Assembly: GCA_049115835.1 (NCBI GenBank)
Contig: JAGDZN010000011.1
Location: forward strand, 66,541-130,540
Source: Reichenbachiella sp.
Lineage (GTDB): Bacteria > Bacteroidota > Bacteroidia > Cytophagales > Cyclobacteriaceae
Direction of reading: 5' to 3'
DNA: 64,000 nucleotides
Part shown: positions 1 to 64,000 of the stretch, in pieces
Position numbering within the stretch: position 1 is the first letter of the stretch
Layout of the letters: each line of letters opens with the position of its first letter
Notes under the pieces: generated by a model
The model's input: only the letters and a program-made list of their open reading frames with translations
Databases searched by the model: none
What the model was told of the DNA's origin: nothing
Translations under genes and position numbers: made by a program

Positions 1-2
1 TC

Positions 3-1004
3 TTGATCAAAACGGGAAAAACAATCGCCGTAATCGGCTCTGGTCCTGCGGGATTAGCAGCCGCTGATCAATTGAGTAAGGAAGGGCATGATGTCACTGT
101 TTTTGAAAGAGACACTCAACCGGGTGGATTGTTAAGGTTTGGAATTCCAGATTTCAAATTGGAGAAATCTGTCGTTGAAAGACGAGTAGATTTAATGAAA
201 GCTGCTGGAGTAAAATTCGAATGTGGAAAAGAAGTCGGAAAGGACATCGATGCGAAACAGCTGGAAAAAGATTTTGATGCTATTGTAATCACCACAGGTG
301 CAACAGTTGCAAGAGATCTTCCTATACCCGGTCGAGATCTTGATGGCATTCATTTAGCCATGAAGTTTTTGAAAAATTCTAACAAAGTAGTTTCTGGGGA
401 GGATGCTAAAGTAGAAGATGAAATGAATGCTAAGGGTGCCAATGTGGTTGTCATTGGTGGTGGAGATACTGGCTCGGATTGTGTAGGTACTTCGATTCGT
501 CAAGGAGCTGAAAGTGTCACTCAGATAGAGCTTTTGGATAAGCCCTCCGATGAAAGAGAAGAAAACAATCCATGGCCAGAATGGCCTATGATTTTACGTA
601 CCTCTACATCGCAGAAAGAAGGAGCAGAAAGAAACTGGTCGATATTGACGAAAGAATTTGTCGGTAATGACAAAGGCGAATTGACAGGATTGAAAGTAGT
701 TGATGTGGAATGGACGGACAAATCGAAATTTCAATTCAACGAAATCGAAGGAACCGAAAAAACTATTCCTTGTGAAAGGGCTTACTTAGCTATAGGGTTT
801 CTAGGTCCTCAAAAGGAAGGTCTTTTAGAACAATTAGGAATCGAGACTGATCAACGCTCCAATATTATCGATACAATGTATCAGACCAATAAGAGCCATG
901 TATTTACGGCGGGTGATTGTCGCAGAGGTCAGTCTTTAGTGGTATGGGCAATCAGTGAAGGGCGAAAGGCAGCTTATTCTGTCAATAAGTATTTGACAAA
1001 ATAG
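3..1004 (+). CDS. gltD: Glutamate synthase small (beta) subunit, 5'-truncated by the window edge
   Basis: GSGPAGLAAA Rossmann motif, GGLLRFGIPDFKLEK, VIGGGDTGSDC, C-terminal AGDCRRGQSLVVWAISEGR. Confidence 0.95.
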   Translation: MIKTGKTIAVIGSGPAGLAAADQLSKEGHDVTVFERDTQPGGLLRFGIPDFKLEKSVVERRVDLMKAAGVKFECGKEVGKDIDAKQLEKDFDAIVITTGATVARDLPIPGRDLDGIHLAMKFLKNSNKVVSGEDAKVEDEMNAKGANVVVIGGGDTGSDCVGTSIRQGAESVTQIELLDKPSDEREENNPWPEWPMILRTSTSQKEGAERNWSILTKEFVGNDKGELTGLKVVDVEWTDKSKFQFNEIEGTEKTIPCERAYLAIGFLGPQKEGLLEQLGIETDQRSNIIDTMYQTNKSHVFTAGDCRRGQSLVVWAISEGRKAAYSVNKYLTK

Positions 1005-1185
1005 ATAAAATTTAAACACTTAACTCAACTATAAAGAACAGCCTTTGAGAAAAGGCAAAAGACAATAAGTAGTTTCTCTATTGTAGTTGAGAAGGACTTC
1101 AAATAAGATACGGGAGTCATTTTTTGGATGATTTTTAATCCTAGTCAGATGAAGAATCAAATGGGTTGATCAAACAACTTAATCT

Positions 1186-1223
1186 AAACCCTCGGGATAG
1201 TAGTTTTCCCCCGAGGGTTTTTT
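1186..1223 (+). terminator. Rho-independent terminator
   Basis: aaaccctcggg (1186-1196) pairs with cccgagggttt, followed by further Ts; lies ~180 nt after the gltD stop. Confidence 0.8.
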
Positions 1224-1289
1224 AATGGTTCATTTAGTATAAGACACATCCCCTAAAAGAGGGATTTTTCAAAGTCTCGTCAAGAAATT

Positions 1290-1323
1290 TTTGATTCCCC
1301 CCCCCCCCATTTTTTTATAATTG
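1290..1323 (+). promoter_or_regulatory. Putative Bacteroidota sigma70 promoter with a C12 homopolymer in the -33/-7 spacer
   Basis: TTTG at 1290-1293, 12 Cs at 1297-1308, TATAATTG at 1316-1323 (one mismatch to TAnnTTTG), ATG at 1350. Confidence 0.55.
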
Positions 1324-1349
1324 GGACATTATTAATCAAATCTACTTTT

Positions 1350-3098
1350 ATGACCAGCCTAAGAACATCGATACTTATTGTTATTGCCACACTACTATTT
1401 TCATCATGTGACAAAACGGATGAGGACTTGCTAATTAATAAAGAACCTGATATCACTATTGAATCTATTATCCCCAATGATGACAGTAATTTACTATCAA
1501 TATTAGCTAATTTCGGAAGCGTAGATTCAAACGCAAAAATGTTAGATTCAGGATTCGGCAACATTTCTCTAGACGAAGCTATCAAGGTAACAAACCCTTA
1601 TCGAAATCTCGAAAGATATTCGTTGCTCATCAAGAGCGATAATAATTCATTTGGTTTTGAAAACTTGGTGCTGCGGGAAATCGAAGGAGAAGTTTTGCCT
1701 TACATCATTAAGTTCGATCCAGATCTTCACTGGTTGTATCAAAATGAAGGTGTATTTGACATTACAACACTTACTGGAGAGCTCGCCATTCTAAATTTGG
1801 ATAGAGCCTTGCTTTTTGAAGCAAGTTACATAAATGGGCGTGGCTACAACATTCGTGACTATTTAATGAACAGTTCCAGTGGTCGTATTAATTGTGGAGG
1901 ATCTTCTGGAACTGGTGGAGGAAGCTCAGGTGGCCCATCTGGAGGAGGAGTTGGAAATACAGGAGGGACAGGAGGCTCTGGCAATACGGGCGGATCCACT
2001 GGCAACAATGGATCAACTTCGGGTTCTGGTGGTTCAAGTTGTGTGTGGGGTACTACAGCAACAGGAGGCATTTTCATAGACTGTCGTGAACAAAATATGG
2101 GATTGCATTTCTTTAAAACTCTGTGTGACCCATACGGATATGTAGATTTAAATGATTGTGCGGTGGGAGACTGCCCTATCGATCCAATTGGAATTCTACC
2201 TAGACAGCCAATCAATTTATCTGAGCTAATAAAAGCTACAAGAATAATCACCCTTACTCAATTAATCCAAGATGACCCATTTGCATTAATTGAAAATTGT
2301 GATCAGATAGAGCAGTGGCAAGAACTTGTGCAACATAATGTGCCCGGTACAGTTTTACAAAAGCTTGAATTCTTACAATCAGCCAATAATAGCGTATTTG
2401 GAGGAGATTGGAATGTGCAGAACATTAATGATGCCGAAGGTCCTGTTGTCAATATGGATTATTTCTCCGTACGAGTCACTCAATTGCCAAAAAACCCTGA
2501 TACTGGTCAAAGCTTCGCTCCTGACTCATTTTTTAACCACGTCAGAAAAAACCTTGATGATTTCCTTGAAGGAAATTCTACAGAATTCGGCTCATATAAT
2601 TCTGCTGAAGATGATTTATGGAAATCCAATGACTACCTTGGAGCCATAATGAGATTTGAAATTAAACCTGAGATTCTTGGAGGAACAATTCCTGCTTCAC
2701 AAGATGGTACTGTAATTTGCTCAGACAAGAACAATAAGAGCTGGAAATTCACAACACTAGAATCCCCAGATGACTGGAACCATCCGGTGAGTGGGCATAG
2801 AGAGTTTGGATTGGTTACGAATGCTGATGGTTCCTATACTTTTTATACCAGAGGTGTAGATCGTGTAGCTGAAGCATTTGATCAGTTTGCAGGAGATTTA
2901 CCTTTTGGTCAAACTGCTTTTGAAGGAGCTGATAAGCTTTGGACCACATTTCAGAATAATCTAGAATCTTATATCAATGCCCCAGGTAGAAATGGATTCG
3001 CTCAAATCGAAACTCCTAAAATTGATAGAACAGATTGGGATAAAATCGATTCTATCTTGAAAGGAGAAACTCCTGTTGCTGAAATAGGATGTGACTAA
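1350..3098 (+). CDS. Lipoprotein with Gly/Ser-rich linker and uncharacterised C-terminal domain (DUF1990-like motif)
   Basis: Lipobox LFSS-C; 48-aa G/S/T/N linker (nt 1896-2039); C-terminal HPVSGHREF...DGSYTFYTRGVDR motif. Confidence 0.75.
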   Translation: MTSLRTSILIVIATLLFSSCDKTDEDLLINKEPDITIESIIPNDDSNLLSILANFGSVDSNAKMLDSGFGNISLDEAIKVTNPYRNLERYSLLIKSDNNSFGFENLVLREIEGEVLPYIIKFDPDLHWLYQNEGVFDITTLTGELAILNLDRALLFEASYINGRGYNIRDYLMNSSSGRINCGGSSGTGGGSSGGPSGGGVGNTGGTGGSGNTGGSTGNNGSTSGSGGSSCVWGTTATGGIFIDCREQNMGLHFFKTLCDPYGYVDLNDCAVGDCPIDPIGILPRQPINLSELIKATRIITLTQLIQDDPFALIENCDQIEQWQELVQHNVPGTVLQKLEFLQSANNSVFGGDWNVQNINDAEGPVVNMDYFSVRVTQLPKNPDTGQSFAPDSFFNHVRKNLDDFLEGNSTEFGSYNSAEDDLWKSNDYLGAIMRFEIKPEILGGTIPASQDGTVICSDKNNKSWKFTTLESPDDWNHPVSGHREFGLVTNADGSYTFYTRGVDRVAEAFDQFAGDLPFGQTAFEGADKLWTTFQNNLESYINAPGRNGFAQIETPKIDRTDWDKIDSILKGETPVAEIGCD

Positions 3099-3507
3099 TT
3101 ATATGATCATGAAAGCATTTATTCGTTCGGTCGTATTGAGTATTATGATTTTGTCTGCACATATTCTAATGGGATTATTATATACCTGGATAGCTAATGT
3201 TGAATATGGAGGGTTTTATGGATTAATGGGAGGGCTATTATATTACTTGGTTTTCGCTTATTGGGCATACCTTCTGTTGTCATTGTTATTCGTTTCTTGG
3301 GTTAAAAATCATAATGGAAGAAAAGACAGGTACTTAAAGGCGACCTTGGTATTGGTTGTTGGATATTTCTTTTCCAGAATTCCAGATATTATTGATTCTG
3401 ATTTCTTTACTCATTTTTCTATATCAGGATTATTAATTTTTATAGCTCTAATACCCGTATTAGTAGAATGTGAGTTGTACTTGCATAAGTTAAATGATAG
3501 CAATTGA
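3091..3507 (+). CDS. Small multi-pass membrane protein, coupled to the upstream lipoprotein gene
   Basis: About four hydrophobic segments in 138 aa; GTG start overlaps the upstream stop, in-frame ATGs at 3103 and 3109. Confidence 0.75.
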   Translation: MTNYMIMKAFIRSVVLSIMILSAHILMGLLYTWIANVEYGGFYGLMGGLLYYLVFAYWAYLLLSLLFVSWVKNHNGRKDRYLKATLVLVVGYFFSRIPDIIDSDFFTHFSISGLLIFIALIPVLVECELYLHKLNDSN

Positions 3508-3722
3508 CCAAGAAAGGTAGGAACAATTTCAAGTCTGCATTATATGTAGATACTATTTATTGAAATTGAAATAAGAAATGAACAGCTTAAATGTTGAACC
3601 ATTAATTAATCATTGTATTCTCAATATTAATTTTGTATTGAATTCAACAATCGTGAAGTTATTCTGACTATGAATTTCAAAGTTTCAGATTTTATAGACT
3701 TAGTTCGAAAAAAATACAGATC

Positions 3723-4760
3723 ATGGCTACACTTTTAAAAGTTACCACTCTTAGTCTCATTGCCTTAATCGGTGGATTTCATTTCACGTTATATGCTGAC
3801 ATCATCATAGAATATCAGGTCACCCCTCATCAGGATCAGCCTTTGGTAGATAAAAGCCTCATTCTGCCCGAAAGAATCATTATGAGTTTCAATGAGGACA
3901 ATGTCAGAATTCAAAAGGTGGGTCATCAACCTTACAGTTCCTTTGACCTCTATACCTTTGGCCACCGCTCTTTTTATAACTGTGTAGAATTCATGGGACA
4001 AAAGAAAGCCTTTAGGCATGATCCCGAATATTACAATATCACTTCAGTGAGTGATAGCACTTTCAAAGTGCTGAGTATACCCTGCAGTAAAGCTATTGGC
4101 TATATGGATGAGAAAAAAATCGAGATTTATTATACGGATATTTATGGTGCGAATTTTCATCCAAATGCAGACATTGATGGCATTGCACTTATGTATACCG
4201 TGGAGGATAAGGTTTTTGGCAAAATCACCTATCTCGCAACAAAAATCATGGTCGATTCGATCCCGAAAGAAATGTTTAGTAAAAATGAGTACGTCATTAC
4301 TAAAACAACTGAATTGGACGTTGGCACGGGCAAACTAAATAAAAAGTTTCCCGCTGTATCGCTGAAGAATCTTGAGGGTGAAAAGTTTAAATATGTTCCC
4401 GACACCACACAATTTACTGTAATTAACTTTTGGTTTGGAGGATGCAGACCCTGCATCATGGAAATACCCTACCTTAACACTTTGGTTAAACAACACAATA
4501 AACAGCCAGTTAATTTTATGGCAATTTCTTTGGACAAGCCAGACCAACTATCAAAGTTCCTGAACAATCATTCATTTTTATATGAACATTTCTCGGAAGG
4601 AAAGAATGCAGCCAAAAAACTTGGCATTCAGGCGTATCCTGCACATTTCATTATTGATCAGCATGGTAAGATTATTTACGAGAGTAGTGGTTATAACGCT
4701 CTATCAGTTTATGACCTTGCTTCAAAACTTGATAGTCTTTTGCTAACTTCAAATGACTGA
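3723..4760 (+). CDS. TlpA/ResA-family thioredoxin-like protein with additional N-terminal domain
   Basis: C-terminal VINFWFGGCRPCIMEIP (CxxC) and AYPAHFIID; N-terminal signal-like segment. Confidence 0.8.
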   Translation: MATLLKVTTLSLIALIGGFHFTLYADIIIEYQVTPHQDQPLVDKSLILPERIIMSFNEDNVRIQKVGHQPYSSFDLYTFGHRSFYNCVEFMGQKKAFRHDPEYYNITSVSDSTFKVLSIPCSKAIGYMDEKKIEIYYTDIYGANFHPNADIDGIALMYTVEDKVFGKITYLATKIMVDSIPKEMFSKNEYVITKTTELDVGTGKLNKKFPAVSLKNLEGEKFKYVPDTTQFTVINFWFGGCRPCIMEIPYLNTLVKQHNKQPVNFMAISLDKPDQLSKFLNNHSFLYEHFSEGKNAAKKLGIQAYPAHFIIDQHGKIIYESSGYNALSVYDLASKLDSLLLTSND

Positions 4761-4792
4761 GCTAGAAAAAGTTGTGAGTTTGATAATTTTCG

Positions 4793-6088
4793 ATGATTAA
4801 AACTGCCTTGTTTTATCCGTTGATTTGGGCACTATATCTCATTTCATCTGAGCTTTATGCTCAGAACACGTACACAGTCATTATCGATCGAGATTATCAG
4901 TTTCAGCACGATGCAGATAGTCTTTGGATTATGAGTTTTTTACCCAAAAGCATCACTAATCGTCAACGAGTGATCAATTACCGTTTTTCACCTGTGATTC
5001 CACCTATAGAAGATATTGAAAATAGTAGGTGCTTTCGTCTAGTTTTATTTGATGATGAGATCAAAAAGTCATACAGGTTTCATGCCGAATTTGACATTGA
5101 AATATTCGATTATGATTTGGCAGAAGCCCTCTACATCAAAGACGGATTAGACGATACATTGAACTTAAGCCAATACCTAGAGCCAGAAAGCTTTATTAAT
5201 AGTGATAGGAAAAAGTTTAAAAAGTTGGTGAGCACTTTTGATGATTCAGAAATCATCGCTGTGCGACAAATAATGGAGTACGTTCGAAAAAAAATCAATT
5301 ACAAAATTCAGCAATACGGCGACTTGGGTGCCAACAAATCTCTCGCCCTTCGCGAGGGAGATTGCTCGGAGTATTCTGACCTCATGGTCTCAATATGTCG
5401 AGCCAAAGGCATTCCTTCCAGAACAGCTATTGGCAAAGTGGCTCAAACGTCTATTAACCCAAATCATGCATGGGTTGAAGCTTACCTGAAAGGAATAGGT
5501 TGGGTGCCCTTTGACCCAACTGCTGTTGAATCCAGTGGGCTTGAAAGAATTGAAGAACTAACTGCACCTTACATATATTACTCTTTTGACAGAATTGATA
5601 AATACCTCGGATCTTTCACTGCAAATTCTTGGTATTACACCAATGGTACTACTGATGCGAGATAATTTGTTAAAGTAATACAGGATAAGATCCATATTTT
5701 TCAGGAAGCAGCAGAATTTTATAATTCTCATCAATATGATTCTGCCATTTATTTGCTCGACGAACTCATCACGTTTGATCTAGCCAATACCAAGTATATA
5801 ACTTTTAAAGGCATGGCTTTTGCCCGACAAGGAGAATTTGAAAGGGCACATAATTATTTTCAATTGGCCATTGCACAGGCCAAACATGGTATGCAAAAAA
5901 GAGACGTCTACTACTCATATGCTAACTACCATGCTCTAAACTGAAACAAAGAATATTGTCTTTCCTTTCTCAGGAAGTCCTTTGAATTAGGTTTTAGAAA
6001 CTTCGAGCATGTTAAAAGTGATGAAGATTTAGTGAGTGTTAGGGATTCAAAAGAATTTGAAGCTTTGTTGACAGAATTCGAAAATTAA
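4793..6088 (+). pseudogene. Transglutaminase-like protein with C-terminal TPR region, interrupted by in-frame TAA (5663-5665) and TGA (5942-5944)
   Basis: Catalytic triad motifs GDCSEYS, HAWVE, FDPT in 4793-5665; the same frame continues through TPR-like 5666-5941 and a TPR-end-type tail NKEYCLSFLRKSFELGFRNFEHVKSDEDLVSVRDSKEFEALL to TAA at 6086-6088. Confidence 0.75.
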
Positions 6089-6166
6089 TGAACGTATCAA
6101 TTTATTGAATTGTTATGCTCTACTAATGCTCCATTTTGGTGAAAAGATGTACGGAAAGAATGTGAA

Positions 6167-6913
6167 TTACTCTTTTTCTTCGTCCAGAGTTTTGAGGTAA
6201 TTGATTACTTGCCCTTTTGATTTTTGAGAGAGATCATATACATACATATGATCTACTGTTGTTAAGTCCAGTCCAAGATAATGAATAAAATCAATCATGT
6301 AGTAGTCATCTATTTTCTCTCCATTTAAAGCCAATGTATCACGCATTTTTTTCTTTACTCTTTCAACGAATAAAGCATCTTGAACTCCTTGCTTGCCTTC
6401 TACATAAGCTCTTTTCTCTTCTTTGTAACTTTTGCTTACCAATCGATATACAGCAGTTGCCGGCATAAAAATCGATCCGCCTACGCCCAATCGATAATTT
6501 TCTCCTCTTGGGTTTTCAGGGTACTTGATACCTGTAATTCTGTGAACGCTCTTTTCTGGTGAAATCAATATGGATTGAGCTTGAAATTTAGCATTGATTG
6601 ACACACCATCTAGTTCAATTGAACGAGGCTTCATAGCAATCAACATGTCTTGGACTTGTAAAGAATCATCGATTATTAAAGTCAATGAATCATAGCCAAT
6701 CATTGAAAAATGTAAGGTATCCGAATATCCTACTGATATATTAAAATTTCCATCTATGTCAGATACTTCTCCTATTCTGATGCTAGAAAAGATGTGTACT
6801 CCTTGTAGTGACTCCAGGGATTCACTATCTACAATAGCACCATGAATTTTTACTTCCTGAGCAAATGCTTCATGTATAGAGAGAATGATAATCAGAGTAG
6901 CTAAATATCGCAT
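6167..6913 (-). CDS. Carboxypeptidase-regulatory-like (CarboxypepD_reg) domain protein
   Basis: Signal peptide then IHGAIVDSESLESLQGVHIF...SDIDGNFNI...LHFSMIGY pattern. Confidence 0.75.
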   Translation of the reverse strand: MRYLATLIIILSIHEAFAQEVKIHGAIVDSESLESLQGVHIFSSIRIGEVSDIDGNFNISVGYSDTLHFSMIGYDSLTLIIDDSLQVQDMLIAMKPRSIELDGVSINAKFQAQSILISPEKSVHRITGIKYPENPRGENYRLGVGGSIFMPATAVYRLVSKSYKEEKRAYVEGKQGVQDALFVERVKKKMRDTLALNGEKIDDYYMIDFIHYLGLDLTTVDHMYVYDLSQKSKGQVINYLKTLDEEKE

Positions 6914-6990
6914 TCAGGATCATTAAGTAGGACCATCTTACTTCTTAAATGCAATTATTTCAGAACAAGGTGCCTATATCAAAAAAGCGA

Positions 6991-7404
6991 TTATTTTAAA
7001 AAAGCGCGAACCTTATTTCTAAGTAAATCTTTTTCTTTTTTTATCACCAGATTTTTATGCACATGGGGATACATCTCCATAACCGCCCCCATACCATAAC
7101 CAAGCTTTACCGCAATTTGATTACAATAATCTATTTCCGCATTGAAGATTTCATCATCGGCTTTCATCAATTGAATGATGGAAAAAAGAAATTCGAATTT
7201 TTCATCTGCTGTCAAATCATCCAATGAGCCTAAGGTGCCAGGATTGTCTATAATTCCTTGTATTTCACTATCCTCCATCTTATTAGCGCGACCCACTCTA
7301 AAGATTAGGTTTAGTTCACTTTCGTCAATGGTCTCGTCGCTTTTAGCTAGTAATGTTAATGCAGTAAGTTGTTCAATGACCATGACCTTGAGAATTGTAA
7401 GCAT
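6991..7404 (-). CDS. TerB-family (tellurite resistance-like) protein
   Basis: LAKSDETIDESELNLI and IQLMKADDEIFNAEIDYC helical repeat pattern; real start probably the MVIEQ ATG. Confidence 0.7.
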   Translation of the reverse strand: MLTILKVMVIEQLTALTLLAKSDETIDESELNLIFRVGRANKMEDSEIQGIIDNPGTLGSLDDLTADEKFEFLFSIIQLMKADDEIFNAEIDYCNQIAVKLGYGMGAVMEMYPHVHKNLVIKKEKDLLRNKVRAFLK

Positions 7405-7451
7405 ACAAGGTAACTTTTTAAAAAAGTTTTTTCAACTTTTAGGTTGCCTTT

Positions 7452-7943
7452 TTATTTAGTCAAGAAAAGAAAAACATCCTCTACCAACTGGAGTTTCATT
7501 TTATCAGAAGACGACTCTTTTATGATGTAAGGAATTCCGAATTCATCACCATCATTCGTCAAGTTTAAAGTATCGCCACTCAAAGACCAATTCAGTGTAT
7601 GCTCTAGTGTATCCGTTCCGAATATACAACCTTCGTAACCATAGGCATGTACGGTGATTTTACCATCAGATTTAATATTCATTTTACCATTCATGGTCAA
7701 ATTAATACTGGGATCAGGAGCTGCTCCTTTTTCAGGATAGGTTATCCATTGAACGTTCCACTCGCCCACGACGGAATTTGTTTTTTCTTTAGAAGATTGG
7801 CAAGCACTTAAGAAAAAAAGGATGCCAAAACATAAAAGTAGCGCTGAGTTTTTCATTGTTATTGTGATCGTTTCAAGCTGCAAATTAACTCGTATTTTCT
7901 CTTGGACAAAAAGATTTATGAATGTGCAAAAGTATTTGATCAC
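7452..7943 (-). CDS. Lipocalin-like lipoprotein
   Basis: Likely start at MKNSALL; lipobox LSA-C; VVGEWNV motif and beta-rich body. Confidence 0.65.
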   Translation of the reverse strand: MIKYFCTFINLFVQEKIRVNLQLETITITMKNSALLLCFGILFFLSACQSSKEKTNSVVGEWNVQWITYPEKGAAPDPSINLTMNGKMNIKSDGKITVHAYGYEGCIFGTDTLEHTLNWSLSGDTLNLTNDGDEFGIPYIIKESSSDKMKLQLVEDVFLFLTK

Positions 7944-7982
7944 TCAATTCATACATTACTTTTTATTATGCCCTAGAGAACA

Positions 7983-7990
7983 TAAATTTG
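7983..7990 (+). promoter_or_regulatory. Putative -7 promoter box for carB
   Basis: TAAATTTG matches TAnnTTTG exactly, 45 nt upstream of the carB ATG; no clear -33 box. Confidence 0.45.
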
Positions 7991-8034
7991 CGCCAATTTG
8001 AACTCATCGAAAATTAAGATATAAACGCCCCCCA

Positions 8035-10848
8035 ATGCCAAAAGATAATAGCATCAAATCTGTACTGATTATAGGAAGTGGACCTATCGTAATTGGACAA
8101 GCATGTGAATTTGATTATGCCGGTTCTCAAGCTGCACGTTCTTTGCGTGAAGAAGGAATAGAGGTGACTTTAATAAACTCAAATCCTGCGACCATTATGA
8201 CGGATGAAGTGACAGCAGATAATATTTATCTAAAGCCACTTACCAAACAATCTATCAGAGAAATTCTCGAAAAGCATGAAATCGATGCGGTTCTTCCTAC
8301 CATGGGAGGACAAACGGCCTTGAACTTGGCGATGGATTGTGATAAAGCTGGGATTTGGAAAAAGCACAATATCAAAGTGATTGGTTCGAATTTCGATGCC
8401 ATAGAAACTACCGAAGATCGTGAGAAATTTCGATTGAAAATGCAAGAGATCGGGGTTGGCGTCTGTAAAGGTCGTACCGCAACTTCATTCCTTGAAGGAA
8501 AAGAAATAGCACAAGAAATTGGGTTTCCATTGATCATCAGGTCTTCATTTACGCTTGGTGGGGCAGGCGGTGGATTTGTGGAAACTCCAGAAGACTTTGA
8601 CAAAGCATTAAATGATGGACTCCATGCTTCGCCAATACATGAAGTACTCATTGAGCAAAGTATTTTGGGTTGGAAAGAATATGAATTGGAAATCATGCGT
8701 GATAGCATTGGCAATTTCATTGTCATATGTTCGATCGAAAATTTCGACCCAATGGGTGTTCACACAGGAGACTCTATCACCGTAGCACCAGCCATGACAC
8801 TTTCTGATACTGTTTATCAGGAAATGAGAAATCAGGCTATTCATATGATTAGTTCAATTGGGGAATTTGCTGGAGGGTGTAACGTGCAGTTCTCTGTTCA
8901 CCCTGAAAATGATGAAATCATTGGTATTGAGATCAACCCGAGAGTATCTCGTTCTTCTGCGCTAGCCTCTAAGGCGACAGGTTATCCAATTGCTAAAATT
9001 GCAGCGAAGTTGGCCGTCGGTTACAACTTGGATGAATTGAATAATCAGATTACCAAAACTACTTCCGCCTTTTTCGAGCCTGCCATAGATTATGTAATTG
9101 TAAAAGTTCCTCGTTGGAATTTTGATAAATTCAAAGGAGCAGATCGTCATTTAGGACTTCAAATGAAGTCAGTTGGAGAAGCCATGGGTATTGGGCGAAA
9201 CTTTCAAGAAGCCTTACAAAAAGCTTGTCAATCTCTCGAGATAAAAAGAAATGGCTTAGGGGCAGATGGTCGTGAACTAAAGAGTCATGACGAATTAGCT
9301 GAAAGCTTAAGACACCCTAGTTGGAATCGTCTTTTCCATATTTATGATTCTTTCAAAATAGGCATCCCATTTAAAACAATTTTGAATCTCACAAAGATCG
9401 ACCCTTGGTTCTTACACCAGATTGAAGACCTAATTGATCTTGAAAAAGAAATTGAAAAATTCAACATCTCTAATCTTTCAAAAGAACTTTTAATAACAGC
9501 AAAGAAAAAAGGATATGCTGACAGGCAGATTGCACACTTAGTCGGTTGCTTAGAAAGTGAGGTCTTCCAAAAAAGACAGGATTTTGATATTAAAAGAGTG
9601 TACAAATTAGTGGACACTTGTGCTGGTGAGTTTGATGCTAAAACGCCTTACTACTACTCTACTTTTGAGGATGAGAATGAATCAACTCCGTCTAATAATA
9701 AAAAAATTATTGTATTGGGTTCAGGACCAAACAGAATTGGCCAGGGAATCGAATTTGATTACTCATGCGTGCATGGCGTTTTAGCTGCCAAAGAATGTGG
9801 CTATGAAACCATTATGATCAATTGTAACCCTGAAACGGTTTCAACTGATTTTGACATTGCTGATAAGCTTTACTTTGAGCCGGTTTTCTGGGAGCACATC
9901 TATGAGATTATCCTGATGGAAAAACCAGAAGGTGTCATCGTACAACTAGGTGGTCAAACGGCATTGAAATTAGCAGAAAAGCTTGAAAAATATGGCATCA
10001 AAATTATTGGCACTAGTTTCAAAGCACTGGACTTGGCTGAGGATAGAGGTTCATTTTCAACATTGTTGAAAGAAAATGACATTCCTTATCCAAAATTTGG
10101 TGTTATAGAAACGGCAGATGAAGCATTGGAATTATCTGCTGAGTTGGGTTACCCACTACTTGTCAGACCTTCTTATGTATTGGGAGGTCAGGGAATGAAA
10201 ATTGTAATCAATGATGAGGAACTAGAGTCTCATGTAGTAGAACTATTCCGAGCGATCCCTGGAAACAGAGTGATGTTAGATCATTTCTTGGATGGCGCAA
10301 TGGAATGTGAAGCGGACGCCATTTGTGACGGTAAAAACGTATATATCATAGGCATCATGCAGCATATAGAACCTGCTGGCATTCATTCAGGAGATTCTTT
10401 TGCCGTGCTACCACCATTCAATCTAGGAGATTTAGTTATTAGAAAAATTGAGGACTATACGAAGAAAATTGCCATCGCATTAGAAACGGTTGGTTTAATC
10501 AATATTCAGTTTGCAGTTAAAAATGATGAGGTATTTATCATAGAAGCAAACCCTAGAGCTTCTCGAACCGTGCCATTCATTTGTAAAGCATATGATGAGC
10601 CTTATGTGAATTATGCGACGAAGGTTATGTTAGGGGAAAAGAAGGTAACTGATTTTAATTTCAACCCTAAAAAAGAGGGTTATGCTATCAAAGAACCAGT
10701 TTTCTCATTCAATAAATTCCCGAATGTAAATAAGGAATTGGGCCCTGAAATGAAATCTACGGGAGAATCTATTTACTTCATTGATGATTTAATGGATGAT
10801 TATTTCATGCAATTGTACAGCGAACGTAACTTATATTTGAGTAGATAA
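8035..10848 (+). CDS. carB: Carbamoyl-phosphate synthase large subunit (short form lacking the C-terminal MGS-like domain)
   Basis: GSGPIVIGQACEFDYAG, two ATP-grasp halves, HTGDS/HSGDS, ends shortly after GPEMKSTGE. Confidence 0.97.
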   Translation: MPKDNSIKSVLIIGSGPIVIGQACEFDYAGSQAARSLREEGIEVTLINSNPATIMTDEVTADNIYLKPLTKQSIREILEKHEIDAVLPTMGGQTALNLAMDCDKAGIWKKHNIKVIGSNFDAIETTEDREKFRLKMQEIGVGVCKGRTATSFLEGKEIAQEIGFPLIIRSSFTLGGAGGGFVETPEDFDKALNDGLHASPIHEVLIEQSILGWKEYELEIMRDSIGNFIVICSIENFDPMGVHTGDSITVAPAMTLSDTVYQEMRNQAIHMISSIGEFAGGCNVQFSVHPENDEIIGIEINPRVSRSSALASKATGYPIAKIAAKLAVGYNLDELNNQITKTTSAFFEPAIDYVIVKVPRWNFDKFKGADRHLGLQMKSVGEAMGIGRNFQEALQKACQSLEIKRNGLGADGRELKSHDELAESLRHPSWNRLFHIYDSFKIGIPFKTILNLTKIDPWFLHQIEDLIDLEKEIEKFNISNLSKELLITAKKKGYADRQIAHLVGCLESEVFQKRQDFDIKRVYKLVDTCAGEFDAKTPYYYSTFEDENESTPSNNKKIIVLGSGPNRIGQGIEFDYSCVHGVLAAKECGYETIMINCNPETVSTDFDIADKLYFEPVFWEHIYEIILMEKPEGVIVQLGGQTALKLAEKLEKYGIKIIGTSFKALDLAEDRGSFSTLLKENDIPYPKFGVIETADEALELSAELGYPLLVRPSYVLGGQGMKIVINDEELESHVVELFRAIPGNRVMLDHFLDGAMECEADAICDGKNVYIIGIMQHIEPAGIHSGDSFAVLPPFNLGDLVIRKIEDYTKKIAIALETVGLINIQFAVKNDEVFIIEANPRASRTVPFICKAYDEPYVNYATKVMLGEKKVTDFNFNPKKEGYAIKEPVFSFNKFPNVNKELGPEMKSTGESIYFIDDLMDDYFMQLYSERNLYLSR

Positions 10849-10860
10849 GTATTATACCTT

Positions 10861-11121
10861 ATGGTTTTATTTAAGTTCATATTAATATTCTTTTTGGGTT
10901 TCTACCTACTATCAAAAATAGGTGGTTTTCTTGTTCGACTGTTTTTTGGAAATTTAGCCAAACATCAGAGACAACAGCAAAATCATCATGGCTCTAAATC
11001 TTATCGAAAACCCTCTGATGGAAATGTAAACATTGAATATGCCCCAGAAGATCGTAAGTCAGTTTCGACAGAAAAAGATTTCAAAGGCGGTGATTATGTT
11101 GAATATGAAGAAGTGAAATAA
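10861..11121 (+). CDS. DUF4834-like small membrane protein
   Basis: N-terminal hydrophobic helix, Gln-rich linker, ending GGDYVEYEEVK. Confidence 0.65.
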   Translation: MVLFKFILIFFLGFYLLSKIGGFLVRLFFGNLAKHQRQQQNHHGSKSYRKPSDGNVNIEYAPEDRKSVSTEKDFKGGDYVEYEEVK

Positions 11122-11128
11122 TTTTCAA

Positions 11129-11608
11129 TTATTCTTCTTGGAAATTTAACGAAGCGGAATTGATACAATACCTTAAACCTGTGGGTTGGGGTCCATCTTC
11201 AAAAACATGGCCAAGGTGCCCGTCACATTTTGCACAAATAACTTCCGCACGCACCATGCCGGCTGATTTATCCAAGACCTCAACAAGACTTGTATCTGTG
11301 GCATAAGTATAAAAGCTTGGCCAACCAGAGCGCGAATTGTATTTTGTTTTGGAATGGAATAGTGGATTACCACAAGCTATACATTCATATATTCCCTTCT
11401 TTTTATTGTCATTATATTCTCCAGTCCATGCTCTTTCGGTTCCCTTTTCTCTCACCACATAATATTGCATTTGGGTTAATTGAGCTCTCCATTCAGACTC
11501 AGATTTGACTACTTTTTTAACATTTAGCGATTTCTTTTGCGAAGGTTTCTGACCTTTAGAAACACAAGAAAAAGTGATTAATACCAAAAATGTTGCAACG
11601 TACTTCAT
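11129..11608 (-). CDS. msrB: Peptide-methionine (R)-S-oxide reductase, exported/lipoprotein form
   Basis: [16 protein letters not shown], CxxC pairs (CIAC, CAKC), [24 protein letters not shown]; N-terminal lipobox-like TFS-C. Confidence 0.95.
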
Positions 11609-11730
11609 GGGTAATTGAGTTATTTTCTTCTACAAACGTTTTTAGAGAATAAAAAGGTTCCATTGTTTAATAATGACTTTCCTTTCGCATAATCAAAAAG
11701 ACTAATTAAATTAGGAAAAAAATACCTATC

Positions 11731-12897
11731 GTGAAAAAATTAGCCTTTTTATCAATCTATCTACTGTCTTTCATGTCAGTGGCACAAACTCCCGTTAAAA
11801 GTATCCCTTTCGAGCAATTTGGAGATCATATAATTATCAAAGTAAAAATCGATAATTCTGAACCGCTGGATTTCATCTTTGATTCTGGCGCAGGAATAAC
11901 GGTGCTAGATCAAGATGTAGCTGACAAACTAGAATTGGTAAAACACAAAGTCATCCTTAATGAAGGCACCGTTTCAGGTTCTATTATTAAGCACAACACG
12001 ATTGAAATCGATGGCTTTTTGGTTGAAAAAAACATCAAGGTTTATTCAACGGATCTAGATCACTTGGAAATTAGTCTTGGTCGGGATTTCGATGGCATAG
12101 TAGGATTTGATATCATGAAACATCATGCAGTTAGAATAGATTATGATAATAAGTTATTCGAAGTTTATAATCATGGAGAGCATCCAAAAAAAGGTGACCC
12201 AGTTCCATTCAAAATGAATACTTCTATTCCATATATAGAAGGAAATGTGGTTTTGAATAATGACGAACCACACCCTGGCACTTTCTTTATCATGACGGGA
12301 GCAGGAACTACGATGGATTTCAACTCTCCATACGCACTCTTTTTTGATGTTGTTCATAAAACAGGCGATCACTTCTCATATACTGTTAAAAGCATTTCAG
12401 ATGATGAAACACTTCATTATGAAGGTCACGTGAAATCTTTTTCTTTTGGGAAACAAAAATTTGATGGTATGCCGATAGGTATAAGTTATGCAACTACCGG
12501 AATTCAAGCTTCTCATAAAGTTTCAGGCATCATAGGAAACGAAATTTTAAACCGATTTAATCTCGAGTTTGACTTGCCGGCAAAAATGATTTATTTAGAA
12601 AAAAATAAAAACTTCGATGCTCCGTTTCGAGTGAATTGCAGTGGCTTGGATGTACAGCTATCCAAAGACAAAAAGAAAGTCTTGATCCATCAGGTATTCG
12701 AAAATGGACCTGGAGAAAAGGCAGGCATCAAATTGAACGATGAACTTGTTTCAATTGATGGGAAAAAAGCAATCGCTGATGTAAATATGGCTGAAATCAA
12801 AGACCTACTTAAAGAAGATGGAAAAACTGTAGAATTAGTTGTCAATCGAGACGGTTCTGAAAAGACAGTTTCAGTTGTTTTAAAGTCTATATTGTAG
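11731..12897 (+). CDS. Secreted retropepsin-like aspartyl protease with C-terminal PDZ domain
   Basis: Signal peptide, FIFDSGAG motif, GIVGFD/GIIGNE, PDZ-like GPGEKAGIKLNDELVSIDG. Confidence 0.8.
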   Translation: MKKLAFLSIYLLSFMSVAQTPVKSIPFEQFGDHIIIKVKIDNSEPLDFIFDSGAGITVLDQDVADKLELVKHKVILNEGTVSGSIIKHNTIEIDGFLVEKNIKVYSTDLDHLEISLGRDFDGIVGFDIMKHHAVRIDYDNKLFEVYNHGEHPKKGDPVPFKMNTSIPYIEGNVVLNNDEPHPGTFFIMTGAGTTMDFNSPYALFFDVVHKTGDHFSYTVKSISDDETLHYEGHVKSFSFGKQKFDGMPIGISYATTGIQASHKVSGIIGNEILNRFNLEFDLPAKMIYLEKNKNFDAPFRVNCSGLDVQLSKDKKKVLIHQVFENGPGEKAGIKLNDELVSIDGKKAIADVNMAEIKDLLKEDGKTVELVVNRDGSEKTVSVVLKSIL

Positions 12898-12922
12898 ATT
12901 TCTCATTATACATAGTAAGAGG

Positions 12923-12953
12923 CCGTTTCGATCAATTTTCGAATCGGTTTTTT
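12923..12953 (+). terminator. Probable intrinsic terminator between convergent genes
   Basis: ccgtttcga...tcgaatcgg imperfect stem followed by six Ts. Confidence 0.5.
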
Positions 12954-12963
12954 CTCATTTCTT

Positions 12964-14082
12964 TCAATTGGCGATCACTTTCTCGATATGAATAACTTCA
13001 CCTTCGGAATTAGTTACTTTGATCTGCAACTCTGTACCTTTTGGTCGTGCATGAAAAAATTCAAGATTCATAGTAAGCTTGGAAAGTGGTTGTTTCCGAT
13101 CAGTTGAAAGCACCTGAATTAAGTTTTCATCCATATCGTACATAGACATGCTAATTTTAGAAGGCTTCCTAACGATATATTCAAACCTTATTTTTTGGAG
13201 CTTCGATACAACTTGTTCATAGGGTTGATTATTGGCCAATTCTGCTTCCGCCAATACATTGCCTTCCTCATCCTTTAGACGTGCATAGAAAGTAGTTTCT
13301 TCTGAAAGAATATTATTTATACCAATCGTATAAATGTGTAACCCACCAAAAATATTTTTGGAAGGGAATTTTTGACTAATAAGATTATTAGCCGAATCAT
13401 AGATAGCCAAATTAGCCTTGATATCACGTGGTGCATGATAAATAACATCTGCCCTTGCTGAAAAAACAATTCGACTTGCTGGCCGAGGTGCTTCCATGAT
13501 TTCCTCTCTGGTAGGAGGGTTATCTTTTCTAAAGGTTGCAATTATTTTGGCCATATCCCAGGATGCATCTACATAGTCTGGGTGGAAAACATTGTTGATG
13601 TCTGAGTTATCTGTAAAGGCCCAAATAGCTCCCTGACCAATAGAAGATTGAAGCTTGTTGTCCGAAATAATTTGAGCTATTTGTCTCAGTTCTTCTTGAG
13701 CTAATTGGCCGAGTTTATACTTTTCTTCTCTTTTAGGAGCGTAGTTAGTGAGTTGCGTACAAGCACCGTACATATCATAGCCGCTTATGCCTCTTCCTTT
13801 GACAAATAAAATTGACTCCTCAAGAATAATCAAATCTTGAGCACCTTCATCTTCTGAATTCAACATGAGCCCAGCTGGAACCATAATATTTAAATCCGCC
13901 GAAATGTTGTTCTTAAGAATTATCCGTGCTGAGTTTTCACCCAATCCTCCATTACCTAAAGCCGTTACTGCAATTCTTCTTTTGAGAATGGCATCATGAA
14001 TGGCTAAAGTGTCTGCTGCGAATAAATTTGAAGTGACAGAGAGGAAAAATAAGATTATGAAAATGCTTTTAAGATTCATCAT
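12964..14082 (-). CDS. Secreted hypothetical protein with two C-terminal FlgD-like beta modules
   Basis: Signal peptide; repeated pattern ...IYD(S/M)xxNLI... in two C-terminal modules; unknown N-terminal domain. Confidence 0.6.
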   Translation of the reverse strand: MMNLKSIFIILFFLSVTSNLFAADTLAIHDAILKRRIAVTALGNGGLGENSARIILKNNISADLNIMVPAGLMLNSEDEGAQDLIILEESILFVKGRGISGYDMYGACTQLTNYAPKREEKYKLGQLAQEELRQIAQIISDNKLQSSIGQGAIWAFTDNSDINNVFHPDYVDASWDMAKIIATFRKDNPPTREEIMEAPRPASRIVFSARADVIYHAPRDIKANLAIYDSANNLISQKFPSKNIFGGLHIYTIGINNILSEETTFYARLKDEEGNVLAEAELANNQPYEQVVSKLQKIRFEYIVRKPSKISMSMYDMDENLIQVLSTDRKQPLSKLTMNLEFFHARPKGTELQIKVTNSEGEVIHIEKVIAN

Positions 14083-14188
14083 ATTGATTTGGTCTGAGTT
14101 CTGATAGTGAAAAATATGTAAGAATATTCAATTATACTATTTACCTATAACGGTTCATGACTGAATAAATTTATATAGAAGCCAAATA

Positions 14189-14225
14189 AAAAAGTCATGT
14201 TGATATACTCTCAACATGACTTTTT
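14189..14225. terminator. Strong (probably bidirectional) intrinsic terminator after the VPS10-like gene
   Basis: Perfect 15-bp inverted repeat aaaaagtcatgttga / tcaacatgacttttt with 7-nt loop. Confidence 0.8.
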
Positions 14226-14247
14226 ACTCTATTAAATCTTTAAATTT

Positions 14248-17200
14248 CTAATCTTCCCATAAACTATCTCCTTCGATCCATGGTGCTCCTGCTTTTTGCA
14301 ATTGAATTGATATCTCATTCATTTTTGCTATGCTTTCCTGCAATTTAGGTTTCAGTTCACTTAATTGTTCATTGACCACCGCTAACGAAGCTAGATGATT
14401 ATCTGTTGGACCATAAGTAGAATTTGTAAACCCAATCATAATTAACATTAAGCGGTCGTTTATTGGGTATGGTGTTTTTTCTCCAATTACTCGCTTCGCT
14501 CTATTACCATAAATTATGGATTCTAAAACCAATAAATCTTGTCTCACTTGCTCAATAGATTGGTCCAATTCTCCCATGTCTGCCATTGATCTTTCAGCTG
14601 CCAGTTGCATAGATTTAACCTTTTTCAAACTATTCTTTAGTTTCAAAGAAAAGGCGCCAGCTTTTGAACTTGCTTCATAAAAGCTAGCCCAATACTTCGC
14701 TGCTTCCTGTGGATCAGCACCTTCCAGCGCACCATTACTGATTGAAGTCACATCGAATGAAATTGGTTCATCCATTTGTTGAATCTCATTATTTATCTGG
14801 CTGAACAAAGTAGCAGTATACTTTCCAGGAGGCGCTAATCGTCCACCTGCAGTGTCAAAATATCCTGGAGTCGGCTGCTTGCCTAATCTGATTGCTTTGT
14901 TTACAGGATATCTCAATCCCCAACTCACCCTATTAAATCCAGATCTATTAGTGGCCTTGACTCTATTCACAATTTTGCCATTTGTGTCTTTGATGACTAA
15001 CCAGACATTTGGCTGCTGTTCATTCATTTCTTTCTCTAAAACATCCCACCCTGGAAAAGGAATATTTTGACTAGTAAGAGACTTTTCATTGTTTTTCCTC
15101 ATATTGTTTCGAGATACCAAACTGTCTTTCAAATAATAGGTAAAGGTTGCGCCAAATTCAGGGTTGTCCGCAACAAAATGTTCTGCGCCCTGAGAGCCTT
15201 GTTTGCCACTAAAGTCTAAGACAGGTCGGGGAATGTACCAATCAGCTTCTCTTGTTTCAAAAAGTTTGGCCTCTTTTTTTAGGGTTTCTGCTGAAACATC
15301 CCGCAAGAATGAATAATCGTCAAGAATATAAATCCCTCTACCAAAAGTCCCACCGACCAAGTCATTTTCTCGTTTCTGAATGGCCAAATCTCTAAAAGAA
15401 ATGGTTGGGACTCCGCCTTTGAATTTTGTCCATGCAGAACCTCCATCAATAGAAAAATAGACGCCATATTCAGTTCCTAAAAACAGTAATTTAGGATTTA
15501 TATGGTCCTGAACTAATCGCCAAACCAAAAGACGATTTGGTAGGTTTCCCTTCAGTGATCTCCATGTAACACCTTTGTCTGTACTTTTCATAATATAAGG
15601 TTTGAAGTCACCGTACTTATGATTGTCCAAAGAAACATAGACTGTATTTGCATCATGCAAATCAGCCTTAATATCATTGACAAAAGCAGTTGAAGGTATG
15701 CCTGGCATACTACTTACTAGAATCTTTTTCCAATTTCCTCCGTCATTTTCAGATACTTGGACGATCCCATCATCCGTTCCGACATAAAGAAGTCCTTTTT
15801 GAACTGGAGACTCAGATAAAGAAGTAATGGTATTATAATTGGACATGGCATAAACATCCCATGCATTCTCCCAACTTTGCTTTTTACCCATGATTGGGAG
15901 TTCAATTCTGTTCTGATTTTTGGTTAGATCTCCAGAAACGGAAACCCATTTGTCTCCCCTATTTTCAGATTTCCAAACTCGATTTGAAGCAAAATAAATG
16001 GTTGTAGGATTGTGCGGACTCACTAAAATAGGTGCATCCCAATTAAACCTCTCCGTAAATTCTCCTTTGCCAGGCTGAGGTTGAATATTCATAGCCTCTC
16101 CAGTTTTCATATCAATTCTGGTCAGCCCTCCCTCTTGCCATTCGGCATAAACAATGTCTGGGTTTCCTGGCTCCGTTGCAGGCTGATGTCCATCCGCATA
16201 TAGAATTACTTTCCAATCGGCATTTCTAATACCGTGAACGTTGTCAGTTCTTGATGGTCCTCCTTGAGTATTATTGTCTTGTGTACCACCATAAACATTA
16301 TAAAAAGGTGCTGCATCATCCACTGCGATCTTATAGAATTGTGTGATCGGCAGGTTTTCCATAAATCTCCAATTTGTGCCCAAATCAAAAGACTCATACA
16401 GTCCACCATCCGTACCAATCAACAAATATCCTTTGTCATTTTTCTTGAAAGCAATGGCATGGTTGTCAACATGTTTATTGTCTTTATTATGTTTATAAAA
16501 TGTTTTCCCACCGTCATCAGATACCAATAAATAATTGTTCATGAAATACAATTTTCCTTCGTAATGAGGAGAGGCATAAAGCTCTTGGTAATAATGAGGT
16601 CCTGTGCCGCCAGAAATAGTGTTTGACTGCATTTTCCATGTTAATCCACGGTCGCTAGATTTAAAGACGCCTCCTTTTTTCAACTCCATTTCTATGGCTG
16701 CATAAATCACATCTGGATTTTGTGGTGAGATTGCTATTCCGATTTTACCTAATTTTTCATTAGGTATGCCGTTTTTAAGCGCCTCCCAAGTTTCTCCACC
16801 ATCCAAGCTTCGATGCAAGCCCGAATTCGGTCCTCCATTCAGTAGTATGGCTACCGTACGATGTCTCTGCCATGTAGCAGCATACAAACGATCTGGATTT
16901 CTTGGGTCAACCGCTATATCTGTCACTCCTGTCCATTGATTATCTCCTAGGGTTTTTTTCCAACTTTTGCCTCCATCTGTAGTTTTATAGAAACCTCTTT
17001 CACCTCCAGATGACCAAAGTGGTCCTTGCGCTGCGACCCAAACCACGTTTGAATTGGTCGGATGCACTATGATTTTAGAAATGTGTTCTGACTTTTTCAA
17101 GCCCATGTTGGTCCATTTATTTCCACCGTCTATACTCTTGTAAATCCCATCTCCGAAACCCACGTGACGACCTCCAACATTTTCTCCGGTGCCTACCCAA

Positions 17201-17556
17201 ATTACATTTGGATTATTTGAGTCAATAGTCACACAACCTATTGAATAAGAGGACTCATTATCAAAAATTGGTGTCCAAGTGATACCGGCATTCACAGTTT
17301 TCCAAACACCTCCAGAGCCTACGGCGACATACCAAATGTTTTCATTTTCAGGATGAATAGCTATATCAGCTATTCGACCTGACATAAATGCAGGTCCTAT
17401 GTTTCTCATTTTTATGTTGCTGAAGAGTGAATCCGCTAAAACAGCCTTTGAAACTGATGAATTGGATTTTTTACCTCTTTTTTGCGAATACGCATCTGTC
17501 AATCCAGAAAAGGACAGGATAATACCTATTAAAATTGTGAGTATAGATTTATTCAT
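14248..17556 (-). CDS. VPS10/sortilin-like BNR-repeat glycosyl hydrolase family protein
   Basis: RNIGPAFMSGRIADIA, multiple SxDxGxTW Asp-box repeats, signal peptide, C-terminal coiled region. Confidence 0.88.
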   Translation of the reverse strand: MNKSILTILIGIILSFSGLTDAYSQKRGKKSNSSVSKAVLADSLFSNIKMRNIGPAFMSGRIADIAIHPENENIWYVAVGSGGVWKTVNAGITWTPIFDNESSYSIGCVTIDSNNPNVIWVGTGENVGGRHVGFGDGIYKSIDGGNKWTNMGLKKSEHISKIIVHPTNSNVVWVAAQGPLWSSGGERGFYKTTDGGKSWKKTLGDNQWTGVTDIAVDPRNPDRLYAATWQRHRTVAILLNGGPNSGLHRSLDGGETWEALKNGIPNEKLGKIGIAISPQNPDVIYAAIEMELKKGGVFKSSDRGLTWKMQSNTISGGTGPHYYQELYASPHYEGKLYFMNNYLLVSDDGGKTFYKHNKDNKHVDNHAIAFKKNDKGYLLIGTDGGLYESFDLGTNWRFMENLPITQFYKIAVDDAAPFYNVYGGTQDNNTQGGPSRTDNVHGIRNADWKVILYADGHQPATEPGNPDIVYAEWQEGGLTRIDMKTGEAMNIQPQPGKGEFTERFNWDAPILVSPHNPTTIYFASNRVWKSENRGDKWVSVSGDLTKNQNRIELPIMGKKQSWENAWDVYAMSNYNTITSLSESPVQKGLLYVGTDDGIVQVSENDGGNWKKILVSSMPGIPSTAFVNDIKADLHDANTVYVSLDNHKYGDFKPYIMKSTDKGVTWRSLKGNLPNRLLVWRLVQDHINPKLLFLGTEYGVYFSIDGGSAWTKFKGGVPTISFRDLAIQKRENDLVGGTFGRGIYILDDYSFLRDVSAETLKKEAKLFETREADWYIPRPVLDFSGKQGSQGAEHFVADNPEFGATFTYYLKDSLVSRNNMRKNNEKSLTSQNIPFPGWDVLEKEMNEQQPNVWLVIKDTNGKIVNRVKATNRSGFNRVSWGLRYPVNKAIRLGKQPTPGYFDTAGGRLAPPGKYTATLFSQINNEIQQMDEPISFDVTSISNGALEGADPQEAAKYWASFYEASSKAGAFSLKLKNSLKKVKSMQLAAERSMADMGELDQSIEQVRQDLLVLESIIYGNRAKRVIGEKTPYPINDRLMLIMIGFTNSTYGPTDNHLASLAVVNEQLSELKPKLQESIAKMNEISIQLQKAGAPWIEGDSLWED

Positions 17557-17674
17557 TGTTAATGTTATTTATGAATCCTGAATATAGTGAATTATCAATC
17601 TCCAATAAAGTCTGGGCTAGTAGAAGAAAAAAATATTACATGAATGGTGAAAAAAGACTATTGTATTAATTTAG

Positions 17675-18322
17675 TTGTTAATGAAAATCATGAAATTCCT
17701 TACGATCGTTCTTTTTTGCTTCGGGTGTACCGAAGAATGGAATTTAGAAGAGACTCAGGAATTGAATGAGATTGCAGGTGAATTAACTACTTTCTATGAC
17801 AATCAAGTTGAAAGGGATATTTTCAATTTTCAACATATCTTGACAGAAACGGGTAACCGACCAAGAGATGCGGCGGTTTTAGAGGAATTCAAGAAAGTAA
17901 TTCAAGAAATACAACTCCGTGATACATTAGACAAGTCATGGTTTAAAAATAAATTCTCAAAAAACCGCGCACTCGACGTTGAGCAATTTATCAACTCGGA
18001 AATTCCTTTTGAAAGAAATCAATCAATGCTCTACAAATCTTCACTGAAGGCTAAAATTTCTAAAGAATACACCCTATTGATAGGTGCTAGTTGTAACTAT
18101 TATGGCCCGCCGTATGCATATTTATGGAAATCACTGTCAACACCGAATCTATTTAAGTTAGGAGGAGGAAGCAGCATTGCGCATGTTGAGTATTCGGTTC
18201 TAAAAAAAGACCCATTAACTATAGATATAATTGATCCGTTTTTGCAAAAAACGGAAAATAAAATAACGTGGGAATTGATTGATAAACAAGAATTACAATA
18301 TCGATATGCATTTCAAGAATAG
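17675..18322 (+). CDS. Hypothetical lipoprotein with GldM-N-like segment
   Basis: Lipobox CFG-C; TETGNRPRDAAVLEEFKKV resembles the GNRxxDxxVL segment I recall from Cytophagales GldM. Confidence 0.5.
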   Translation: MLMKIMKFLTIVLFCFGCTEEWNLEETQELNEIAGELTTFYDNQVERDIFNFQHILTETGNRPRDAAVLEEFKKVIQEIQLRDTLDKSWFKNKFSKNRALDVEQFINSEIPFERNQSMLYKSSLKAKISKEYTLLIGASCNYYGPPYAYLWKSLSTPNLFKLGGGSSIAHVEYSVLKKDPLTIDIIDPFLQKTENKITWELIDKQELQYRYAFQE

Positions 18323-19022
18323 TATATTTTTTCTGATATTGTTTTTGCTAATAGCTTGTCAAAAGAAACAAGATCTTTCAATCGGCAGTAGATACGGTCA
18401 GATAAGAGTGGCTCAAGACGACTACTTTCAATCTGTAATAGACAAGGGAATATCAAGATTGTCGGTAGATATTAATAATGAAGGAAGGTTAGACACTTCA
18501 GTTCGAAAACTTAATGATCTACAGGAATTAGTATCTGAATATCTTTTAATTGCCAAGAGCATAGCAAATAAAATTGAATACAGATTTGAAGGAGATATTG
18601 AAATACTCAGTTTAGTTGACGTGCCTGATTCAGCATTCATTACTATCGTCAAGCAATGCAATGATTGGTTAAGTGAAAATGATTCTGAAGTAAATCTAAC
18701 TATTGATAAATCAACAAAGGGTTGGTTGCTTAATGAATTGAAATTTAGGCAAACAGGTATGCAATTGTTGGTTAAAAAAATATCTGAATTCTATAACGAA
18801 AGGAATAATCCACACTTGGCTTTCAAGCAAGACAGTTCACTAGTGCATCGTGAAGTTTTTTATGTATTCAAACAAATAGAAATAAACGGTACTTTGGTTG
18901 ATCTTGATAGTGCTGGACTATTTAAACTTTCAGGAGACCAACCCTCTCAAATAATTATCAGAAAAGATGTACTCACGAAAAGCTTAGAAACCACAGAAGA
19001 TGTAGTATTTAACGTGGAATAA
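18279..19022 (+). CDS. Hypothetical lipoprotein
   Basis: Likely start ATG 18306 (MHFKNSIFF); lipobox LIA-C; helical N-half, beta C-half; overlaps the upstream gene. Confidence 0.6.
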   Translation: MINKNYNIDMHFKNSIFFLILFLLIACQKKQDLSIGSRYGQIRVAQDDYFQSVIDKGISRLSVDINNEGRLDTSVRKLNDLQELVSEYLLIAKSIANKIEYRFEGDIEILSLVDVPDSAFITIVKQCNDWLSENDSEVNLTIDKSTKGWLLNELKFRQTGMQLLVKKISEFYNERNNPHLAFKQDSSLVHREVFYVFKQIEINGTLVDLDSAGLFKLSGDQPSQIIIRKDVLTKSLETTEDVVFNVE

Positions 19023-19093
19023 TCTGCCAGTTCATTTTTCTTGCTTCTAATTCTCTTTATTTAATTACTATTACTGAATAAACACTACTTATT

Positions 19094-20032
19094 ATGATCA
19101 TTGGCTATTCAAAAAATCCATTTCGTCAATTCGCCGGAGTATTGTACAACAACAGAAGAGGATTCTTATTCTTCACTATTTGTGCCCTAATCCCTTGCGT
19201 ATTAAATGTTGAATTAGGATTAAAACAAATAAGCTTGCCTGGTATGCCAGTTACATTATTAGGAGGTGCACTTGCTATTTTCTTAGGTTTTAGAAACAGT
19301 TCTGCTTATGATCGATGGTGGGAGGCACGTAAAGTATGGGGGGAAATTGTTAACAACAGTAGAATGTTCGGTGTACAAGTACTCACCTATTCGGATAGCA
19401 AAGAAAAAGATAAAGTAGAACTGGAAAAATGGAGAAAAGAAATCATATATCGTCATATTGCATGGGTCAATGCCCTCAAGCTGGCTCTAAGACGACAATT
19501 GCATAATGTCAAAAGGAATCCTTGGCTCACCAGCGACGACAAAAAGCAACTAAAATCAAAAAGCAATATCCCCGCTCAAATTTTAGCTATCCAAGGCCAA
19601 CAAATCAAATACGCTTTTGACCACAAATGGATTGAAGATTTTAGACAATATGAATTGATGCATTCCATCCAAAATTTTTATGATAGCGAAGGGAAATGTG
19701 AAAGAATCAAAAACACAGTCTTTCCTTTTTACTTCAATTATTTTACTCGAATCTTTTTATGGATTTTCGTGATTTGTCTGCCGTTTGCGTTAGTAGATAT
19801 CATGGGATGGATGAGCATTCCAATGAGTATCGCCATTTCTTTTGTATTCACAATTTTGGATAAATCTGGATTGCTTACCGAAGAACCATTCCGAGGAATT
19901 GCTGCTGATACGCCATTAGATACAATAGCTCGGGGAATAGAAATTGATCTTCGAGAAATGATTAATGATGAAGACATTCCTGGGCCCATTCCTGTGACAA
20001 TTGGAAGATTTGGCGTACGATATCGAAAATAA
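19094..20032 (+). CDS. Bestrophin-family ion channel
   Basis: LAIFLGFRNSSAYDRWWEARKVWGEIVN, CERIKNTVFP, EEPF motif. Confidence 0.9.
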   Translation: MIIGYSKNPFRQFAGVLYNNRRGFLFFTICALIPCVLNVELGLKQISLPGMPVTLLGGALAIFLGFRNSSAYDRWWEARKVWGEIVNNSRMFGVQVLTYSDSKEKDKVELEKWRKEIIYRHIAWVNALKLALRRQLHNVKRNPWLTSDDKKQLKSKSNIPAQILAIQGQQIKYAFDHKWIEDFRQYELMHSIQNFYDSEGKCERIKNTVFPFYFNYFTRIFLWIFVICLPFALVDIMGWMSIPMSIAISFVFTILDKSGLLTEEPFRGIAADTPLDTIARGIEIDLREMINDEDIPGPIPVTIGRFGVRYRK

Positions 20033-20143
20033 GACAGAATTGGTTAACAGAACCCCCTCTATTTTTAAATAACACCCCTTTTTATCTACAAATTACAACT
20101 GCTCGGTACGCCGCTAGTTATCTAAGTTTACAATCCCTTTAAA

Positions 20144-22429
20144 TTGAACAACAGGATATTAGCGATGAATAAACGTAATGAACTTTTTAAATCTTTTGGA
20201 CAATCGGTCTCAAAACTCACAATGCATGCCTTATTATGTTTATTGCTTTCATGTACTTTGACTTACGCACAACAACAAATTGAAGTCAAAGTATCTCCAA
20301 CTATTGATGTCTCAATCAACGGTGAATTAGAGCTAGATCGATCGAAATATTTTAACCTTGCCAGTTCTTCAAGTGAGATCGCCAAATACCTTAAGGAGGA
20401 GAGTAAAGTATCGGAGTATATAGATGATCTTGAAATGAGTGTGGGGCGTCAACTAGGTATGGTTTACAGTGAAACGAGATGGGGAAAAGGGCTAAAAGAA
20501 GATCCGCAAAGGCCTGGTTATATGGATACCGACTACTTTATTTCTCAGATGTCGCCAAATGACGAAAACTTAGCTCCCTATAAAGCTGCTTTTGGTACAC
20601 GGCAAGGATTAGTAACACATGACAGACATACGGCTTTCCCGGATTTCATGGAAACGTATACTAAACCTGATGAAGAAGACGAAACGTATCCGACCAATAA
20701 CGATGCGGCTGCAGAGGTTGTCGCTCATATTTTGAAGTATAAATATTCAGATTTTCAAAGACCTTCATTCTTTGAACTAGTCAATGAACCACATTGGAAA
20801 TTTTGGGATGACCCTCTATTTGCAGAGTTTCATGTGGCCACGAAAAATAAGGTAGAAGAAATGCAAATTGATACTGAAGTAGGAGGACCTTGCTACTCTG
20901 TTTCCTACTTTTATAAGGATCAGTTCAAGACGCTAAATCAAATAACTAAGTTTATAGACGCCACAAATTTTGATTTAGATTTCTATTCGTTTCATACCTA
21001 TGATTACATGCATTGGGATGATGGAGAAGCTAACTTCAAAGGAGCTGTTTCATCAGGATTGCCACTTGAAAGCGTAATGGATGCATTGGCGTCGTATACC
21101 TACAATACCTATGGCAAAGAATTGACCTATGTCGGCAGTGAACATGGAGGATATATTTCAAATGTGACAAATCGAAATTTTGCCTTGGATAAATTGGCTG
21201 ATCAATATTTTCCTGGCGAAGGATTCGACTTTGAAATGGAGAAGAGGGCGATTGATAATTTCATCATGGTGAATAGTGCCATTGCCAACACGCTGACATT
21301 TATGAACCACCCGCATATTGTTAAAAAATCGGTTCCTTTTATTTTGATTCAATCTGCAAATTGGGACCCATATTATTATTCAAGTTTATTAGTCAAAGAA
21401 AATTTTGATATGAACAGCAATGTATGGGCAGAATCTAGGCTCATCGATTATTATAAGTTTTTTGCTAACGTTAGAGGTAGACGGATTGAATCTTTCACAA
21501 AAGATACCGACATACAACATATGTCATTTGTTAATGGCAAAACATTGGCTATGGTCTTTCACAACCAAAGCGATATTGAAGGGACATTGAATATCGATAT
21601 TGATGATATTAGCAATCCAATAGCTGAAATTAAAGTCAGAAAACTAGAAAGGAAAGCAGATTTTAGACCTGACTTCAAAGAACAATTAGTTGCCTCTGTT
21701 GACGAGTTGAATATAGGCGCACAAGGATCGATGGTCGTTTTTGTTACCTATGAAAACGAAATAGTTAAATCTGACGATGTAAACGAAGTGGTACATTATT
21801 ATGCTGGAAAATCTAATATTATCACAGGTTCAAAACTTTACAGTGTTGAAATTCCTGATCATAAAAAAGCTAAATATGGAATACTTAGAGTCGGAGTAAG
21901 CAGAAAAGGAACTTCTAAAGAAATGAAAACAACTTTGAATGGATGGCCGCTAGAGGTTCCAATTGAAGACTGTGCGGATAGAATTACTAATAGCGACGAT
22001 GATTATTCAACCACCAAAATCATCAAAGTAGATGGGAAATATTTGACTCACCAAAATAAAATAGAAGTGACCTTTCCTGATGGAAAAAGTGGAGGAATAG
22101 GATCTGTGGCTATTAGAGCTGCGCTCATGGATACGAATCGTGAAGAAGAATTCGTTGGCGAGTATGTGGGCGAACCTGTTCTCAATGCAAATGACATAGC
22201 AAACAGCATTTTAGACGTGTACCCTAATCCAGCAGAAAATCAATTAAATGTGAGAATAAAAAATTCAACCCAACTTCACATATTCAATATTCTTGGAGAG
22301 AATGTTCAATCATTGAATATCTCCGATGGTATAAACAGATTAGACATTAGCTCTTTTGCAAAAGGTCAATATATTCTTCAACTATTGAATGAAGAAGAAC
22401 TCCACACCAGAAAAGTCATTATTAAATAA
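20144..22429 (+). CDS. GH86-like beta-agarase/porphyranase with T9SS C-terminal sorting domain
   Basis: Clan GH-A acid/base NEP (ELVNEPHW) and nucleophile SEHG; C-terminal VYPNPAENQLNV...GQYILQL...KVIIK. Confidence 0.7.
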   Translation: MNNRILAMNKRNELFKSFGQSVSKLTMHALLCLLLSCTLTYAQQQIEVKVSPTIDVSINGELELDRSKYFNLASSSSEIAKYLKEESKVSEYIDDLEMSVGRQLGMVYSETRWGKGLKEDPQRPGYMDTDYFISQMSPNDENLAPYKAAFGTRQGLVTHDRHTAFPDFMETYTKPDEEDETYPTNNDAAAEVVAHILKYKYSDFQRPSFFELVNEPHWKFWDDPLFAEFHVATKNKVEEMQIDTEVGGPCYSVSYFYKDQFKTLNQITKFIDATNFDLDFYSFHTYDYMHWDDGEANFKGAVSSGLPLESVMDALASYTYNTYGKELTYVGSEHGGYISNVTNRNFALDKLADQYFPGEGFDFEMEKRAIDNFIMVNSAIANTLTFMNHPHIVKKSVPFILIQSANWDPYYYSSLLVKENFDMNSNVWAESRLIDYYKFFANVRGRRIESFTKDTDIQHMSFVNGKTLAMVFHNQSDIEGTLNIDIDDISNPIAEIKVRKLERKADFRPDFKEQLVASVDELNIGAQGSMVVFVTYENEIVKSDDVNEVVHYYAGKSNIITGSKLYSVEIPDHKKAKYGILRVGVSRKGTSKEMKTTLNGWPLEVPIEDCADRITNSDDDYSTTKIIKVDGKYLTHQNKIEVTFPDGKSGGIGSVAIRAALMDTNREEEFVGEYVGEPVLNANDIANSILDVYPNPAENQLNVRIKNSTQLHIFNILGENVQSLNISDGINRLDISSFAKGQYILQLLNEEELHTRKVIIK

Positions 22430-22500
22430 TTAGAACGTTAAAAGAAGTATTTTTTAATATCTGTAAGGCAATAGACATCAAATAAATGGAGTAATAATGT

Positions 22501-23553
22501 TTACTTATTCCTCCTTTCCATCTCAATCATCCATTGCTTTCGCCAAATGCCTCCGCCGTACCCTGTCATTTGACCGTCTGATCCTATGACGCGATGACAT
22601 GGAATTAAGATGGCAATTCGGTTATCTCCGTTAGCTGTGGCCACCGCACGGATTGCTTTGAGGTTGCCAATGGCCATGGCTTGTTCTTTGTAAGATCTTG
22701 TTTTCCCGTAGGGTATTCCTTGTAATACTTTCCAAACCGATTGTTGAAATTCAGTGCCCGGAGTGACCAAAGGCACTGTAAAATCTTTTCGTTTTCCTTC
22801 AAAATATTCATTGAGCTCAAAAGTCAATAGTTCGAAGAATGCTGATTCTCCGGGAAGGAGTTCTGCTTTGAGATATTTTTTGAGTCTAGAAATTTGCGTT
22901 TCGATCATGCGTCGATCTGTAAACTCTAAAAGACATACCCCGTCTTCTGTAGCCCCAGCAAGCATCGGGCCCAGAGGAGTCGGAATTCTAGTTATGGAGA
23001 TGACATTATTGTATTTGCTTTCTTTGGGAGTGAATCCAGTAGAACTTTTGAAAGCATCGACAAAAGCACTAATAGATTCAAAACCATTCTCATAGGCCGA
23101 TTTGATCACTTGATCACCTTCTCTGATTTGACCAAAGGCGTTGTTGATGCGAAGAGATCGAAGGTAGGCCTGAAATGTCATGCCGTGATTCTTCTTGAAC
23201 CAGCGCCTCACCCGGGCTGGGTCAAGACCTTTTTGTTTTAAAGCATAATCATTGACTTTTTTTGTAGGGTCTACCTTTACTTCTTCAAGCAATGCACCTA
23301 ACCAAATTGGTGTTTCCCCTTTCTGAGACATGGGTTCACACACTTTGCATGGACGATATCCATTGTTCAAAGCTTCCTTGGTTGTACCAAAATATTCAAC
23401 ATTTTCCACTTTAGGCTTTCTGGCCGTACAAGTTGGACGGCAAAATATTCCTGTGGTCTTTATAGCCGCAAAAAAGACTCCCTCAAATGAGGAATCCTTG
23501 TGGACCAATGCTTGATACATTGTATGTTCGTCAGGAAGAAGTGACAGCTGCAT
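22501..23553 (-). CDS. ada: Bifunctional Ada transcriptional activator / O6-methylguanine-DNA methyltransferase
   Basis: Zn-binding FCRPTC...RPCKVC, AraC HTH, active site IPCHRVIG. Confidence 0.93.
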   Translation of the reverse strand: MQLSLLPDEHTMYQALVHKDSSFEGVFFAAIKTTGIFCRPTCTARKPKVENVEYFGTTKEALNNGYRPCKVCEPMSQKGETPIWLGALLEEVKVDPTKKVNDYALKQKGLDPARVRRWFKKNHGMTFQAYLRSLRINNAFGQIREGDQVIKSAYENGFESISAFVDAFKSSTGFTPKESKYNNVISITRIPTPLGPMLAGATEDGVCLLEFTDRRMIETQISRLKKYLKAELLPGESAFFELLTFELNEYFEGKRKDFTVPLVTPGTEFQQSVWKVLQGIPYGKTRSYKEQAMAIGNLKAIRAVATANGDNRIAILIPCHRVIGSDGQMTGYGGGIWRKQWMIEMERRNK

Positions 23554-23631
23554 GTTTTACAAATTACGAATAATTTGATAAAACTAGCCTATGTGATTTT
23601 TTGATTCAACCGAAAAATGAACAAGTATATT

Positions 23632-23736
23632 TTAAGCTAATAACCCTACTATTCCTAAAGAGACACCAACGACAATGGTCAATAAACCGACCATATAGAT
23701 TACAGTGTCTTTGATGATATTAATATTTCGTTTCAT
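23632..23736 (-). CDS. Unannotated 34-aa single-pass membrane peptide (MKRNINIIKDTVIYMVGLLTIVVGVSLGIVGLLA)
   Basis: ATG at 23736, TAA at 23632-23634, basic N-terminus followed by ~20 hydrophobic residues; below the ORF-track length cutoff. Confidence 0.55.
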   Translation of the reverse strand: MKRNINIIKDTVIYMVGLLTIVVGVSLGIVGLLA

Positions 23737-23772
23737 GACTATTGGTTTTATGTTTTCATAATTCTGGTTGGC

Positions 23773-23797
23773 AAAAGGGGAGAGCGTCACCCTCCCC
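23773..23797 (-). terminator. Probable intrinsic terminator after mddA
   Basis: 7-bp stem aggggag/ctcccct with 4 U on the minus strand. Confidence 0.55.
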
Positions 23798-23812
23798 TAA
23801 ACCAATCAGTCA

Positions 23813-24586
23813 CTAAGCATTTGACTGCTCATGAATAGATTCCGTAGTAATATCCTTTTTTGATATTTTGGGGAAAATTTTACCCGTTCTTCCCATATAC
23901 GCTCGGTATTTATCTCCCCAAGCATTTAATAAATCTTTCTCTTCAAGACCGATAGCATAGAAAATATAGGCTGTCCACAATCCTGCCAAAAAGAAATGAG
24001 AAACTGTCATATGAGGCGTAAACCACATCCCCATCATGATACCCGAATAAATAGGGTGACGAATTGATTTATAAAAAGCTCTTTCTTTAAATACCAATGG
24101 TGTATAAGGCTTCTTGATCAAATTCAAATAGACTTGACGCAAACCGAAAAGGTCAAAATGATTGATCAAAAAAGTAGCCAGCAATAAAATCGTCCAGCCT
24201 AAAAAGAACATGCCATAAATCAGAATAAAGAAAGGCGAAGAATCAGAAATCTTCCATATTTCACCTCCCATTGGTTCCCAGAAATACATCAGGGATGACA
24301 ATGCAATAAACGTAAAAAGCACATAGGTACTTCTTTCAATAGGTTCCGGAACAATTTTGGTCCAAGATGCTTTAAACTTAGGCCTAGCCATGACACTATG
24401 CTGCAATGCAAAAAGCAAAATCAATCCTACATTAGTAATAACTGCTTGCCAAAGCGGGGCTTGAACTGCTCCATCAATGGTAATAGGAACAATCAAATCC
24501 CCTAGAAAAAGGATTAAATAAACAAGTGTCCCAACTCCCAATGCGTACGACACAACTCCATAAATAAAAAATAATACACGTTTCAT
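23813..24586 (-). CDS. mddA: Methanethiol S-methyltransferase (MddA/NnrU-ICMT family membrane methyltransferase)
   Basis: LFALQHSVMARPKFK, IERSTYVL, NHFDLFGLRQV, IRHPIYSG, EEKDL motifs in a multi-pass membrane protein. Confidence 0.8.
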   Translation of the reverse strand: MKRVLFFIYGVVSYALGVGTLVYLILFLGDLIVPITIDGAVQAPLWQAVITNVGLILLFALQHSVMARPKFKASWTKIVPEPIERSTYVLFTFIALSSLMYFWEPMGGEIWKISDSSPFFILIYGMFFLGWTILLLATFLINHFDLFGLRQVYLNLIKKPYTPLVFKERAFYKSIRHPIYSGIMMGMWFTPHMTVSHFFLAGLWTAYIFYAIGLEEKDLLNAWGDKYRAYMGRTGKIFPKISKKDITTESIHEQSNA

Positions 24587-24800
24587 TTCAAATGATTGGT
24601 TAGTGAATAAATCGTTTAAGTTGTTTTCTCAAAAAACATATACAAATGAACGCTCTAACCAATTCAAAGCCTGAAATCCAAGGTGTACAAGAGGTGAACA
24701 AATAGATAAAAATTGATTTTATCAAAATCAATTGGGCATTGGCGGAAGTCGAGATTTTGAATTACTTTTAATTAAGACAACGTGATTAAATGATAAGATT

Positions 24801-26171
24801 ATGACCAAGCATCTAAGCCTTGAAGAACGTGCACACAAAGAGACTGTACAATTTATGCGTGGATTGAAAAAGAGAAACCCTGGAGAACCAGAGTTTCATC
24901 AAGCAGTGCAAGAAGTGGTAGAAACCCTAATGCCATTTGTATTGGAAAATCCGAAGTACAAAGAATCTCAAATCCTGGAACGGATGACAGAGCCAGATCG
25001 TATTATCATATTTCGTGTCACATGGGAAGACGATGAAGGTAACTATAGAGCCAACCGTGCTTGGAGAGTTCAATTCAACAATTCCATTGGACCCTATAAA
25101 GGAGGAATGCGTTTTCACCCTTCTGTGACACAAAGTGTCTTAAAATTTCTGGGCTTTGAACAAACTTTTAAAAACAGCCTTACCACACTACCAATGGGTG
25201 GAGCAAAGGGTGGATCCAATTTCAATCCTAAAGGAAAAAGTGATCGAGAGGTTATGCGGTTTTGTCATTCATTGATGATCGAACTTCACCGACATATTGG
25301 AGAAGATACTGATATTCCTGCAGGCGATATCGGGGTAGGCGCTAGGGAAATCAGTTATATGTTTGGGCAATACAAAAGACTATCGAACAAATTTACCGGC
25401 ACCATTACTGGAAAGGGCTTGGCCTATGGCGGTAGTTTGATTCGAACGGAAGCCACTGGCTATGGATGTATCTATTTTACCAAGCACATGCTTGAGTCTA
25501 AAGGTGATGATTTCAAAAACAAGATTGCCGTTGTATCAGGTTCTGGTAACGTAGCATTACACGCTGTTGAAAAGTTGATTCATTTAGGGGCAAAACCTGT
25601 AACGCTGTCCGATTCCTCTGGATTTATTTATGACAAAAATGGAATTACGCAGGAAAAACTAGATTGGACAAAAGACCTTAAGATTAATCGAAGAGGTCGT
25701 ATCGCTGAATATGCAGAAAAATTTGATTGTGAATTCCATGAAGGAGAAAGGCCATGGATTATACCTTGCCAATTAGCATTCCCTTGCGCCACACAAAATG
25801 AAATCAATCTAGAAGAAGCGCAAACACTGATCAAGAATGGAGTGATCGCAGTAGCTGAAGGCGCCAATATGCCCACTGAATTGGATGGCGCTCGTGCTTT
25901 CCAAGAAGCGAAAATACTCTACGGTCCGGCTAAGGCATCCAACGCAGGTGGAGTTGCCGTTTCAGGATTGGAACAAAGTCAAAATTCACTTCGCCTTTCT
26001 TGGACCAGCGAAGAGGTGGATCACAAACTCAAAGATATCATGGAGAGTATCCATGAGCAATGTGTCAAATATGGCAAGGAACCTGATGGTTTTGTCAACT
26101 ATGTAAAAGGTTCAAATATCGCTGGATTCGTGAAAGTAGCGGATGCGATGATTTCATATGGTGCTGTTTAA
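24801..26171 (+). CDS. gdhA: NADP-specific glutamate dehydrogenase
   Basis: GPYKGGMRFHP, PMGGAKGG, DIPAGDIGVG, EATGYG, KASNAGGVAVSGLE. Confidence 0.96.
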   Translation: MTKHLSLEERAHKETVQFMRGLKKRNPGEPEFHQAVQEVVETLMPFVLENPKYKESQILERMTEPDRIIIFRVTWEDDEGNYRANRAWRVQFNNSIGPYKGGMRFHPSVTQSVLKFLGFEQTFKNSLTTLPMGGAKGGSNFNPKGKSDREVMRFCHSLMIELHRHIGEDTDIPAGDIGVGAREISYMFGQYKRLSNKFTGTITGKGLAYGGSLIRTEATGYGCIYFTKHMLESKGDDFKNKIAVVSGSGNVALHAVEKLIHLGAKPVTLSDSSGFIYDKNGITQEKLDWTKDLKINRRGRIAEYAEKFDCEFHEGERPWIIPCQLAFPCATQNEINLEEAQTLIKNGVIAVAEGANMPTELDGARAFQEAKILYGPAKASNAGGVAVSGLEQSQNSLRLSWTSEEVDHKLKDIMESIHEQCVKYGKEPDGFVNYVKGSNIAGFVKVADAMISYGAV

Positions 26172-26186
26172 CATTAAAAAAGATAA

Positions 26187-26789
26187 ATGGCAACACTAAA
26201 ATATAACGGAAAACACAATAGCGGGACATTCGCAATAGGTCAGGTCTTTTTTGCTATCATAGGTATCGGTGCCTTATTTGCTTTTTTCTCATTAGCTGAT
26301 TTTGACGATATAGGAGATTATGGATGGGAATTGTTTTTCATTTTTTTGATGGGCGCTTCTACCCTCTATGGCATTTTTAGAAAAAAGGCCAAGACAGTAG
26401 AAATGAATATTTCCGTCCATGAAGAAGGCATTCAATTGTTGCAAATTGGAAAAATACCTTTCGACCAAGTTCACTTAGATATATATGCTGATAAAACAAC
26501 TTTTTATCGATATCACCTTTGGGATGATGCCGGAAAATTGGCGATCTATGCTATATATAATGATGAATTAGTCGACGTTTTATCAAAAAAACCAATTCAT
26601 AAAAGGGAATTTATTGAGTTTGGTTCTGAATCTAATGAAGAAGACATTTCGGTGGAATGTGAAGGGAATCATTCATTGGCATATGATTTAGATTCTGGCT
26701 CCTATACTTTTTGGGAAGGAGACAAATCCTCAGACACCATCATACCAGAATATGTAATCTGGGATCCAAAATTTCAATTAGTTACTTAA
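26187..26789 (+). CDS. Hypothetical membrane protein
   Basis: Two N-terminal hydrophobic helices followed by a soluble domain; 15 nt after gdhA. Confidence 0.6.
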   Translation: MATLKYNGKHNSGTFAIGQVFFAIIGIGALFAFFSLADFDDIGDYGWELFFIFLMGASTLYGIFRKKAKTVEMNISVHEEGIQLLQIGKIPFDQVHLDIYADKTTFYRYHLWDDAGKLAIYAIYNDELVDVLSKKPIHKREFIEFGSESNEEDISVECEGNHSLAYDLDSGSYTFWEGDKSSDTIIPEYVIWDPKFQLVT

Positions 26790-26857
26790 TATAATGCTCT
26801 TCCCAACGAACAGGGGAATGGATTGAGTATCTTATCAACCGATAACATTCTATCAAT

Positions 26858-28165
26858 TTGCACCCAAAAAAATATATCTCCATGAAACAATTTTTATTCG
26901 CTTTTTTAGCCTTCATTTCTGTTACAAATATTCAAGCTCAATCGATATTGATTAAGGCAGAAGCTTATTTGGATGTCAGATCAGGAAAAATAATCCAACC
27001 AGCAAACATCCTAATAGAAGGTGATTTAATTAAAGGTATCAACCTGAAATCCATTCCAGAAGACACGGATACCATAGATCTTTCAAATAAAATTTTACTA
27101 CCAGGAATGATGGATATGCATGTTCATTTGGACATGAACTTTGAAAAAAACTATCAATTTAAGATGGTCACAGACAATGCTAGTAAAACAGCTTTGAGAG
27201 GTGCCCAAAATGCTAAAAAAACTTTGTTAGGAGGTTTTACCACCGTTCGAAACATTGGTCAGACGCACCCGACCATAGAGTTGTTAAATGTGTCATTGGC
27301 AGAGGCTACAGATAATGGATGGATCACGGGCCCTAGAATCATCGCATGTGGTCACATGATTGGAATAACTGGTGGACATGCTGATCCATCTATGATGTCT
27401 GGTCTAGCAGAAGAGGTCTTGGTATCTGGCCCAAAGTATGGCATAGCGGATGGGACTGATGAATTTCTAAAAGCAACACGTTATCAAATCAAACATGGTG
27501 CAAAAGGTATTAAAATCATGGCGACTGCCGGTGTTTTATCATTAGAAGAATCTATTGGCGCGCAACAAATGACAAGCGAAGAAATGGAAACAGTTGTCGC
27601 CGAAGCTAACAGACATGGAATTACTGTAGGTGCTCATGCACATGGAACGGAAGGAATAATGTCGGCAGTAAAAGCTGGTGTCACTTCTATTGAACATGGG
27701 TCTCTACTGAACAAAGAAGTAATTGATCTAATGATTGAAAAAGGTACGTTTTTAGTCCCTACAACAGGGATATTCAATTTTATTCCTGAGAGTTATGATA
27801 AAATGAAACCAATTCTGGTGAAAAAAGCGAAGACTATCATTCCGGAGGCAATAAAAAGTCATGAAAAGGCGGTTAAAGCAGGAGTTAAAATAGCTTTAGG
27901 CACTGATGCACCTTTGATCCCTCATGGTAGAAATGCTACAGAACTATCAGCTATGATGGACAGAGGCATGACAGCAATAGATGCGATAAGAGCGGCTACT
28001 ATCAACCCATCTGAAATGTTAGATCTCAAGGACCGAGGAGAAATAAAAGAAGGGCTGTTAGCAGATATCATTGCCGTTGAGTCCAACCCTCTTAAAAACA
28101 TTAAAGTCTTAGAAGATGTAAAGTTTGTAATGAAAGGTGGTCAAGTTTATAAGCTTGAAAATTAG
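26858..28165 (+). CDS. Secreted amidohydrolase (Xaa-Pro dipeptidase-like)
   Basis: PGMMDMHVH, KIMATAG, AHAHG, SIEHG, GTDA metal ligands; likely ATG 26882 with signal peptide. Confidence 0.88.
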   Translation: MHPKKYISMKQFLFAFLAFISVTNIQAQSILIKAEAYLDVRSGKIIQPANILIEGDLIKGINLKSIPEDTDTIDLSNKILLPGMMDMHVHLDMNFEKNYQFKMVTDNASKTALRGAQNAKKTLLGGFTTVRNIGQTHPTIELLNVSLAEATDNGWITGPRIIACGHMIGITGGHADPSMMSGLAEEVLVSGPKYGIADGTDEFLKATRYQIKHGAKGIKIMATAGVLSLEESIGAQQMTSEEMETVVAEANRHGITVGAHAHGTEGIMSAVKAGVTSIEHGSLLNKEVIDLMIEKGTFLVPTTGIFNFIPESYDKMKPILVKKAKTIIPEAIKSHEKAVKAGVKIALGTDAPLIPHGRNATELSAMMDRGMTAIDAIRAATINPSEMLDLKDRGEIKEGLLADIIAVESNPLKNIKVLEDVKFVMKGGQVYKLEN

Positions 28166-28198
28166 TTCCTAGTTTTATTATAATTCAAAAAACCCTCT

Positions 28199-29464
28199 AT
28201 GAGTCAAAATCGCAGAAAGTTTATTCAAAATTCGCTGGCATTAACATCAGCAGCAGCCTTATCAACTGGCCTTGTATCCTGTAAAAATGAAGATGTAAAT
28301 AAGCAAAAATCGTTTAAATCAATGGTCAATGATGTGAAGTTCATTACTGCTGAAGAGCGATTGTATCGAATTGAAAAGGCACGAGAACTAATGACTGCTC
28401 AAGGTGTGGATGCTGTTTACTTGGATAGTGGTACAAGTATGCGGTATTTCGTTGATTTGAGTTGGCATCCAAGCGAACGCATGATGGGGGTATTGATTCC
28501 TAGAAAAGGAGATATCCAATATATATGCCCCAAGTTTGAAGATGAAAGACTCAATGAGCTTATTTCAATTAAAGGTCAATTACGAACTTGGGATGAACAT
28601 GAAAGTCCTTATGACTTAGTAGGGAAAATATTAAAGGATTTGGGTATCTCAGAACCCAAGATTGGAATGGAAGAACGGGTTCGGTATTTTATTGCCAATG
28701 GCATACAAAAGGCAATACCTTCTGCAACAATTGTCGACGGAACACCTGTTGTGGCTGGATGTAGAAGTATAAAATCAAATGCAGAATTAGCATTGTTAAA
28801 ACGTGCTAACGAAATAACTTTAGAAGCCTATCGTATTGGTTTTTCAAATCTAAAAGAAGGTATGACTCAATATGACCTGAACGATCTTATCTACGAAGCT
28901 TTCTTAGGAATGGGGGCCACGGAATCAGGTTGGGTCGGGGCATCCTTCGGTAAATATTCGGCATTTCCACATGGAAGTAAAGAACCCTCACGACTTAAAG
29001 AAGGTGATATTGTATTGGTAGACGGAGGTTGTATTCTAGGAGGTTATCAAGCAGATATTACTCGTACAACAGTTTTTGGAGTGCCCAGTCAAAGGCAAAA
29101 AGACATTTGGAATGTTGTAAAGGAAGCTCAAACTGCTGTATATGAAATAGCAAAAGCTGGAGTACCATGTCAAAATTTAGATGCAGTAGCAAGGCAAGTT
29201 ATTGAACAATCCGGGTTTGGTAAGGGATATGAAAACTTCTTCCATCGTGTGGGTCACGGAATTGGTATGGATTTTCATGAATGGGAATACCTCGTTAAAG
29301 GAAACGAAAAACCCATGGCTCTTGGCATGTGTTTTTCTAATGAACCTGGAATTTACCTTTATGATGAATTTGGTGTACGACTAGAAGATTGTTGGTATGC
29401 TACTGAAAATGGATATGAAGCTTTTACACCTCAGAGTCCATCCATAGAAAACCCTATCGGCTAA
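28199..29464 (+). CDS. M24-family Xaa-Pro peptidase, Tat-exported lipoprotein
   Basis: RRKFIQ twin-arginine signal, lipobox LVS-C, metal ligands VDGG, ADITRT, HRVGHG, NEPG, RLED. Confidence 0.9.
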   Translation: MSQNRRKFIQNSLALTSAAALSTGLVSCKNEDVNKQKSFKSMVNDVKFITAEERLYRIEKARELMTAQGVDAVYLDSGTSMRYFVDLSWHPSERMMGVLIPRKGDIQYICPKFEDERLNELISIKGQLRTWDEHESPYDLVGKILKDLGISEPKIGMEERVRYFIANGIQKAIPSATIVDGTPVVAGCRSIKSNAELALLKRANEITLEAYRIGFSNLKEGMTQYDLNDLIYEAFLGMGATESGWVGASFGKYSAFPHGSKEPSRLKEGDIVLVDGGCILGGYQADITRTTVFGVPSQRQKDIWNVVKEAQTAVYEIAKAGVPCQNLDAVARQVIEQSGFGKGYENFFHRVGHGIGMDFHEWEYLVKGNEKPMALGMCFSNEPGIYLYDEFGVRLEDCWYATENGYEAFTPQSPSIENPIG

Positions 29465-30058
29465 TCAATCTCTATTTTTACCCATAAATACATTGACTTT
29501 TGAGTTGATTGGATTTCCACTTGCTCGACGAAATGCTACGACTTGTCCAGTGTGATATAGAGCGTCCGAGAGTGGACCGTTTAGCAAATTCCATAGCGGA
29601 AAACTATTGGTATTATCTCCTCTTTGGAATTTAACTTGCAAATCCGAAATCTCAGATTCTGTTTTGTTCATCATTATCTCGCTTGCTTTTTTGAGATTAT
29701 TCAATGTCCCTTTCCTAAAATCATTGAAGTTCATTCCAGTACTCACTGAAGGTCGTATGTTTGGTTCATCTTTCGCTGCATTGACAATCATCTCAGAAAG
29801 ACCAAATAAATGCTCAATGGTCTCATCAGTTTGTCTTGAATCCTCAGAAGGTTTATATTTCAGATCCTCCTCTCTTAATCCTTCGGTAGCCCAATAAAAA
29901 CGATATCCAAGTCCGTCAATCATTCTCGCGATAACATTTCCAGCCCCATAATTCTCAGGATATACGGGTATTTCACTATAAGGAAAAACATCGTTCTCAT
30001 TTTGTGCTTGAATATCTGACATAGCAAAGCATATAATAGCAACAATAAAGTATTTCAT
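29465..30058 (-). CDS. Secreted DinB-like four-helix protein
   Basis: Signal peptide; TIEHLFGL and DALYHTGQVVAFRR His motifs. Confidence 0.7.
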   Translation of the reverse strand: MKYFIVAIICFAMSDIQAQNENDVFPYSEIPVYPENYGAGNVIARMIDGLGYRFYWATEGLREEDLKYKPSEDSRQTDETIEHLFGLSEMIVNAAKDEPNIRPSVSTGMNFNDFRKGTLNNLKKASEIMMNKTESEISDLQVKFQRGDNTNSFPLWNLLNGPLSDALYHTGQVVAFRRASGNPINSKVNVFMGKNRD

Positions 30059-30125
30059 ACTTCAATGATAATAAAAAGATGATCCCCAAGTTCACAAGTG
30101 GTTCAATCATCTTCTTATATCTAAT

Positions 30126-30854
30126 TCAGAAAACAATAATCGCATTTAGGCTTAATGCTCCAAAAACCCATTGATCATCTCCTACTTCATTGACCTCTAC
30201 TCTTGTTCTCATTTGTTGATACAACAACTGCAGTTCGATGGCTTTGTCCTTCTTCTTAAATACCGAGAATGAATAACCTGCACCAATGCTGCCACCCAAT
30301 CCAATACCAAATTGATGAAAGAAATTCTGTTCACCTTCTTCATTCACAAATCGATTTTTAGTCAATACCGACGCTGAGCCGAAATCTAGTAATGCGTAAA
30401 GGTTAGTCTTTTCAATAGGGTAGTACTTCAAAGCCAAATTAATCTGGAAAAAATTAAAATAGAATCCCTCCTCATAGCCTCCATCTGAAGGTTCAGAACC
30501 CGTCAATGCCATCCTCATCATTGCTCCTAACATTAATCCCTCTACTTTTTTAATAGGCTTGTAAAAACCTAGAGAAAAATTTGATCCCGTATTTGAAGAA
30601 TAACTTCCAACATCAGAACGAACGCCTTGTGAATTTTCATAATAACTCAGACCGTCATCTCTAATATCAAGCGATCTTTCAAGTTCATAACCACTTTGCA
30701 GAAGTGGTGTAACAAAACCTAAACCTATATTTATCTGAGTATTTTGAGAAAGTGTATTTTGACCACTCAATGTATGTACAGTTAGCAAAAACACACATAA
30801 AGTAATTGCGCAAAGAAATCTAAGTTTGATAGATTGTAATAAAGAATAATTCAT
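30126..30854 (-). CDS. Outer-membrane beta-barrel protein
   Basis: Signal peptide, alternating amphipathic beta strands, C-terminal Phe. Confidence 0.7.
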   Translation of the reverse strand: MNYSLLQSIKLRFLCAITLCVFLLTVHTLSGQNTLSQNTQINIGLGFVTPLLQSGYELERSLDIRDDGLSYYENSQGVRSDVGSYSSNTGSNFSLGFYKPIKKVEGLMLGAMMRMALTGSEPSDGGYEEGFYFNFFQINLALKYYPIEKTNLYALLDFGSASVLTKNRFVNEEGEQNFFHQFGIGLGGSIGAGYSFSVFKKKDKAIELQLLYQQMRTRVEVNEVGDDQWVFGALSLNAIIVF

Positions 30855-30949
30855 AGTTCAGTATAATTTTTTAATTCTGAACAAATATGAAAAAGACTCC
30901 ATCTTCATCCGCCTCAGATTACAATGTGAGACCTCTTTTATAAATATAT

Positions 30950-32071
30950 TTAAGCAGCGGCCTTAAATTCCTTTGGAGACAAGCCTGTGAATTGTTTGAA
31001 AATTCTATTCAAGGAAGCTTTAGAATTGAACCCGCTGTCAAGACCTAATCCTAATATAGTATAGACCTGTTTTTCTGGGTCCAATAATAAGGATTTGAAA
31101 TGTTCTACACGATATTCATTAACAAAATCAAAAAAAGGTTTCTGTGCTTTTAGATTGATGGTTTGAGAAATTTTGTTCGAAGACACATTCAATCGCTCTG
31201 CGATTTCTTGAATCTTTAGCTGTGCATTACAATACAATTTCTCCTCTTCAAACAAGGCCACTAATTCCGCAAAAAGTACTTCCATTTCCTCATTGGTCAA
31301 AGATGATGTTGCATACTTTTTCTCTTTATTCATCTTAAGGTTAGCATTAGATTTTGACGTTGCATCAAAAAAATTAGCAATCGAATACTGTTTGATGCCA
31401 CAAATACAGAAGTAAAATAGGGCCAGAACCAAACTTGTATTCAGTAGTAAATATGGAATCGATATGTCCTGAATAATTCCGAAATTATACATCAAAAAGA
31501 CAATCGGAGAGATTAAATTGATCACAATGTACATCCAAACGAAATTTCTAAACCAATTCAAATGGATAGCCTCTGTATTGGAATAATATTCCTTTATTTT
31601 CATTTGATACTTTCTAAACTTTTTTAGAAACCAAAAAAGTACAAGGATGACATAAAGGAAATGCCCTTTGTACAAAACATGATAAATGAACGGTGGAAAT
31701 TCATACAATTCCTTTAACCCTTTTTGATCATAATTATTGAATATAAAAAAGTCTGTTATAACAAAAATGGTTGCCGTTATAGCATAGCTTCCGATAAGCA
31801 ACCATTTTATTTGAAATGTGTGATTGGGTGCAATTAATAGCAAACCATAAATAACCAAGGAAGGAAGTAAATAGAAACTGATTAGTATGTTCAATATTAA
31901 GCTCGGATAGCTCAATGACTCCTTTACCCAAAGGTCTGAAAAAAGAAATATTGCCAATAAAACATTAGTAATAAGTAAGACATAGTCACTTTGAATTTTG
32001 GTTTTTTTCTGCATAATGAAAAGAGCCAAAACAGCCAAAATACTGATACCTACAATGTTGATCTGCGGCAT
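30950..32071 (-). CDS. Membrane-anchored AraC-family transcriptional regulator
   Basis: Several N-terminal TM helices; C-terminal FFDFVNEYRV...GLDSGFNSKASLNRIFKQFTGLSPKEF. Confidence 0.9.
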   Translation of the reverse strand: MPQINIVGISILAVLALFIMQKKTKIQSDYVLLITNVLLAIFLFSDLWVKESLSYPSLILNILISFYLLPSLVIYGLLLIAPNHTFQIKWLLIGSYAITATIFVITDFFIFNNYDQKGLKELYEFPPFIYHVLYKGHFLYVILVLFWFLKKFRKYQMKIKEYYSNTEAIHLNWFRNFVWMYIVINLISPIVFLMYNFGIIQDISIPYLLLNTSLVLALFYFCICGIKQYSIANFFDATSKSNANLKMNKEKKYATSSLTNEEMEVLFAELVALFEEEKLYCNAQLKIQEIAERLNVSSNKISQTINLKAQKPFFDFVNEYRVEHFKSLLLDPEKQVYTILGLGLDSGFNSKASLNRIFKQFTGLSPKEFKAAA

Positions 32072-32132
32072 TCTATAGATAAATTAGATCCAAGCGATTC
32101 AAATTTAGCTAGAAGCCTCGAAGTGGATTCAT

Positions 32133-32777
32133 TTATTGTTCTGTTTCTTCAGAAGCACTTTCATTTTCTCTATTCTTCATGATTTCCAAAATTTGCTTTT
32201 GGTAATTCCTTTTTATCTGAAGAGTCTCACCAATAAAGTCTCGAAAATCTTTGCGATGTGTATTTGTCCATAAAACAATGAATTCAGTTAAAGCCCATAT
32301 CAGTGGCCCAAAACCCTGTATTGTAAATAGTGTAGGGTTCCATTCTTGCAATTTTGGCCCTCTAGTAGTAAATGATAGGGCTTGGTAAGCTTCATCTGAC
32401 ATGGACATGATTGCCATGTAGGTTATTACCAAGCCGAAAATCATGAAGAGAATATCAACAAATGCTCTTAAAATAGCTTCATTCCACCCAACATCGGTGC
32501 CATCGAGTTTCACCACTTTGATCCCTGCAATATGTTTGCCTGGAGTAGCGCCATATTGTTTGATAAAAAATATTTGATATATGAAGCCAAAAACAAGGGC
32601 TTGAAAAACTAAAGTAACTAGAGCAACTTGTTGACTCATCCCTTGCAAAAAACCTAAGCCAATGGCAAATGGCATAATAATGAGGAAGTCTAGGACGAAA
32701 GCGCCAATTCTAGGTCCAAATCCAGCGTACACGCTTTCATCAAATTGAGGAAATAATTTTGGTAATAAAGTTTTCAT
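32133..32777 (-). CDS. RDD-family membrane protein
   Basis: YAGFGPRIGAFVLD, GATPGKHIAGIKVV, R...D motif in HRKDFRD. Confidence 0.85.
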   Translation of the reverse strand: MKTLLPKLFPQFDESVYAGFGPRIGAFVLDFLIIMPFAIGLGFLQGMSQQVALVTLVFQALVFGFIYQIFFIKQYGATPGKHIAGIKVVKLDGTDVGWNEAILRAFVDILFMIFGLVITYMAIMSMSDEAYQALSFTTRGPKLQEWNPTLFTIQGFGPLIWALTEFIVLWTNTHRKDFRDFIGETLQIKRNYQKQILEIMKNRENESASEETEQ

Positions 32778-32861
32778 TTTGCTTCTGTTTTAGATTGATT
32801 CTAAAAAGTTAGTAGGAGAATGCTTCTAATTATTACACTGGAAGGTCTCACTTAATTCAAA

Positions 32862-33362
32862 TCAATTCTTACCTTCCTTCAGTAGCTTAATAATAATTCC
32901 AATTTGACCCATATGATATAGGTCGTGGTGCAGGAGACCTTCTATCAAAAATTGGAAGTTTTTCTCTTCATTGTAATCTGGGTCAAAATATTTTTCTTCA
33001 AGAAAATCATCGTTTTTTGATGCCAATATACTTTTTAAGACTTGACAAGAATGCATGAATGTTTCTAGTAGTTTGTCCCAACCTATCCTTTTCAATTCTT
33101 CATTTTCGGACCATTCTTTCTCCACTTTCCGTGGATTCCCATTGCAAGCCCGATCTATAATAGTAGTTCTCCAATTGGTTAAATGCCATACAATTTCTGC
33201 AACACTATGCAATGTTGGCAGAGGTCTAATAAAAGCATTTCTTTCCGTTACATATACGAATTTGATTTTATACGTGTCATATATCCAAGGACTTCCTTGA
33301 AGGATTAATTCGAGTTGATCGGAAATAGAAGATATAATTTGACGATTCATTATTGGTTCCAA
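32862..33362 (-). CDS. DinB-family protein
   Basis: HSVAEIVWHL and LHHDLYHMGQI motifs. Confidence 0.85.
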   Translation of the reverse strand: MEPIMNRQIISSISDQLELILQGSPWIYDTYKIKFVYVTERNAFIRPLPTLHSVAEIVWHLTNWRTTIIDRACNGNPRKVEKEWSENEELKRIGWDKLLETFMHSCQVLKSILASKNDDFLEEKYFDPDYNEEKNFQFLIEGLLHHDLYHMGQIGIIIKLLKEGKN

Positions 33363-33478
33363 TTAGAGATTTCATTCTACGCAATTTAACAAAACACTTA
33401 TGTGAAAAGTGAAGGCTTTTTAATGTTGGTGAACTTAGAAACTGAATTGGACTAAATTGTGATCTTACGAAAACAACT

Positions 33479-34453
33479 ATGAGAAACCTACTGATTCTTA
33501 CTTTAATGTCCTTTTTATTTGGTTGCTCTACTAAACAAAAATCAGAAAACAAAAAATCTGATGAAGCTAAGAAGCTACTGCAATATATCAGCCAATTAGA
33601 TGATCAAATTTTATCCGGTCAGCATTGCTATAGTCATGAACCCAATAAGTATTATGATAAAACATTTGACATCACTGGAAAATACCCTGCCATTTGGGGC
33701 GCTGACTTTTATTGGAGTAATGGTAAAACTGATCCCGGTTTCGAATTAGTCGGTGAAATCATTAAAAAATATGAGGCTGGGGCAATCATTACATTAATGT
33801 GGCATGTTGGAAAACCCACGGACAATGCTCCTTTCGGTTGGAAAGAAAGTGTGCAAAGTGAAATTTCTGATAATGAATGGAATGAGCTTATCACTCCAGG
33901 GACTGCACTGCATCAACGTTGGTTAAATCAAGTGGATCAGTTAGCTGTCCACCTTAATAAACTGAAAGAGAAAAACATTCCGATTTTGTGGAGACCTTAT
34001 CATGAAATGAACGGTGTTTGGTTTTGGTGGGGTGATAAAAAAGGCAAAGGTGGTTTTGAAGCTTTATGGAAATTATTATTTGAGCGACTTAGCAATTATC
34101 ATCAATTGAATAATCTCATTTGGGTTTGGAATGCAAACGCTCCTCGTGATATTCCACAAGACGAAGCATTTGCTTACAAGGACTTTTATCCAGGCCACGA
34201 ATACGTAGATATTTTAGCGACCGACGTTTACCACTTTGATTATGAACAAAAGGACTACGATCAACTTTTAGAATTGGCGGAAGGCAAACCTATAGCGCTG
34301 GGTGAAGTAGGCCAATTGCCTAAAAGCAATATTTTGGAAGCACAACCAAAATGGTCCTGGTTCATGGTCTGGTCAGGATGGTTGATAACAGCAAATTCTG
34401 AGGAAAGGGTCAAAGAGGTTTACAGCTTTCCAAAGACAATTTCTCGAGATTAA
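33479..34453 (+). CDS. GH26 beta-mannanase-like lipoprotein
   Basis: Lipobox LFG-C; WRPYHEMNGVWFWWG acid/base motif and ALGEVG nucleophile. Confidence 0.9.
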   Translation: MRNLLILTLMSFLFGCSTKQKSENKKSDEAKKLLQYISQLDDQILSGQHCYSHEPNKYYDKTFDITGKYPAIWGADFYWSNGKTDPGFELVGEIIKKYEAGAIITLMWHVGKPTDNAPFGWKESVQSEISDNEWNELITPGTALHQRWLNQVDQLAVHLNKLKEKNIPILWRPYHEMNGVWFWWGDKKGKGGFEALWKLLFERLSNYHQLNNLIWVWNANAPRDIPQDEAFAYKDFYPGHEYVDILATDVYHFDYEQKDYDQLLELAEGKPIALGEVGQLPKSNILEAQPKWSWFMVWSGWLITANSEERVKEVYSFPKTISRD

Positions 34454-34486
34454 AAAAGTATTCAAACTATTCTCAACAATTTTTTA

Positions 34487-36955
34487 ATGCCATCTGTCCT
34501 CACTATTTTAAGAACATTCAACCCCCAATTCATGAAAAATCTAATTCTAACTGTTTCACTTTTTTGCATTTTTTTTACTGCTCTCAATGCTCAAAAAAAG
34601 AATTCCAAAGTTCCTGCAAATTCAAAAATAAAATACGAAGGCTATTTCAATTTTAGCTATGATTCATCAACCGACCGAATAGCCTTAGAGGTCAAACAAC
34701 TCAATGTTGATTTCATGTATGTGAATTCGTTGGTAACAGGACTAGGTTCCAACGATATTGGATTAGACAGAGGGCAAATCGGTAATTCACGCGTAGTAAA
34801 ATTTGCAAAGGCAGGGAACAAATTATTGCTGATACAGCCCAATCAAAAATTCAGAGCATTGAGTGATAACCCCGAAGAAGTTAGAGCAGTTGAAGAAGCA
34901 TTTTCGCACTCAGTGCTATATGGGTTCGAAATAATAAGTAAGAGTAATGGAGTCTATACAATAGATATCACAGACTTTCTGATGCAAGATGCTCATGATG
35001 TATCAGGTCAGCTTGAAAGATCAAAACAGGGTAATTACCAATTGGAAAAAAGTCGTTCTGCTTTGTATCTTGAGAGAACTAAGAATTTTCCAAAGAATAC
35101 TGAATTTGAAGCTTTGTTGACCTTCACAGGAAAACCAAAAGGAAAGTATATCAAAAGTGTAGCACCAACACCGAGCAATCTTACAGTTCGTCAACACCAT
35201 TCTTTTGTAGAATTGCCAGATGACGATTATGAACCACGCGTATTTGACCCCAGAGCCGGTTATTTTACCATGAGCTATTTAGATTATGCCACACCCATTG
35301 ATCAACCTATTGAAAAAAGATTCATTTACAGACATCGGTTAAAAAAGAAAGACCCAAGTGCCGAAATAAGTGAAGCCGTTGTACCCATTATTTACTATTT
35401 AGATCGAGGAGCTCCGGAACCCATTCGTTCTGCTTTAATGGAAGGTGCACAATGGTGGAATCAGGCGTTCGAGGAAATCGGATACAAAGACGCTTTTCAA
35501 GTAAAGCTATTACCAGAAGGTGTTGATCCTTTGGACATACGATACAATGTTATTCAATGGGTTCATCGCTCAACGAGAGGTTGGTCATATGGCGGAGGAG
35601 TTTTTGATCCACGGACTGGTGAAATAATAAAGGGCCATGTATCTCTTGGTTCTCTAAGAGTCAGGCAAGACTTTTTAATTGCAGAGGGCCTATTAGCCCC
35701 TTATGAAAATGGTACAGAAATTCCGGAAGAAATGGAAGAGATGGCGCTGGCAAGATTAAGGCAACTTTCAGCTCATGAAGTGGGCCATACCATTGGACTG
35801 GCACATAGTTATTCATCCAGCACAGAAGGAAGGGCTTCCGTAATGGATTATCCCCATCCATTAGCCGAAATCGAAGAAGGAAAAATTGTACTCAAAAATG
35901 CTTATGATGATAAAATTGGGAATTGGGATAAAGTAGCCGTTGCTTATGGTTACCAAGATTTTGTCCATGATGCTGATGAACAGAAAGAACTTGATAAAAT
36001 TATTTTGAATAGCTTGAAAAACGGTCTGTCTTTTCTTTCCGATCAAGATGCAAGACCTCAAGGTGGGGCCCATCCTTATGCTCATCTATGGGACAATGGA
36101 GAAAAAGCTTATGACGAACTTGATCGGGTAATGGAAGTTCGAAAAATAGCTTTAGAAAAATTTGGCGAAAACAATATTAGAAAGAACATCCCCTATGCTT
36201 ATTTAGAAGAAGTACTTGTCCCTATTTATTTTTATCATCGATATCAATTAGAAGCCGCCGTAAAATATGTAGGTGGTTTAAACTACCGCTATGCGGTACG
36301 AGGGGATGGCCAACTCATTACTCAAATGATATCTGACCAAGAACAAATGAACGCACTCAATGCAATAATTAATTCATTGAGCCCTGAATCATTGACATTG
36401 CCTGAAAGCATCATCAGCAGCATTCCTCCTCACCCTCTTGGTTATTACCGAACTAGAGAAATCCCGAATGTGCGAACCTCATTAACCTTCGATCCATTGA
36501 GTATGGCAACTGCATCAGCAGATATGACTTTTGATTTACTTTTTCAGCCATCAAGGTTTAATCGATTATTAGAATATAATGCTCGTGATGCGAGCCAACC
36601 AGGGGTTGAAAAAGTATTAGATGGGGTTATGACCAAGACCTGGAAATCAGTTCGAAAAACTGGCTTTCAAAAAGAGATTCAACATACTGTTGAGATGAGC
36701 ATGCTTCAAGGGCTATTTAGCCTTGCCTCCGATGCAAATTGTACGGCTCAAGTGAAAGCCATTACCTGGCTAAAACTTGATGAATTGAATAAGTGGTTGG
36801 CTACCAATATGAAAAAAGATGAGGCCCATTTTTATTGGGCAAAAAATCAAATTGATTTGTTCAAGAAAAATCCATGGGATTTCAAAAAAGAGCCTGTTCT
36901 TGAACTTCCTGATGGTTCACCTATAGGAATGGATTTTAGTTGTGATTTTAAATAG
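34487..36955 (+). CDS. Zinc-dependent metalloprotease (DUF5117/DUF4953, EcxA-like)
   Basis: HEVGHTIGLAH, SVMDYP Met-turn, PRVFDPRAGYF; likely start at MKNLIL. Confidence 0.88.
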   Translation: MPSVLTILRTFNPQFMKNLILTVSLFCIFFTALNAQKKNSKVPANSKIKYEGYFNFSYDSSTDRIALEVKQLNVDFMYVNSLVTGLGSNDIGLDRGQIGNSRVVKFAKAGNKLLLIQPNQKFRALSDNPEEVRAVEEAFSHSVLYGFEIISKSNGVYTIDITDFLMQDAHDVSGQLERSKQGNYQLEKSRSALYLERTKNFPKNTEFEALLTFTGKPKGKYIKSVAPTPSNLTVRQHHSFVELPDDDYEPRVFDPRAGYFTMSYLDYATPIDQPIEKRFIYRHRLKKKDPSAEISEAVVPIIYYLDRGAPEPIRSALMEGAQWWNQAFEEIGYKDAFQVKLLPEGVDPLDIRYNVIQWVHRSTRGWSYGGGVFDPRTGEIIKGHVSLGSLRVRQDFLIAEGLLAPYENGTEIPEEMEEMALARLRQLSAHEVGHTIGLAHSYSSSTEGRASVMDYPHPLAEIEEGKIVLKNAYDDKIGNWDKVAVAYGYQDFVHDADEQKELDKIILNSLKNGLSFLSDQDARPQGGAHPYAHLWDNGEKAYDELDRVMEVRKIALEKFGENNIRKNIPYAYLEEVLVPIYFYHRYQLEAAVKYVGGLNYRYAVRGDGQLITQMISDQEQMNALNAIINSLSPESLTLPESIISSIPPHPLGYYRTREIPNVRTSLTFDPLSMATASADMTFDLLFQPSRFNRLLEYNARDASQPGVEKVLDGVMTKTWKSVRKTGFQKEIQHTVEMSMLQGLFSLASDANCTAQVKAITWLKLDELNKWLATNMKKDEAHFYWAKNQIDLFKKNPWDFKKEPVLELPDGSPIGMDFSCDFK

Positions 36956-36971
36956 CCAGCAAAAAAGTTTT

Positions 36972-37718
36972 TTAAAAATCTAATTGAACGGTTTTGCCAA
37001 CTGGGATGAGTCGATTACCCGCTTCTAGGTTTTCAGAAGTATAGGACTCAATATGATTTTTGTTTACAATAAACGATTTATGAGTCCTGATAAAATGTTC
37101 TGGAAGTTGTTTTTCAAGTTCTTTTAAAGTGATATAACTTATCATTGGTTTTCTCGCTTTCATATAGAAAGTGACATAATTTCCTAAGCCTTCTATGTAA
37201 TAAATATCCGAAGTTTTAATCCTATAATTCCTTTTCTCGGATCGCACCTCCAATAAGGGATCACCTCTCATCACGTTTAAATTGTTTTCAATTTGCCAAT
37301 AATCAAACATTTTCATTGCAAATAGTAGAAGTACAGTTGTATTAATTAGCACCATAGAACGAACAATGTGTTTTAAATCCCATAAATCTATTGACTGGTT
37401 TGAAAAGAATATCTCATAGAAATAAAATGTAAAAAATCTCTGCAATACACCACTTACTATCAACAACAGGCTCAAGGCGATCCCAAATTTCAACAGTTTT
37501 TTGTTCAGCAAATACTTAGGCATCAACAAATAAATTGTCAAATAAGATGCACCGATTCGAATAGGCATTAATATAAATTCTAAACTAAAAGATTTGTGAT
37601 AATTACCATCATTAGACCAAAGCAAGCTAAAAGTCAAATAATAGATTCCCCAAAACAGAACGTGCGTAATAATGCGTGATCCGAATAAATATTTCGAAAT
37701 GTGTTTTTCCATAATCAT
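36972..37718 (-). CDS. LytTR DNA-binding protein with N-terminal membrane domain (no receiver domain)
   Basis: About four TM segments, then YYIEGLGNYV...FIRTHKSFIVN LytTR motif. Confidence 0.82.
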   Translation of the reverse strand: MIMEKHISKYLFGSRIITHVLFWGIYYLTFSLLWSNDGNYHKSFSLEFILMPIRIGASYLTIYLLMPKYLLNKKLLKFGIALSLLLIVSGVLQRFFTFYFYEIFFSNQSIDLWDLKHIVRSMVLINTTVLLLFAMKMFDYWQIENNLNVMRGDPLLEVRSEKRNYRIKTSDIYYIEGLGNYVTFYMKARKPMISYITLKELEKQLPEHFIRTHKSFIVNKNHIESYTSENLEAGNRLIPVGKTVQLDF

Positions 37719-37783
37719 GATAAAAGTGTCTTATACATAAAAAAGAAACCTGTTGGTATAAAAACCTGATTTCATGTCTTCCA

Positions 37784-39118
37784 ATGGCCTACTTTCATGT
37801 CAAAAATTTAGACATGAGAATAACAAACATACTGATACTTCTGATTTCTTATAGCACAATGGCACAGGATCTACCTAGAAGAGCTTCATGGAATGCATCA
37901 TTCAAAAAGCTTGAAGGGGATATTGGAGTTATGATCACTTCTCTTGAAATAGATGGTTCATTGCATAAAGCTGGGTTCGAAACTGGAGATATTATTATTA
38001 AAGTCAATGACCGATTAATTTATTCTAGTGAATCATGGACAAGTGCCACTTATGGCTTGAGGGCCGAAAATAAGACCAATATCTTATTCAAAAGAGGGGT
38101 GAAAGTTATTTCTAAATCTATTCGGTTCAGACCATTGCCATTTGAAGAACATGAAGGCATCAACACTTATTATGAGCATATCACCAACGATTACGGAATT
38201 CGTCAAAGAGTACTAATTACAAAGCCCAAAAATATCCAAGGAAAACAGCCTGCTATATTTTTAATCCAAGGACTTAGCTGTAGTAGTATAGAAAATTATG
38301 GGGCTCTGCAACACAACTGGGCTAGGCAAATCAATGATATTGTTGAAAAATCTGGAATGGTAGTTATGCGTGTCGAAAAACCTGGAGTAGGTGATAGTGA
38401 AGGAGACTGTGCAAAAACGGATTTCAAAACAGAACTGGAAGGATACCGAGCAGCTATACGTTTATTGAAACAAAAACCATACGTGGATAGCACAAAAATT
38501 GTGGTTTATGGATCTAGTATGGGAAGTGCCCTCGCACCTTTAATTGCTAATGAATACAATCTGTCAGGAGTCATCTCAGATGGTACTTTTTTTAAGACTT
38601 GGTTTGAACACATGCTGGAGATAGAGAGACGAATTAGAAAAATGAGTGGTGACAATGAAAGTACAATTCGCCAAAAAATGAATCAAGGATACATACCGCT
38701 CTATTTTGGAATGCTCATAGAGAAAAAAAGCTATTCAAAAATCATCGATGAAAATCCGTCCATTACTGAGTTCAATTATCATTCTCCTAATCACATGTAT
38801 GGTCGACCTTTGGAATACTACCAGCAGTTGCAAGACTATGATCTGGCTAAAGAATGGGAAAATTTGAAGGCCCCAATTCGAATACTTTATGGTACAAATG
38901 ACTGGATTATGTCCAAATCTGATAATTACATGATCATTGACATGCTAGACAATGTTGGGCACCAAGATCATCAACTACATCTCTATCCAGGGCTGGATCA
39001 TTGGAATACTATTCACATATCGCCCAAAGATTCCTTTCAAGGAAAGCCTGGTAAATGGGATCCAAAAGTCCCAGAACTAATAATTAGTTGGGCAAAAGAA
39101 ATGGTAGAAAAAGAATAA
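37784..39118 (+). CDS. Secreted PDZ-domain alpha/beta hydrolase
   Basis: PDZ-like LHKAGFETGDIIIKVND, nucleophile GSSMG, C-terminal GLDH; likely ATG 37814. Confidence 0.8.
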   Translation: MAYFHVKNLDMRITNILILLISYSTMAQDLPRRASWNASFKKLEGDIGVMITSLEIDGSLHKAGFETGDIIIKVNDRLIYSSESWTSATYGLRAENKTNILFKRGVKVISKSIRFRPLPFEEHEGINTYYEHITNDYGIRQRVLITKPKNIQGKQPAIFLIQGLSCSSIENYGALQHNWARQINDIVEKSGMVVMRVEKPGVGDSEGDCAKTDFKTELEGYRAAIRLLKQKPYVDSTKIVVYGSSMGSALAPLIANEYNLSGVISDGTFFKTWFEHMLEIERRIRKMSGDNESTIRQKMNQGYIPLYFGMLIEKKSYSKIIDENPSITEFNYHSPNHMYGRPLEYYQQLQDYDLAKEWENLKAPIRILYGTNDWIMSKSDNYMIIDMLDNVGHQDHQLHLYPGLDHWNTIHISPKDSFQGKPGKWDPKVPELIISWAKEMVEKE

Positions 39119-39182
39119 AACTTTATTTAGTGAATTTGTGTTAAATAGATTGATCTATTCATAACTGTAAACACATTTCTTA

Positions 39183-39560
39183 ATGAACCTAAATGAAAAT
39201 AAGAAAAACGCCATCGCGTTTTATCAAATGGCCTATGAAGGGAATCCTGCTATGGCAATTCAAAAATATATTGGAGACGATTACATTCAGCATAATCCTG
39301 ATGTAGCTGATGGAACCAGCGGGTTCATTGAATACTTTGAAAGAATGCAAAAAGAATACCCTGAAAAAAGCATAGCTTTTGTTCGATGCATTGCCGAGGG
39401 AGATTTAGTCGCCTTACATACCCATCAGACATGGCCCGGAAATGACCAATATGTAACCATGGATTTTTTCAGATTCGATGAAAAAGGCAAAATTTGTGAG
39501 CATTGGGATTCCATCCAACAAATTCCAGAGCAATCAGCCAACCCGAATACCATGTATTAG
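39183..39560 (+). CDS. SnoaL/NTF2-like protein
   Basis: DDYIQHNP, IAEGDLVALH, DFFRFDEKGKICEHWD. Confidence 0.88.
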   Translation: MNLNENKKNAIAFYQMAYEGNPAMAIQKYIGDDYIQHNPDVADGTSGFIEYFERMQKEYPEKSIAFVRCIAEGDLVALHTHQTWPGNDQYVTMDFFRFDEKGKICEHWDSIQQIPEQSANPNTMY

Positions 39561-39681
39561 CTCCCCAATCCAAAAAGAACAATCAATTCATTTCTAAGCT
39601 GTAAATCATAATTTGAAAAGTAGCATTGCAATTACTTTGTATTTTGAATTCAAAATACAGAAATATGATTTATTTTTGTGA

Positions 39682-41514
39682 TTGAACTTTCTCATTAAAC
39701 CACTTCGATTCGCTGCTATGACATTCAAAAATCTACTTTCCGCACTGCTCTTAACTATTAGCACTACAGCATTTGGTCAAAATTCAGGAAAAGTTTCTGG
39801 CGAACTTAAAAAATGGCACAAAGTAACCATTGATTTTGAAGGACCTGAATCCTCTGAATCCGATGATTATAACCCGTTTTTCAACTATAGATTAAACGTA
39901 TCTTTCACTCACCCTTCAGGTAAAAATTATGAAGTGCCAGGTTATTTTGCAGCGGACGGTGACGCAGGTAACAGTTCCGCAGAGAAAGGCAACGTTTGGC
40001 GTGTTCATTTCGCTCCAGATGAAATTGGAACCTGGTCATATACAGTTGATTTTCGCAAAGGCAATTGGGTAGCAGTTAGTGACAAAAAAAGCACTGGTGT
40101 ATCTGGAGAATTTATGGACGGTGCTTCAGGAACTTTTGAAATTGTCCCTACTGATAAAACTGGCAATGACTTTAGGGCCAAAGGACGATTATCTTATGTC
40201 GGTGGACACTATCTACAATTCGAAGAAACAAAGGAATATTTCTTAAAGCAAGGACCAGATGCTCCCGAAAACGCCCTTTCCTTTGTAGACTTTGACGGAA
40301 CCTTTCACAATGATGGTCACAAAGACGATTTGGTAAAAACATGGTCAGCTCACTTAGGAGATTGGAAAGATGGTGATCCAACTTGGAAAGATGGCAAAGG
40401 AAAAGCGCTTGTTGGTGGTTTTAATTACCTAGCAGAAAAAGGTCTTAACGCGGTCTCTTTTTTAACCCTCAATATCGCAGGTGACGATCAAAACGTTTTT
40501 CCCTATGTAGATTATGACCACTATGACCGGTTTGATGTATCAAAATTAGATCAATGGGAAATACTGTTTGATCACGCCCAAAAAATTGGATTGTTTTTGC
40601 ACTTCAAAACTTCAGAAGTTGAAAACCAAGGATTGCTTGATAACGGTGGTGTAGGTGCCGAACGCAAATTGTATTATAGAGAATTAATTGCTCGATTTGG
40701 TCACCACCTGGCCCTCAATTGGAATATGTGTGAAGAAAGTGGAGACTGGGTCAAAAACCATCGTACGCCTCCACAGTTTACACAACAAAGACTCGCAATG
40801 GCAGAATACTTCTTTCAACATGACCCATACAATCACCATGTAGTAATTCACAATGGCAATCCCTTTGATGATATATTGGGACCAAATTCAAAATACACAG
40901 GCCCCTCAGTTCAAACCAATAAGGCGGATTTTCGAAATGTCCATCGTCAAGTCATCAAATGGAGAGAAAAATCCGTTGCAGCAGGCAAACCTTGGGCCGT
41001 AGCTGTGGATGAACCCGGTGATGCACAACATTCGCTAGTGCCGGATTCAGACGACCCTACACATAATGATGCTCGACAAAATGCACTTTGGGGAGCCATG
41101 ATGGGTGGAGCATGGGGAGTAGAGTGGTACTTCGGCTATAAACATGCTCATTCGGATTTATCCTGTGAAGACTGGAGATCTCGAGATACGTTTTGGGACC
41201 AATGTAAAATTGCTTTGGATTTCTTTAATACACTTCCATTTACAGAAATGGCTCCAATGGATGAACTACTTGATACGGAAGAATATTGCTTTGCCAAACC
41301 AGATGAGATTTATGTGGTATTCCTTAGAAAAGGAGGCAAAACCAACCTCGACTTAACTGAGGTTTCAGGGACGTATGCTGGAAAATGGTTTAACCCAAGA
41401 ACTGGTACGTATTTGAAAAAAGGATTTGAAGTAAAGGCTGGAACCAAAGCAATGTTGTCTGCTCCCAAGAAGAACAATGAAAAAGATTGGGCCCTAATAT
41501 TGACCAAAAAATAG
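39682..41514 (+). CDS. DUF5060 / apiosidase-like TIM-barrel glycoside hydrolase with C-terminal putative collagen-binding-like domain
   Basis: KKWHKVTIDFEGP, WRVHFAPDEIGTWSY, C-terminal WFNPRTG and DWALIL; likely ATG 39718. Confidence 0.7.
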   Translation: MNFLIKPLRFAAMTFKNLLSALLLTISTTAFGQNSGKVSGELKKWHKVTIDFEGPESSESDDYNPFFNYRLNVSFTHPSGKNYEVPGYFAADGDAGNSSAEKGNVWRVHFAPDEIGTWSYTVDFRKGNWVAVSDKKSTGVSGEFMDGASGTFEIVPTDKTGNDFRAKGRLSYVGGHYLQFEETKEYFLKQGPDAPENALSFVDFDGTFHNDGHKDDLVKTWSAHLGDWKDGDPTWKDGKGKALVGGFNYLAEKGLNAVSFLTLNIAGDDQNVFPYVDYDHYDRFDVSKLDQWEILFDHAQKIGLFLHFKTSEVENQGLLDNGGVGAERKLYYRELIARFGHHLALNWNMCEESGDWVKNHRTPPQFTQQRLAMAEYFFQHDPYNHHVVIHNGNPFDDILGPNSKYTGPSVQTNKADFRNVHRQVIKWREKSVAAGKPWAVAVDEPGDAQHSLVPDSDDPTHNDARQNALWGAMMGGAWGVEWYFGYKHAHSDLSCEDWRSRDTFWDQCKIALDFFNTLPFTEMAPMDELLDTEEYCFAKPDEIYVVFLRKGGKTNLDLTEVSGTYAGKWFNPRTGTYLKKGFEVKAGTKAMLSAPKKNNEKDWALILTKK

Positions 41515-41611
41515 TTTGTTTAATCAGTAGTTCTAATAATCATGCTATTGCCATCGAATACTCTCAAGTATTTGATGGCTTTGCTTATTAATATTTTACT
41601 ACTTTAGCCTG

Positions 41612-42655
41612 ATGTCTGCAGGTGATATATTTCTTGTACTCATTAGTGGATTAGGAGTCCTTCATGGACTTTTCCTAGCAACATTCTTATGGATATATCC
41701 GAAAGGAAATACCATCTCAAATAGATTACTTAGTTTACTGTTAATTATTCTGTCATTGCGAATTGGCAAATCAGTTGTCATGGAATTTGCAGAGGATCTG
41801 GACATCAAGTTGATTTTCTCAGGACTAGGAATGCTCATGGCGATTGGTCCTCTTTTTTACTTCTATACCAAATCTTATATTGAGAAATCCTTCCTTTTCA
41901 AGAAGCAACACCTCTATCATTTTGTTCCTTTTGTCTTAGGTTTTTGTTTCGGTTTATGGATTAATGAAGATTGGATTGATACAGTGCCAAAAGTATTTTT
42001 TCTCTTTATTTTTCTTTTCTATTATGGACATTATTTGTTTTACATTATCAGGAGTTATAGGCTTACCTCTAAGGCTAAAAAGGATGGTTTGAACGCAAGT
42101 GCATATGCGTTACTTCGACTCTTATTTTATGGTCTACTCATTGTTTGGGTAGCCTATGTCTTGAACCTGTTTGATGAAGTAATACCCTATATCGTTGGAC
42201 CTATTTTGTACTCATTGGTAGCATACATAGTAAGCTTTATTGTCATCCAAAAGGGATACATTGAATCGGTAGAAAAAACGAAATATAGTACCACTCAAGT
42301 ATCAGATGAACAAATTGAAGAGCTATATAGTAAAGTCAAAAAAATCGTAATCACCAATCAGCAATTCAAAAACCCAGAGCTTTCATTGAAATCATTGAGT
42401 GAAGAATTGAAAGTCAGCAGTCAAGTTTTATCGATGGTGATCAACAAACGAAGTAAAACCAACTTCAATGGTTTCATCAACCATCATCGAATCGAAGAGG
42501 CAATAAAGTTGTTTGAAGACGAGACATTTGACAATCATACCATCGCATCCATCGCCTATGAATCAGGCTTCAACAGCATCACAAGTTTCAATTCCACATT
42601 CAAAAAACAAACAGGAAAGACACCCATGGCGTTTAGAAAAGGGATTATCAAATGA
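41612..42655 (+). CDS. Membrane-anchored AraC-family transcriptional regulator
   Basis: N-terminal TM helices; FNGFINHHRI...IAYESGFNSITSFNSTFKKQTGKTP. Confidence 0.9.
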   Translation: MSAGDIFLVLISGLGVLHGLFLATFLWIYPKGNTISNRLLSLLLIILSLRIGKSVVMEFAEDLDIKLIFSGLGMLMAIGPLFYFYTKSYIEKSFLFKKQHLYHFVPFVLGFCFGLWINEDWIDTVPKVFFLFIFLFYYGHYLFYIIRSYRLTSKAKKDGLNASAYALLRLLFYGLLIVWVAYVLNLFDEVIPYIVGPILYSLVAYIVSFIVIQKGYIESVEKTKYSTTQVSDEQIEELYSKVKKIVITNQQFKNPELSLKSLSEELKVSSQVLSMVINKRSKTNFNGFINHHRIEEAIKLFEDETFDNHTIASIAYESGFNSITSFNSTFKKQTGKTPMAFRKGIIK

Positions 42656-42678
42656 TCTTTTACTATAGCGAAATGATC
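42650..42678 (+). promoter_or_regulatory. Direct repeat AAATGATC x2 (21-bp period), candidate AraC-type operator
   Basis: Exact 8-mers at 42650-42657 and 42671-42678 between the araC stop and the DJ-1 gene. Confidence 0.45.
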
Positions 42679-42740
42679 ATTTAGAAAGATTTTCATTCGG
42701 CTTTTAAGTTGGTTTGCTTCAAACAAAAAAATAAAAAGTC

Positions 42741-43823
42741 ATGAAAAAATATCCAATTCTCAAATGGTCGTTGACCATAATTGCAAGTCTCATTCTAATG
42801 ATCGTCGCTTTTGGTTTCTGGTTTGTGAGTTTACTTACAACCGACACCCCAGTTGATATAAAAAGTACTCAGCGAAGTGATCTTCCATATTTGAATCAAA
42901 CGCCTCAACCATTCAAAGGTAAAATTCTTGCAGTAGTCACCAGTTGTGCAGTAATGGGAAGCAGTCAGAAAAAAACTGGTTATGAACTAACAGAATTAGC
43001 AAGACCGTACTTCGTATTTGAAGCCAACGGCTATGAAGTAGATGTTGCAAGTCCATTGGGCGGAAAACCTCCTGTTATAATTGATTGGGATGACATGGGA
43101 GCCTTTGATTATGCCTTTTTAAATGATGCAAACACTCAAGAAAAAGCCAATAACACCATCGCAATTAACAATATCAATGCAGATGACTATGATGCCATTT
43201 ATTTCGCAGGAGGCAAAGGTGCCATGTTTGATTTTCCTGAAAATGAAAAAATACAATCGATCATTCGTGAGATGTACCAGTCTGGAAAAGTCATTGGAGC
43301 AGTTTGTCATGGACCTGCGGCTTTAGTCAATGTGACTTTGGAAGACGGTACGCCACTTTTGAAAAACAAAAATGTAAGTGGCTTCACCAACGAAGAAGAA
43401 TTATTTCTGATTCCCGATGCTAATACCATATTTCCATTCTTACTTCAAGATAAAATGTCTGCTCAAGGAGCAAATTTCAATCAAGGAACTATGTACCTGC
43501 AAAATGTTCAAAAAGAGGGGCAATTAGTCACTGGCCAAAACCCTTGGTCTACTTGGTCATTTTCTGAAACAATCATTGAGCAACTCGGATACCAACCTGT
43601 TAAAAGGAATAAAACAGCGGAAGAAAATACTGTCGAAGTATTAATGGCATACGAAGAAACAGGGTATGCAGGAGCAAAAAAGGAGATCAAGCATTTTATA
43701 TCAAATGGAAATAAGCCCATTGATAAGAATCTTTTAGCCATGCACAGTATTGTAGCCGCTATGCAATGGAAGATAGGCAAAACGATCAACATAATCCGTC
43801 TACTGTCATTCGCTAATCAATAA
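42741..43823 (+). CDS. DJ-1/PfpI (type 1 glutamine amidotransferase-like) protein with N-terminal anchor
   Basis: TGYELTELARP, FAGGKGAMFD, AVCHGPAAL nucleophile Cys, VTGQNPWS. Confidence 0.9.
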   Translation: MKKYPILKWSLTIIASLILMIVAFGFWFVSLLTTDTPVDIKSTQRSDLPYLNQTPQPFKGKILAVVTSCAVMGSSQKKTGYELTELARPYFVFEANGYEVDVASPLGGKPPVIIDWDDMGAFDYAFLNDANTQEKANNTIAINNINADDYDAIYFAGGKGAMFDFPENEKIQSIIREMYQSGKVIGAVCHGPAALVNVTLEDGTPLLKNKNVSGFTNEEELFLIPDANTIFPFLLQDKMSAQGANFNQGTMYLQNVQKEGQLVTGQNPWSTWSFSETIIEQLGYQPVKRNKTAEENTVEVLMAYEETGYAGAKKEIKHFISNGNKPIDKNLLAMHSIVAAMQWKIGKTINIIRLLSFANQ

Positions 43824-44297
43824 CAGCGTTGGACAACCTTCTTGCTTTTGTCATTGATGATGATCGCATTAGCAATTCGGAGACCAAAAAATAGAAGAAC
43901 AAACTTAAGGCTTGCAGTATTATTTTTTATTGGAATTTTCATATCTAGTATATTGATTCATCGCTATCAAGCCATAGTTTATCCAATGACCAATAAACTG
44001 GGACAGCTTGAGTTTTTAACCTTTGGAAAATCTGAGAACAAACAAGATGGTTGGATAGCATTGTATGAAGATTCAACTTGGGAGTTTGGAAAATCTTATA
44101 TGGAAATCAATTCGAATGGCAATTATATTGTAAAAGGAGGTACTCTACTTTTAACTACTATTTCTGGAAGAAAAATAACCTTTTAAAAAACCACTATTAT
44201 TCTGACCAGTATAGGAATTAATTCTCCTGAACCTGAACTTAACGGACTCAGAATTGAACTGAACAAGCTGAATAAAACAAAAAAACACGTCATATAA
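43824..44297 (+). pseudogene. Decayed membrane-protein ORF (5' end missing, internal TAA at 44184-44186)
   Basis: No proper start; the frame continues after the stop as KTTIILTSIGINSPEPELNGLRIELNKLNKTKKHVI to TAA 44295-44297, which sits at the left end of the attC-like element. Confidence 0.5.
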
Positions 44298-44476
44298 GGT
44301 GATATGAAATGCATGGCGGTTTAGCGGAATGTAGAGTGCGGTGGTTTTCACATGCCCCACCAATTATGCGCTGTGCCTCATGAGAAATCAAAAATGTATT
44401 AGCCTAATCGCAGATTAGGTATTTCCGTATAGAAACAAACTACATATTATACGCCCTCTATCATATCGGGTTAGCA
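44291..44476 (+). repeat. attC-like imperfect inverted repeat
   Basis: TAAG-GT-GATATGA (44295-44307) versus TCATATC-GG-GTTAGCA (44461-44476); inner complementary pairs ggcg/cgcc and atgtag/ctacat. Confidence 0.5.
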
Positions 44477-44487
44477 GTAAAGTAGAC

Positions 44488-44784
44488 ATGAAAGGAACCT
44501 TGAAATATTTGTCATTTGCAATTTCATCTATATTATTTTCTGATTGTTTGGAAGAAATTAACCAACAAGAATCCACAGAAGCTTTCATTGTTAATTGAGT
44601 AATAACAGTTGTAAGATCTCCGAATGATCTATTGGATGTAAATAAAAGTTTAGACGGGATAAATAATAAACTTGTATATGAACAGGAAGATGAAGTCGAT
44701 GATACCTATCAAATGATTAATACACCAAATGATTCTATTTGGTTATCAAATGATAATCTATGCATAGCTCCAATAACTAAGTAG
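44488..44784 (+). pseudogene. Decayed lipoprotein-like ORF
   Basis: ATG 11 nt after GTTAGCA; MKGTLKYLSFAISSILFSD-C signal-like N-terminus; TGA at 44596-44598 followed by 61 open codons in the same frame. Confidence 0.45.
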
Positions 44785-44993
44785 CCAAAATTGGTATAGA
44801 ATATGGCTGTAAACTTTTATCAAGATAGGCAGCGGAATAACTAAATCTCCGATAACGAATGGATAAAAACTAGACAAGATCATAAATGACTATTTGAAGT
44901 TTGTACATCGACATCAAATCATGTTAACCTTGGAGTTCTTATTCTTTAGAATTAGCTGAAGAACAAAGGTGCTAAAGTTAACCTCAGTGTACT

Positions 44994-47900
44994 ATGACAA
45001 ATAAACTCACCAATTATTTTACGACTTTGCTCATCAGCATTTTCATGGTTATCAACCTGTCAAACATTCAGGCTCAATTGATCTCTGAAGAGACTACAAT
45101 TGAAATAAGCAGCCCTTTATCCATCAATTATACCGTAAGTGGTTCAACTACCAAAAGAGTAAATCTTGATCTAAATATTACGTCAGTTTATGCCAACTTC
45201 AGTATCCTATCCAATGGTGTTAGCATATTAGACAACATTGATATCCCGAGTAATGGCAACCATGTTCTCAATGCTTTGGTCGTATTTCCTGAATCAGGAG
45301 AAGTTGAGCTTATTCTAGCAGCCAGAACAGGAGCTGTTACTATCAATAGCCTCAGCTTTGAAGATGTCAATATCGAATTCCCTTCTTATACTGAAATATC
45401 AGAAGAAGCAGGTCTTGCGACGGTCACTGGTCCTGGTTTAAAATATAAGGGTCCTACCATTGCCGATATGGACAATGATGGCGACTATGACATGATATTG
45501 GTCAATCATAATGATATCAATGAGCCCACTAAATTGATTTGGAACAATGGAAACGGAACAGTATCTAATGAGCCTGTCATTCTATCTCGTTGGGATAGGC
45601 AGGATTTGCATGGCAGTGCCGCTGGGGATTTCGATAACGACGGAGATCTTGATATCCTGACAACAGTCGGTGGTGGCAATGGCACATCCCCTACACCGCC
45701 AACTTTTTGGAGAAACGATGACGGTAATTTTGTATTAGGAAATGACGATGTTGGAATTACCTCAGGGGCTAGAGGGCGCTCAGCTGTATGGGGTGATTAT
45801 GATTTGGATAATGACTTGGATTTAATATTATTCAATGCTCATTGGGATAACCCTAACGGTGGTCAGCATGTTATTTATAAAAACAATGGCAGGGGAGGAT
45901 TTGATTTGGCAAGGATTGACAATTTTGAAAATGCCGCTGGTGATCGTTTTGTAATGACGGATCTTGATGGTGATCATATCGATGATTTTGTCATCTATTT
46001 TCCACTATCTATTTGGAAAGGCAATGGAGACTTTACTTTTACTAACATCACCAACCAACTTCCAGTAAATATCAGAGGCCTTCAAAATATCATGGCTGCA
46101 GCAGATGTAGATATCGACAATGATGGAGACATGGATCTATATTTTGCTACTGGTAAAGACTATTTTCAAGTGGCCAACAAAGCACTGGATTACGACCCTA
46201 TCGCCCAAAAATTTGATATCAGAGATGAAGGAAATAGAGGAGAAACCTTATTGGATCTTACTGCTGATGGAGAAATCGTTTTGTCCGAATTTGAGCATGT
46301 ATATAGAAGCACGTACGACGGTGATTTCCCTGTTTTTCTTGGAAGTGACAAAGTGTCAACGGACCTGGCCAATACAGGAGAAGACATGACTATTTCAAGG
46401 GAAAATGCTGAAGGTTGGCCCGAAAGTAGATCTGAAAATGGGCTTTATATTGGTCATACTGGAGACGGTAATTGGAAAATAGAATCTGTCAGATTAACAG
46501 ATGTATATTGGAGTATTCATTGGTCGGTCAGTGGAGTAAGCAGCTTAACCACTGCTTGGGACCCAAACAATAAAAACAAACAAGATGTGTTGCTCAGAAA
46601 TGATAATGGCACTTTTGTAGATGTATCGAATGAGTGGAACATACCTTTAGGCGGAAATAACTGGGGCGTAATTCCAGGAGATTTTAACAATGATGGTCAT
46701 CAAGATCTGTTTATCAATAGATTTCCGTTTCTCAAACAACGGGTGGCAGACTATATGCTGATCAATAACGGCGAAGGAAAATTCGAAATTACAACTTCGC
46801 ATCAAGCCAACACTGTAGGTGGTAGTAATCACGGAGATCAAGGAGCTGCTTTTGACTTTGATTTAGATGGAGATGTCGATATCCTAGATGGAAGTGACGA
46901 ATATGGATCATGGCATTTGTTTGGCAATGAGAAATTAGATAATAACAACTATGTCATTGTCAAAGTAAATTATTCTCCCTATGATAACGTAGACCCTATT
47001 TCTGCTGAAGTCACCATCAAAACAACAGAAAATGAATATTTCAAACGTGTTGGATCAGCTGGGTCGGTACATTCTCAAAGCGTATTGAATTTAATCCATT
47101 TTGGATTGGGAACTGAAGAACAAATAGAAAGTATTTCAGTCAGGTGGAGAAATGGGGAATCTGTAATTATTGAAGACGTAGTGGCAAATAAAATCTATGA
47201 CACTGATGATGTAGACCCCACAAGTATCACTATAAACCCTGCAACTGCTGAAGTGAGAGAAGGAACATTTGTAGAGTTAACAGCAATTATAGAACCTATC
47301 AATGCGAATAATGATGTCACTTGGTTGTCAAGTGCTGAATCAGTATTGACAGTAGACCAATCTGGTAAAGTCACAGCAGTTGGTAATGTGAGTGAAAGTG
47401 CTACGATTACTGCTAGAAGCAACAAGAATGGTTTTGAAGGAACCAGTCAAATTACTATAGTTGAATACTATGAGATACCTGTGGAATCCGTTGAGATCGT
47501 TTTCGAAGATACAGAAATGATAGAAGGAGAAACAATGTCTTTGACTGCTGTTGTTTTACCGAAATATGCCGATGACAAAAGTATTACTTGGTCTAGCAGT
47601 AATGAAGGATTGGCAACTGTAGATGAAAACGGAAAAGTTGCTGCCATTAGCACTGGTAATGTAATCATTTCGGCAACTTCAAATGAAAACGATGAAATTC
47701 TTGATGAGTTAGAAATAAGTATTATTGAATTGCTACCTGCTTCTTTAGAAATAAATGATGCGTCAATCTATACATCCAAGGCCTTTGTTTCTGGTGGTGA
47801 GATGACGGTAAGAACTTCCTATCATGCTGGTACTGGAAACTTAGTGTCTTCTGGAGATGGAGGAATTAGATACAGGTTACGTCATATGAATTCATCTTGG

Positions 47901-48608
47901 GGTGTCATAAAAGACATTACGTTAGATGATGCCAACGCTATCGGTACTGAATCGGGAACTTCATCCGTCATCATATCACTAAATGGTACTACTCCTTCGG
48001 CAGACTTGAACGATGGTGAATTCTATTTTCTATTTACCTCTTTTACAACTAGCAATGGAGCAGCAATTAATAAGGGTATTGAAAATTTAACCATTATTGA
48101 CAAAGCAGATTTAACTGTGGACCCTGAATCTGCAACTATGCACCTTGAGGAATCTATGCAGTTAAATGCGACGTTACTCCCAGATAATTTAATAGACCTT
48201 AACTTAATTTGGAGTTCAAGCGATGAGTCCATTGCGACGGTAGATGAAAATGGAAAAGTAAGTAGTGTTGCACCGGGAGTGACGAATATTAATGTAGAGG
48301 CAGTTGCAGATCCAAATTCAAAAGTAATGATTGAAATTTCTGTTGAGGAAATACTAAGCACACCTAAAGAAATATTGAAACAAGCTATTAGTATATATCC
48401 AAACCCATCTTCAGACCACATATACATAAGTGGTATAGATAAAGACCGTTATTCCGCACGGGTTTACGATGTAACAGGCGTTCAATATATCAATCAAGTC
48501 ATACAGAATGATACTTCTATTTCTCTCAGTGGACTACCAAAGGGAGTGTATGTAGTAATCATTGAATCAGGGAGAATATCAAAAAAATTCTCGCTAATCC
48601 ATGAGTAA
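44994..48608 (+). CDS. CRTAC1/ASPIC-UnbV and FG-GAP repeat protein with three Ig-like (Big_2) domains and T9SS sorting domain
   Basis: Repeated DxDxDGDxD motifs, HFGLG...SISVRWRNG, Big_2 'TWSSSNEGLATVDENGKV' repeats, IYPNPSSDHIYI C-terminal domain. Confidence 0.88.
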   Translation: MTNKLTNYFTTLLISIFMVINLSNIQAQLISEETTIEISSPLSINYTVSGSTTKRVNLDLNITSVYANFSILSNGVSILDNIDIPSNGNHVLNALVVFPESGEVELILAARTGAVTINSLSFEDVNIEFPSYTEISEEAGLATVTGPGLKYKGPTIADMDNDGDYDMILVNHNDINEPTKLIWNNGNGTVSNEPVILSRWDRQDLHGSAAGDFDNDGDLDILTTVGGGNGTSPTPPTFWRNDDGNFVLGNDDVGITSGARGRSAVWGDYDLDNDLDLILFNAHWDNPNGGQHVIYKNNGRGGFDLARIDNFENAAGDRFVMTDLDGDHIDDFVIYFPLSIWKGNGDFTFTNITNQLPVNIRGLQNIMAAADVDIDNDGDMDLYFATGKDYFQVANKALDYDPIAQKFDIRDEGNRGETLLDLTADGEIVLSEFEHVYRSTYDGDFPVFLGSDKVSTDLANTGEDMTISRENAEGWPESRSENGLYIGHTGDGNWKIESVRLTDVYWSIHWSVSGVSSLTTAWDPNNKNKQDVLLRNDNGTFVDVSNEWNIPLGGNNWGVIPGDFNNDGHQDLFINRFPFLKQRVADYMLINNGEGKFEITTSHQANTVGGSNHGDQGAAFDFDLDGDVDILDGSDEYGSWHLFGNEKLDNNNYVIVKVNYSPYDNVDPISAEVTIKTTENEYFKRVGSAGSVHSQSVLNLIHFGLGTEEQIESISVRWRNGESVIIEDVVANKIYDTDDVDPTSITINPATAEVREGTFVELTAIIEPINANNDVTWLSSAESVLTVDQSGKVTAVGNVSESATITARSNKNGFEGTSQITIVEYYEIPVESVEIVFEDTEMIEGETMSLTAVVLPKYADDKSITWSSSNEGLATVDENGKVAAISTGNVIISATSNENDEILDELEISIIELLPASLEINDASIYTSKAFVSGGEMTVRTSYHAGTGNLVSSGDGGIRYRLRHMNSSWGVIKDITLDDANAIGTESGTSSVIISLNGTTPSADLNDGEFYFLFTSFTTSNGAAINKGIENLTIIDKADLTVDPESATMHLEESMQLNATLLPDNLIDLNLIWSSSDESIATVDENGKVSSVAPGVTNINVEAVADPNSKVMIEISVEEILSTPKEILKQAISIYPNPSSDHIYISGIDKDRYSARVYDVTGVQYINQVIQNDTSISLSGLPKGVYVVIIESGRISKKFSLIHE

Positions 48609-48936
48609 AATCATGGATTTTTTTCTGATTTGTATCAAATATATTCCAGCGACATATAAAAATAAACTCCGTAGAAGGCTCATAAGTTAGAGCTTCTGAA
48701 GCTTACGGACTACTCCGAATAAGATAAAGTAACACCTTGTTTTATGAGTGTTATTCCCATTGCTGCCAACCAGAATACTTTGATTAGGAAATTGTTTTTT
48801 CATAATTTTCCTAGCTTATCTCGATAGTAATTAATGAGTCAGAAATATTTGCTTGAGTAACTTTTGTTACACTTCAGATCTTTTTATATCTCTATCTTTT
48901 CTAAATTAAGTTCTACTGATTCTAAATGTTAATGAT

Positions 48937-50157
48937 TTGAAAAGACGAAAATTTGTTAAAAAAGCTGCTTTAAGTGGTTTTGCTGCTCTTATTGGTGCTG
49001 AAATTGTCTATGGATCCTCCCTTCCAGAAGGATATTCGCTGATGGGATTAGAGGATGCAGACCCATTCAAATTATTCAATAAGAACAAAGGAATGTCAGT
49101 GCTCAATGACAAACCTTGGAATATTGAGGCAAAGGCCCATCTGCTGGACGACCTTGTAACACCCAACGCAAATATGTTCATTAGAAATAATGGATTAATA
49201 CCAGAAGCAATAGATGCTGAAAAATGGACTCTTACCATTGATGGTGAATCCGTTAAGCAAAAAAAAACCTACACGCTAAATGATCTGAAAACGAAATTCG
49301 AACAACACACTTATCAATTAACACTAGAATGTGGGGGAAATGGAAGAAGTGAGTATGACCCACCTGCAAAAGGTAATCAATGGACCATTGGAGCAGTTCA
49401 TTGTGCCAATTGGACAGGTGTAAGACTCAAGGACATTCTAAACGATGCAGGAATTAAGAGTGATGCCGTATACATAGGTTATCATGCTGCAGATGTCCAT
49501 TTAAGTAAGGACCCTAAAAAGGAACCTATTTCCAGAGGATGTCCTATAAATAAAGCGCTTCAGGATGAAACAATTGTTGCATTTCAGATGAACGGCAAGG
49601 ATATTCCTTTAGCACATGGATACCCATTGCGCTTAGTCGCTGGTGGTTGGCCAGCATCTGTTTCCGGAAAATGGATCAACAGAATTAGTATTAGAAACAA
49701 AATACATGATGGAACTAAAATGACTGGGACTGCATATAGGACACCATGTGAACCTGTAGCTCCAGGTGAAAAAGTTAAAGATGAAGACATGTGTATCATA
49801 GAGTCTATGCCAGTCAAGTCGCTTATCACTTATCCTAAATCGGGAGCAATGATAGAAGAAGGGCAATCACTGGACATCAGAGGGCATGCATGGGCTGGAG
49901 AATTAAGTGTTCATAAAATGGAATATTCAATTGATTTTGGCGCAACGTGGAAAGAATGTCTGCTAAAAAACCCAATTAATCGACTCGCCTGGCAGCATTT
50001 TTCTGCCTCTATCCAGTTTCCTAAAAAAGGCTATTATGAAGTTTGGGCAAAAGCTACTGATTCTCGTGGTGTTGCGCAACCAGTAATCGTACCCGGATGG
50101 AATCCAAAAGGATATTTGAATAATGCTTGCCACCGAATCGCAGTAAAAGTCAAATAG
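48937..50157 (+). CDS. Tat-exported sulfite oxidase-family molybdoenzyme (SorA/SoxC-like)
   Basis: KRRKFV twin-arginine signal, FIRNNG, LECGGNGR Mo-ligand Cys, HGYPLRLV, SGKWINRI, C-terminal dimerisation domain ending WNPKGYLNN. Confidence 0.9.
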   Translation: MKRRKFVKKAALSGFAALIGAEIVYGSSLPEGYSLMGLEDADPFKLFNKNKGMSVLNDKPWNIEAKAHLLDDLVTPNANMFIRNNGLIPEAIDAEKWTLTIDGESVKQKKTYTLNDLKTKFEQHTYQLTLECGGNGRSEYDPPAKGNQWTIGAVHCANWTGVRLKDILNDAGIKSDAVYIGYHAADVHLSKDPKKEPISRGCPINKALQDETIVAFQMNGKDIPLAHGYPLRLVAGGWPASVSGKWINRISIRNKIHDGTKMTGTAYRTPCEPVAPGEKVKDEDMCIIESMPVKSLITYPKSGAMIEEGQSLDIRGHAWAGELSVHKMEYSIDFGATWKECLLKNPINRLAWQHFSASIQFPKKGYYEVWAKATDSRGVAQPVIVPGWNPKGYLNNACHRIAVKVK

Positions 50158-50631
50158 ATGCTAGAGCGAGAAAATTTTGCGAGATTATTCACCATGGCGT
50201 TACGTTTAGTATCGTTAGCAACCATTCTATTATTCGCTGTTGGAGGTCTTGTGCTCTATAATAGCGTTGACCCTGAATTCACTGCCTTTGCCCCTTCGAA
50301 GAATATTGAGAAAAGTAATTCAAGTATTGAAGATCCAGATAAAATCGAAGATGGAATTCATGTTAGGACAGGACTAATTGATGCAACAGGTCTCATGACC
50401 GTTGTACAAAACTGCACCAATTGCCATTCTTCAAAATTGATCATACAAAACCGAATGAACACTGAAAGGTGGAATGCAACGATCAAATGGATGCAAGAAA
50501 CACAAAACCTTTGGCCTTTGGGAGAAAATCAAGCAGTGATTGTCAATTATTTAGTGACTAATTATCCCCCCAAGCAAAAAGGGAGAAGGGAGAAACTTTC
50601 AAACATTGATTGGTATGAGTTGGAAAATTAA
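50158..50631 (+). CDS. Membrane-anchored monohaem cytochrome c (SorB-like)
   Basis: TM anchor, single CTNCH haem motif, WMQETQNLW; starts directly after the molybdoenzyme stop. Confidence 0.82.
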   Translation: MLERENFARLFTMALRLVSLATILLFAVGGLVLYNSVDPEFTAFAPSKNIEKSNSSIEDPDKIEDGIHVRTGLIDATGLMTVVQNCTNCHSSKLIIQNRMNTERWNATIKWMQETQNLWPLGENQAVIVNYLVTNYPPKQKGRREKLSNIDWYELEN

Positions 50632-51523
50632 TGTCATTCTAAATTTAGTTATACTCTCAGCTTGCAGCCAACCAAACATTGATCAAAAGAAAAGTCGGGT
50701 AGAGTCAAATTATCTAATTGAAGTTGAGGAATTGCTGAGCATAACGAGTTTCTCTAAGATCAAAATAATCGACTTTAGAAAAAAAGACATCTATGAGGAA
50801 GGCCATATAGCTGGCGCTATACAACTGTGGAGAAATGACATTGAGGATGACTCATATAATTACAAAGGGATGATGGCGAACAAGGAACAAATAGAATCCT
50901 TATTCAGCAATTGGGGAATCACTCAAGAAGATACTTTGATAGTGTATGATGACAGTGGATTGTCAGATGCTGCTAGGCTCTGGTGGGTACTTCAAAATTA
51001 TAATTTTAACCAGGTAAAATTACTCCATGGCGGATATGAGGCTTGGAAAGCAAGTAATGGTCCTTTGACAAAACAGTCAACTAAAGTCCATCCGTCCGTT
51101 TTTAAACTTCCATCCTCCTCTTCGATGAAATACTTAATGACAAAAGAAGAAATGTTAGAAGATATGAATAGTGCGTTAATCATAGATACAAGATCGTTGG
51201 ACGAGTACACAGGAAAACATCAAAAAGGGGGTGCCACAAAAGCAGGCAGAATACCCAATAGCCTGCATATTGATTGGGCCGCTTCGATCAATTATCATGG
51301 AGACAAAAAATTAAAATCAATTCAAGAATTAGAATCAATTTATGACCAAATGAAGGTCAAAAAAGATGATGCAATTTGGGTTTATTGCCATAGTGGTGTT
51401 CGCTCAGCACATACCACCTTTGTTTTGACTCAACTATTAAACTATAGAAACGTAAAAAATTATGACGGATCTTGGTTAGAATGGAGTTACTACGATGATC
51501 TAGAATATGAAAAAAGCCTTTAA
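50606..51523 (+). CDS. Two-domain rhodanese/sulfurtransferase, lipoprotein
   Basis: Likely ATG 50615; lipobox LSA-C; GHIAGAI, YCHSGVRS active loop, YDGSWLEW. Confidence 0.9.
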   Translation: MIGMSWKINVILNLVILSACSQPNIDQKKSRVESNYLIEVEELLSITSFSKIKIIDFRKKDIYEEGHIAGAIQLWRNDIEDDSYNYKGMMANKEQIESLFSNWGITQEDTLIVYDDSGLSDAARLWWVLQNYNFNQVKLLHGGYEAWKASNGPLTKQSTKVHPSVFKLPSSSSMKYLMTKEEMLEDMNSALIIDTRSLDEYTGKHQKGGATKAGRIPNSLHIDWAASINYHGDKKLKSIQELESIYDQMKVKKDDAIWVYCHSGVRSAHTTFVLTQLLNYRNVKNYDGSWLEWSYYDDLEYEKSL

Positions 51524-51541
51524 CAATGAATTAATAGTAGT

Positions 51542-52414
51542 ATGGAATATTTAGAAGCTTTTATCAACGCTTTCATGGGATCTGCAGATTGGACGTGGAA
51601 ATCAATCCTCTTTCAAGTGCCTTTAAATACAAATTATTTTTGGGGACTAGTAGCCATTTCACTTTTTGTTTGGGGATTAGAAATCATGTTTCCTTGGCGA
51701 AAGAATCAACCAATTATTAGGAAAGATTTTTGGCTAGATGGGTTTTACATGTTCTTTAACTTTTTCATTTTCTCCATTGTCATTAGCGGCTTTTACACAA
51801 TACTGGAACTATTATTTTCAGAAATAAACGTAACAACTAAAAGCATAGCTTTATTTGATATTTCAAAATGGGATATGTGGTTGCAGTTGCTGGTGTTTTT
51901 TATTCTTCTTGATTTTGTTCAATGGTTTACCCATGTTTTGCTCCATAATTATCCTTTTCTCTGGAAGTTTCATAAAGTACATCATAGCGTAAAAGAAATG
52001 GGATTTGCAGCCCATTTGAGATACCATTGGATGGAAAACATACTGTACAAACCGCTTAAAACTTTTGGCGTCATGCTGCTTGGTGGTTTTGAACCGCAAC
52101 AAGCATATATTATTCATTTCTTGGCGATCACTATTGGTCATTTAAACCATGCCAATATCAAACTTTCCTATGGGCCATTAAAATATATATTTAATAATCC
52201 AGTCATGCACTTGTACCATCATGCGGCTGCTTTACCAAAGGGAAAGTATGGCGTGAATTACGGTATTAGTTTGAGCATATGGGACTATTTATTCAAAACC
52301 AATTATATCCCTGAAAATAGCGGAACCATAGAAATTGGTTTCGAAGGTGATAATAAATTTCCAAAGGACTTCATCCAACAAAATACTTATGGTTTCAAAA
52401 AGGGGCAGATTTAA
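51542..52414 (+). CDS. Sterol desaturase / fatty acid hydroxylase family di-iron membrane enzyme
   Basis: His boxes HVLLH, HKVHH, HLNH, HLYHH; NYGISLSIWDYLFKT. Confidence 0.9.
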   Translation: MEYLEAFINAFMGSADWTWKSILFQVPLNTNYFWGLVAISLFVWGLEIMFPWRKNQPIIRKDFWLDGFYMFFNFFIFSIVISGFYTILELLFSEINVTTKSIALFDISKWDMWLQLLVFFILLDFVQWFTHVLLHNYPFLWKFHKVHHSVKEMGFAAHLRYHWMENILYKPLKTFGVMLLGGFEPQQAYIIHFLAITIGHLNHANIKLSYGPLKYIFNNPVMHLYHHAAALPKGKYGVNYGISLSIWDYLFKTNYIPENSGTIEIGFEGDNKFPKDFIQQNTYGFKKGQI

Positions 52415-52459
52415 ATCGAGCATTCTCTTTAAATCAAACCTATAATTCTTAACTTTCTT

Positions 52460-53392
52460 ATGGTGAAAGTGAGAAGAAATGACATAAAACTTGAAGCCCT
52501 TCATGATTGGGAAAAAGATGGGGATTACATCATATTCGGTGAGTTTCAACATCAATTATTCGTCAAGCAATTTGGAAATTCTAAGGCGAGATCAGCAAAA
52601 ACTTTATTACTTATTCATGGATTTCCAGAATCATCATTTTCGTATCACTCAGTTATAGAGGGACTATTGGAGACTTTCGATAGAATTGTTCTTTTCGATA
52701 TGATTGGATATGGATTCAGTGAAAAACCAATCAAAAATTATAGTTATTCTCTATTGAAACAAGCTGATTCGGCCTTCGCGGTATGGGAACATTTCGGAGT
52801 TAAAGGAGGACACATTCTCGCTCATGACATGGGAAACAGTGTCGCCACAGAAATACTCGCCAGACAAAATGAAAATTCTTTACCCCGCTCATTCTCTGAT
52901 GGCATCTTAAGTATGACGTTCACTAATGGAAGTATAGTGCTGGAGATGGCAAAACTTAGGATTACTCAGAAAATACTATTGACGAAATTAGGTCCGTTAT
53001 TGAGTAAACTAACCACTTTTTCCCTATTCAATCATCAAGTTCGAAGTGCGCATGGAAACGAGAATCTAACCATGGAAAATATTCAATCGTTGTGGCAGCT
53101 CAATACTTTGAACAACGGTCATAAGAAAACTTACCTCACTATAAAATATTTGAATGACCGAAAGAAATTTGAAAAATCAAGATGGATTCCTGCAGTTCAA
53201 AAAACTGAAATACCCGTTCATTTTTGCTGGGGAAAAGATGATGCAGTTGCCAGAGTTGAAATGGCTCATTTCCTCAAAAATGAAGTTTGCCCTGAAGCTA
53301 CACTAACAATTATGGAGGATGTAGGACATTTCGCACAGATGGACAATCCTTCTAAGTGGATAAAAAGTGTTACTAATTTTTACAAAGATTGA
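52460..53392 (+). CDS. Alpha/beta hydrolase (epoxide hydrolase/MEST-like)
   Basis: LIHGFPESS, FDMIGYGFSEKP, AHDMG nucleophile Asp, VGHF. Confidence 0.85.
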   Translation: MVKVRRNDIKLEALHDWEKDGDYIIFGEFQHQLFVKQFGNSKARSAKTLLLIHGFPESSFSYHSVIEGLLETFDRIVLFDMIGYGFSEKPIKNYSYSLLKQADSAFAVWEHFGVKGGHILAHDMGNSVATEILARQNENSLPRSFSDGILSMTFTNGSIVLEMAKLRITQKILLTKLGPLLSKLTTFSLFNHQVRSAHGNENLTMENIQSLWQLNTLNNGHKKTYLTIKYLNDRKKFEKSRWIPAVQKTEIPVHFCWGKDDAVARVEMAHFLKNEVCPEATLTIMEDVGHFAQMDNPSKWIKSVTNFYKD

Positions 53393-53458
53393 TAAAAAAC
53401 CATTTTGTCATCTTCACTATAAATTTTTCTCAAAGTCTTAAACCTTTTCATTTCGGGT

Positions 53459-54949
53459 TTGTCTAAAAGCAAAACTCAACAAAAAATTATGATCTGCTTC
53501 AATAGAACGCTGGCCTTTGGGATTTCAAATTTCATTTTCACATCTTTAATAAGTGTCACAATATTAATTAACAGTAGTTGCGAAGAGTCCATTGATGTTT
53601 CACCAACAACTGATACTTCCGTTCTTTTAGATACAGAATTTGAAGCAACTGATTGGACAACGGAAACCCATAGCAAATCAGCCGATCCAAATTTTGAAGA
53701 GGTTTTCGATGACACTGCGGTAAAGAGGTTAGATATTGTTTTCACATCAGCCCGCTGGCAAAGCATGCTCGATGATATGACCAGCCTGTATGGTACTTTT
53801 GGAGAAAATTCTGGTGGTAGCGGCCCAGGGGGAGGAGGCCCTGGAGGTAGTAACTTTGCAGATGAAGATCCTATATTTGTCCCTGCAGAAGTGTTTTACA
53901 ATGATCAAGAATGGTACCGAGTTGGTGTACGCTTCAAAGGAAATTCTAGTCTTCAAAGTAGTTGGAATAATGGGATTCTAAAACTTTCTTTCAAATTAGA
54001 TTTTGATGAATTCGAAGATGATTATCCTCAAATAGATGATCAACGTTTTTACGGATTTAAGAAACTCAGCCTGAAAAACAACTATGATGACAAGTCCATG
54101 TTACGAGAAAAAATTGCAGCAGACGTGTTCAAAAATGCTGGGCTTGCTGTTTCACATACCGCATTTTACTCCCTATATGTTGACCATGGTGAAGGACCCA
54201 TTTACTTTGGGCTATATACTTTAGTAGAAGAAGTAGATGATACCGTATGCGAGACTCAATTTACGAATGACAATGGGAATCTATATAAGCCCGATGGCGA
54301 TGCGGCGAGCTTTGCATTAGGGACCTTTGATGAAGATGAATTCGTCAAAAAAAACAATGAAGACGAAGCTGACTATTCAGATGTGGAAAGTTTGTATGCC
54401 ATTCTGCATGATGAATCACGGACAACAGATCCGTTGACTTGGAGAACCAACCTTGAAACTGTTTTTGACACGGAAGTATTTCTTAAATACTTGGCGGTCA
54501 ATACAGTCATTCAAAATTGGGATACCTATGGCAGAATGACACACAATTTTTTCTTATACCAAAATTCTGAAAACAATAGATTAACATGGATTCCTTGGGA
54601 CAATAATGAAGCCCTTCAAGATGGAAAACAAGGAGGCTCTTTGGCATTGGATTTTTCAGATTTAGACGTTTCACAATGGCCTCTAATAGGATATTTATAT
54701 GCCGATGGGGTTTATAAGGCCAAATATGACGCCTATGTTCAAGAAACAATAGATGAAGCTTTTAGTGTCAATAAATTACAAGCTCAATATGAAATATACG
54801 GATCCTTGATTGAGCCATATTCAACGACTGAAATTTCTGGATACTCCTTTTTGAACGCTAGTTCAGAATTTCAATCTGCTCTAAGTAGCCTCAACTCTCA
54901 CGTTGCTTCAAGAGTTAGTGCTGCGAACAACTATTTAAATCAAAACTGA
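53459..54949 (+). CDS. CotH-kinase family lipoprotein
   Basis: VGVRFKGNSS, SFKLDFD, YTLVEEVD, NWDTY...HNFFLY, WIPWDNN; lipobox NSS-C. Confidence 0.88.
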   Translation: MSKSKTQQKIMICFNRTLAFGISNFIFTSLISVTILINSSCEESIDVSPTTDTSVLLDTEFEATDWTTETHSKSADPNFEEVFDDTAVKRLDIVFTSARWQSMLDDMTSLYGTFGENSGGSGPGGGGPGGSNFADEDPIFVPAEVFYNDQEWYRVGVRFKGNSSLQSSWNNGILKLSFKLDFDEFEDDYPQIDDQRFYGFKKLSLKNNYDDKSMLREKIAADVFKNAGLAVSHTAFYSLYVDHGEGPIYFGLYTLVEEVDDTVCETQFTNDNGNLYKPDGDAASFALGTFDEDEFVKKNNEDEADYSDVESLYAILHDESRTTDPLTWRTNLETVFDTEVFLKYLAVNTVIQNWDTYGRMTHNFFLYQNSENNRLTWIPWDNNEALQDGKQGGSLALDFSDLDVSQWPLIGYLYADGVYKAKYDAYVQETIDEAFSVNKLQAQYEIYGSLIEPYSTTEISGYSFLNASSEFQSALSSLNSHVASRVSAANNYLNQN

Positions 54950-54958
54950 TAGATCTAT

Positions 54959-57343
54959 TTATTCTTTGACAAATCTTAGCACTTGTGTCTTATTTTCATC
55001 TTTTATTAAAAGAAGGTAAGTCCCTATGCTGATTTCTGCTACATCTAGTGATTCATTTTGCAGCGTAAAAGAACCATCTAATACAGTTTTTCCCATCATA
55101 TCCACGATTTGAAATTCTCTGTTTTCACTCTTCAAATCATCCGATACAATGTTCAATCTATTGGTCACTGGATTAGGCCATATATTCAATTGAACAGGTG
55201 TGTTTTGCAATCCTAAAATGGCAATGACATTAGCCACCGATGCTGCAGAGCACATTTCTTCCGAAGTTACAACCACGGTATAATCTCCTCCGAAAAAATA
55301 GGTTCTTTCCACACTCAAAGTCTGATTGGTTTCTCCCTCCAAGGCTTCTCCACTCTCATACCATTGATTTCCTGATTCCGCATCAGAAGTCAATACAACA
55401 TCTCTACCATTATCACTTACCACTGAAATGACTGGAGTGGCTACGTCATTCACTACAACTTCAAATGAAATAGAAGTAGCGCAACCTTCTCTATCTACTA
55501 AGAGGCTTGCAGTATATACGCCGACTTCAGTGAATGTAAAATCCGCATCGCCAGTAGTATTTTCATCGATAGATCCATCCCCGTCAAAATCCCATTCATA
55601 AGTATCGGTGTCTACTGCATTTACAGATAAATCTGAAAAAATCGTTGGCTCACCCACACAGGCCGCGCCAACACTAAAATCGGCTAATGCACCACTACAA
55701 ATATTAATGGTGACAGAATCTGTATTACTCCACTCCTGTTGATCATTAAATGATCTAACATATAATTGGTGTTCGCCAACTTCCAACCCTGCACTGGACA
55801 AAGTCAAGTCCAAATCAATTTCTCGAGAGGGCGTTTCTATAATTGCTTGAGTACCATTTCCAATGCCAGGATCTGTGCCTAACGCGTATTCTACTAAAGT
55901 AATATTTCTTGCAACATCTACATAAAATGGAGTGCTCTCAATTAGACCCCAAATATTTTTTTCATCCCTTCCTCTCAAATTAAAAGTATGAAACCCAACA
56001 CTCAACCCTTCTGTCGGTATCAATTCAATGACATCAATACTAGGTAAATCAGAAACAGGAATAAAGGTACCATTACCAGTGCCTGGATCCTCATTGAAGA
56101 AGTATTCCAGTTGCACCAAATTAGGGTTTGTCAATGATGTGGATTGACCAATGAAAAACGGTTTGCTTTCAATCAATCCCCACACATCATTTTCATCCAA
56201 TGCGCGAAATGTGATCACATGAAAACCTTCTGATAAAGTTGTTGTAGATACGTTTTCAAGAAGATTAACATTTGTTTCCGTTCCAAGAACGATTTCTATA
56301 CCATTTCCATGACCAGGATCTGAATCGATAAAATATTCTATTTTCTGAAGAATGTTTTGTTCCGTCGCAACGGATTGATTGACATAAAAGGGTTTGCTTT
56401 CAACAATTCCCCACACGCTATTTTCATCCATGGCCCGAACCGTGATTGTATGGAAACCATTTAAGCCTGTAGTTGGTACGTTTTCCGTAAAGTCAAAGTT
56501 GGCTCCTGGACTAATTGCTATAGATACTCCATCACCTTGCCCGGGATCAGCATCGATATAATACTCCATGTTTGTAATATTGTTTTGACCTATGGTAGAT
56601 GAAAGTGAAATGTAAAAAGGTTGATATTCGCTTAATCCCCATACTCCATTTTCATCTTGAGCCCTAAAACCAATACTATGAAACCCTTGTGTTAAACCTA
56701 CGGTACTAACATCCTCCGTAAAATTCAAATCCGTTGAAGAAGCAATGGAAATGGCTGTTCCAGAACCCTGAACTGGATCAGTATCAATATAATACTCCAT
56801 GGCTGAGATATTGTTTTGTGCCAAGGTCACAGACTGGTTGATATAGAAAGGTTTGCTTTCGACCAATCCCCATGTTCCTTTCTCATCCTGAGCTCTAAAC
56901 CCAATCGTGTGAAATCCTTCTGCAAGTCCAGTAGTAGCAATATTTTGCGAAAAATCTAGTTCAGGAGAATTTGAAATGGAAATGGCTTCTCCAGATCCTT
57001 GAATCGGAGCAAAATCGATATAATACTCCATGGCAGAGATATTATTTTGGTTCAAGGATATTGATTGGGTAATGAAAAAAGGCTTTTTTTCAATTAAACC
57101 CCATACTTCATTTTCATCCTTGGCCAAAACACTTAAGGTGTGAAATCCTTCGGATAATCCAATGGTGGAAATGTTTGTAGAAATATCAATCGTTTCGTTG
57201 GCAGTAACAGAAATAGCCATTCGATTACCTTCCCCTGGATCAACATCGAAAAAATATGCTAATTCAGTGATTTCTGGGACTTGTGAAAAACCATTCAGGC
57301 AAACCCCGATAAACAGGCAGGAAATTATCTGCTGTATTTTCAT
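54959..57343 (-). CDS. T9SS-secreted protein with seven ~75-aa DPG repeats, PKD domain and Ig-like domain
   Basis: Seven units EY(F/Y)xDxDPGxGxG...GFH...RAxDExxVWGLxExxPF; PKD YEWDFDGDG; C-terminal IWPNPVTNRLNI...RFVKE. Confidence 0.82.
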   Translation of the reverse strand: MKIQQIISCLFIGVCLNGFSQVPEITELAYFFDVDPGEGNRMAISVTANETIDISTNISTIGLSEGFHTLSVLAKDENEVWGLIEKKPFFITQSISLNQNNISAMEYYIDFAPIQGSGEAISISNSPELDFSQNIATTGLAEGFHTIGFRAQDEKGTWGLVESKPFYINQSVTLAQNNISAMEYYIDTDPVQGSGTAISIASSTDLNFTEDVSTVGLTQGFHSIGFRAQDENGVWGLSEYQPFYISLSSTIGQNNITNMEYYIDADPGQGDGVSIAISPGANFDFTENVPTTGLNGFHTITVRAMDENSVWGIVESKPFYVNQSVATEQNILQKIEYFIDSDPGHGNGIEIVLGTETNVNLLENVSTTTLSEGFHVITFRALDENDVWGLIESKPFFIGQSTSLTNPNLVQLEYFFNEDPGTGNGTFIPVSDLPSIDVIELIPTEGLSVGFHTFNLRGRDEKNIWGLIESTPFYVDVARNITLVEYALGTDPGIGNGTQAIIETPSREIDLDLTLSSAGLEVGEHQLYVRSFNDQQEWSNTDSVTINICSGALADFSVGAACVGEPTIFSDLSVNAVDTDTYEWDFDGDGSIDENTTGDADFTFTEVGVYTASLLVDREGCATSISFEVVVNDVATPVISVVSDNGRDVVLTSDAESGNQWYESGEALEGETNQTLSVERTYFFGGDYTVVVTSEEMCSAASVANVIAILGLQNTPVQLNIWPNPVTNRLNIVSDDLKSENREFQIVDMMGKTVLDGSFTLQNESLDVAEISIGTYLLLIKDENKTQVLRFVKE
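55697..57271 (-). repeat. Seven tandem intragenic repeats of ~225-231 bp encoding the DPG domains
   Basis: Protein-level alignment of aa ~25-549; DNA similarity visible, e.g. recurring aatactccatggc and ccccaNacN. Confidence 0.85.
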
Positions 57344-57363
57344 ATCAAGTTTTTTCCTAATTA

Positions 57364-58449
57364 TTAGTTTCCTCTTGCTTTGATCTGAACTTCCAAGTCA
57401 TCTCCTTCTACCACCATGGTTGGAACAGTTATAGACTGAATCAATGGAATCAGTGTACCTTGTAAACTAAAAGGAACAGCTCCACCGTAAACACCTATAT
57501 CCGTACCTCCTTCTCCATTTCCGATGCAAGGAGAGCCTGCAAGAGGAGCAGGGTTAAGTACTGCAAAATCTGCTGACTGTGTGTGTGGAACATTGGTTAA
57601 TTGAGGATCTGCATCTATGTTATTTACACTAGTATTCCCAACTGTAGTGGCAAAGCTGACAGCTCCCAGATACTGAATATTATTTTCAAAAGCGTTGTTT
57701 GAAAACGAACTATGGGCTGTAGGCTGCTTTCGTATAAACACATTATTTTTTACAGAATTGCTGTAAAAATTATAAAATGCATGGTCGTTACCGTCACTTC
57801 CAACAAAAATATTATTCTCTACGCTTGTCCCGTTACTCGCTTGCACTGCACCATGTTCATTGAGAGATGTGCCATAAATTATATTGTTGGCGATAACAAT
57901 ATTGGACATAGCACCATGTAGTAATAATATGGTCATATCATCGTTCGAAAGGCTCCATCCCATTACATTATTTCGAATAATGATATTGGATAAGGTAGTT
58001 GTAACATCAGTGTGTACAACTCTTCTAACTAGACCATTTTCAATAAGCAAATTAGACAAGGCTCCTGCTGTTCCTCCTAATAGAATTGCATCATTAACAA
58101 ATACACCTGAAATGCGAGTACCTGATGCGGCAGGGTCTGCAATAATGATGGTATCAACTCTTGATCGGAGCGTTCCATCAATATCTGGATTCAACCCAAT
58201 TCCAAAAATATTCAAGGGCTTGTCAATAGTGGCTATTCCATAATTCGTGTTACCTGGTGTTATGTGAATGATGTCGCCACTTGTGGTCGCTGCAATAGCA
58301 TCCTGAAGTGCTGTGGCACCAGTAAAGACGTTGGTGCCTCCTAACGCACCAGGATTATTGTCAGCTGTGAAGATCGTCTGCGAAAAAGTATTGTTCGTGA
58401 GAAAAATAGTGCAGAATAGAGATAATAGTAGTGGTTTGTAATTTTTCAT
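57364..58449 (-). CDS. Secreted right-handed parallel beta-helix protein
   Basis: Signal peptide; LQDAIAATTSGDIIHITPG N-cap; Asn-ladder repeats (IRNNVM, IANNII, VENNIF, VKNNVF, FENNI); GTDIGVYGG; no T9SS domain. Confidence 0.78.
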   Translation of the reverse strand: MKNYKPLLLSLFCTIFLTNNTFSQTIFTADNNPGALGGTNVFTGATALQDAIAATTSGDIIHITPGNTNYGIATIDKPLNIFGIGLNPDIDGTLRSRVDTIIIADPAASGTRISGVFVNDAILLGGTAGALSNLLIENGLVRRVVHTDVTTTLSNIIIRNNVMGWSLSNDDMTILLLHGAMSNIVIANNIIYGTSLNEHGAVQASNGTSVENNIFVGSDGNDHAFYNFYSNSVKNNVFIRKQPTAHSSFSNNAFENNIQYLGAVSFATTVGNTSVNNIDADPQLTNVPHTQSADFAVLNPAPLAGSPCIGNGEGGTDIGVYGGAVPFSLQGTLIPLIQSITVPTMVVEGDDLEVQIKARGN

Positions 58450-58579
58450 GTTGAGGATTGATTTGGTCTAGATAGAATTTAGTCATTATTAACCTGAATT
58501 TCAAGTCATTACAGATATGGCTTTTATAAAAGATGCCTATTGACATTTTATGTCTAGTCTATTTTTCTTGAATTTTTAG

Positions 58580-58587
58580 TAGTTTTG
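58580..58587 (+). promoter_or_regulatory. Putative -7 promoter box upstream of tnaA
   Basis: TAGTTTTG matches TAnnTTTG; implies a ~155-nt leader. Confidence 0.4.
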
Positions 58588-58749
58588 TAACACAAAATCG
58601 TCGCTGGCGCTTACGTGAAGACTTATTTCAATCCATATCAAAACGTTAAGAATAGAGATCCTTATTTCTATAATTAATTCTAATCTGATTCTTCATTCAG
58701 AAGAATTCCCTCTATTTATTTTTTTACTTCTCATTCATCAATTTTTGAT

Positions 58750-60129
58750 ATGAAATTGCCATACATAGAACCGTATAAAATCAAAATGGTAGAATCCATA
58801 AAAAGATCTACCGAAGAACAAAGAGCTGCCTGGATAAAAGACGCGAAATACAACTTATTCAAACTTCAGAGTGATCAAGTCATTATCGATTTATTGACTG
58901 ACTCTGGAACAGGAGCTATGTCCGATAAACAATGGGCAGAAGTAATGCTCGGAGATGAAAGTTATGCGGGTTCTCGTTCGTTCAAGAAATTAGAGGACAC
59001 GGTTAAGGCCATCACAGGTTTTCAACATTTCATACCAACCCATCAAGGAAGAGCAGCTGAAAACGTACTCTTTTCAGCTTTGGTTAAAGAGGGAGACATT
59101 GTTCCCGGAAACGCTCATTTTGATACAACCAAAGGTCATATAGAATTTAGAAAGGCATCAGCAGTAGACTGCACTATTGATGAGGCTTTTGATACATCCG
59201 TCAACCATCCATTTAAAGGAAATGTGGACATCAATAAATTGGAAAAGGTTTTCCATTCAAACCCGATTGAAAATATTCCTTTTGTGATTGTAACCGTAAC
59301 TTGTAATTCTGCAGGTGGTCAACCTGTTTCAATGAAAAACATCCGTGAAATTGCAGAAGTATGCAAGAAATACAACACACCTCTCTACTTTGATGCTGCT
59401 CGATTTTCAGAAAATGCGTATTTCATCAAAACCAGAGAAAAAGAATTTGAAAACAAGACCATCAAGGAGATTGTGAATGAAATGTTCTCATATGGTGATG
59501 GTATGACTATGAGTGCTAAAAAAGATGGCATTGTAAACATGGGTGGTTTCATAGCTTTAAATAACACTGATGTGTATCAAAAGTGTATCACATTTAATAT
59601 CATGTATGAAGGGTTTGTGACCTATGGAGGGATGTCTGGTCGTGACATGGGAGCATTAGCCGTAGGACTCAATGAATCAACGGAATTCAATTACTTGGAA
59701 AGTAGAATCAACCAAGTTCATTATTTGGGGAAACGTTTGATTGAATTCGGAGTTCCAGTACAGCAACCATTTGGAGGACATGCCATCTATTTAGATGCCA
59801 ATAAATTCGTTCCAAGCATAGATAAGGAGGAATTTCGAGCTCAATCGCTTGCTATTGAATTATATATCACTTCTGGTATTAGAAGTGTAGAAATAGGGAC
59901 AATTCTCGCAGATCGAGATCCTATAACGAGAAAAAACAGATTCCCAAAACTGGAGTTGGTAAGGTTAGCAGTTCCAAGAAGAACTTATACCTTATCACAC
60001 ATGGAATATATTGCCGTAGCTATCAAAAATGTCTTTGAAACTCGTCATGAAGCAAAAAGAGGTTTTGTCATAAAGAAAGAAGCACCGATCATGCGGCACT
60101 TCACTGTAGAACTCGAAAAAATAGAATAG
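58750..60129 (+). CDS. tnaA: Tryptophanase
   Basis: IDLLTDSGT, THQGRAAE, SAKKD PLP lysine; tryptophanase-type residues HFDTT, SVEIG and MRHFT rather than the tyrosine phenol-lyase T/R/F equivalents. Confidence 0.88.
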   Translation: MKLPYIEPYKIKMVESIKRSTEEQRAAWIKDAKYNLFKLQSDQVIIDLLTDSGTGAMSDKQWAEVMLGDESYAGSRSFKKLEDTVKAITGFQHFIPTHQGRAAENVLFSALVKEGDIVPGNAHFDTTKGHIEFRKASAVDCTIDEAFDTSVNHPFKGNVDINKLEKVFHSNPIENIPFVIVTVTCNSAGGQPVSMKNIREIAEVCKKYNTPLYFDAARFSENAYFIKTREKEFENKTIKEIVNEMFSYGDGMTMSAKKDGIVNMGGFIALNNTDVYQKCITFNIMYEGFVTYGGMSGRDMGALAVGLNESTEFNYLESRINQVHYLGKRLIEFGVPVQQPFGGHAIYLDANKFVPSIDKEEFRAQSLAIELYITSGIRSVEIGTILADRDPITRKNRFPKLELVRLAVPRRTYTLSHMEYIAVAIKNVFETRHEAKRGFVIKKEAPIMRHFTVELEKIE

Positions 60130-60151
60130 CTGATATAAGTACAACCAGCTA

Positions 60152-61129
60152 TTAAAATACTCTACTATTGTTTTGACCATCATTAAATGCTTGGAGTTCC
60201 TCCCAAATAAAGGTTACAACATCTTCATAATTGTCTTTGACAATACTACTAACGGTATCAGGAATTTCAAAATCAACAGGAGCCTCCACACCAAAAGTGG
60301 CCATGTAAGTCACAAGGCTTGCTAAGAAATATACGGTAGGACGACCATGAGGATCGTTATCTTCATATAAATCTTCTACAGCAATTTGATTCAAATTGGT
60401 TTCAGTAAACAAATCCGCCAATATAGGACCTACGGGAATCATTCTAATATCAGCATCAGGTCGTGCCTCTATCAGGGTATCTTGATACTCAAGCCACCAA
60501 CTATGAAATTCACCAAGGGTGTAATCATTATAAGTATCAAATTCTGATCTTGTAGCAGGGTATTCAGTAGCATAAGAGGCCATATCTGGCCAATTTTCGT
60601 AAATATAAATAGCCGCTGTTGGTTCTTGTTCTAGCACCCAATCAATAATAGTTAAAGTAGAAGTAACTGGTGAGGTGTCCTCGTTGTAATAATTGATACT
60701 TGGCGCTTGCCATTGCACAAAATTACCTGCTGTGATTAAAACATTGTTAAAATCTGCTGAACTGAAAGGTTGAATATCTGACTCCCAGATACCCGGTACT
60801 TGGGAAAATCCCCATTGAGAAATTGGAGGTACATCATCGTGCTGAGGTAAAAATCCATATTGTCCTGATGCACCATAACTGTAACCTGCTTGTTGTGAAA
60901 GAAGATACATCCAGTGTGGTACAGTTGTTTCATCAGATTCAGTAGCATGAACGATTAAACTATGACCAAACATAAATGACCTCATTTCCGTCAAGATTGG
61001 TGTTCCAGGTTCTATATTATCTATTTCGTTTTGTGGCTCTTCATTTTGAGTGCATTCGAAAAAAAGCGCTGTCAAGAAAAGGGCTGTAATAATATTTTTC
61101 ATGATTCTATTTGATTGTTTCATTTTCAT
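60152..61129 (-). CDS. Hypothetical lipoprotein, possibly SGNH-hydrolase fold
   Basis: Likely ATG 61102; lipobox FFE-C; MFGHSL block-I-like and DNDPHG block-V-like motifs. Confidence 0.55.
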   Translation of the reverse strand: MKMKQSNRIMKNIITALFLTALFFECTQNEEPQNEIDNIEPGTPILTEMRSFMFGHSLIVHATESDETTVPHWMYLLSQQAGYSYGASGQYGFLPQHDDVPPISQWGFSQVPGIWESDIQPFSSADFNNVLITAGNFVQWQAPSINYYNEDTSPVTSTLTIIDWVLEQEPTAAIYIYENWPDMASYATEYPATRSEFDTYNDYTLGEFHSWWLEYQDTLIEARPDADIRMIPVGPILADLFTETNLNQIAVEDLYEDNDPHGRPTVYFLASLVTYMATFGVEAPVDFEIPDTVSSIVKDNYEDVVTFIWEELQAFNDGQNNSRVF

Positions 61130-61150
61130 AATTGAAACTCAAACCACGAA

Positions 61151-61210
61151 ATATTTATTGGCCGAATTGTTATTTATTCTTTGAATGGTCATATTTATTC
61201 GACGAATAGT
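61151..61210 (-). promoter_or_regulatory. Three imperfect direct repeats (19/21-bp period), candidate regulator operator
   Basis: TATTTATT at 61152, 61171 and 61192, each followed by GAAT 12 nt later. Confidence 0.5.
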
Positions 61211-61273
61211 AATAATAATGCGCCAGCTTAGGGCTATACTAATTTGTCATTATAAGGAATGGTTTGTTAGGAT

Positions 61274-62107
61274 TTAATCAAAATCACAAGTCATCATGAC
61301 CGGAATGTGATCAGACACATGTTTGAAATTCTGCATTCGGTCATCGATGTGCACATAGGAAAGAATATTGAATTTCTCTGAAAATATAAAATCAATTCGC
61401 TCCGTCATAATATCTTTTGTGAAACCATTAAACGTACCTTCAGGTCCATAAAAGGTCTTTTTAGCCTCTTTTTGACAATCTGTATAATTAGATGCAAAAG
61501 TGAGAATAGCAGTGTTATCGTCTTCAGCATTAAAATCGCCCATCAAGACAACAGGCCAGCCGGCTTTATTGATAGAAGAAATTTTTTGGACGATTAACTT
61601 TGCGGAATTCTCTCTTGACAATTGACCAATATGATCAAAATGGGCATTAAATACCCACACTTTTCGCTTTGAGTCCAAATGCTCGAATAATCCATAGGTA
61701 CAGATTCTTTCATATGCTGCATCCCAACCTTTTGATACTTTGTCAGGCGTTTCAGACAACCAAAAATTCCCTTGCTCATGCAATTTATATTGCGTTCGGT
61801 CATAAAAAATCGCTGCATATTCCCCTTTCATTTTCCCATCTTCTCTTCCGATTCCAATAAATGAATATTTCGACAATCCAGCATCCAAATCTTGCAACTG
61901 ATTAATTAAAGCTTCTTGAACACCGAAAACCTCAGGTTCATAATAATTCAATAACGCAATCATACTTGGCTTTCTGCTGATCCAATTATTCTCACCTTCT
62001 TTTTGGTAATCATTTTTGATATTATAAGTCATAAAGGAAGTGACTTGAGTAAAGCCATTTGGAGACAACCCAATTATTAAGAATAGAAGTAAAATGTATC
62101 GCATCAT
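61274..62107 (-). CDS. Endonuclease/exonuclease/phosphatase-family protein, secreted
   Basis: MTYNIK, FGVQEA, VFNAHFDH, LMGDFNA, RIDFIF, SDHIPV. Confidence 0.92.
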   Translation of the reverse strand: MMRYILLLFLIIGLSPNGFTQVTSFMTYNIKNDYQKEGENNWISRKPSMIALLNYYEPEVFGVQEALINQLQDLDAGLSKYSFIGIGREDGKMKGEYAAIFYDRTQYKLHEQGNFWLSETPDKVSKGWDAAYERICTYGLFEHLDSKRKVWVFNAHFDHIGQLSRENSAKLIVQKISSINKAGWPVVLMGDFNAEDDNTAILTFASNYTDCQKEAKKTFYGPEGTFNGFTKDIMTERIDFIFSEKFNILSYVHIDDRMQNFKHVSDHIPVMMTCDFD

Positions 62108-62113
62108 AGAGTT

Positions 62114-63226
62114 TTAATTTTTCTGAGAATCCTGAAATTCTAGTAATTCGAATTCTTTTTTAGCAAGATCAAATCCATTGACTACAACAGATATTTGATG
62201 ATTTCCTGGATAGTGTTTCCTTGTTGATAAATCTTTAAAGGAAAGCTTTTTATTGTACTTTTTTGGTTTTTTTGATTCAAATTCCGCCTCTGAGATGTGA
62301 AATATTTTGTCTGATTGTTTCCCATTTGATTTCATGTAAGACACAACAAAACCTATTTTCGCAGTAACCTTTTTTGCCTCCAGATTTTGCACCTCAAAAG
62401 AAAAATTGAATGACTCTCCGATTCTCGGTTTTGTTTTAGAAAGAGATAAGTCCATAACTGAAAACTTGGCATTGAAATCAAATCCAATGATTTGAAGTGC
62501 CCGTTCATTGCCTTTCTTCAACAGTGTCCGTAATCCATGTTTCACGATCCAATTGGTCAATTCATTCTGGCCATACCATTTTTCCGCTAAATTGAGTGCC
62601 AAAGCAGGATTGTCTTTGGTAATATCATTGAGGTTGTTGGCGACACTTTTTCTCACATATAGTGAGTCATCTGATCTTAGATTTTCCAGAATTTCAACAA
62701 CCAGATTCGGATCATTTTTGAAACTGGGTAATGCCATAGCCCATGGAAGTCTAGGTCTACAACCTTCACTGGATAACCTTCGAACATGTTCACTACTATT
62801 TTTGCTCCAGGTTAACATACGGGTCATGGCCAATTTTTCATTCTGTTTAATGAAGGGTCTTATCGCAAATTCTGAACTAGAAAATTTAGTGAAATGCTCC
62901 AACGCATCGAGAGATTCTTCAATAAAGTCTAATCCATGAACTTCCACATAATCAGGAAACGTCATGGAGGGTAAGCCAGAAAATTGATCAGCGATCAGAA
63001 CCATGATTTTTAGTTGAGCTAAATACTCCAATGAGGTGTTTTCAAAAATCATGACACTTATATGGCGCATACGATCTTTCAATTCTCGCTTCTCCCAATG
63101 TTCATTGAAAATGGACGATTCAAACTTTTTCAAATCAAAAGTATGATCATGCTGCTTTAAGAGGGCTCCTAGTTTCTGGGTGAATGATTTATTGAACTCG
63201 TTTTTGAAAGGTTCCATGTTGGTCAA
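62114..63226 (-). CDS. DNA alkylation repair protein (AlkD-like HEAT repeats) with C-terminal beta domain
   Basis: SSEFAIRPF, HVRRLSSEGCRPRLPWA, YVRKSVANNLNDITKD, STRKHYPG. Confidence 0.88.
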   Translation of the reverse strand: MTNMEPFKNEFNKSFTQKLGALLKQHDHTFDLKKFESSIFNEHWEKRELKDRMRHISVMIFENTSLEYLAQLKIMVLIADQFSGLPSMTFPDYVEVHGLDFIEESLDALEHFTKFSSSEFAIRPFIKQNEKLAMTRMLTWSKNSSEHVRRLSSEGCRPRLPWAMALPSFKNDPNLVVEILENLRSDDSLYVRKSVANNLNDITKDNPALALNLAEKWYGQNELTNWIVKHGLRTLLKKGNERALQIIGFDFNAKFSVMDLSLSKTKPRIGESFNFSFEVQNLEAKKVTAKIGFVVSYMKSNGKQSDKIFHISEAEFESKKPKKYNKKLSFKDLSTRKHYPGNHQISVVVNGFDLAKKEFELLEFQDSQKN

Positions 63227-63231
63227 TTTAG

Positions 63232-63265
63232 AAATAAAAGGGCTTCTTTGGTATTAAAGAAGCCC
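63232..63265 (-). terminator. Intrinsic terminator after the GyrI-like gene
   Basis: 10-bp stem gggcttcttt/aaagaagccc with U-rich tail on the minus strand. Confidence 0.75.
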
Positions 63266-63276
63266 CTCATTTAGAA

Positions 63277-63876
63277 TTATTTTACAGCATATCTAATTAT
63301 AGTTTTTAACTTTTCCTCTGCTGTTTTTCTTGGGTCAGAAATGTAGATTTCATGATGATAGCCATTCATTTCCAATCCATGGTTTTTCATGAATTCGAGA
63401 ATTTCCCCAATAGTACCTTCTTCTTCATAATAAGATCCAGTATGCATCATTTGAACACTACGGCCCTCATTGATGTTTTGTAATATTACTTCATTGACGA
63501 AAGGCATTCCTTTTTTTCTAATGACTTCTTCCACGGCCTGATCTACATGTTCGTTTGTCACAAAATCCGGCATTCGAATCATCAATTGCCATTGCCATTC
63601 ATTTTTTGTTTCTTCATTGAATTCCAGCCCTTCTTCAACCCACCAAAAGCATTCCAATTTCGGAACCACAAAGTCATTTCCTTCAGTCTTACTATATTTT
63701 TTTACGGTGAACGCAACTGGATAAATAGCTTCAATGCTCTGCATGAAGTTCTCCCTTTCAGGGGCTCCCATTCCTGATATTGTTAGACAATTGTGCGCAT
63801 CAATGTTTACTTCTTGCGGTTTGTTTTTTGCCTTGTAATGCTCCGGGTAGATTTTTTTTAAATCGATTTTTTCCAT
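63277..63876 (-). CDS. GyrI-like small-molecule-binding domain protein
   Basis: VVPKLECFWW, WQWQLMIRMPDFV, QMMHTGSY, HHEIYISDPRKT. Confidence 0.88.
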   Translation of the reverse strand: MEKIDLKKIYPEHYKAKNKPQEVNIDAHNCLTISGMGAPERENFMQSIEAIYPVAFTVKKYSKTEGNDFVVPKLECFWWVEEGLEFNEETKNEWQWQLMIRMPDFVTNEHVDQAVEEVIRKKGMPFVNEVILQNINEGRSVQMMHTGSYYEEEGTIGEILEFMKNHGLEMNGYHHEIYISDPRKTAEEKLKTIIRYAVK

Positions 63877-63878
63877 GA

Positions 63879-63998
63879 TTATGCAATTTTTTTAAAGTGT
63901 TGAAATAATTTAACTTCTTCGAAAGATTTGAAAATGGAAACAAAAGGTTCTTCGTCTTGTAGAATTTTTATTTTCTCAGAAGCCCGTTTCGCACACCC
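63879..63998 (-). CDS. 3' end of a gene running in from beyond the window
   Basis: Open frame GCAKRASEKIKILQDEEPFVSIFKSFEEVKLFQHFKKIA* ends 2 nt before the GyrI-like ATG. Confidence 0.55.
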   Translation of the reverse strand, partial: GCAKRASEKIKILQDEEPFVSIFKSFEEVKLFQHFKKIA

Positions 63999-64000
63999 CA

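Follow-up and report, generated by a model that had tools for sequence, protein, structure and literature searches.

Repeat-tract phase variation is textbook material for the host-adapted Neisseria, Haemophilus, Campylobacter, Bordetella and Helicobacter, and invertible promoters dominate the literature on phase variation in the Bacteroidota. In Neisseria meningitidis, slippage in the poly-C tract of the opc promoter and the poly-G spacer tract of the porA promoter reportedly alters promoter geometry and gives high, intermediate or no expression. These tracts, of about 9-14 nt, lie in the core promoter of a surface-protein gene, much as would a run of 12 Cs (C12) in the window, by which we mean the whole 64 kb stretch of DNA analysed here. 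The opc and porA promoters, however, are of the sigma-70 -35/-10 type and belong to a host-adapted proteobacterial pathogen, whereas the candidate elements considered here are of the Bacteroidota TTG (-33) and TAnnTTTG (-7) type, in an environmental, Cytophagales-like organism. Tracts of variable length just upstream of the -10 region also modulate surface-protein transcription at Bordetella pertussis fim2/fim3 (poly-C), Helicobacter pylori sabA (poly-T) and Treponema pallidum tpr (poly-G) (PMC1891110, PMC2715451, PMC7864442). The homopolymer proposed here to lie in the promoter of a surface-protein gene would resemble these, but the Bordetella tract sets the distance to the site of an activator (BvgA) rather than to a -35 element, and no activator is known for the window.

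Phase variation by intragenic homopolymers is established for the contingency loci of Neisseria, Haemophilus and Campylobacter (PMC5084427, PMC2831843). The tract in the window differs from these in lying in a putative promoter rather than in a coding sequence, whereas loci L034, L052, L055 and L057, which are Chitinophagales-like relatives, resemble them in having natural in-frame and out-of-frame alleles. The Bacteroides invertons, invertible promoters that confer phase variation (Jiang 2019, cited in PMC7366714), come from the same phylum and produce the same stochastic on/off pattern of surface structures as is proposed here, but they use a site-specific recombinase and inverted repeats, neither of which would be involved in the switch in the window. 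A literature search found no repeat-tract switching for Flavobacterium, Cytophaga or other Bacteroidota, or for -33/-7 promoters, which is no proof of its absence.

We propose that C12 is prone to slippage and forms part of the core promoter from which two genes, for a surface lipoprotein and a small membrane partner, are transcribed as an operon. Replication slippage would cause the tract to gain or lose Cs, each change in length would shift both the distance and the helical phase between the TTG, as a -33 element, and the TAnnTTTG-like -7 box, and transcription would go up, down or off in a manner that is heritable yet reversible. C12 is real, and it is probably a phase-variable promoter tract. 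The joint reading, in which the tract slips, its length sets the TTG/-7 distance and hence the strength of the promoter, and C12 (22 nt) probably falls on the weak side, is one that we hold with moderate confidence. The tract, its position and its rarity are direct observations, as are the retention of the layout in a homologue and the natural length polymorphism of the homologous tract. The features of the window are as follows.

1186-1223, forward strand: intrinsic terminator of gltD, an 11-bp stem with a U6 tail (-18.8 kcal/mol, z = -3.1, then TTTTTT)
1290-1293, forward strand: TTTG, candidate -33 element of the Bacteroidota sigma-A type, 3 nt 5' of C12
1297-1308, forward strand: C12, putative slipped-strand (hypermutable) tract, unique in the window; the homologous tract varies (C9/C10/C11)
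1316-1323, forward strand: TATAATTG, candidate -7 box, a 5/6 match to TAnnTTTG, 7 nt 3' of C12
1350-3098, forward strand: gene for a 582-aa lipoprotein with signal peptide MTSLRTSILIVIATLLFSSC and lipobox Cys20, then acidic residues
3103-3507, forward strand: gene for a 134-aa partner, candidate immunity protein, separated by 4 nt from the end of the lipoprotein gene; about four segments look hydrophobic by eye

An earlier note on this DNA had singled out a run of 12 Cs at 1297-1308 as striking in AT-rich intergenic DNA, placed it between TTTG (1290-1293) and TATAATTG (1316-1323) with a spacer of 22 nt, put the ATG 26 nt further on, and seen a lipoprotein gene and a two-gene module downstream. 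The positions and distances are exact when the letters of the window are read directly, the downstream gene does encode a lipoprotein, and the pair of genes is kept across relatives. About 2e-4 runs of 12 C or G would be expected by chance in 64 kb; C12 is the sole G/C run of at least 7 nt that a scan of the window found, the next longest being three runs of 6 nt each, and the G+C content of the window is 37.0%. The tract is far beyond chance. It is separated from TTTG by ATT (1294-1296) and from TATAATTG by ATTTTTT (1309-1315), and it belongs to the uninterrupted homopolymers of at least about 8 nt at which slippage is expected. Homopolymers of this length are unstable and the homologous tract varies, and for these reasons C12 is very likely to be hypermutable in populations of the source organism. 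A pattern search for its exact flanks with a variable gap found no match among metagenome contigs. The genome collection contains no relative above 60% identity in the C-terminal domain, the protein database contains nothing between 42% and 100% identity to the window lipoprotein, and a relative of the same genus was absent from the collections. The second-longest C run in the window, a C6 run at 8028-8033, ends 2 nt ahead of a start codon at 8035 (937-aa ORF).

The upstream gene is gltD, which ends at 1004 (TIGR01317, E = 1.8e-129) and is closed by the terminator, whose hairpin proper spans 1186-1220; the lipoprotein gene therefore needs a promoter of its own within about 1224-1349, some 125 nt that hold C12. 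Between C12 and the ATG, TATAATTG is the only reasonable -7-type box, although matches to TAnnTTTG as good as this one occur at about 1.2% of the intergenic positions of the window, so that TATAATTG alone is weak evidence. From TTTG to the TA of the box the gap is 22 nt, and a further 26 nt (1324-1349) separates the box from the ATG at 1350, which gives a predicted transcription start at about 1328-1331. Active Bacteroides and Flavobacterium promoters reportedly have spacers of 19-21 nt, and 19 bp is said to be optimal for the Flavobacterium johnsoniae ompA promoter. The spacing of 22 nt is outside the 19-21 nt range for -33/-7 elements, and the loss of 1-3 Cs would bring it inside. Given the intergenic composition of the window, a box of at least 5/6 would fall 5-7 nt downstream of any chosen point with a probability of about 0.035 per promoter, and a TTG would fall 3-6 nt upstream of it with a probability of about 0.09 per promoter.

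The spacing element of this scheme is less secure. A survey of 311 TAnnTTTG boxes, drawn from 279 kb of the genomes examined here, showed no preferred distance at which a TTG precedes the box, and perfect -7 boxes number only 6 across 39 upstream regions of the window; the window and the 279 kb data give no organism-specific spacing optimum. The earlier note had taken TTTG and TATAATTG for a putative TTTG/TAnnTTTG promoter, which stands in so far as such motifs are documented in Bacteroidota promoters (PMC2483708, PMC7366714) and the layout recurs in a homologous locus, but the lack of a preferred TTG spacing does not support its -33 part. Furthermore, the -33 motif was not recovered by RNA-seq in F. 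johnsoniae (PMC7366714), and in view of both results the 'spacer' may not be a classical one. We infer that the boxes of the window are a real promoter. A sigma-70 consensus scan was set aside as irrelevant to Bacteroidota. The spacer between gltD and the lipoprotein gene (1005-1349) is unusually long at 345 nt and includes a small, stable hairpin at 1041-1056 (z = -4.5); a search of 950-1400 against Rfam gave nothing near the gathering score.

Scanning all fetched loci of the lipoprotein family for G/C runs led to the promoter of P0006, a homologue of the window lipoprotein with 44-45% identity. At this promoter (p1 of locus L013) the order is cTTG-CATA-C11-TAAGCA-TATATTTG, 46 nt before a GTG start, and the box, 6 nt after the tract, is a perfect TAnnTTTG.

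330-332 of L013: TTG of p1
337-347 of L013: C11 of p1
354-361 of L013: TATATTTG, -7-type box of p1

The P0006 locus is represented in five independent metagenome assemblies (L013, L044, L045, L046 and L049) that are 99.8-100% identical; apart from the tract they differ by 0-5 substitutions in 2.6-4.3 kb. The underlying metagenomes are Ga0316209, ERZ27251196, ERZ27251221, ERZ27251224 and ERZ27251089. L013 and L044 carry C11, L045 and L046 carry C10, and L049 carries C9, giving TTG-to-TA spacers of 21, 20 and 19 nt respectively, an allelic series that equals the range reportedly found for spacers of active Bacteroides and Flavobacterium promoters. L013 and L045 show no substitution over 3136 nt and differ solely in the tract, L045 and L046 are identical, and L049 differs by 3-5 substitutions. 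Since tract length differs where there are no substitutions at all, the tract must mutate much faster than single bases, and the reproduction of the same lengths between assemblies argues against random consensus error. With 22 nt, the C12 allele of the window has a spacer one nucleotide above the longest in this homologous series (19-21 nt), and for that reason it is plausibly low or off rather than at the optimum.

A further promoter of this kind (p2) precedes a second lipoprotein gene at the end of the L013 contig, where TTTG-CATATA-C4TC9-AATTG-TATGTTCG lies 28 nt before the ATG; TATGTTCG is a 5/6 match that lies 5 nt after the tract, and the gap from TTG to the box is 25 nt. In both poly-C promoters of L013 the TTG lies 4-6 nt 5' of the tract. 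Recurrence of the layout of TTG, poly-C and -7 box in the window and in L013 is unlikely to have arisen by chance, given the per-promoter probabilities of about 0.035 for the box and 0.09 for the TTG.

The L013 locus has several other features. The second lipoprotein gene (MNYRNFTSYLSVLILALLFLNGC..., L013 3850-3981) has its own poly-C promoter, and L044 departs from L013 after L013 position 3813, just upstream of that gene, as a structural variant. The second copy of the small membrane-protein gene contains an (AT)n repeat encoding YIYIYI (L013 2920-2945 versus L049 4120-4140) that differs by one AT unit, such that the gene is split into ORFs of 72 aa and 106 aa in L013 and is an intact 135-aa ORF in L049. 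This repeat is a second repeat-tract frame switch in the module formed by the lipoprotein and its partner.

In Chitinophagales-like relatives the poly-C is found within the signal-peptide codons, in the pattern ATG ... TTT A-Cn-TC, with C8 or C9 in codons 5-8 of L034, L052, L055 and L057. L052 has C8, which is in frame and gives MRKFTPPSIFLFLLILFILSFNFSC; it is the only locus at which the tract is in frame, the other Chitinophagales-like loci all being out of frame. In L057, whose genomic context is that of L052, the tract is C9 and out of frame, as it is in L055 and L056 (Ginsengibacter MAG), where C8 would restore a canonical signal peptide. At the P0023 locus two of five assemblies (99.8-100% identity) have C8 and three have C9, both lengths being out of frame. 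Equal tract lengths recur across independent assemblies at several loci (L013 = L044, L045 = L046, L034 = L050, L047 = L048 = L051). Gene callers start the out-of-frame alleles at an internal TTG or ATG, which yields truncated signal peptides and means that such genes are systematically mis-annotated. The coding poly-C appears to be an independent route to the same on/off outcome.

Across the 290.8 kb of non-redundant DNA made up by the window and the loci there are exactly 7 G/C runs of at least 8 nt; every one (7/7) is a sense-strand poly-C situated about -71 to +22 nt from a lipoprotein start codon. Some 30 other loci of the family are without any tract, and a tract is thus not required for regulation of the family. 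In L052 (5001-8009) and L057 (2501-4586) we observed a common context, with TatD and polysaccharide deacetylase genes upstream, and a common 5' end, followed by different C-terminal domains (DUF3289 versus Peptidase_C39_2-like); their partner genes and tracts (C8 versus C9) also differ. This looks like the exchange of a C-terminal cassette at a single locus.

Several other explanations of the tract can be weighed against these data. It could be hypermutable but act at or after the transcription start, with the upstream box AATTTTTG (1286-1293) serving as the -7 element and transcription beginning inside the C run; length would then affect initiation (through reiterative transcription) or the length or structure of the 5' UTR, and not spacing. 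All three poly-C promoters do begin their tracts 4-7 nt after a TTG, where such a start would fall, and the 8-mers that end in this TTG match TAnnTTTG at 5/6 in the window (AATTTTTG), 4/6 in L013 p1 (TTTACTTG) and 5/6 in L013 p2 (TTTATTTG). However, the boxes 3' of the tract are equal or better (5/6, 6/6 and 5/6) and keep a constant 5-7 nt from it, no TTG lies 19-21 nt upstream of 1286, and the spacer model accounts well for the 19-21 nt series of L013 p1, so that we think initiation within the tract improbable. It is similarly improbable that the tract is mutable but neutral, a by-product of slippage whose length has no meaningful effect on expression. The statistical weakness of the -33 element and the many family members without a tract fit such neutrality, but long tracts decay without selection, and this one has persisted between homologues of only some 45% identity, as well as between P0023 and P0027 (59% identity in the N-terminal halves); moreover, all 7 occurrences of poly-C of at least 8 nt in 291 kb are beside lipoprotein starts, each of them in the sense orientation.

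That strict orientation (7/7) would also suit a fixed, strand-specific element, either a site for a regulator that binds C- or G-rich DNA or an i-motif or G-quadruplex, to which changes in length would be incidental, and nothing favours this possibility more directly. Alleles ranging from 9 to 12 Cs speak against a defined site, and in the other branch the tract is part of the signal-peptide codons and evidently acts on the reading frame; we give a fixed element very little credence. Least credible of all is an artefact, in which the run or its exact length would reflect an assembly or sequencing error. Homopolymers of 12 nt are error-prone on several platforms, and in the window the count may be off by one C either way, but the flanks are continuous, ordinary intergenic DNA with a terminator, boxes and a start codon, and equivalent tracts of the same lengths are present in independent assemblies of homologous loci.

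Slippage that alters promoter spacing remains the reading that we prefer, and with it the suggestion of the earlier note that C12 is a phase-variation switch. The variation of the homologous tract (C9/C10/C11) at 0-5 substitutions, the recurrence of the layout and the variability of the coding poly-C all speak strongly for that suggestion, but the absence of a preferred -33 spacing (311 boxes) leaves its spacer component less well founded. Other points count against the proposed switch. The gap of 25 nt in L013 p2 is outside any optimum, and Bacteroidota promoter spacers are normally AT-rich. In addition, co-silencing of an immunity gene with its toxin is hard to rationalize, if the partner is transcribed only from the C12 promoter. 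Control of expression by the length of the tract is what we infer from the combined comparisons.

In the 582-aa lipoprotein the lipobox (...LLFSSC) runs into DKTDED. The N-terminal domain is beta-rich, and a Gly/Ser linker at about residues 183-230, which AlphaFold models as disordered, joins it to a C-terminal domain of some 290 aa. This last is conserved, contains 'HPVSGxRxFG' and ends GC(D/N/K); His478, Tyr496, several Trp and the penultimate Cys are invariant in it. The acidic stretch after the lipobox Cys (C-DKTDED, residues 20-27; window 1350-1430) has similar counterparts in most homologues; we take it to resemble the surface-export signal of Bacteroidota lipoproteins, and by this analogy the lipoprotein may be surface-exposed.

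The window lipoprotein (P0001) has no match in Pfam or NCBIfam, and a profile search of PDB sequences with its C-terminal domain returned only artefacts of the Gly/Ser linker. A Foldseek search with the model of this domain gave weak matches to Bet v 1 / PYL helix-grip proteins (E ~7e-4, target-normalised TM-score 0.5-0.65). We do not call the domain colicin M-like, there being no colicin M in the Foldseek top 50, and DUF3289 (PF11692) gave no match to P0001 even at E = 1; PF11692 matches 2/35 family members, both of which have a C-terminal domain unlike that of the window. The family is rare, with 22 proteins in the first search and the nearest at 42% identity, and the nearest named genomes with relatives are those of Ekhidna, Reichenbachiella, Fulvivirga and Mangrovivirga.

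Like polymorphic toxins, members of the family keep the N-terminal half and swap the C-terminal domain. P0027 and P0023 share 59% identity over their N-terminal 325 aa, which comprise the signal peptide, N-terminal domain and linker, and P0027 then has DUF3289 (PF11692, E = 3e-15) in place of the P0023 end. P0030 and P0038 have a Peptidase_C39_2-like end (a Pfam match), and P0035 and P0039 have yet another. The Fulvivirga protein P0015 aligns with the window protein over residues 3-182 and 231-285, which take in the N-terminal domain (38% identity) and the Cys-rich segment that follows the linker, and then diverges into a domain with an HESLH motif.

The lipoprotein gene and its small partner are kept as a pair in every relative examined. 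The window partner is 28-52% identical to the partners in 7 other loci, and eight Cytophagales-type loci pair the HPVSG domain with a membrane protein of about 134 aa (28-66% identity), whereas the DUF3289, C39-like and HExxH ends are each accompanied by an unrelated partner; the partner thus changes with the C-terminal domain. L052 retains an orphan copy of the partner of the displaced domain (64% identity), and in L013 there are extra partner copies and a 164-nt duplication of the lipoprotein 3' end. Domain swapping, a co-varying partner and orphan copies are signatures of toxin-immunity loci. DUF3289 is an antibacterial, periplasm-acting, colicin M-like domain of T6SS effectors, for which a small membrane immunity protein is encoded downstream (PMC11148199, PMC12135965). 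That the window lipoprotein is itself toxic is an extrapolation from its relatives, because its domain is not DUF3289 and its resemblance to Bet v 1 / helix-grip proteins is only weak.

The module shares with described polymorphic toxin-immunity systems (CDI/Rhs/Maf and the DUF3289 T6SS effectors) an architecture in which a linker joins a conserved N-terminal region to a C-terminal domain that can be exchanged, one version of it being DUF3289, as well as a small downstream gene that co-varies with that domain, orphan partners and duplicated 3' ends. It differs from them in using a lipoprotein as carrier where they use T6SS, T5SS or Rhs proteins, and in that the C-terminal domain of the window is outside any Pfam family. 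In L013 the 164-nt region that covers the 3' end of the lipoprotein gene and the start of the partner is present at 2016-2179 and again at 2572-2735 (87% identity), ahead of the second partner copy, and in L054 (2122-2532) the small partner ends ...ISDLGCK, which is the C-terminal motif of the lipoprotein itself. These features look like the recombination scars typical of toxin-immunity arrays.

A broader proposal is that in environmental Bacteroidota (Cytophagales and Chitinophagales) polymorphic toxins carried on surface lipoproteins are stochastically switched by poly-C tracts, which seem to have arisen independently at two sites, the promoter spacer and the signal-peptide codons. We advance this tentatively, as somewhat more likely to prove wrong than right. 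If true, cells would be hedging their bets in deploying a weapon against other bacteria, and a phylum known so far for invertible promoters would also have a contingency system based on repeat tracts. The mechanism is of a known kind; what would be new is the phylum, the type of promoter and the attachment to a toxin-like family of polymorphic lipoproteins. If the lipoprotein is a toxin, stochastic switching would be tied to interbacterial antagonism in free-living bacteria, which raises the question of how OFF cells keep immunity. The natural series from C9 to C12 also offers a means of quantifying the effect of spacer length on a Bacteroidota promoter.

Beyond the module, the window encodes a 345-aa protein (3723-4760) with a C-terminal AhpC/TSA-redoxin domain (E = 6e-18), and a redoxin protein of 351 aa follows the homologous module in L001 and L003; the redoxin gene may therefore be a conserved third gene of the module. 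It is followed in the window by a gene for a transglutaminase-core protein (4793-5665).

Follow-up and report, generated by a model that had tools for sequence, protein, structure and literature searches.

The lipoprotein gene at positions 1350-3098 of the window (the whole 64-kb stretch of DNA that was analysed) and the small membrane protein gene that follows it appear to make up a self-contained pair, and this pair belongs to a large, unnamed, mainly Bacteroidota family. We propose that the two genes encode a new lipoprotein-tethered effector and its inner-membrane immunity protein, and that the family is one of two-gene antagonism modules. To this reading we give slightly better than an even chance. 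The original prediction had suggested an effector/immunity-like module of two genes, and it is supported by the membrane partner found in most relatives, by arrays of displaced gene fragments and by a recombination mosaic between two close relatives (L074 and L076). These genomic hallmarks suggest a history of effector-immunity conflict.

Architecture of the locus

The features of the locus are as follows.

1297..1308, + strand: C12 homopolymer, candidate phase-variation tract, 41 nt upstream of the ATG (sequence)
1350..3098, + strand: lipoprotein gene (proposed effector), 582 aa (open reading frame)
1350..1427, + strand: signal peptide, lipobox LLFSS-C20 and acidic export-signal-like stretch C-D-K-T-D-E-D (sequence)
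1455..1859, + strand: N-terminal beta-rich domain, aa 36-170, fast-evolving (AlphaFold2, pLDDT ~90)
1896..2039, + strand: flexible 48-aa Gly/Ser/Thr/Asn linker, aa 183-230 (composition; pLDDT <50)
2040..2219, + strand: Cys-rich spacer, aa 231-290 (Cys231, 245, 259, 270 and 275), low-confidence small beta module (AlphaFold2, sequence)
2220..3095, + strand: conserved C-terminal domain, aa 291-582 (invariant residues, AlphaFold2, Foldseek)
2781..2864, + strand: most conserved segment, HPVSGHREFGLVTNADGSYTFYTRGVDR, aa 478-505, proposed active or ligand-binding site (conservation)
2865..2939, + strand: hypervariable segment after GVDR, aa 506-530, candidate specificity (partner-recognition) loop (conservation)
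3091..3507, + strand: small 4-TM membrane protein gene (proposed immunity), 138 aa from GTG 3091 (open reading frame, hydropathy)

The lipoprotein begins with MTSLRTSILIVIATLLFSSC, a signal peptide and lipobox with Cys20. Two domains joined by a 48-aa Gly/Ser linker with flanking cysteines had been predicted, and this is borne out by the open reading frame, its composition and the AlphaFold2 model, in which the domains at aa 36-170 and aa 290-582 are confident and aa 176-278 between them are disordered. The linker is bounded by Cys182 and Cys231, with further cysteines at 245, 259, 270 and 275. Most homologues have a linker of similar kind, which differs in length by an in-frame 57 nt between the relatives L003 and L085. 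Conservation of the Cys-rich spacer is limited to the closest relatives. Sequence clustering shows the N-terminal domain to be homologous in 60% of the 156 full-length members, and hhalign adds further clusters at 95% probability. No significant PDB match for its fold was found (best E 0.15); the weak, non-significant matches are the lipid-transfer half-barrels Osh6, Ups1, VioE and EPDR1.

The C-terminus of the lipoprotein is the conserved domain itself, the last part of which ends in Cys. Searches of NCBIfam and Pfam found no T9SS C-terminal sorting domain (Por_Secre_tail or type B CTD) and no filamentous, RHS/YD, PAAR, TPS, LXG or MafB-N trafficking module. A catalytic toxin motif had not been recognised earlier, and we likewise found no known toxin motif or family in Pfam, NCBIfam or PDB sequences.

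A lipobox-like Cys is present in 124 of 159 near-full-length members, and many of the others are N-terminally truncated gene calls. In these 124 members the Cys is followed by (E/Q)-K-(D/E)-(D/E), with K the commonest residue at +3 and D or E at +4 and +5 in 64% and 49% of sequences, against a background of 12%. The lipoprotein export signal C-X-K-(D/E)2 has been experimentally defined, and its position mattered in the assay (PMC5080379). At the level of sequence, the family consensus C-(E/Q)-K-(D/E)-(D/E) matches this signal. The window protein has C-D-K-T-D-E-D, which is acidic, is shifted by one residue and has its K-(D/E)2 unit broken by T. The lipoproteins of this family are probably routed to the surface or to vesicles, and the surface or vesicle delivery proposed in the original prediction fits the family-wide signal. 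No route across the outer membrane of a target cell is evident.

The conserved C-terminal domain

The C-terminal domain opens with a short helical stretch, continues with a Bet v 1/SRPBCC-like helix-grip core at ~aa 360-545 and closes with a hairpin-helix that ends in Cys581. Its invariant residues are W323, N368, D370, P380, R399, W465, F467, T469, H478, V480, G482, R484, F486, D504, R505 and W531. The polar set among them spans Bacteroidota, Gemmatimonadota, Proteobacteria, Cyanobacteria and Acidobacteriota, and this conservation of polar residues across phyla suggests an enzyme-like domain.

The motif HPVSGHREF...DGSYTFYTRGVDR, on which a resemblance to DUF1990 had been based, lies at aa 478-505, and no other part of the family's sequence is as strongly conserved. 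The resemblance itself did not hold: Pfam hmmscan gave no match at E<=1 for the protein or at E<=10 for 22 diverse members, and the domain profile is also without a match in PDB sequences. An identity with DUF1990/UPF0548 (PF09348) is not supported; at most there is a shared fold class with the C-terminal domain, as DUF1990 presumably belongs to the Bet v 1-like class. The blocks at aa 478-505 have the highest mean pairwise identity of the domain (0.63-0.68), and H478, S481, R484, D504 and R505 sit on two adjacent beta-strands (E480-490 and E496-506) of the AlphaFold2 model. This segment is a candidate active or ligand-binding site.

Directly behind the most conserved segment, the block at aa 508-522 has the lowest mean pairwise identity of the domain (0.12), and pLDDT is 55 at aa 511-520. 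Between L074 and L076, the C-terminal domains of which are 90% identical, the differences cluster most densely at aa 506-530, and some also lie upstream and close to the C-terminus. In a rank regression of sub-regions against partner similarity, which ignores kinship among the sequences and has an overall R2 of 0.26, the hypervariable segment carries the largest weight of the four sub-regions (0.31, followed by 0.27 for aa 401-505). Its rank correlation with partner similarity, 0.36, is not above that of neighbouring regions. The hypervariable segment at aa 506-530 may be a partner-recognition loop.

Foldseek matches the C-terminal domain to Bet v 1, PR-10, PYR1 and CoxG in the PDB (E 1e-3, probability 1.0, TM (target) ~0.6). 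Nearly all of the top 50 matches are of the Bet v 1, PR-10, PYR and CoxG type at E 1e-3 to 1e-2, with probability 0.93-1.0 and TM (target) 0.36-0.65, values of marginal significance for a query that is a predicted model; the uncharacterised bacterial proteins 7tmu and 3otl are also among the matches. The core has pLDDT >90, and the order of its secondary structure fits the helix-grip fold, in which a long C-terminal helix is gripped by an antiparallel sheet. The model thus places the core, at marginal significance, in the Bet v 1/SRPBCC-like fold class.

Outside Bacteroidota the domain is fused to modules of a lytic or degradative kind, which agrees with a harmful activity: to Peptidase_S8, to Amidase_2 with trypsin and Peptidase_C70, and to Amidase_3 with OmpA. 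These large fusion proteins are without a small membrane partner, and their neighbours in other phyla include an amidase/PG-binding protein and an LCAT-like lipase.

The small membrane partner

A 138-aa gene for a four-helix membrane protein, adjoining the lipoprotein gene without a gap, had been predicted, and the prediction stands. Its GTG start overlaps the lipoprotein gene by 8 nt; the start chosen by the gene caller, ATG 3109, lies 10 nt past the lipoprotein stop and gives 132 aa. Hydropathy shows four hydrophobic helices, and a conserved acidic loop, P-D-I-I-D-S-D-F-F, joins TM3 and TM4. By the positive-inside rule this loop is predicted to lie on the periplasmic side. The partner has no family in Pfam, NCBIfam or PHROG and only a weak match in PADLOC (PDC-M18B, E 0.015). 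Partners homologous to that of the window occur in the relatives L001, L003, L005, L007, L011 and L023.

We examined 82 distinct loci, taking as a partner any open reading frame of 60-200 aa with at least 2 transmembrane helices at most 60 nt from the stop codon. Such a small multi-pass membrane gene lies downstream in 72 of them (gap -47 to +48 nt, median 140 aa), in keeping with the consistent partner that was anticipated. It is the only conserved neighbour, as other genes recur in at most 3-7 of the 82 loci, and the genomic contexts of the loci differ from one another.

The partner diverges faster than the C-terminal domain. At 55-70% identity between C-terminal domains, 63% of partners are detectably similar, with a mean identity of 35%; below 45%, none are. 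L074 and L076 again provide the closest comparison, as their partners are only 36% identical. Set against the 90% identity of their C-terminal domains, this implies either that specificity resides on a very small patch or that a close partner match is not needed.

Displaced cassettes and recombination

In 10 of the 82 loci we found displaced fragments of the C-terminal domain, 17 in all, downstream of the main gene and on the same strand. Their 5′ truncation varies, and 14 of the 17 reach within 2 positions of the C-terminal end of the domain. Thirteen of the 17 are followed by an open reading frame with 3-5 TM helices (86-164 aa, at -10 to +26 nt). L005 has four such fragments in a row, and L011 and L074 have additional partner-like genes. 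The identities of orphan fragments and second membrane genes are given below for five loci.

L007: orphan vs main gene 87%; second vs first membrane gene 74%
L021: orphan vs main gene 74%; second vs first membrane gene 51%
L047: orphan vs main gene 66%; second vs first membrane gene, none detectable
L005: orphan vs main gene 40%; second vs first membrane gene, none detectable
L074: orphan vs main gene 31%; second vs first membrane gene, none detectable

Orphan and partner divergence appear to rise together. A possible source of such cassettes is visible in the DNA of L074 and L076, which is 97-100% identical in the 5′ part of the gene region that was compared, 63-88% identical over the last ~400 nt of the gene and ~50% identical over the partner gene, before identity returns to 95-100% in the downstream orphan. 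This pattern reads as a mosaic produced by recombination that affected only the 3′ end of the gene and the partner. The exchanged unit is the final third of a single homologous domain plus the partner gene, not a set of unrelated toxin domains. The locus of the window is a plain pair, with no orphan fragment and no extra partner gene, and therefore the strongest evidence comes from its relatives.

The original prediction had envisaged a conserved N-terminal domain carrying a variable, swappable C-terminal tip. This is the reverse of what we find, as the C-terminal domain is always homologous and the N-terminal domain is the faster evolving of the two. No homologues with swapped C-terminal domains were found; searches with the N-terminal domain, which are of limited sensitivity, returned the same full architecture only. 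One apparent tip swap, P0091, was rejected as a truncated copy. Of the polymorphic toxin-immunity layout that had been invoked, the downstream gene and, in relatives, the displaced cassettes remain, while the interchangeable unrelated tips do not.

Exchange of this kind could also serve a non-lethal self- or kin-recognition pair, or an adhesion pair, in which the lipoprotein is transferred to or touches neighbours, the membrane partner reads 'self', and diversification is for discrimination. The model here is IdsD/IdsE of Proteus mirabilis, in which a membrane protein binds an identity determinant. The variable partner, the cassette exchange and the strain specificity fit this explanation equally well, and the membrane-embedded partner, the predicted surface exposure of the lipoprotein and its putatively phase-variable expression agree with it. 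However, the conserved polar cluster and the amidase and protease fusions suggest an active protein more than a label, the neighbouring genes encode no transfer machinery, and it is chiefly from toxin systems that displaced cassettes with retained partner genes are known (PMC3482391). We consider kin recognition distinctly unlikely.

The C12 tract

A C12 switch upstream of the gene had been proposed. The tract is the sole C or G run of at least 8 in the window (37% G+C), and it may alter expression; poly-C also occurs in two other members. The tract of the window is flanked by TTTG (1290-1293) and TATAATTG (1316-1323), which, given the Bacteroidota promoter consensus TTTG/TAnnTTTG, are candidate -33 and -7 elements. 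There is no in-frame start codon upstream of 1350. In L070 (C10) and L009 (C8) the poly-C lies inside the signal-peptide coding region, where tract length sets the reading frame. With the C12 of the window, 5′ poly-C tracts are found in three loci from independent lineages, and its long 5′ homopolymer makes the window locus a candidate contingency locus.

Surface antigens and adhesins are just as typically phase-variable and equipped with a fast-evolving exposed domain. The lipoprotein could be such a phase-variable antigen, adhesin or phage decoy, varied under pressure from predators, phages or hosts, with a membrane gene that is merely co-transcribed; the fast N-terminal domain, the variable linker length, the surface export signal and the poly-C tracts here and in two relatives all agree with this. 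The most exposed, distal domain is however the most conserved, the opposite of a target of antigenic variation, and the fact that the 3′ fragments each come with a membrane gene of their own points to a functional pair. No match to phage or defence families was found, and we think this explanation very unlikely.

Family size and distribution

A word-indexed search found 92 homologues and an exhaustive HMMER search 1,535 clusters at 50% identity, all sharing a homologous C-terminal domain. A family of more than 1,500 clusters is yet without a Pfam entry, an annotation or a paper: neither protein has a family in Pfam, NCBIfam, PHROG or PDB sequences, PADLOC offers nothing beyond the weak partner match, and our literature search found no paper describing the lipoprotein/membrane-protein family. 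The family is accessory, patchy and strain-variable; in Elizabethkingia anophelis, its clusters hold only 1-4 members. A link to phages or plasmids was not found by PHROG matches, by tblastn against phage and plasmid collections or by viral fold matches. Cultivable carriers include Reichenbachiella faecimaris, Kordia algicida, Mangrovivirga halotolerans and species of Flavobacterium, Pedobacter and Sphingobacterium.

This distribution bears on a physiological explanation, namely a surface lipoprotein that handles a hydrophobic molecule (a lipid, sterol-like compound, pigment, quinone or signal), with the partner as, for example, its receiver, anchor or assembly factor and no antagonism involved. 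The SRPBCC-like pocket on its flexible tether would then hold the ligand. Folds of the Bet v 1/START/PYR type are ligand binders, the Bet v 1-like domains usually of small hydrophobic ligands, and the non-significant fold matches of the N-terminal domain are lipid-transfer proteins. Furthermore, the strict conservation of the C-terminal domain across phyla resembles a biochemical function more than an arms-race tip, and the surface export signal is common to nutrient-binding lipoproteins. Against this, neither a transporter gene nor a metabolic gene is a conserved neighbour in the 82 loci, and the family is patchy and strain-specific in its occurrence. The partner changes faster than would be expected of a conserved machine, and a physiological role would offer no obvious reason for the fragment arrays with membrane genes or for the mosaic of 3′ end and partner. 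We regard a purely physiological role as unlikely, if the least so of the alternatives to antagonism.

Proposed mode of action

Under the effector-immunity reading that we favour, the product of gene 1 would be exported, lipidated and flipped to the cell surface via its acidic export signal, and probably also be carried on outer-membrane vesicles. It would present a membrane-proximal, fast-evolving beta domain, a long Gly/Ser tether and a distal conserved domain of ~290 aa. The latter would be the harmful part, its helix-grip core with the invariant N368, D370, R399, H478, S481, R484, D504 and R505 acting in the envelope of a neighbouring cell on a hydrophobic or lipid-linked component of the inner membrane. 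The four-helix product of gene 2 would bind the hypervariable loop beside the conserved site and so shield the producer, both during passage of the lipoprotein through its periplasm and when siblings attack. New specificities may arise when recombination replaces gene 2 along with the last third of gene 1, leaving the former 3′ end and the former partner gene downstream as orphan cassettes. Poly-C tracts may switch expression in some lineages; here the tract lies at the putative promoter, in two relatives within the part of the gene that encodes the signal peptide. Toxicity, target, delivery route and the direct binding of the two proteins are all inferred.

Taken as a whole, this would amount to a new superfamily of Bacteroidota weapons against other bacteria: a surface and vesicle lipoprotein, a tethered SRPBCC-fold enzyme attacking a lipid-linked or membrane component in the envelope of neighbours, a fast-evolving polytopic immunity protein, replacement of 3′ third and immunity gene that leaves orphan arrays, and poly-C switching in some lineages. 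We hold this full combination only tentatively, at somewhat under an even chance.

The antagonism known in Bacteroidota (T6SS effectors, BSAPs, bacteroidetocins and BcpT) is almost entirely that of gut Bacteroidales, and coverage of the marine and soil Cytophagia, Flavobacteriia and Sphingobacteriia is poor. If our reading is true, the pair would represent a new toxin fold, the first of Bet v 1/SRPBCC type, and a new class of membrane immunity protein. It would add a secretion-system-independent delivery by lipoprotein or vesicle, apart from T6SS and T9SS, across Cytophagia, Flavobacteriia, Sphingobacteriia and Saprospiria, and a marker for strain-level competition in environmental Bacteroidota. 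Should the antagonism reading be wrong, the family would remain a widespread part of Bacteroidota surface biology still to be explained: a conserved SRPBCC domain on a tether that has an invariant charged site and comes with an obligatory membrane partner.

Comparison with known systems

The core of the C-terminal domain superposes on Bet v 1, PR-10, PYR1, CoxG, 7tmu and 3otl at probability ~1.0 and TM ~0.5-0.65, with E only ~1e-3 and no sequence match to any Pfam member of the superfamily, DUF1990 included. It differs from these proteins in its extra N- and C-terminal elements, in a terminal Cys pair (C317 and C581) and in an invariant charged cluster not described for those families. A Bet v 1-like fold is not known from any antibacterial toxin.

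A classical polymorphic toxin has a conserved N-terminal trafficking region and interchangeable, unrelated C-terminal toxin domains (PMC3482391). Like CdiA-CT/CdiI, Rhs and MafB, the family has a small gene directly downstream that co-varies with the 3′ end of the large gene, arrays (here in relatives) of 5′-truncated 3′ fragments with small genes of their own, and a mosaic limited to 3′ end and partner in strain-variable, unrelated genomic contexts (PMC3482391). In contrast to those toxins, there are no unrelated tips, as variants of one conserved domain exchange their last third; the carrier is a lipoprotein; and the presumed immunity proteins are polytopic, none matching a described Imm family in Pfam.

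The Bacteroidales secreted antimicrobial proteins (BSAPs) are MACPF lipoprotein toxins that use the same export-signal route (PMC12853789). They share with the present family a modular Bacteroidota lipoprotein and the acidic export signal, as well as display on surface and vesicles and use against related bacteria, both of which are proposed here (PMC12853789). The MACPF domain (PF01823) is absent here according to Pfam, and the C-terminal domains of BSAPs vary and bind the receptor, whereas here the C-terminal domain is conserved and a dedicated partner gene follows. BSAP producers are protected by a resistant receptor allele and are not known to rely on a dedicated membrane immunity gene.

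SitA/SitI of Myxococcus, which moves by outer-membrane exchange, is likewise a lipid-anchored toxin of the outer membrane, polymorphic and strain-discriminating, with an adjacent immunity gene; in the pair described here the toxin and its immunity gene are putative (PMC5562445). It has no sequence relationship to the pair. The tips of SitA are nucleases that act in the cytoplasm and have soluble immunity proteins, unlike the pair described here, and SitA delivery needs TraA/TraB, which are not known from Bacteroidota.

Colicin A/Cai, Tse4/Tsi4 and TspA/TsaI each have an inner-membrane immunity protein of 3-5 helices encoded beside the toxin gene, an arrangement typical of toxins that reach the cytoplasmic membrane from the periplasm and act at or in it. 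The family has no homology to these pore-forming colicins and membrane-targeting T6SS and T7SS effectors or to their immunity proteins, and its C-terminal domain has an alpha/beta fold of the helix-grip type in which a polar cluster is invariant, not the helical bundle of a pore-forming colicin. What they have in common is the gene for a small inner-membrane protein that adjoins the toxin gene, or, in our case, the gene for a proposed toxin.

The gene pair

The pair and its neighbours in the window are:

3-1004, an open reading frame that we take, from reading its sequence, to encode a glutamate-synthase-small-subunit-like protein (pyridine nucleotide-disulfide oxidoreductase); the window start falls inside it
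1189-1223, a terminator-like hairpin, CCCTCGGG-N13-CCCGAGGG-T6, ~185 nt past the stop of that frame
1297-1308, a run of twelve C, the sole C/G homopolymer of at least 8 nt in the window (37% G+C)
1350-3098, + strand, lipoprotein gene (582 aa), with a signal peptide and the lipobox MTSLRTSILIVIATLLFSS-C20 read from the open reading frame
3091-3507, + strand, partner gene, whose GTG start gives an 8-nt overlap with the lipoprotein gene
3723-4760, redoxin-domain protein (345 aa), ending in an AhpC/TSA-redoxin (TlpA/ResA-like) domain that follows ~200 uncharacterised N-terminal aa
4793-5665, transglutaminase-core protein, after the redoxin gene

The reading frames, the public gene call and hydropathy bear out the original prediction of a 582-aa lipoprotein followed, essentially without a gap, by a four-helix membrane protein. 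The public call starts the partner at an ATG (3109), 10 nt past the lipoprotein stop, which gives 132 aa; four hydrophobic helices are found in the product. The lipoprotein has ten cysteines (aa 20, 182, 231, 245, 259, 270, 275, 317, 457 and 581). The 48-aa Gly/Ser linker bounded by cysteines is also as described. It covers aa 183-230, and the interval between Cys182 and Cys231 has a length of exactly 48 residues, all of them G, S, T or N except for one P and one V. An AlphaFold2 model based on a 58-sequence alignment has two confident domains, aa 36-170 (the N-domain) and aa 290-582 (the C-domain), with disordered aa 176-278 between them.

No tandem repeats were detected in the linker DNA. 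The closest full-length homologue is present in two copies, in the related loci L003 (6280-6620) and L085 (4390-4790), that are identical apart from a 57-nt in-frame indel (19 codons) in the Gly/Ser linker; either the linker is polymorphic in length, or repetitive DNA collapsed during assembly. Elsewhere in the window there are no extra paralogues of the pair and no orphans, as we call displaced downstream 3' fragments of the C-domain; the window copy is an ordinary family member without orphans.

Family extent and domain conservation

Neither protein has a match in Pfam, NCBIfam or PHROGs, and PADLOC returned only a weak match to the partner (E 0.015). PDB sequences searched with the lipoprotein gave linker-driven noise only, and the family profile found nothing meaningful among them (best E 0.69, NDUFB10). 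The suggested resemblance of a C-terminal motif to DUF1990 is ruled out as homology, since the Pfam model is matched neither by the lipoprotein nor by 22 diverse relatives, even at E ≤ 10. Defence and phage libraries yielded nothing useful, no family member occurs in the plasmid and phage collections, and we found no description of it in the literature.

A word-indexed search identified 92 lipoprotein homologues, and an exhaustive search with the C-terminal 353 aa identified 1,535 clusters at 50% identity, 307 of them below 1e-30. Nearly all matched proteins are 500-650 aa long, with the match placed at the extreme C-terminus. The named sources are Cyclobacteriaceae, Reichenbachiella, Echinicola, Pontibacter, Rufibacter, Elizabethkingia, Empedobacter, Sphingobacterium and Chitinophagaceae, where the annotation is always 'hypothetical protein'; a genome scan added Flavobacteriaceae, Saprospiraceae, Balneola and a few non-Bacteroidota. 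A 7.4-kb contig labelled as a Neobacillus sp. MAG (L049) carries a Bacteroidota-type family lipoprotein identical to member P0196, and its place in a Firmicute bin is probably due to bin contamination.

The original prediction had a conserved N-terminal trafficking domain and a variable tip. The layout is the reverse of this 'conserved carrier, variable tip' arrangement, because it is the N-domain that is much the more diverged. The C-domain invariants (W323, N368, D370, P380, R399, W465, F467, T469, H478, V480, G482, R484, F486, D504, R505 and W531) persist even when the comparison extends to Proteobacteria, Cyanobacteria, Gemmatimonadota and Acidobacteriota. Most members have a homologous N-domain, with 35 direct phmmer matches and 102 of 209 after iteration. 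BLAST clustering places 93 of 156 full-length proteins in one N-domain cluster; two further clusters are linked by hhalign at 95% probability and the Elizabethkingia type is unlinked. N-regions are detectably similar in just 7 of the 62 pairs whose C-domains are 55-70% identical.

Tip swapping did not appear among N-domain homologues: no case was found, within the limited reach of these searches, of the window N-domain joined to a different C-domain. The first N-domain alignment was too divergent for a DNA-pattern scan, and a scan with a closer alignment found two metagenome loci only. One of these, L085, shows the standard architecture in full; the second, L086, is a 2-kb contig with no reading frame of at least 80 aa over the N-domain match, and its architecture is unreadable. 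Protein P0091, considered as an N-domain with a different tail, was rejected as a truncated copy that ends at the C-domain start.

The fold of the C-domain

A Foldseek search of the PDB places the C-domain core in the Bet v 1 / PR-10 / PYR-PYL / CoxG helix-grip class (best E 1e-3, probability ~1.0, TM on target ~0.6). The top matches all belong to this class, apart from the uncharacterised bacterial proteins 7tmu and 3otl. The secondary structure is concordant: a strand, short helices, a six-strand meander and a long C-terminal helix (aa 521-543). In the model the invariant motifs H478-x-V-x-G-x-R-x-F and Y-T-R-G-V-D504-R505 lie on two adjacent strands, which suggests a putative binding or catalytic face. 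The N-domain modelled alone (pLDDT 87) had no significant fold match in the PDB, and a viral structure library gave no fold match.

Both the fold and the conservation of the domain are consistent with a lipoprotein that handles a ligand together with its membrane partner. We consider this unlikely, as it leaves unexplained the lack of a conserved transporter and the orphan arrays and mosaic described below.

Outside the Bacteroidota the domain is found in proteins of 760-1,697 aa, together with Peptidase_S8, with Amidase_2, trypsin and an AvrRpt2-like Peptidase_C70 module, or with Amidase_3 and OmpA.

Large fusion proteins with the C-domain (Proteobacteria, Acidobacteriota, Cyanobacteria), by locus
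L083, 3694-8787
L080, 3778-6816
L082, 3958-6717
L078, 19-2301
L075, 3127-6720

Encoded nearby are, among others, a further S8 peptidase, an amidase/PG-binding protein, an LCAT-like lipase, a WD40 protein and a sigma-54 activator, and no secretion system was recognisable among these neighbours. The fusions point to a role for the domain in the cell envelope, beside degradative enzymes, and do not reveal its chemistry. They have neither the small membrane partner nor the terminal Cys pair, and may form a separate effector class.

The membrane partner

A small membrane gene directly downstream is, as proposed, a consistent partner. In 72 of 82 distinct loci, no more than 60 nt separate the stop codon from the start of a 60-200-aa reading frame that is predicted to have two or more membrane helices (gaps of -47 to +48 nt; median partner 140 aa). 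Of the ten exceptions, five are large multidomain proteins in other phyla, one is a contig end, three have the membrane frame 67-144 nt away, and one is unexplained.

Partner relatives were located by position rather than by sequence search, and the 138-aa partner retrieved nothing but itself in a direct homology search. Homology is recognisable solely in the closest relatives, at L001 (30% identity, E 1e-11), L003, L005, L007, L011 and L023. These partners and that of the window have in common an acidic loop between helices 3 and 4, (P/G)-D-I-I-D-x-D-F, which is predicted to be periplasmic by the positive-inside rule. Across the family, similarity between partners can no longer be detected below ~45% C-domain identity. 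A single-linkage BLAST clustering, which linked 54 of 70 partners without composition correction, was not relied on: with bias correction, HMMER groups the closest partners and no others.

Apart from the partner there is no conserved neighbour, and flanking genes vary by locus. Of the 82 loci compared, 3 (the window and L003 among them) have a redoxin gene after the pair, and one is also seen in L085. This gene could be relevant to a Cys-rich exported protein, or be mere inherited synteny.

Orphan cassettes and recombination

Searching six-frame translations of the loci with a C-domain profile revealed 17 extra C-domain fragments in 10 loci (L001, L005, L007, L008, L021, L047, L060, L069, L074 and L076), all downstream and on the same strand. 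Their 5' truncation points differ, while 14 of the 17 end within 2 positions of the domain C-terminus. For 13 of them another reading frame of 86-164 aa with 3-5 helices follows within -10 to +26 nt. For example, L005 has four fragments, three each with a following small frame, two of which encode 3-5 membrane helices. Across five loci, the identity of orphan to main gene tracks that of the second to the first membrane gene.

Identity of orphan to main gene, then of second to first membrane gene
L007: 87%; 74%
L021: 74%; 51%
L047: 66%; none detectable
L005: 40%; none detectable
L074: 31%; none detectable

Extra small membrane genes, partner-like in L074 and L011, also occur downstream without a C-domain fragment, at L074 (3602-4788, where three paralogues stand in tandem), L011 (7626-8442) and L044 (7773-8228). 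Such runs may be orphan-immunity arrays.

The L074 and L076 contigs, which come from different metagenomes, display a bounded exchange of '3' end plus partner'.

DNA identity between L074 and L076 is 97-100% across the initial ~700 nt of the gene region compared. It drops to 63-88% in the final ~400 nt of the gene and to ~50% in the partner gene, and is 95-100% again in the orphan downstream.

Their amino-acid differences are densest at aa 508-522, with others upstream and near the C-terminus. Across the family this block, a low-confidence loop in the model, is the least conserved (mean pairwise identity 0.12), and it abuts the most conserved blocks (aa 478-507, 0.63-0.68). A rank regression on partner similarity gave its top weights to aa 506-545 (0.31) and aa 401-505 (0.27), and not to the final 37 residues; with an overall R2 of 0.26 and no phylogenetic correction, it weakly supports a link between aa 506-545 and partner similarity.

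These population signatures would also be expected of a non-lethal recognition pair of the IdsD/IdsE kind. The enzyme-like site and the fusions to lytic enzymes are left unexplained by such a pair, which we regard as improbable, somewhat more so than ligand handling.

Surface routing and poly-C tracts

Among 124 members with a lipobox, the consensus after the Cys is (E/Q)-K-(D/E)-(D/E), with D/E at +4 in 64% and at +5 in 49%, against a background of 12%. This consensus matches C-X-K-(D/E)2, an experimentally defined export signal that takes Bacteroidota lipoproteins to the cell surface (PMC5080379), and the BSAP lipoprotein toxins depend on the same signal (PMC12853789). Surface or vesicle delivery would fit the family consensus, but the window lipoprotein itself (C-D-K-T-D-E-D) is acidic and an imperfect match.

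Tracts of poly-C lie at the 5' end in three loci: the window (1297-1308), L070 (5113-5122) and L009 (4806-4813). The tract assembled in L070, C10, puts the signal peptide out of frame, and a full pre-lipoprotein would result from C9 or C12. L009 was assembled with C8, again out of frame, and there a tract of C9 or C6 brings the frame back. The window C12 is upstream of the sole start codon, between TTTG (1290-1293) and TATAATTG (1316-1323). With a 22-nt spacer, these resemble the known -33 and -7 elements of Bacteroidota promoters. The C12 would then sit in the likely promoter spacer, where tract length would alter promoter spacing. Of the proposed C12 switch, the upstream tract is present and frame-setting tracts exist in two relatives; in the window, a role in the promoter is what its position suggests. 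A sigma-70 promoter and terminator scan of the window is uninformative in a Bacteroidota genome, and the scan missed the hairpin at 1189-1223 because its loop exceeds 8 nt.

A phase-variable antigen or adhesin, whose downstream gene would be incidental, could account for the poly-C tracts and the variable N-domain. This explanation fails on two counts, as conservation lies in the distal domain and every fragment comes with a membrane gene of its own, and we rate it the least probable of those considered, very unlikely indeed.

Proposed function

The tight pair in shifting contexts, the fast-evolving partner, the displaced 3' ends with partners, the bounded mosaic and the strain-level patchiness lead us to an effector-immunity module as a reasonably probable explanation, in which a lipoprotein effector on the surface or on vesicles is paired with an inner-membrane immunity protein; its toxicity, target, delivery and direct binding are what we infer. 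The effector-immunity part of the original prediction is supported by partner ubiquity, orphan cassettes and mosaic, but unrelated swappable tips were not found.

In this module gene 1 would encode the effector, shown on the surface or on vesicles, with the conserved SRPBCC-like domain as its active part, and gene 2 the immunity protein of the inner membrane. The tether and the variable N-domain may serve in display or target recognition. A polytopic immunity protein points to an effector that acts at the cytoplasmic membrane, on its periplasmic face, and the fold with its charged invariant cluster suggests a lipid-linked or amphipathic substrate. Delivery across the recipient outer membrane and direct binding of lipoprotein to partner are further steps that we infer.

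Comparison with known systems

In its cassette dynamics the family is like the CDI/Rhs-type polymorphic toxins, but it does not have their defining feature, unrelated interchangeable tips on a conserved carrier. It is routed like the BSAPs, but has a dedicated partner gene and no MACPF domain. SitA is a lipoprotein toxin, as the family is proposed to be, although the family is unrelated to it in sequence and is found without a TraAB context. Finally, the window partner resembles the polytopic immunity proteins of membrane-targeting toxins in kind only.

What the first reader, a model, noticed from the sequence alone, without database searches (positions are those of the whole stretch)
54959..58449. 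Beta-helix protein paired with a seven-repeat 'DPG' T9SS protein: candidate piggy-back secretion or multivalent display system
Seen: a two-gene unit with a 20-nt gap. The first gene encodes a secreted beta-helix protein with no T9SS signal, ending in a short isolated beta segment (LIPLIQSITVPTMVVEGDDLEVQIKARGN). The second encodes a T9SS cargo with seven ~75-aa repeats (EYxxDxDPGxGxG...GFH...RAxDExxxWG), a PKD domain and an Ig-like domain. The repeats are short for a complete Ig fold. Inference: each repeat may be completed by the partner's C-terminal strands (strand complementation), so the T9SS protein would carry or display several copies of the beta-helix lectin/enzyme, like a mini-scaffoldin. 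I know of no described function for this repeat or pairing.
Basis: partly seen in the sequence, partly recalled or inferred. Interest (0 to 1): 0.62.

Follow-up and report, generated by a model that had tools for sequence, protein, structure and literature searches.

The report
Beta-helix head with T9SS stalk partner
A secreted beta-helix protein with no export tag is always encoded directly upstream of, or fused to, a type IX secretion surface protein that begins with an undescribed repeat, so the two probably form one head-and-stalk surface structure, though how the untagged head leaves the cell is untested.

Summary
Two minus-strand genes lie 20 nt apart. The first encodes a 361-aa right-handed beta-helix protein (BH) with a signal peptide and no T9SS C-terminal domain (CTD). 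The second encodes a 794-aa protein with seven ~77-aa "DPG" repeats, a PKD domain and a type A T9SS CTD.

- BH→DPG adjacency held at all 48 junctions found, with a median gap of 19 nt over the 43 junctions measured.
- This covers 34/34 testable loci found from BH and 13/13 found from DPG proteins, across the FCB superphylum.
- Seven natural BH–DPG fusions keep the same order.
- The DPG array almost always starts at the mature N-terminus.
- The only BH without a partner is an IS-disrupted wreck.

The DPG repeat has no Pfam or NCBIfam model but occurs in about 17,500 representative proteins.

AlphaFold2 folds three repeats alone at pLDDT 90.7 as FN3/Ig-like modules. The BH tail is ordered in the monomer (pLDDT 81–89).

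Best reading: a split head-and-stalk surface protein, with BH docked on the N-terminal DPG array and co-exported by T9SS. Docking and piggy-back export are inferred, not shown.

The parts
58450..58749 (-). 300-nt upstream intergenic region, the presumed promoter region of the two-gene unit. It is shared divergently with tnaA.
   Evidence: No exact Bacteroidota TAnnTTTG motif was found, and only weak sigma-70-like matches. No promoter is mapped.
58381..58449 (-). BH signal peptide, residues 1-23 (MKNYKPLLLSLFCTIFLTNNTFS|Q). It is SPI-type with Gln at +1.
   Evidence: Read from the sequence. The model shows a helix at residues 5-19. Of 134 relatives, 123 have K/R in the first 8 residues and none has a lipobox.
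57481..58380 (-). BH right-handed parallel beta-helix core, about residues 24-323. It has a GDIIH cap motif and an Asn ladder (N160, N188/189, N213, N236, N257).
   Evidence: AlphaFold2 mean pLDDT 93.8, pTM 0.89. Foldseek best matches are PL6 alginate lyase 7dmk (E 1.8e-5), GH91 and Pel9A. The family profile hits 7dmk and 2pyg in the PDB.
57367..57480 (-). BH C-terminal extension, residues 324-361 (two strands, 336-341 and 355-359), ending ...IKARGN-COOH. It is the candidate docking element.
   Evidence: It is among the most conserved parts of the family at 2.5-2.6 bits. The chain ends 3-4 residues after the last strand in 121 of 137 relatives, most often with KAKGN. pLDDT is 81-89. In fusions it is followed within about 10 residues by the first DPG repeat.
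57344..57363 (-). 20-nt spacer between the two genes.
   Evidence: The median spacer is 19 nt across the 43 BH->DPG junctions measured.
57284..57343 (-). Signal peptide of the DPG protein, residues 1-20 (…LNGFS|Q).
   Evidence: Read from the sequence. 167 of 207 relatives have a hydrophobic region followed by xQ.
55676..57265 (-). Seven DPG repeats, residues 27-556. Window coordinates of the repeats: 57032-57265, 56801-57031, 56570-56800, 56342-56569, 56111-56341, 55895-56110 and 55676-55894.
   Evidence: For repeats 1-3, AlphaFold2 gives pLDDT 90.7 and Foldseek gives FN3/Ig-like arrays. No Pfam or NCBIfam model matches. About 17,545 representative proteins carry the repeat.
55457..55660 (-). 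PKD domain, residues 562-629.
   Evidence: PF18911 at 31.2 bits.
55184..55456 (-).
   Evidence: No family hit. This is inferred only.
54962..55183 (-). Type A T9SS C-terminal sorting domain, residues 721-794.
   Evidence: PF18962 at 46.1 bits and TIGR04183 at 45.3 bits.

Best explanation
The two genes encode one split 'head-and-stalk' cell-surface protein. Both products are exported by Sec and cut by signal peptidase I. The second protein is a T9SS cargo whose CTD takes it through the outer membrane and anchors it. Its far end, the mature N-terminus, is an array of FN3/Ig-like DPG modules. The first protein is a probably non-catalytic right-handed beta-helix 'head'. It binds non-covalently to that N-terminal array, most likely through its conserved C-terminal 40-60 residues. 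It reaches the surface by travelling through the T9SS as a folded complex with its partner.

Shown here:
- the gene pairing
- the natural fusions
- the N-terminal position of the array
- the folds of both proteins
- the type A CTD

Inferred:
- physical docking
- the tail as the docking interface
- co-export through the T9SS
- an adhesive or binding role
For: **Synteny**
- BH is followed by DPG on the same strand at all 48 junctions found; the median gap over the 43 measured is 19 nt.
- This holds in 34/34 testable loci found from BH and 13/13 found from DPG proteins.
- The loci come from Cytophagales, Flavobacteriales, Chitinophagales, Bacteroidales, Balneolales and Ignavibacteria-type MAGs.

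**Natural fusions**
- There are seven: L021, L035, P0238, P0239, P0440, P0456 and P0473.
- In each, BH comes first and the DPG array starts about 10-30 residues after the BH tail.
- In these lineages the head is therefore part of a T9SS cargo and ends up outside the cell.

**Position of the array**
- The first repeat starts at residue 20-39 in 177 of 214 DPG proteins.
- It starts within the first 50 residues in 124 of 133 top representatives.
- The split falls exactly in the inter-domain linker.

**BH tail**
- The tail is as conserved as the N-terminal cap.
- The polypeptide always stops just after its last strand.

**Duplication and decay**
- The pair duplicates as a unit in L002, L047 and L051.
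- The one partnerless BH is an IS-disrupted remnant.

**No catalytic set in BH**
- Only D59 is near-invariant among charged residues.
- Nothing is conserved where the PL6 Lys/Arg/Ca site aligns.

**T9SS use**
- The partner carries a type A or type B CTD.
- Other T9SS cargo genes lie in the window.
Against: - No interaction was predicted or measured. No multimer model was possible, and the tools do not return model coordinates or PAE.
- The BH tail is modelled as ordered within the monomer, so it need not be a free docking arm.
- The first DPG repeat is not a distinct conserved subtype, which a dedicated docking module might be expected to be.
- I found no report of a CTD-less protein crossing the outer membrane by riding on a T9SS cargo in a limited literature search.
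- Conserved operon order and fusions also fit a purely functional link.
Confidence: 0.5

Rival explanations
1. Each DPG repeat is an incomplete Ig fold that is completed by the C-terminal strands of one BH molecule (donor-strand complementation). One stalk would then display up to seven heads, like a mini-scaffoldin.
For: - Loci with 2-3 BH paralogues, all keeping the tail, precede a single DPG gene (L017, L027, L029, L034, L035, L043).
- Fused proteins still have free BH genes upstream (L021, L035).
- The repeats are equivalent rather than having a specialised first repeat.
- DSSP finds only four regular strands per repeat.
- C-terminal donor strands are used by type V pili in the same phylum (PMC13655056).
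Against: - Repeats fold alone at pLDDT above 90 and match complete FN3/Ig modules.
- The BH tail is ordered in the monomer.
- The tail shows no homology to the repeat.
- Fusions carry one BH for 5-10 repeats.
- BH proteins have no lipoprotein precursor or other type V pilin features.
Confidence: 0.12
2. BH is an accessory factor, not a stable passenger. It would act as a periplasmic chaperone or holdase, or as a maturation factor, keeping the DPG array export-competent. It would then be released, or act in cis when fused.
For: - Gene order is strict, with BH translated first and tightly coupled to the DPG gene.
- BH has no CTD.
- BH has no conserved catalytic residues.
Against: - In seven fusions BH is covalently part of the exported cargo. 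That is unexpected for a periplasm-only helper.
- A 340-residue rigid beta-helix is an unusual chaperone.
- DPG repeats are predicted to fold well on their own.
Confidence: 0.15
3. The link is functional only. BH would be a polysaccharide-active enzyme or binding protein working in the periplasm or in vesicles on material captured by the surface DPG adhesin. Fusions would then be ordinary enzyme-plus-binding-module architectures.
For: - The fold is closest to PL6 alginate lyases, GH91 and pectate lyases.
- The genomic context is that of a marine polysaccharide degrader, including a porphyranase-like T9SS cargo in the window.
Against: - No conserved Lys/Arg/Glu occurs in the region aligned to the PL6 active site, which is the least conserved part of the family.
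- A loose functional link rarely gives adjacency at 48 of 48 junctions, an exact N-terminal position of the array and loss of both genes together.
Confidence: 0.15

Closest known systems
T9SS type A / type B CTD cargo adhesins (for example SprB or RemA-type surface proteins with Ig-like, PKD or cadherin stalks)
   Same: The DPG protein has a Sec signal peptide, a stalk of beta-sandwich modules and a Por_Secre_tail CTD. Relatives carry CHU_C CTDs followed by a PorP/SprF gene.
   Different: The N-terminal array is a repeat with no curated family. It is always accompanied by a separately encoded, CTD-less beta-helix partner, or fused to one. No such obligate partner gene is described for known cargo, as far as my limited search showed.
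Right-handed parallel beta-helix polysaccharide lyases and epimerases (PL6 alginate lyase BcAlyPL6 7dmk, AlgE4 2pyg, Pel9A 1ru4)
   Same: They share the fold, the Asn ladder and the GDxI N-terminal cap.
   Different: Identity is 11-16% and TM-score 0.3-0.45. The PL6 catalytic Lys/Arg and Ca-binding residues are not conserved. BH also has a conserved two-strand C-terminal extension.
Tandem FN3/BIg arrays of adhesins (C. thermocellum CbhA FN3-like modules 3pdd, Salmonella SiiE 2yn3, GbpA domains 8gum/2xwx) and the Y_Y_Y domain (PF07495)
   Same: They share the beta-sandwich repeat fold and a rod-like tandem arrangement. The C-terminal half of related DPG repeats gives partial Y_Y_Y, GbpA_D3 and Ig_J hits.
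   Different: The window's repeats hit none of these models, even at E<=10. There is no significant PDB sequence relative. The signature EY..D.DPG.G.G...G.H...R...W is conserved at 90% or more and is specific to this repeat.
Cohesin-dockerin scaffoldins (cellulosome)
   Different: Neither window protein has a cohesin or dockerin domain, and no binding has been shown. In some related loci real Cohesin or Dockerin domains appear next to the module or in place of the CTD.
Donor-strand exchange in type V pili (FimA/Mfa1) and hitchhiker export in Tat or T2SS
   Same: Type V pili use C-terminal strands as a donor element in Bacteroidota (PMC13655056). Tat and T2SS export folded complexes carrying a signal-less partner (PMC9251779).
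   Different: BH and DPG proteins are not lipoprotein pilins. No groove or missing strand is predicted. Hitchhiking has not been shown for T9SS.

Membership tests
T9SS type A cargo (DPG protein) | C-terminal Por_Secre_tail / TIGR04183 domain scoring above the curated cut-off | tested here: met
   PF18962 scores 46.1 bits against a cut-off of 27. TIGR04183 scores 45.3 bits against 23. Both cover residues 721-794.
T9SS type A cargo (DPG protein) | N-terminal Sec signal peptide | tested here: met
   MKIQQIISCLFIGVCLNGFS|Q, read from the sequence. The same pattern occurs in 167 of 207 relatives. No dedicated predictor was run.
T9SS type A cargo (DPG protein) | Secretion depends on the T9SS machinery | not testable with these tools
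   The only indirect evidence is two other CTD proteins in the window.
T9SS cargo (BH protein) | Type A or type B CTD | tested here: not met
   No Pfam or NCBIfam hit at E<=0.1. The chain ends 38 residues after the beta-helix.
Right-handed parallel beta-helix fold (BH protein) | Beta-helix fold with stacked turns and an Asn ladder | tested here: met
   AlphaFold2 pLDDT 93.8. Foldseek probability is 1.0 to PL6, GH91 and PL9 structures. N160, N188, N189, N213, N236 and N257 are conserved at 95% or more.
PL6 polysaccharide lyase (BH protein) | Catalytic Lys and Arg plus Ca-binding acidic residues on the helix face | tested here: not met
   The region aligned to the 7dmk active site (query residues about 145-243) has no charged residue conserved at 50% or more, and it is the least conserved part of the family. 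The alignment is weak, so this is not absolute.
Y_Y_Y / FN3-like beta-sandwich (DPG repeat) | Beta-sandwich fold | tested here: met
   pLDDT 90.7. The Foldseek best match is 3pdd at E 8.9e-5, probability 1.0, with tandem FN3/BIg hits. TM-scores are low because three domains were compared at once.
Y_Y_Y / FN3-like beta-sandwich (DPG repeat) | Match to the Pfam Y_Y_Y model (PF07495) | tested here: inconclusive
   The six window repeats scanned (1, 2, 4-7) give no hit at E<=10. Relatives P0161 and P0153 hit profile positions 31-61 only, inside DPG repeats.
Donor-strand complementation systems | Acceptor domain that lacks a strand and is unstable alone, with a donor strand that is free in the monomer | tested here: not met
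   The repeats are confident alone and the tail is ordered in the monomer at pLDDT 81-89. Monomer models cannot exclude edge-strand docking.
Cohesin-dockerin scaffoldin | Cohesin modules on the scaffold and a dockerin on the passenger | tested here: not met
   Neither domain is present in either window protein.

The most novel reading that the evidence does not exclude
The beta-helix protein would be the first example of a hitchhiker in type IX secretion. It is a CTD-less passenger that assembles in the periplasm onto the N-terminal DPG array of its partner, with its last strand pairing against the first strand of a repeat. It would then be pulled through the SprA translocon as a folded complex. 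With several BH paralogues per stalk, the array would act as a multivalent display platform. The DPG repeat would be a large unrecognised family of docking modules, with about 17,500 representative proteins.
Probability: 0.3. Interest if true: 0.8.

Novelty: new variant of a known kind. Interest (0 to 1): 0.6.

Why it matters
T9SS export is understood to need a CTD on every cargo. This module is widespread and undescribed, and in it a CTD-less protein is tied to a CTD-bearing partner. The tie shows in gene order, in natural fusions and in loss of both genes together. That gives a direct, easily tested case for co-export of folded complexes through the T9SS.

The work also defines two uncurated families, which would improve annotation of thousands of 'hypothetical' surface proteins in marine and soil Bacteroidota:
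- the DPG repeat, found in about 17,500 representative proteins with up to 52 copies per protein
- its beta-helix partner family

Tried and rejected
- **Sequence searches against solved structures.** Both single proteins gave nothing useful. The DPG profile gave only chance-level Ig hits.
- **Metagenome scan with the repeat alignment.** It returned only 2 loci, so reverse co-occurrence was sampled gene by gene instead.
- **First genome scan.** The 49-sequence alignment was too divergent and the scan failed. It was repeated with closer sequences.
- **Is the BH tail a half repeat?** hhalign of the BH tail against the DPG repeat rejected this (probability 0.9%).
- **Is the first DPG repeat a specialised docking subtype?** Rejected. 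Across proteins, first-to-first identity is 40% and first-to-internal is also 40%. Within a protein it is 53-58%.
- **Is BH a PL6-type lyase?** Rejected, because no catalytic residues are conserved.
- **Is BH a lipoprotein or a type V pilin-like precursor?** Rejected, with 0 of 134 relatives carrying a lipobox.
- **Transcript evidence for co-transcription.** No public run holds the region.
- **Promoter and terminator.** No Bacteroidota -7 motif or convincing terminator was found.
- **Literature searches.** No paper turned up on T9SS piggy-back or CTD-less co-secretion.
- **Modelling a natural fusion.** I considered modelling P0238 in place of the window proteins. I chose the monomers because the tool returns no contacts, so a monomer tail pLDDT was the cleaner test.
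Full report
**Observation**

The region holds two minus-strand ORFs. The first runs 57364..58449 and encodes 361 aa; I call it BH. The second runs 54959..57343 and encodes 794 aa; I call it the DPG protein. They are separated by TAA plus a 20-nt spacer. No convincing terminator lies between them.

The unit is isolated. tnaA diverges upstream, and a CotH gene converges downstream with 9 nt between the stop codons.

The DPG protein has seven repeats of 72-78 aa at residues 27-556. After them come a PKD_4 domain (residues 562-629) and a type A T9SS CTD (residues 721-794), both above curated cut-offs.

BH has no family hit and no CTD. Every factual part of the finding is confirmed, except that the 'Ig-like domain' at residues 630-720 has no hit.

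**What the two proteins are**

BH belongs to a family of about 340-390-aa proteins (117 hits, more).
- All have SPI-type signal peptides and none has a lipobox.
- AlphaFold2 with a 124-sequence alignment gives a right-handed parallel beta-helix, with pLDDT 93.8 and pTM 0.89.
- Foldseek and a profile search place it nearest PL6 alginate lyases, GH91 and Pel9A. This is fold-level similarity only, at 11-16% identity and TM 0.3-0.45.
- The conserved residues are Gly, Asn and Pro plus D59 of the cap motif. The stretch that aligns to the PL6 active site is the least conserved part.
- I therefore read BH as a binding or structural module rather than a known type of enzyme. This is an inference.

After the helix ends, at the motif GSPxxxxGxxGTDxGVxGG around residue 323, comes a 38-residue extension.
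- The extension is as conserved as the N-terminal cap, at 2.5-2.6 bits.
- The chain stops 3-4 residues after its last strand in 121 of 137 relatives, most often as KAKGN.
- In the monomer model the extension forms two strands at pLDDT 81-89.

**The DPG repeat**

The repeat has no Pfam or NCBIfam model and no significant PDB relative by sequence. In relatives, the C-terminal half of the repeat gives partial hits to Y_Y_Y, GbpA_D3 and Ig_J, and these hits fall inside DPG repeats.

AlphaFold2 on residues 22-258, without any partner, gives mean pLDDT 90.7 with four regular strands per repeat. Foldseek matches tandem FN3/BIg arrays: CbhA FN3-like modules, SiiE, GbpA and phage lambda J Ig-like domains.

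Across 84 diverse repeats, E, Y, D, P, G, G, G, H and R are conserved at 90% or more. That is unusual for a pure spacer and suggests a metal or ligand site in each repeat, which is an inference.

A profile search of 1.84 billion representatives finds 17,545 proteins at E<=1e-3 and 8,644 at E<=1e-10. Some carry up to 52 repeats.

**The pairing**

Starting from BH, a scan of one genome per species gave 37 loci.
- In 34 of 34 testable loci, the gene directly downstream on the same strand carries DPG repeats.
- Two loci end at a contig edge.
- One locus (L016) is an IS insertion that removed the rear of BH and the whole DPG array together.

Starting from DPG proteins chosen without regard to BH, 13 of 13 testable genes have a BH gene directly upstream.

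Across all loci there are 48 BH→DPG junctions; over the 43 measured, the median gap is 19 nt. The loci come from Cytophagales, Flavobacteriales, Chitinophagales, Bacteroidales, Balneolales and Ignavibacteria-type MAGs.

Further regularities:
- The pair duplicates as a unit in L002, L047 and L051.
- Two or three BH paralogues, all keeping the tail, can precede one DPG gene.
- Seven natural fusions exist: L021, L035, P0238, P0239, P0440, P0456 and P0473. All have BH first, with the first repeat about 10-30 residues after the BH tail.
- In unfused proteins the array begins right after the signal peptide, in 177 of 214 proteins and in 124 of 133 top representatives.
- Behind the array the proteins vary: PKD, Big_9, cadherin, LRR, LamG, TIG or SprB repeats. 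They end in a type A or type B CTD, and type B is followed by a PorP/SprF gene.

**Mechanism**

The fusions place BH at the far end of T9SS cargo, so in those lineages it is extracellular. The split form cuts exactly in the linker between the BH tail and repeat 1 and gives each half its own signal peptide.

The simplest reading is that the two halves reassemble, and that BH, which has no CTD, leaves the cell bound to its partner. The T9SS is described as moving folded proteins across the outer membrane (PMC9251779), and CTDs bind inside the translocon pore (PMC10994853). So a folded complex is conceivable, but I found no report of it.

The fused geometry suggests that the last BH strand lies next to the first strand of repeat 1. 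That would be edge-strand pairing across the cut, and it is speculation.

The repeats do not look incomplete. They fold confidently alone. The BH tail is ordered in the monomer. The tail is unrelated in sequence to the repeat.

The first repeat is not a special subtype. That argues against a dedicated docking repeat but is compatible with several equivalent sites. Multi-BH loci give weak support for multivalency.

I could not run a multimer model or inspect coordinates. Docking itself, its site and its stoichiometry therefore stay open.

**Novelty and verdict**

The folds and the secretion tag are ordinary. Three things are not:
- a very large uncurated repeat family
- its fixed N-terminal position
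- its invariable beta-helix partner without a sorting domain

I class this as a new variant of a known kind: a T9SS surface protein with a separately encoded head subunit. It is of real interest because it makes T9SS co-export directly testable.

Noticed in passing
L016:7941-11670: An IS transposase ORF (8512..9540) cuts the BH gene at about residue 151. The next ORF is only the LRR plus type A CTD rear of a DPG-type protein. The rear half of BH and the whole DPG array were therefore lost together.
   Followed up: partly
L051:3891-11242; L043:6001-8289: In L051, two BH→DPG pairs have DPG proteins that lack a T9SS CTD. They are followed by two Cohesin-domain proteins, one of which carries Por_Secre_tail. 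In L043 the DPG protein (P0186) carries a weak Dockerin_1 hit in place of a CTD. This suggests cohesin-dockerin anchoring of the module in some Bacteroidota.
   Followed up: no
L047:4905-13930: The triad BH - DPG protein with a type B (CHU_C) CTD - PorP/SprF is duplicated in tandem.
   Followed up: partly
L041, L043, L047, L048, L049, L051 (flanks of the pair): HisKA_3 sensor kinase genes (often TPR or 7TMR-DISM types) and GerE/LuxR response regulator genes lie next to the pair in six of the loci fetched from DPG proteins. None lies next to the pair in the window.
   Followed up: no
P0354 (4532 aa), P0355-P0358: These are giant proteins with 31-52 DPG repeats. I could not check whether they also have a BH partner.
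   Followed up: no
L032 and L033: A contig binned as Desulfobulbaceae carries a BH/DPG pair whose proteins have the same lengths and end sequences as those of an Ignavibacteriae MAG. The Desulfobulbaceae contig is probably mis-binned.
   Followed up: no
window:20144-22429 and window:44994-48608: Two further T9SS cargo genes lie in the window. One has porphyranase beta-sandwich domains plus Por_Secre_tail. The other has FG-GAP, ASPIC and Big_2 domains plus Por_Secre_tail.
   Followed up: partly
window:53459-54949 and window:58750-60129: A CotH-family gene converges on the DPG gene with only 9 nt between the stop codons. A tryptophanase gene (TnaA equivalog, 812 bits) diverges from the BH gene.
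   Followed up: partly
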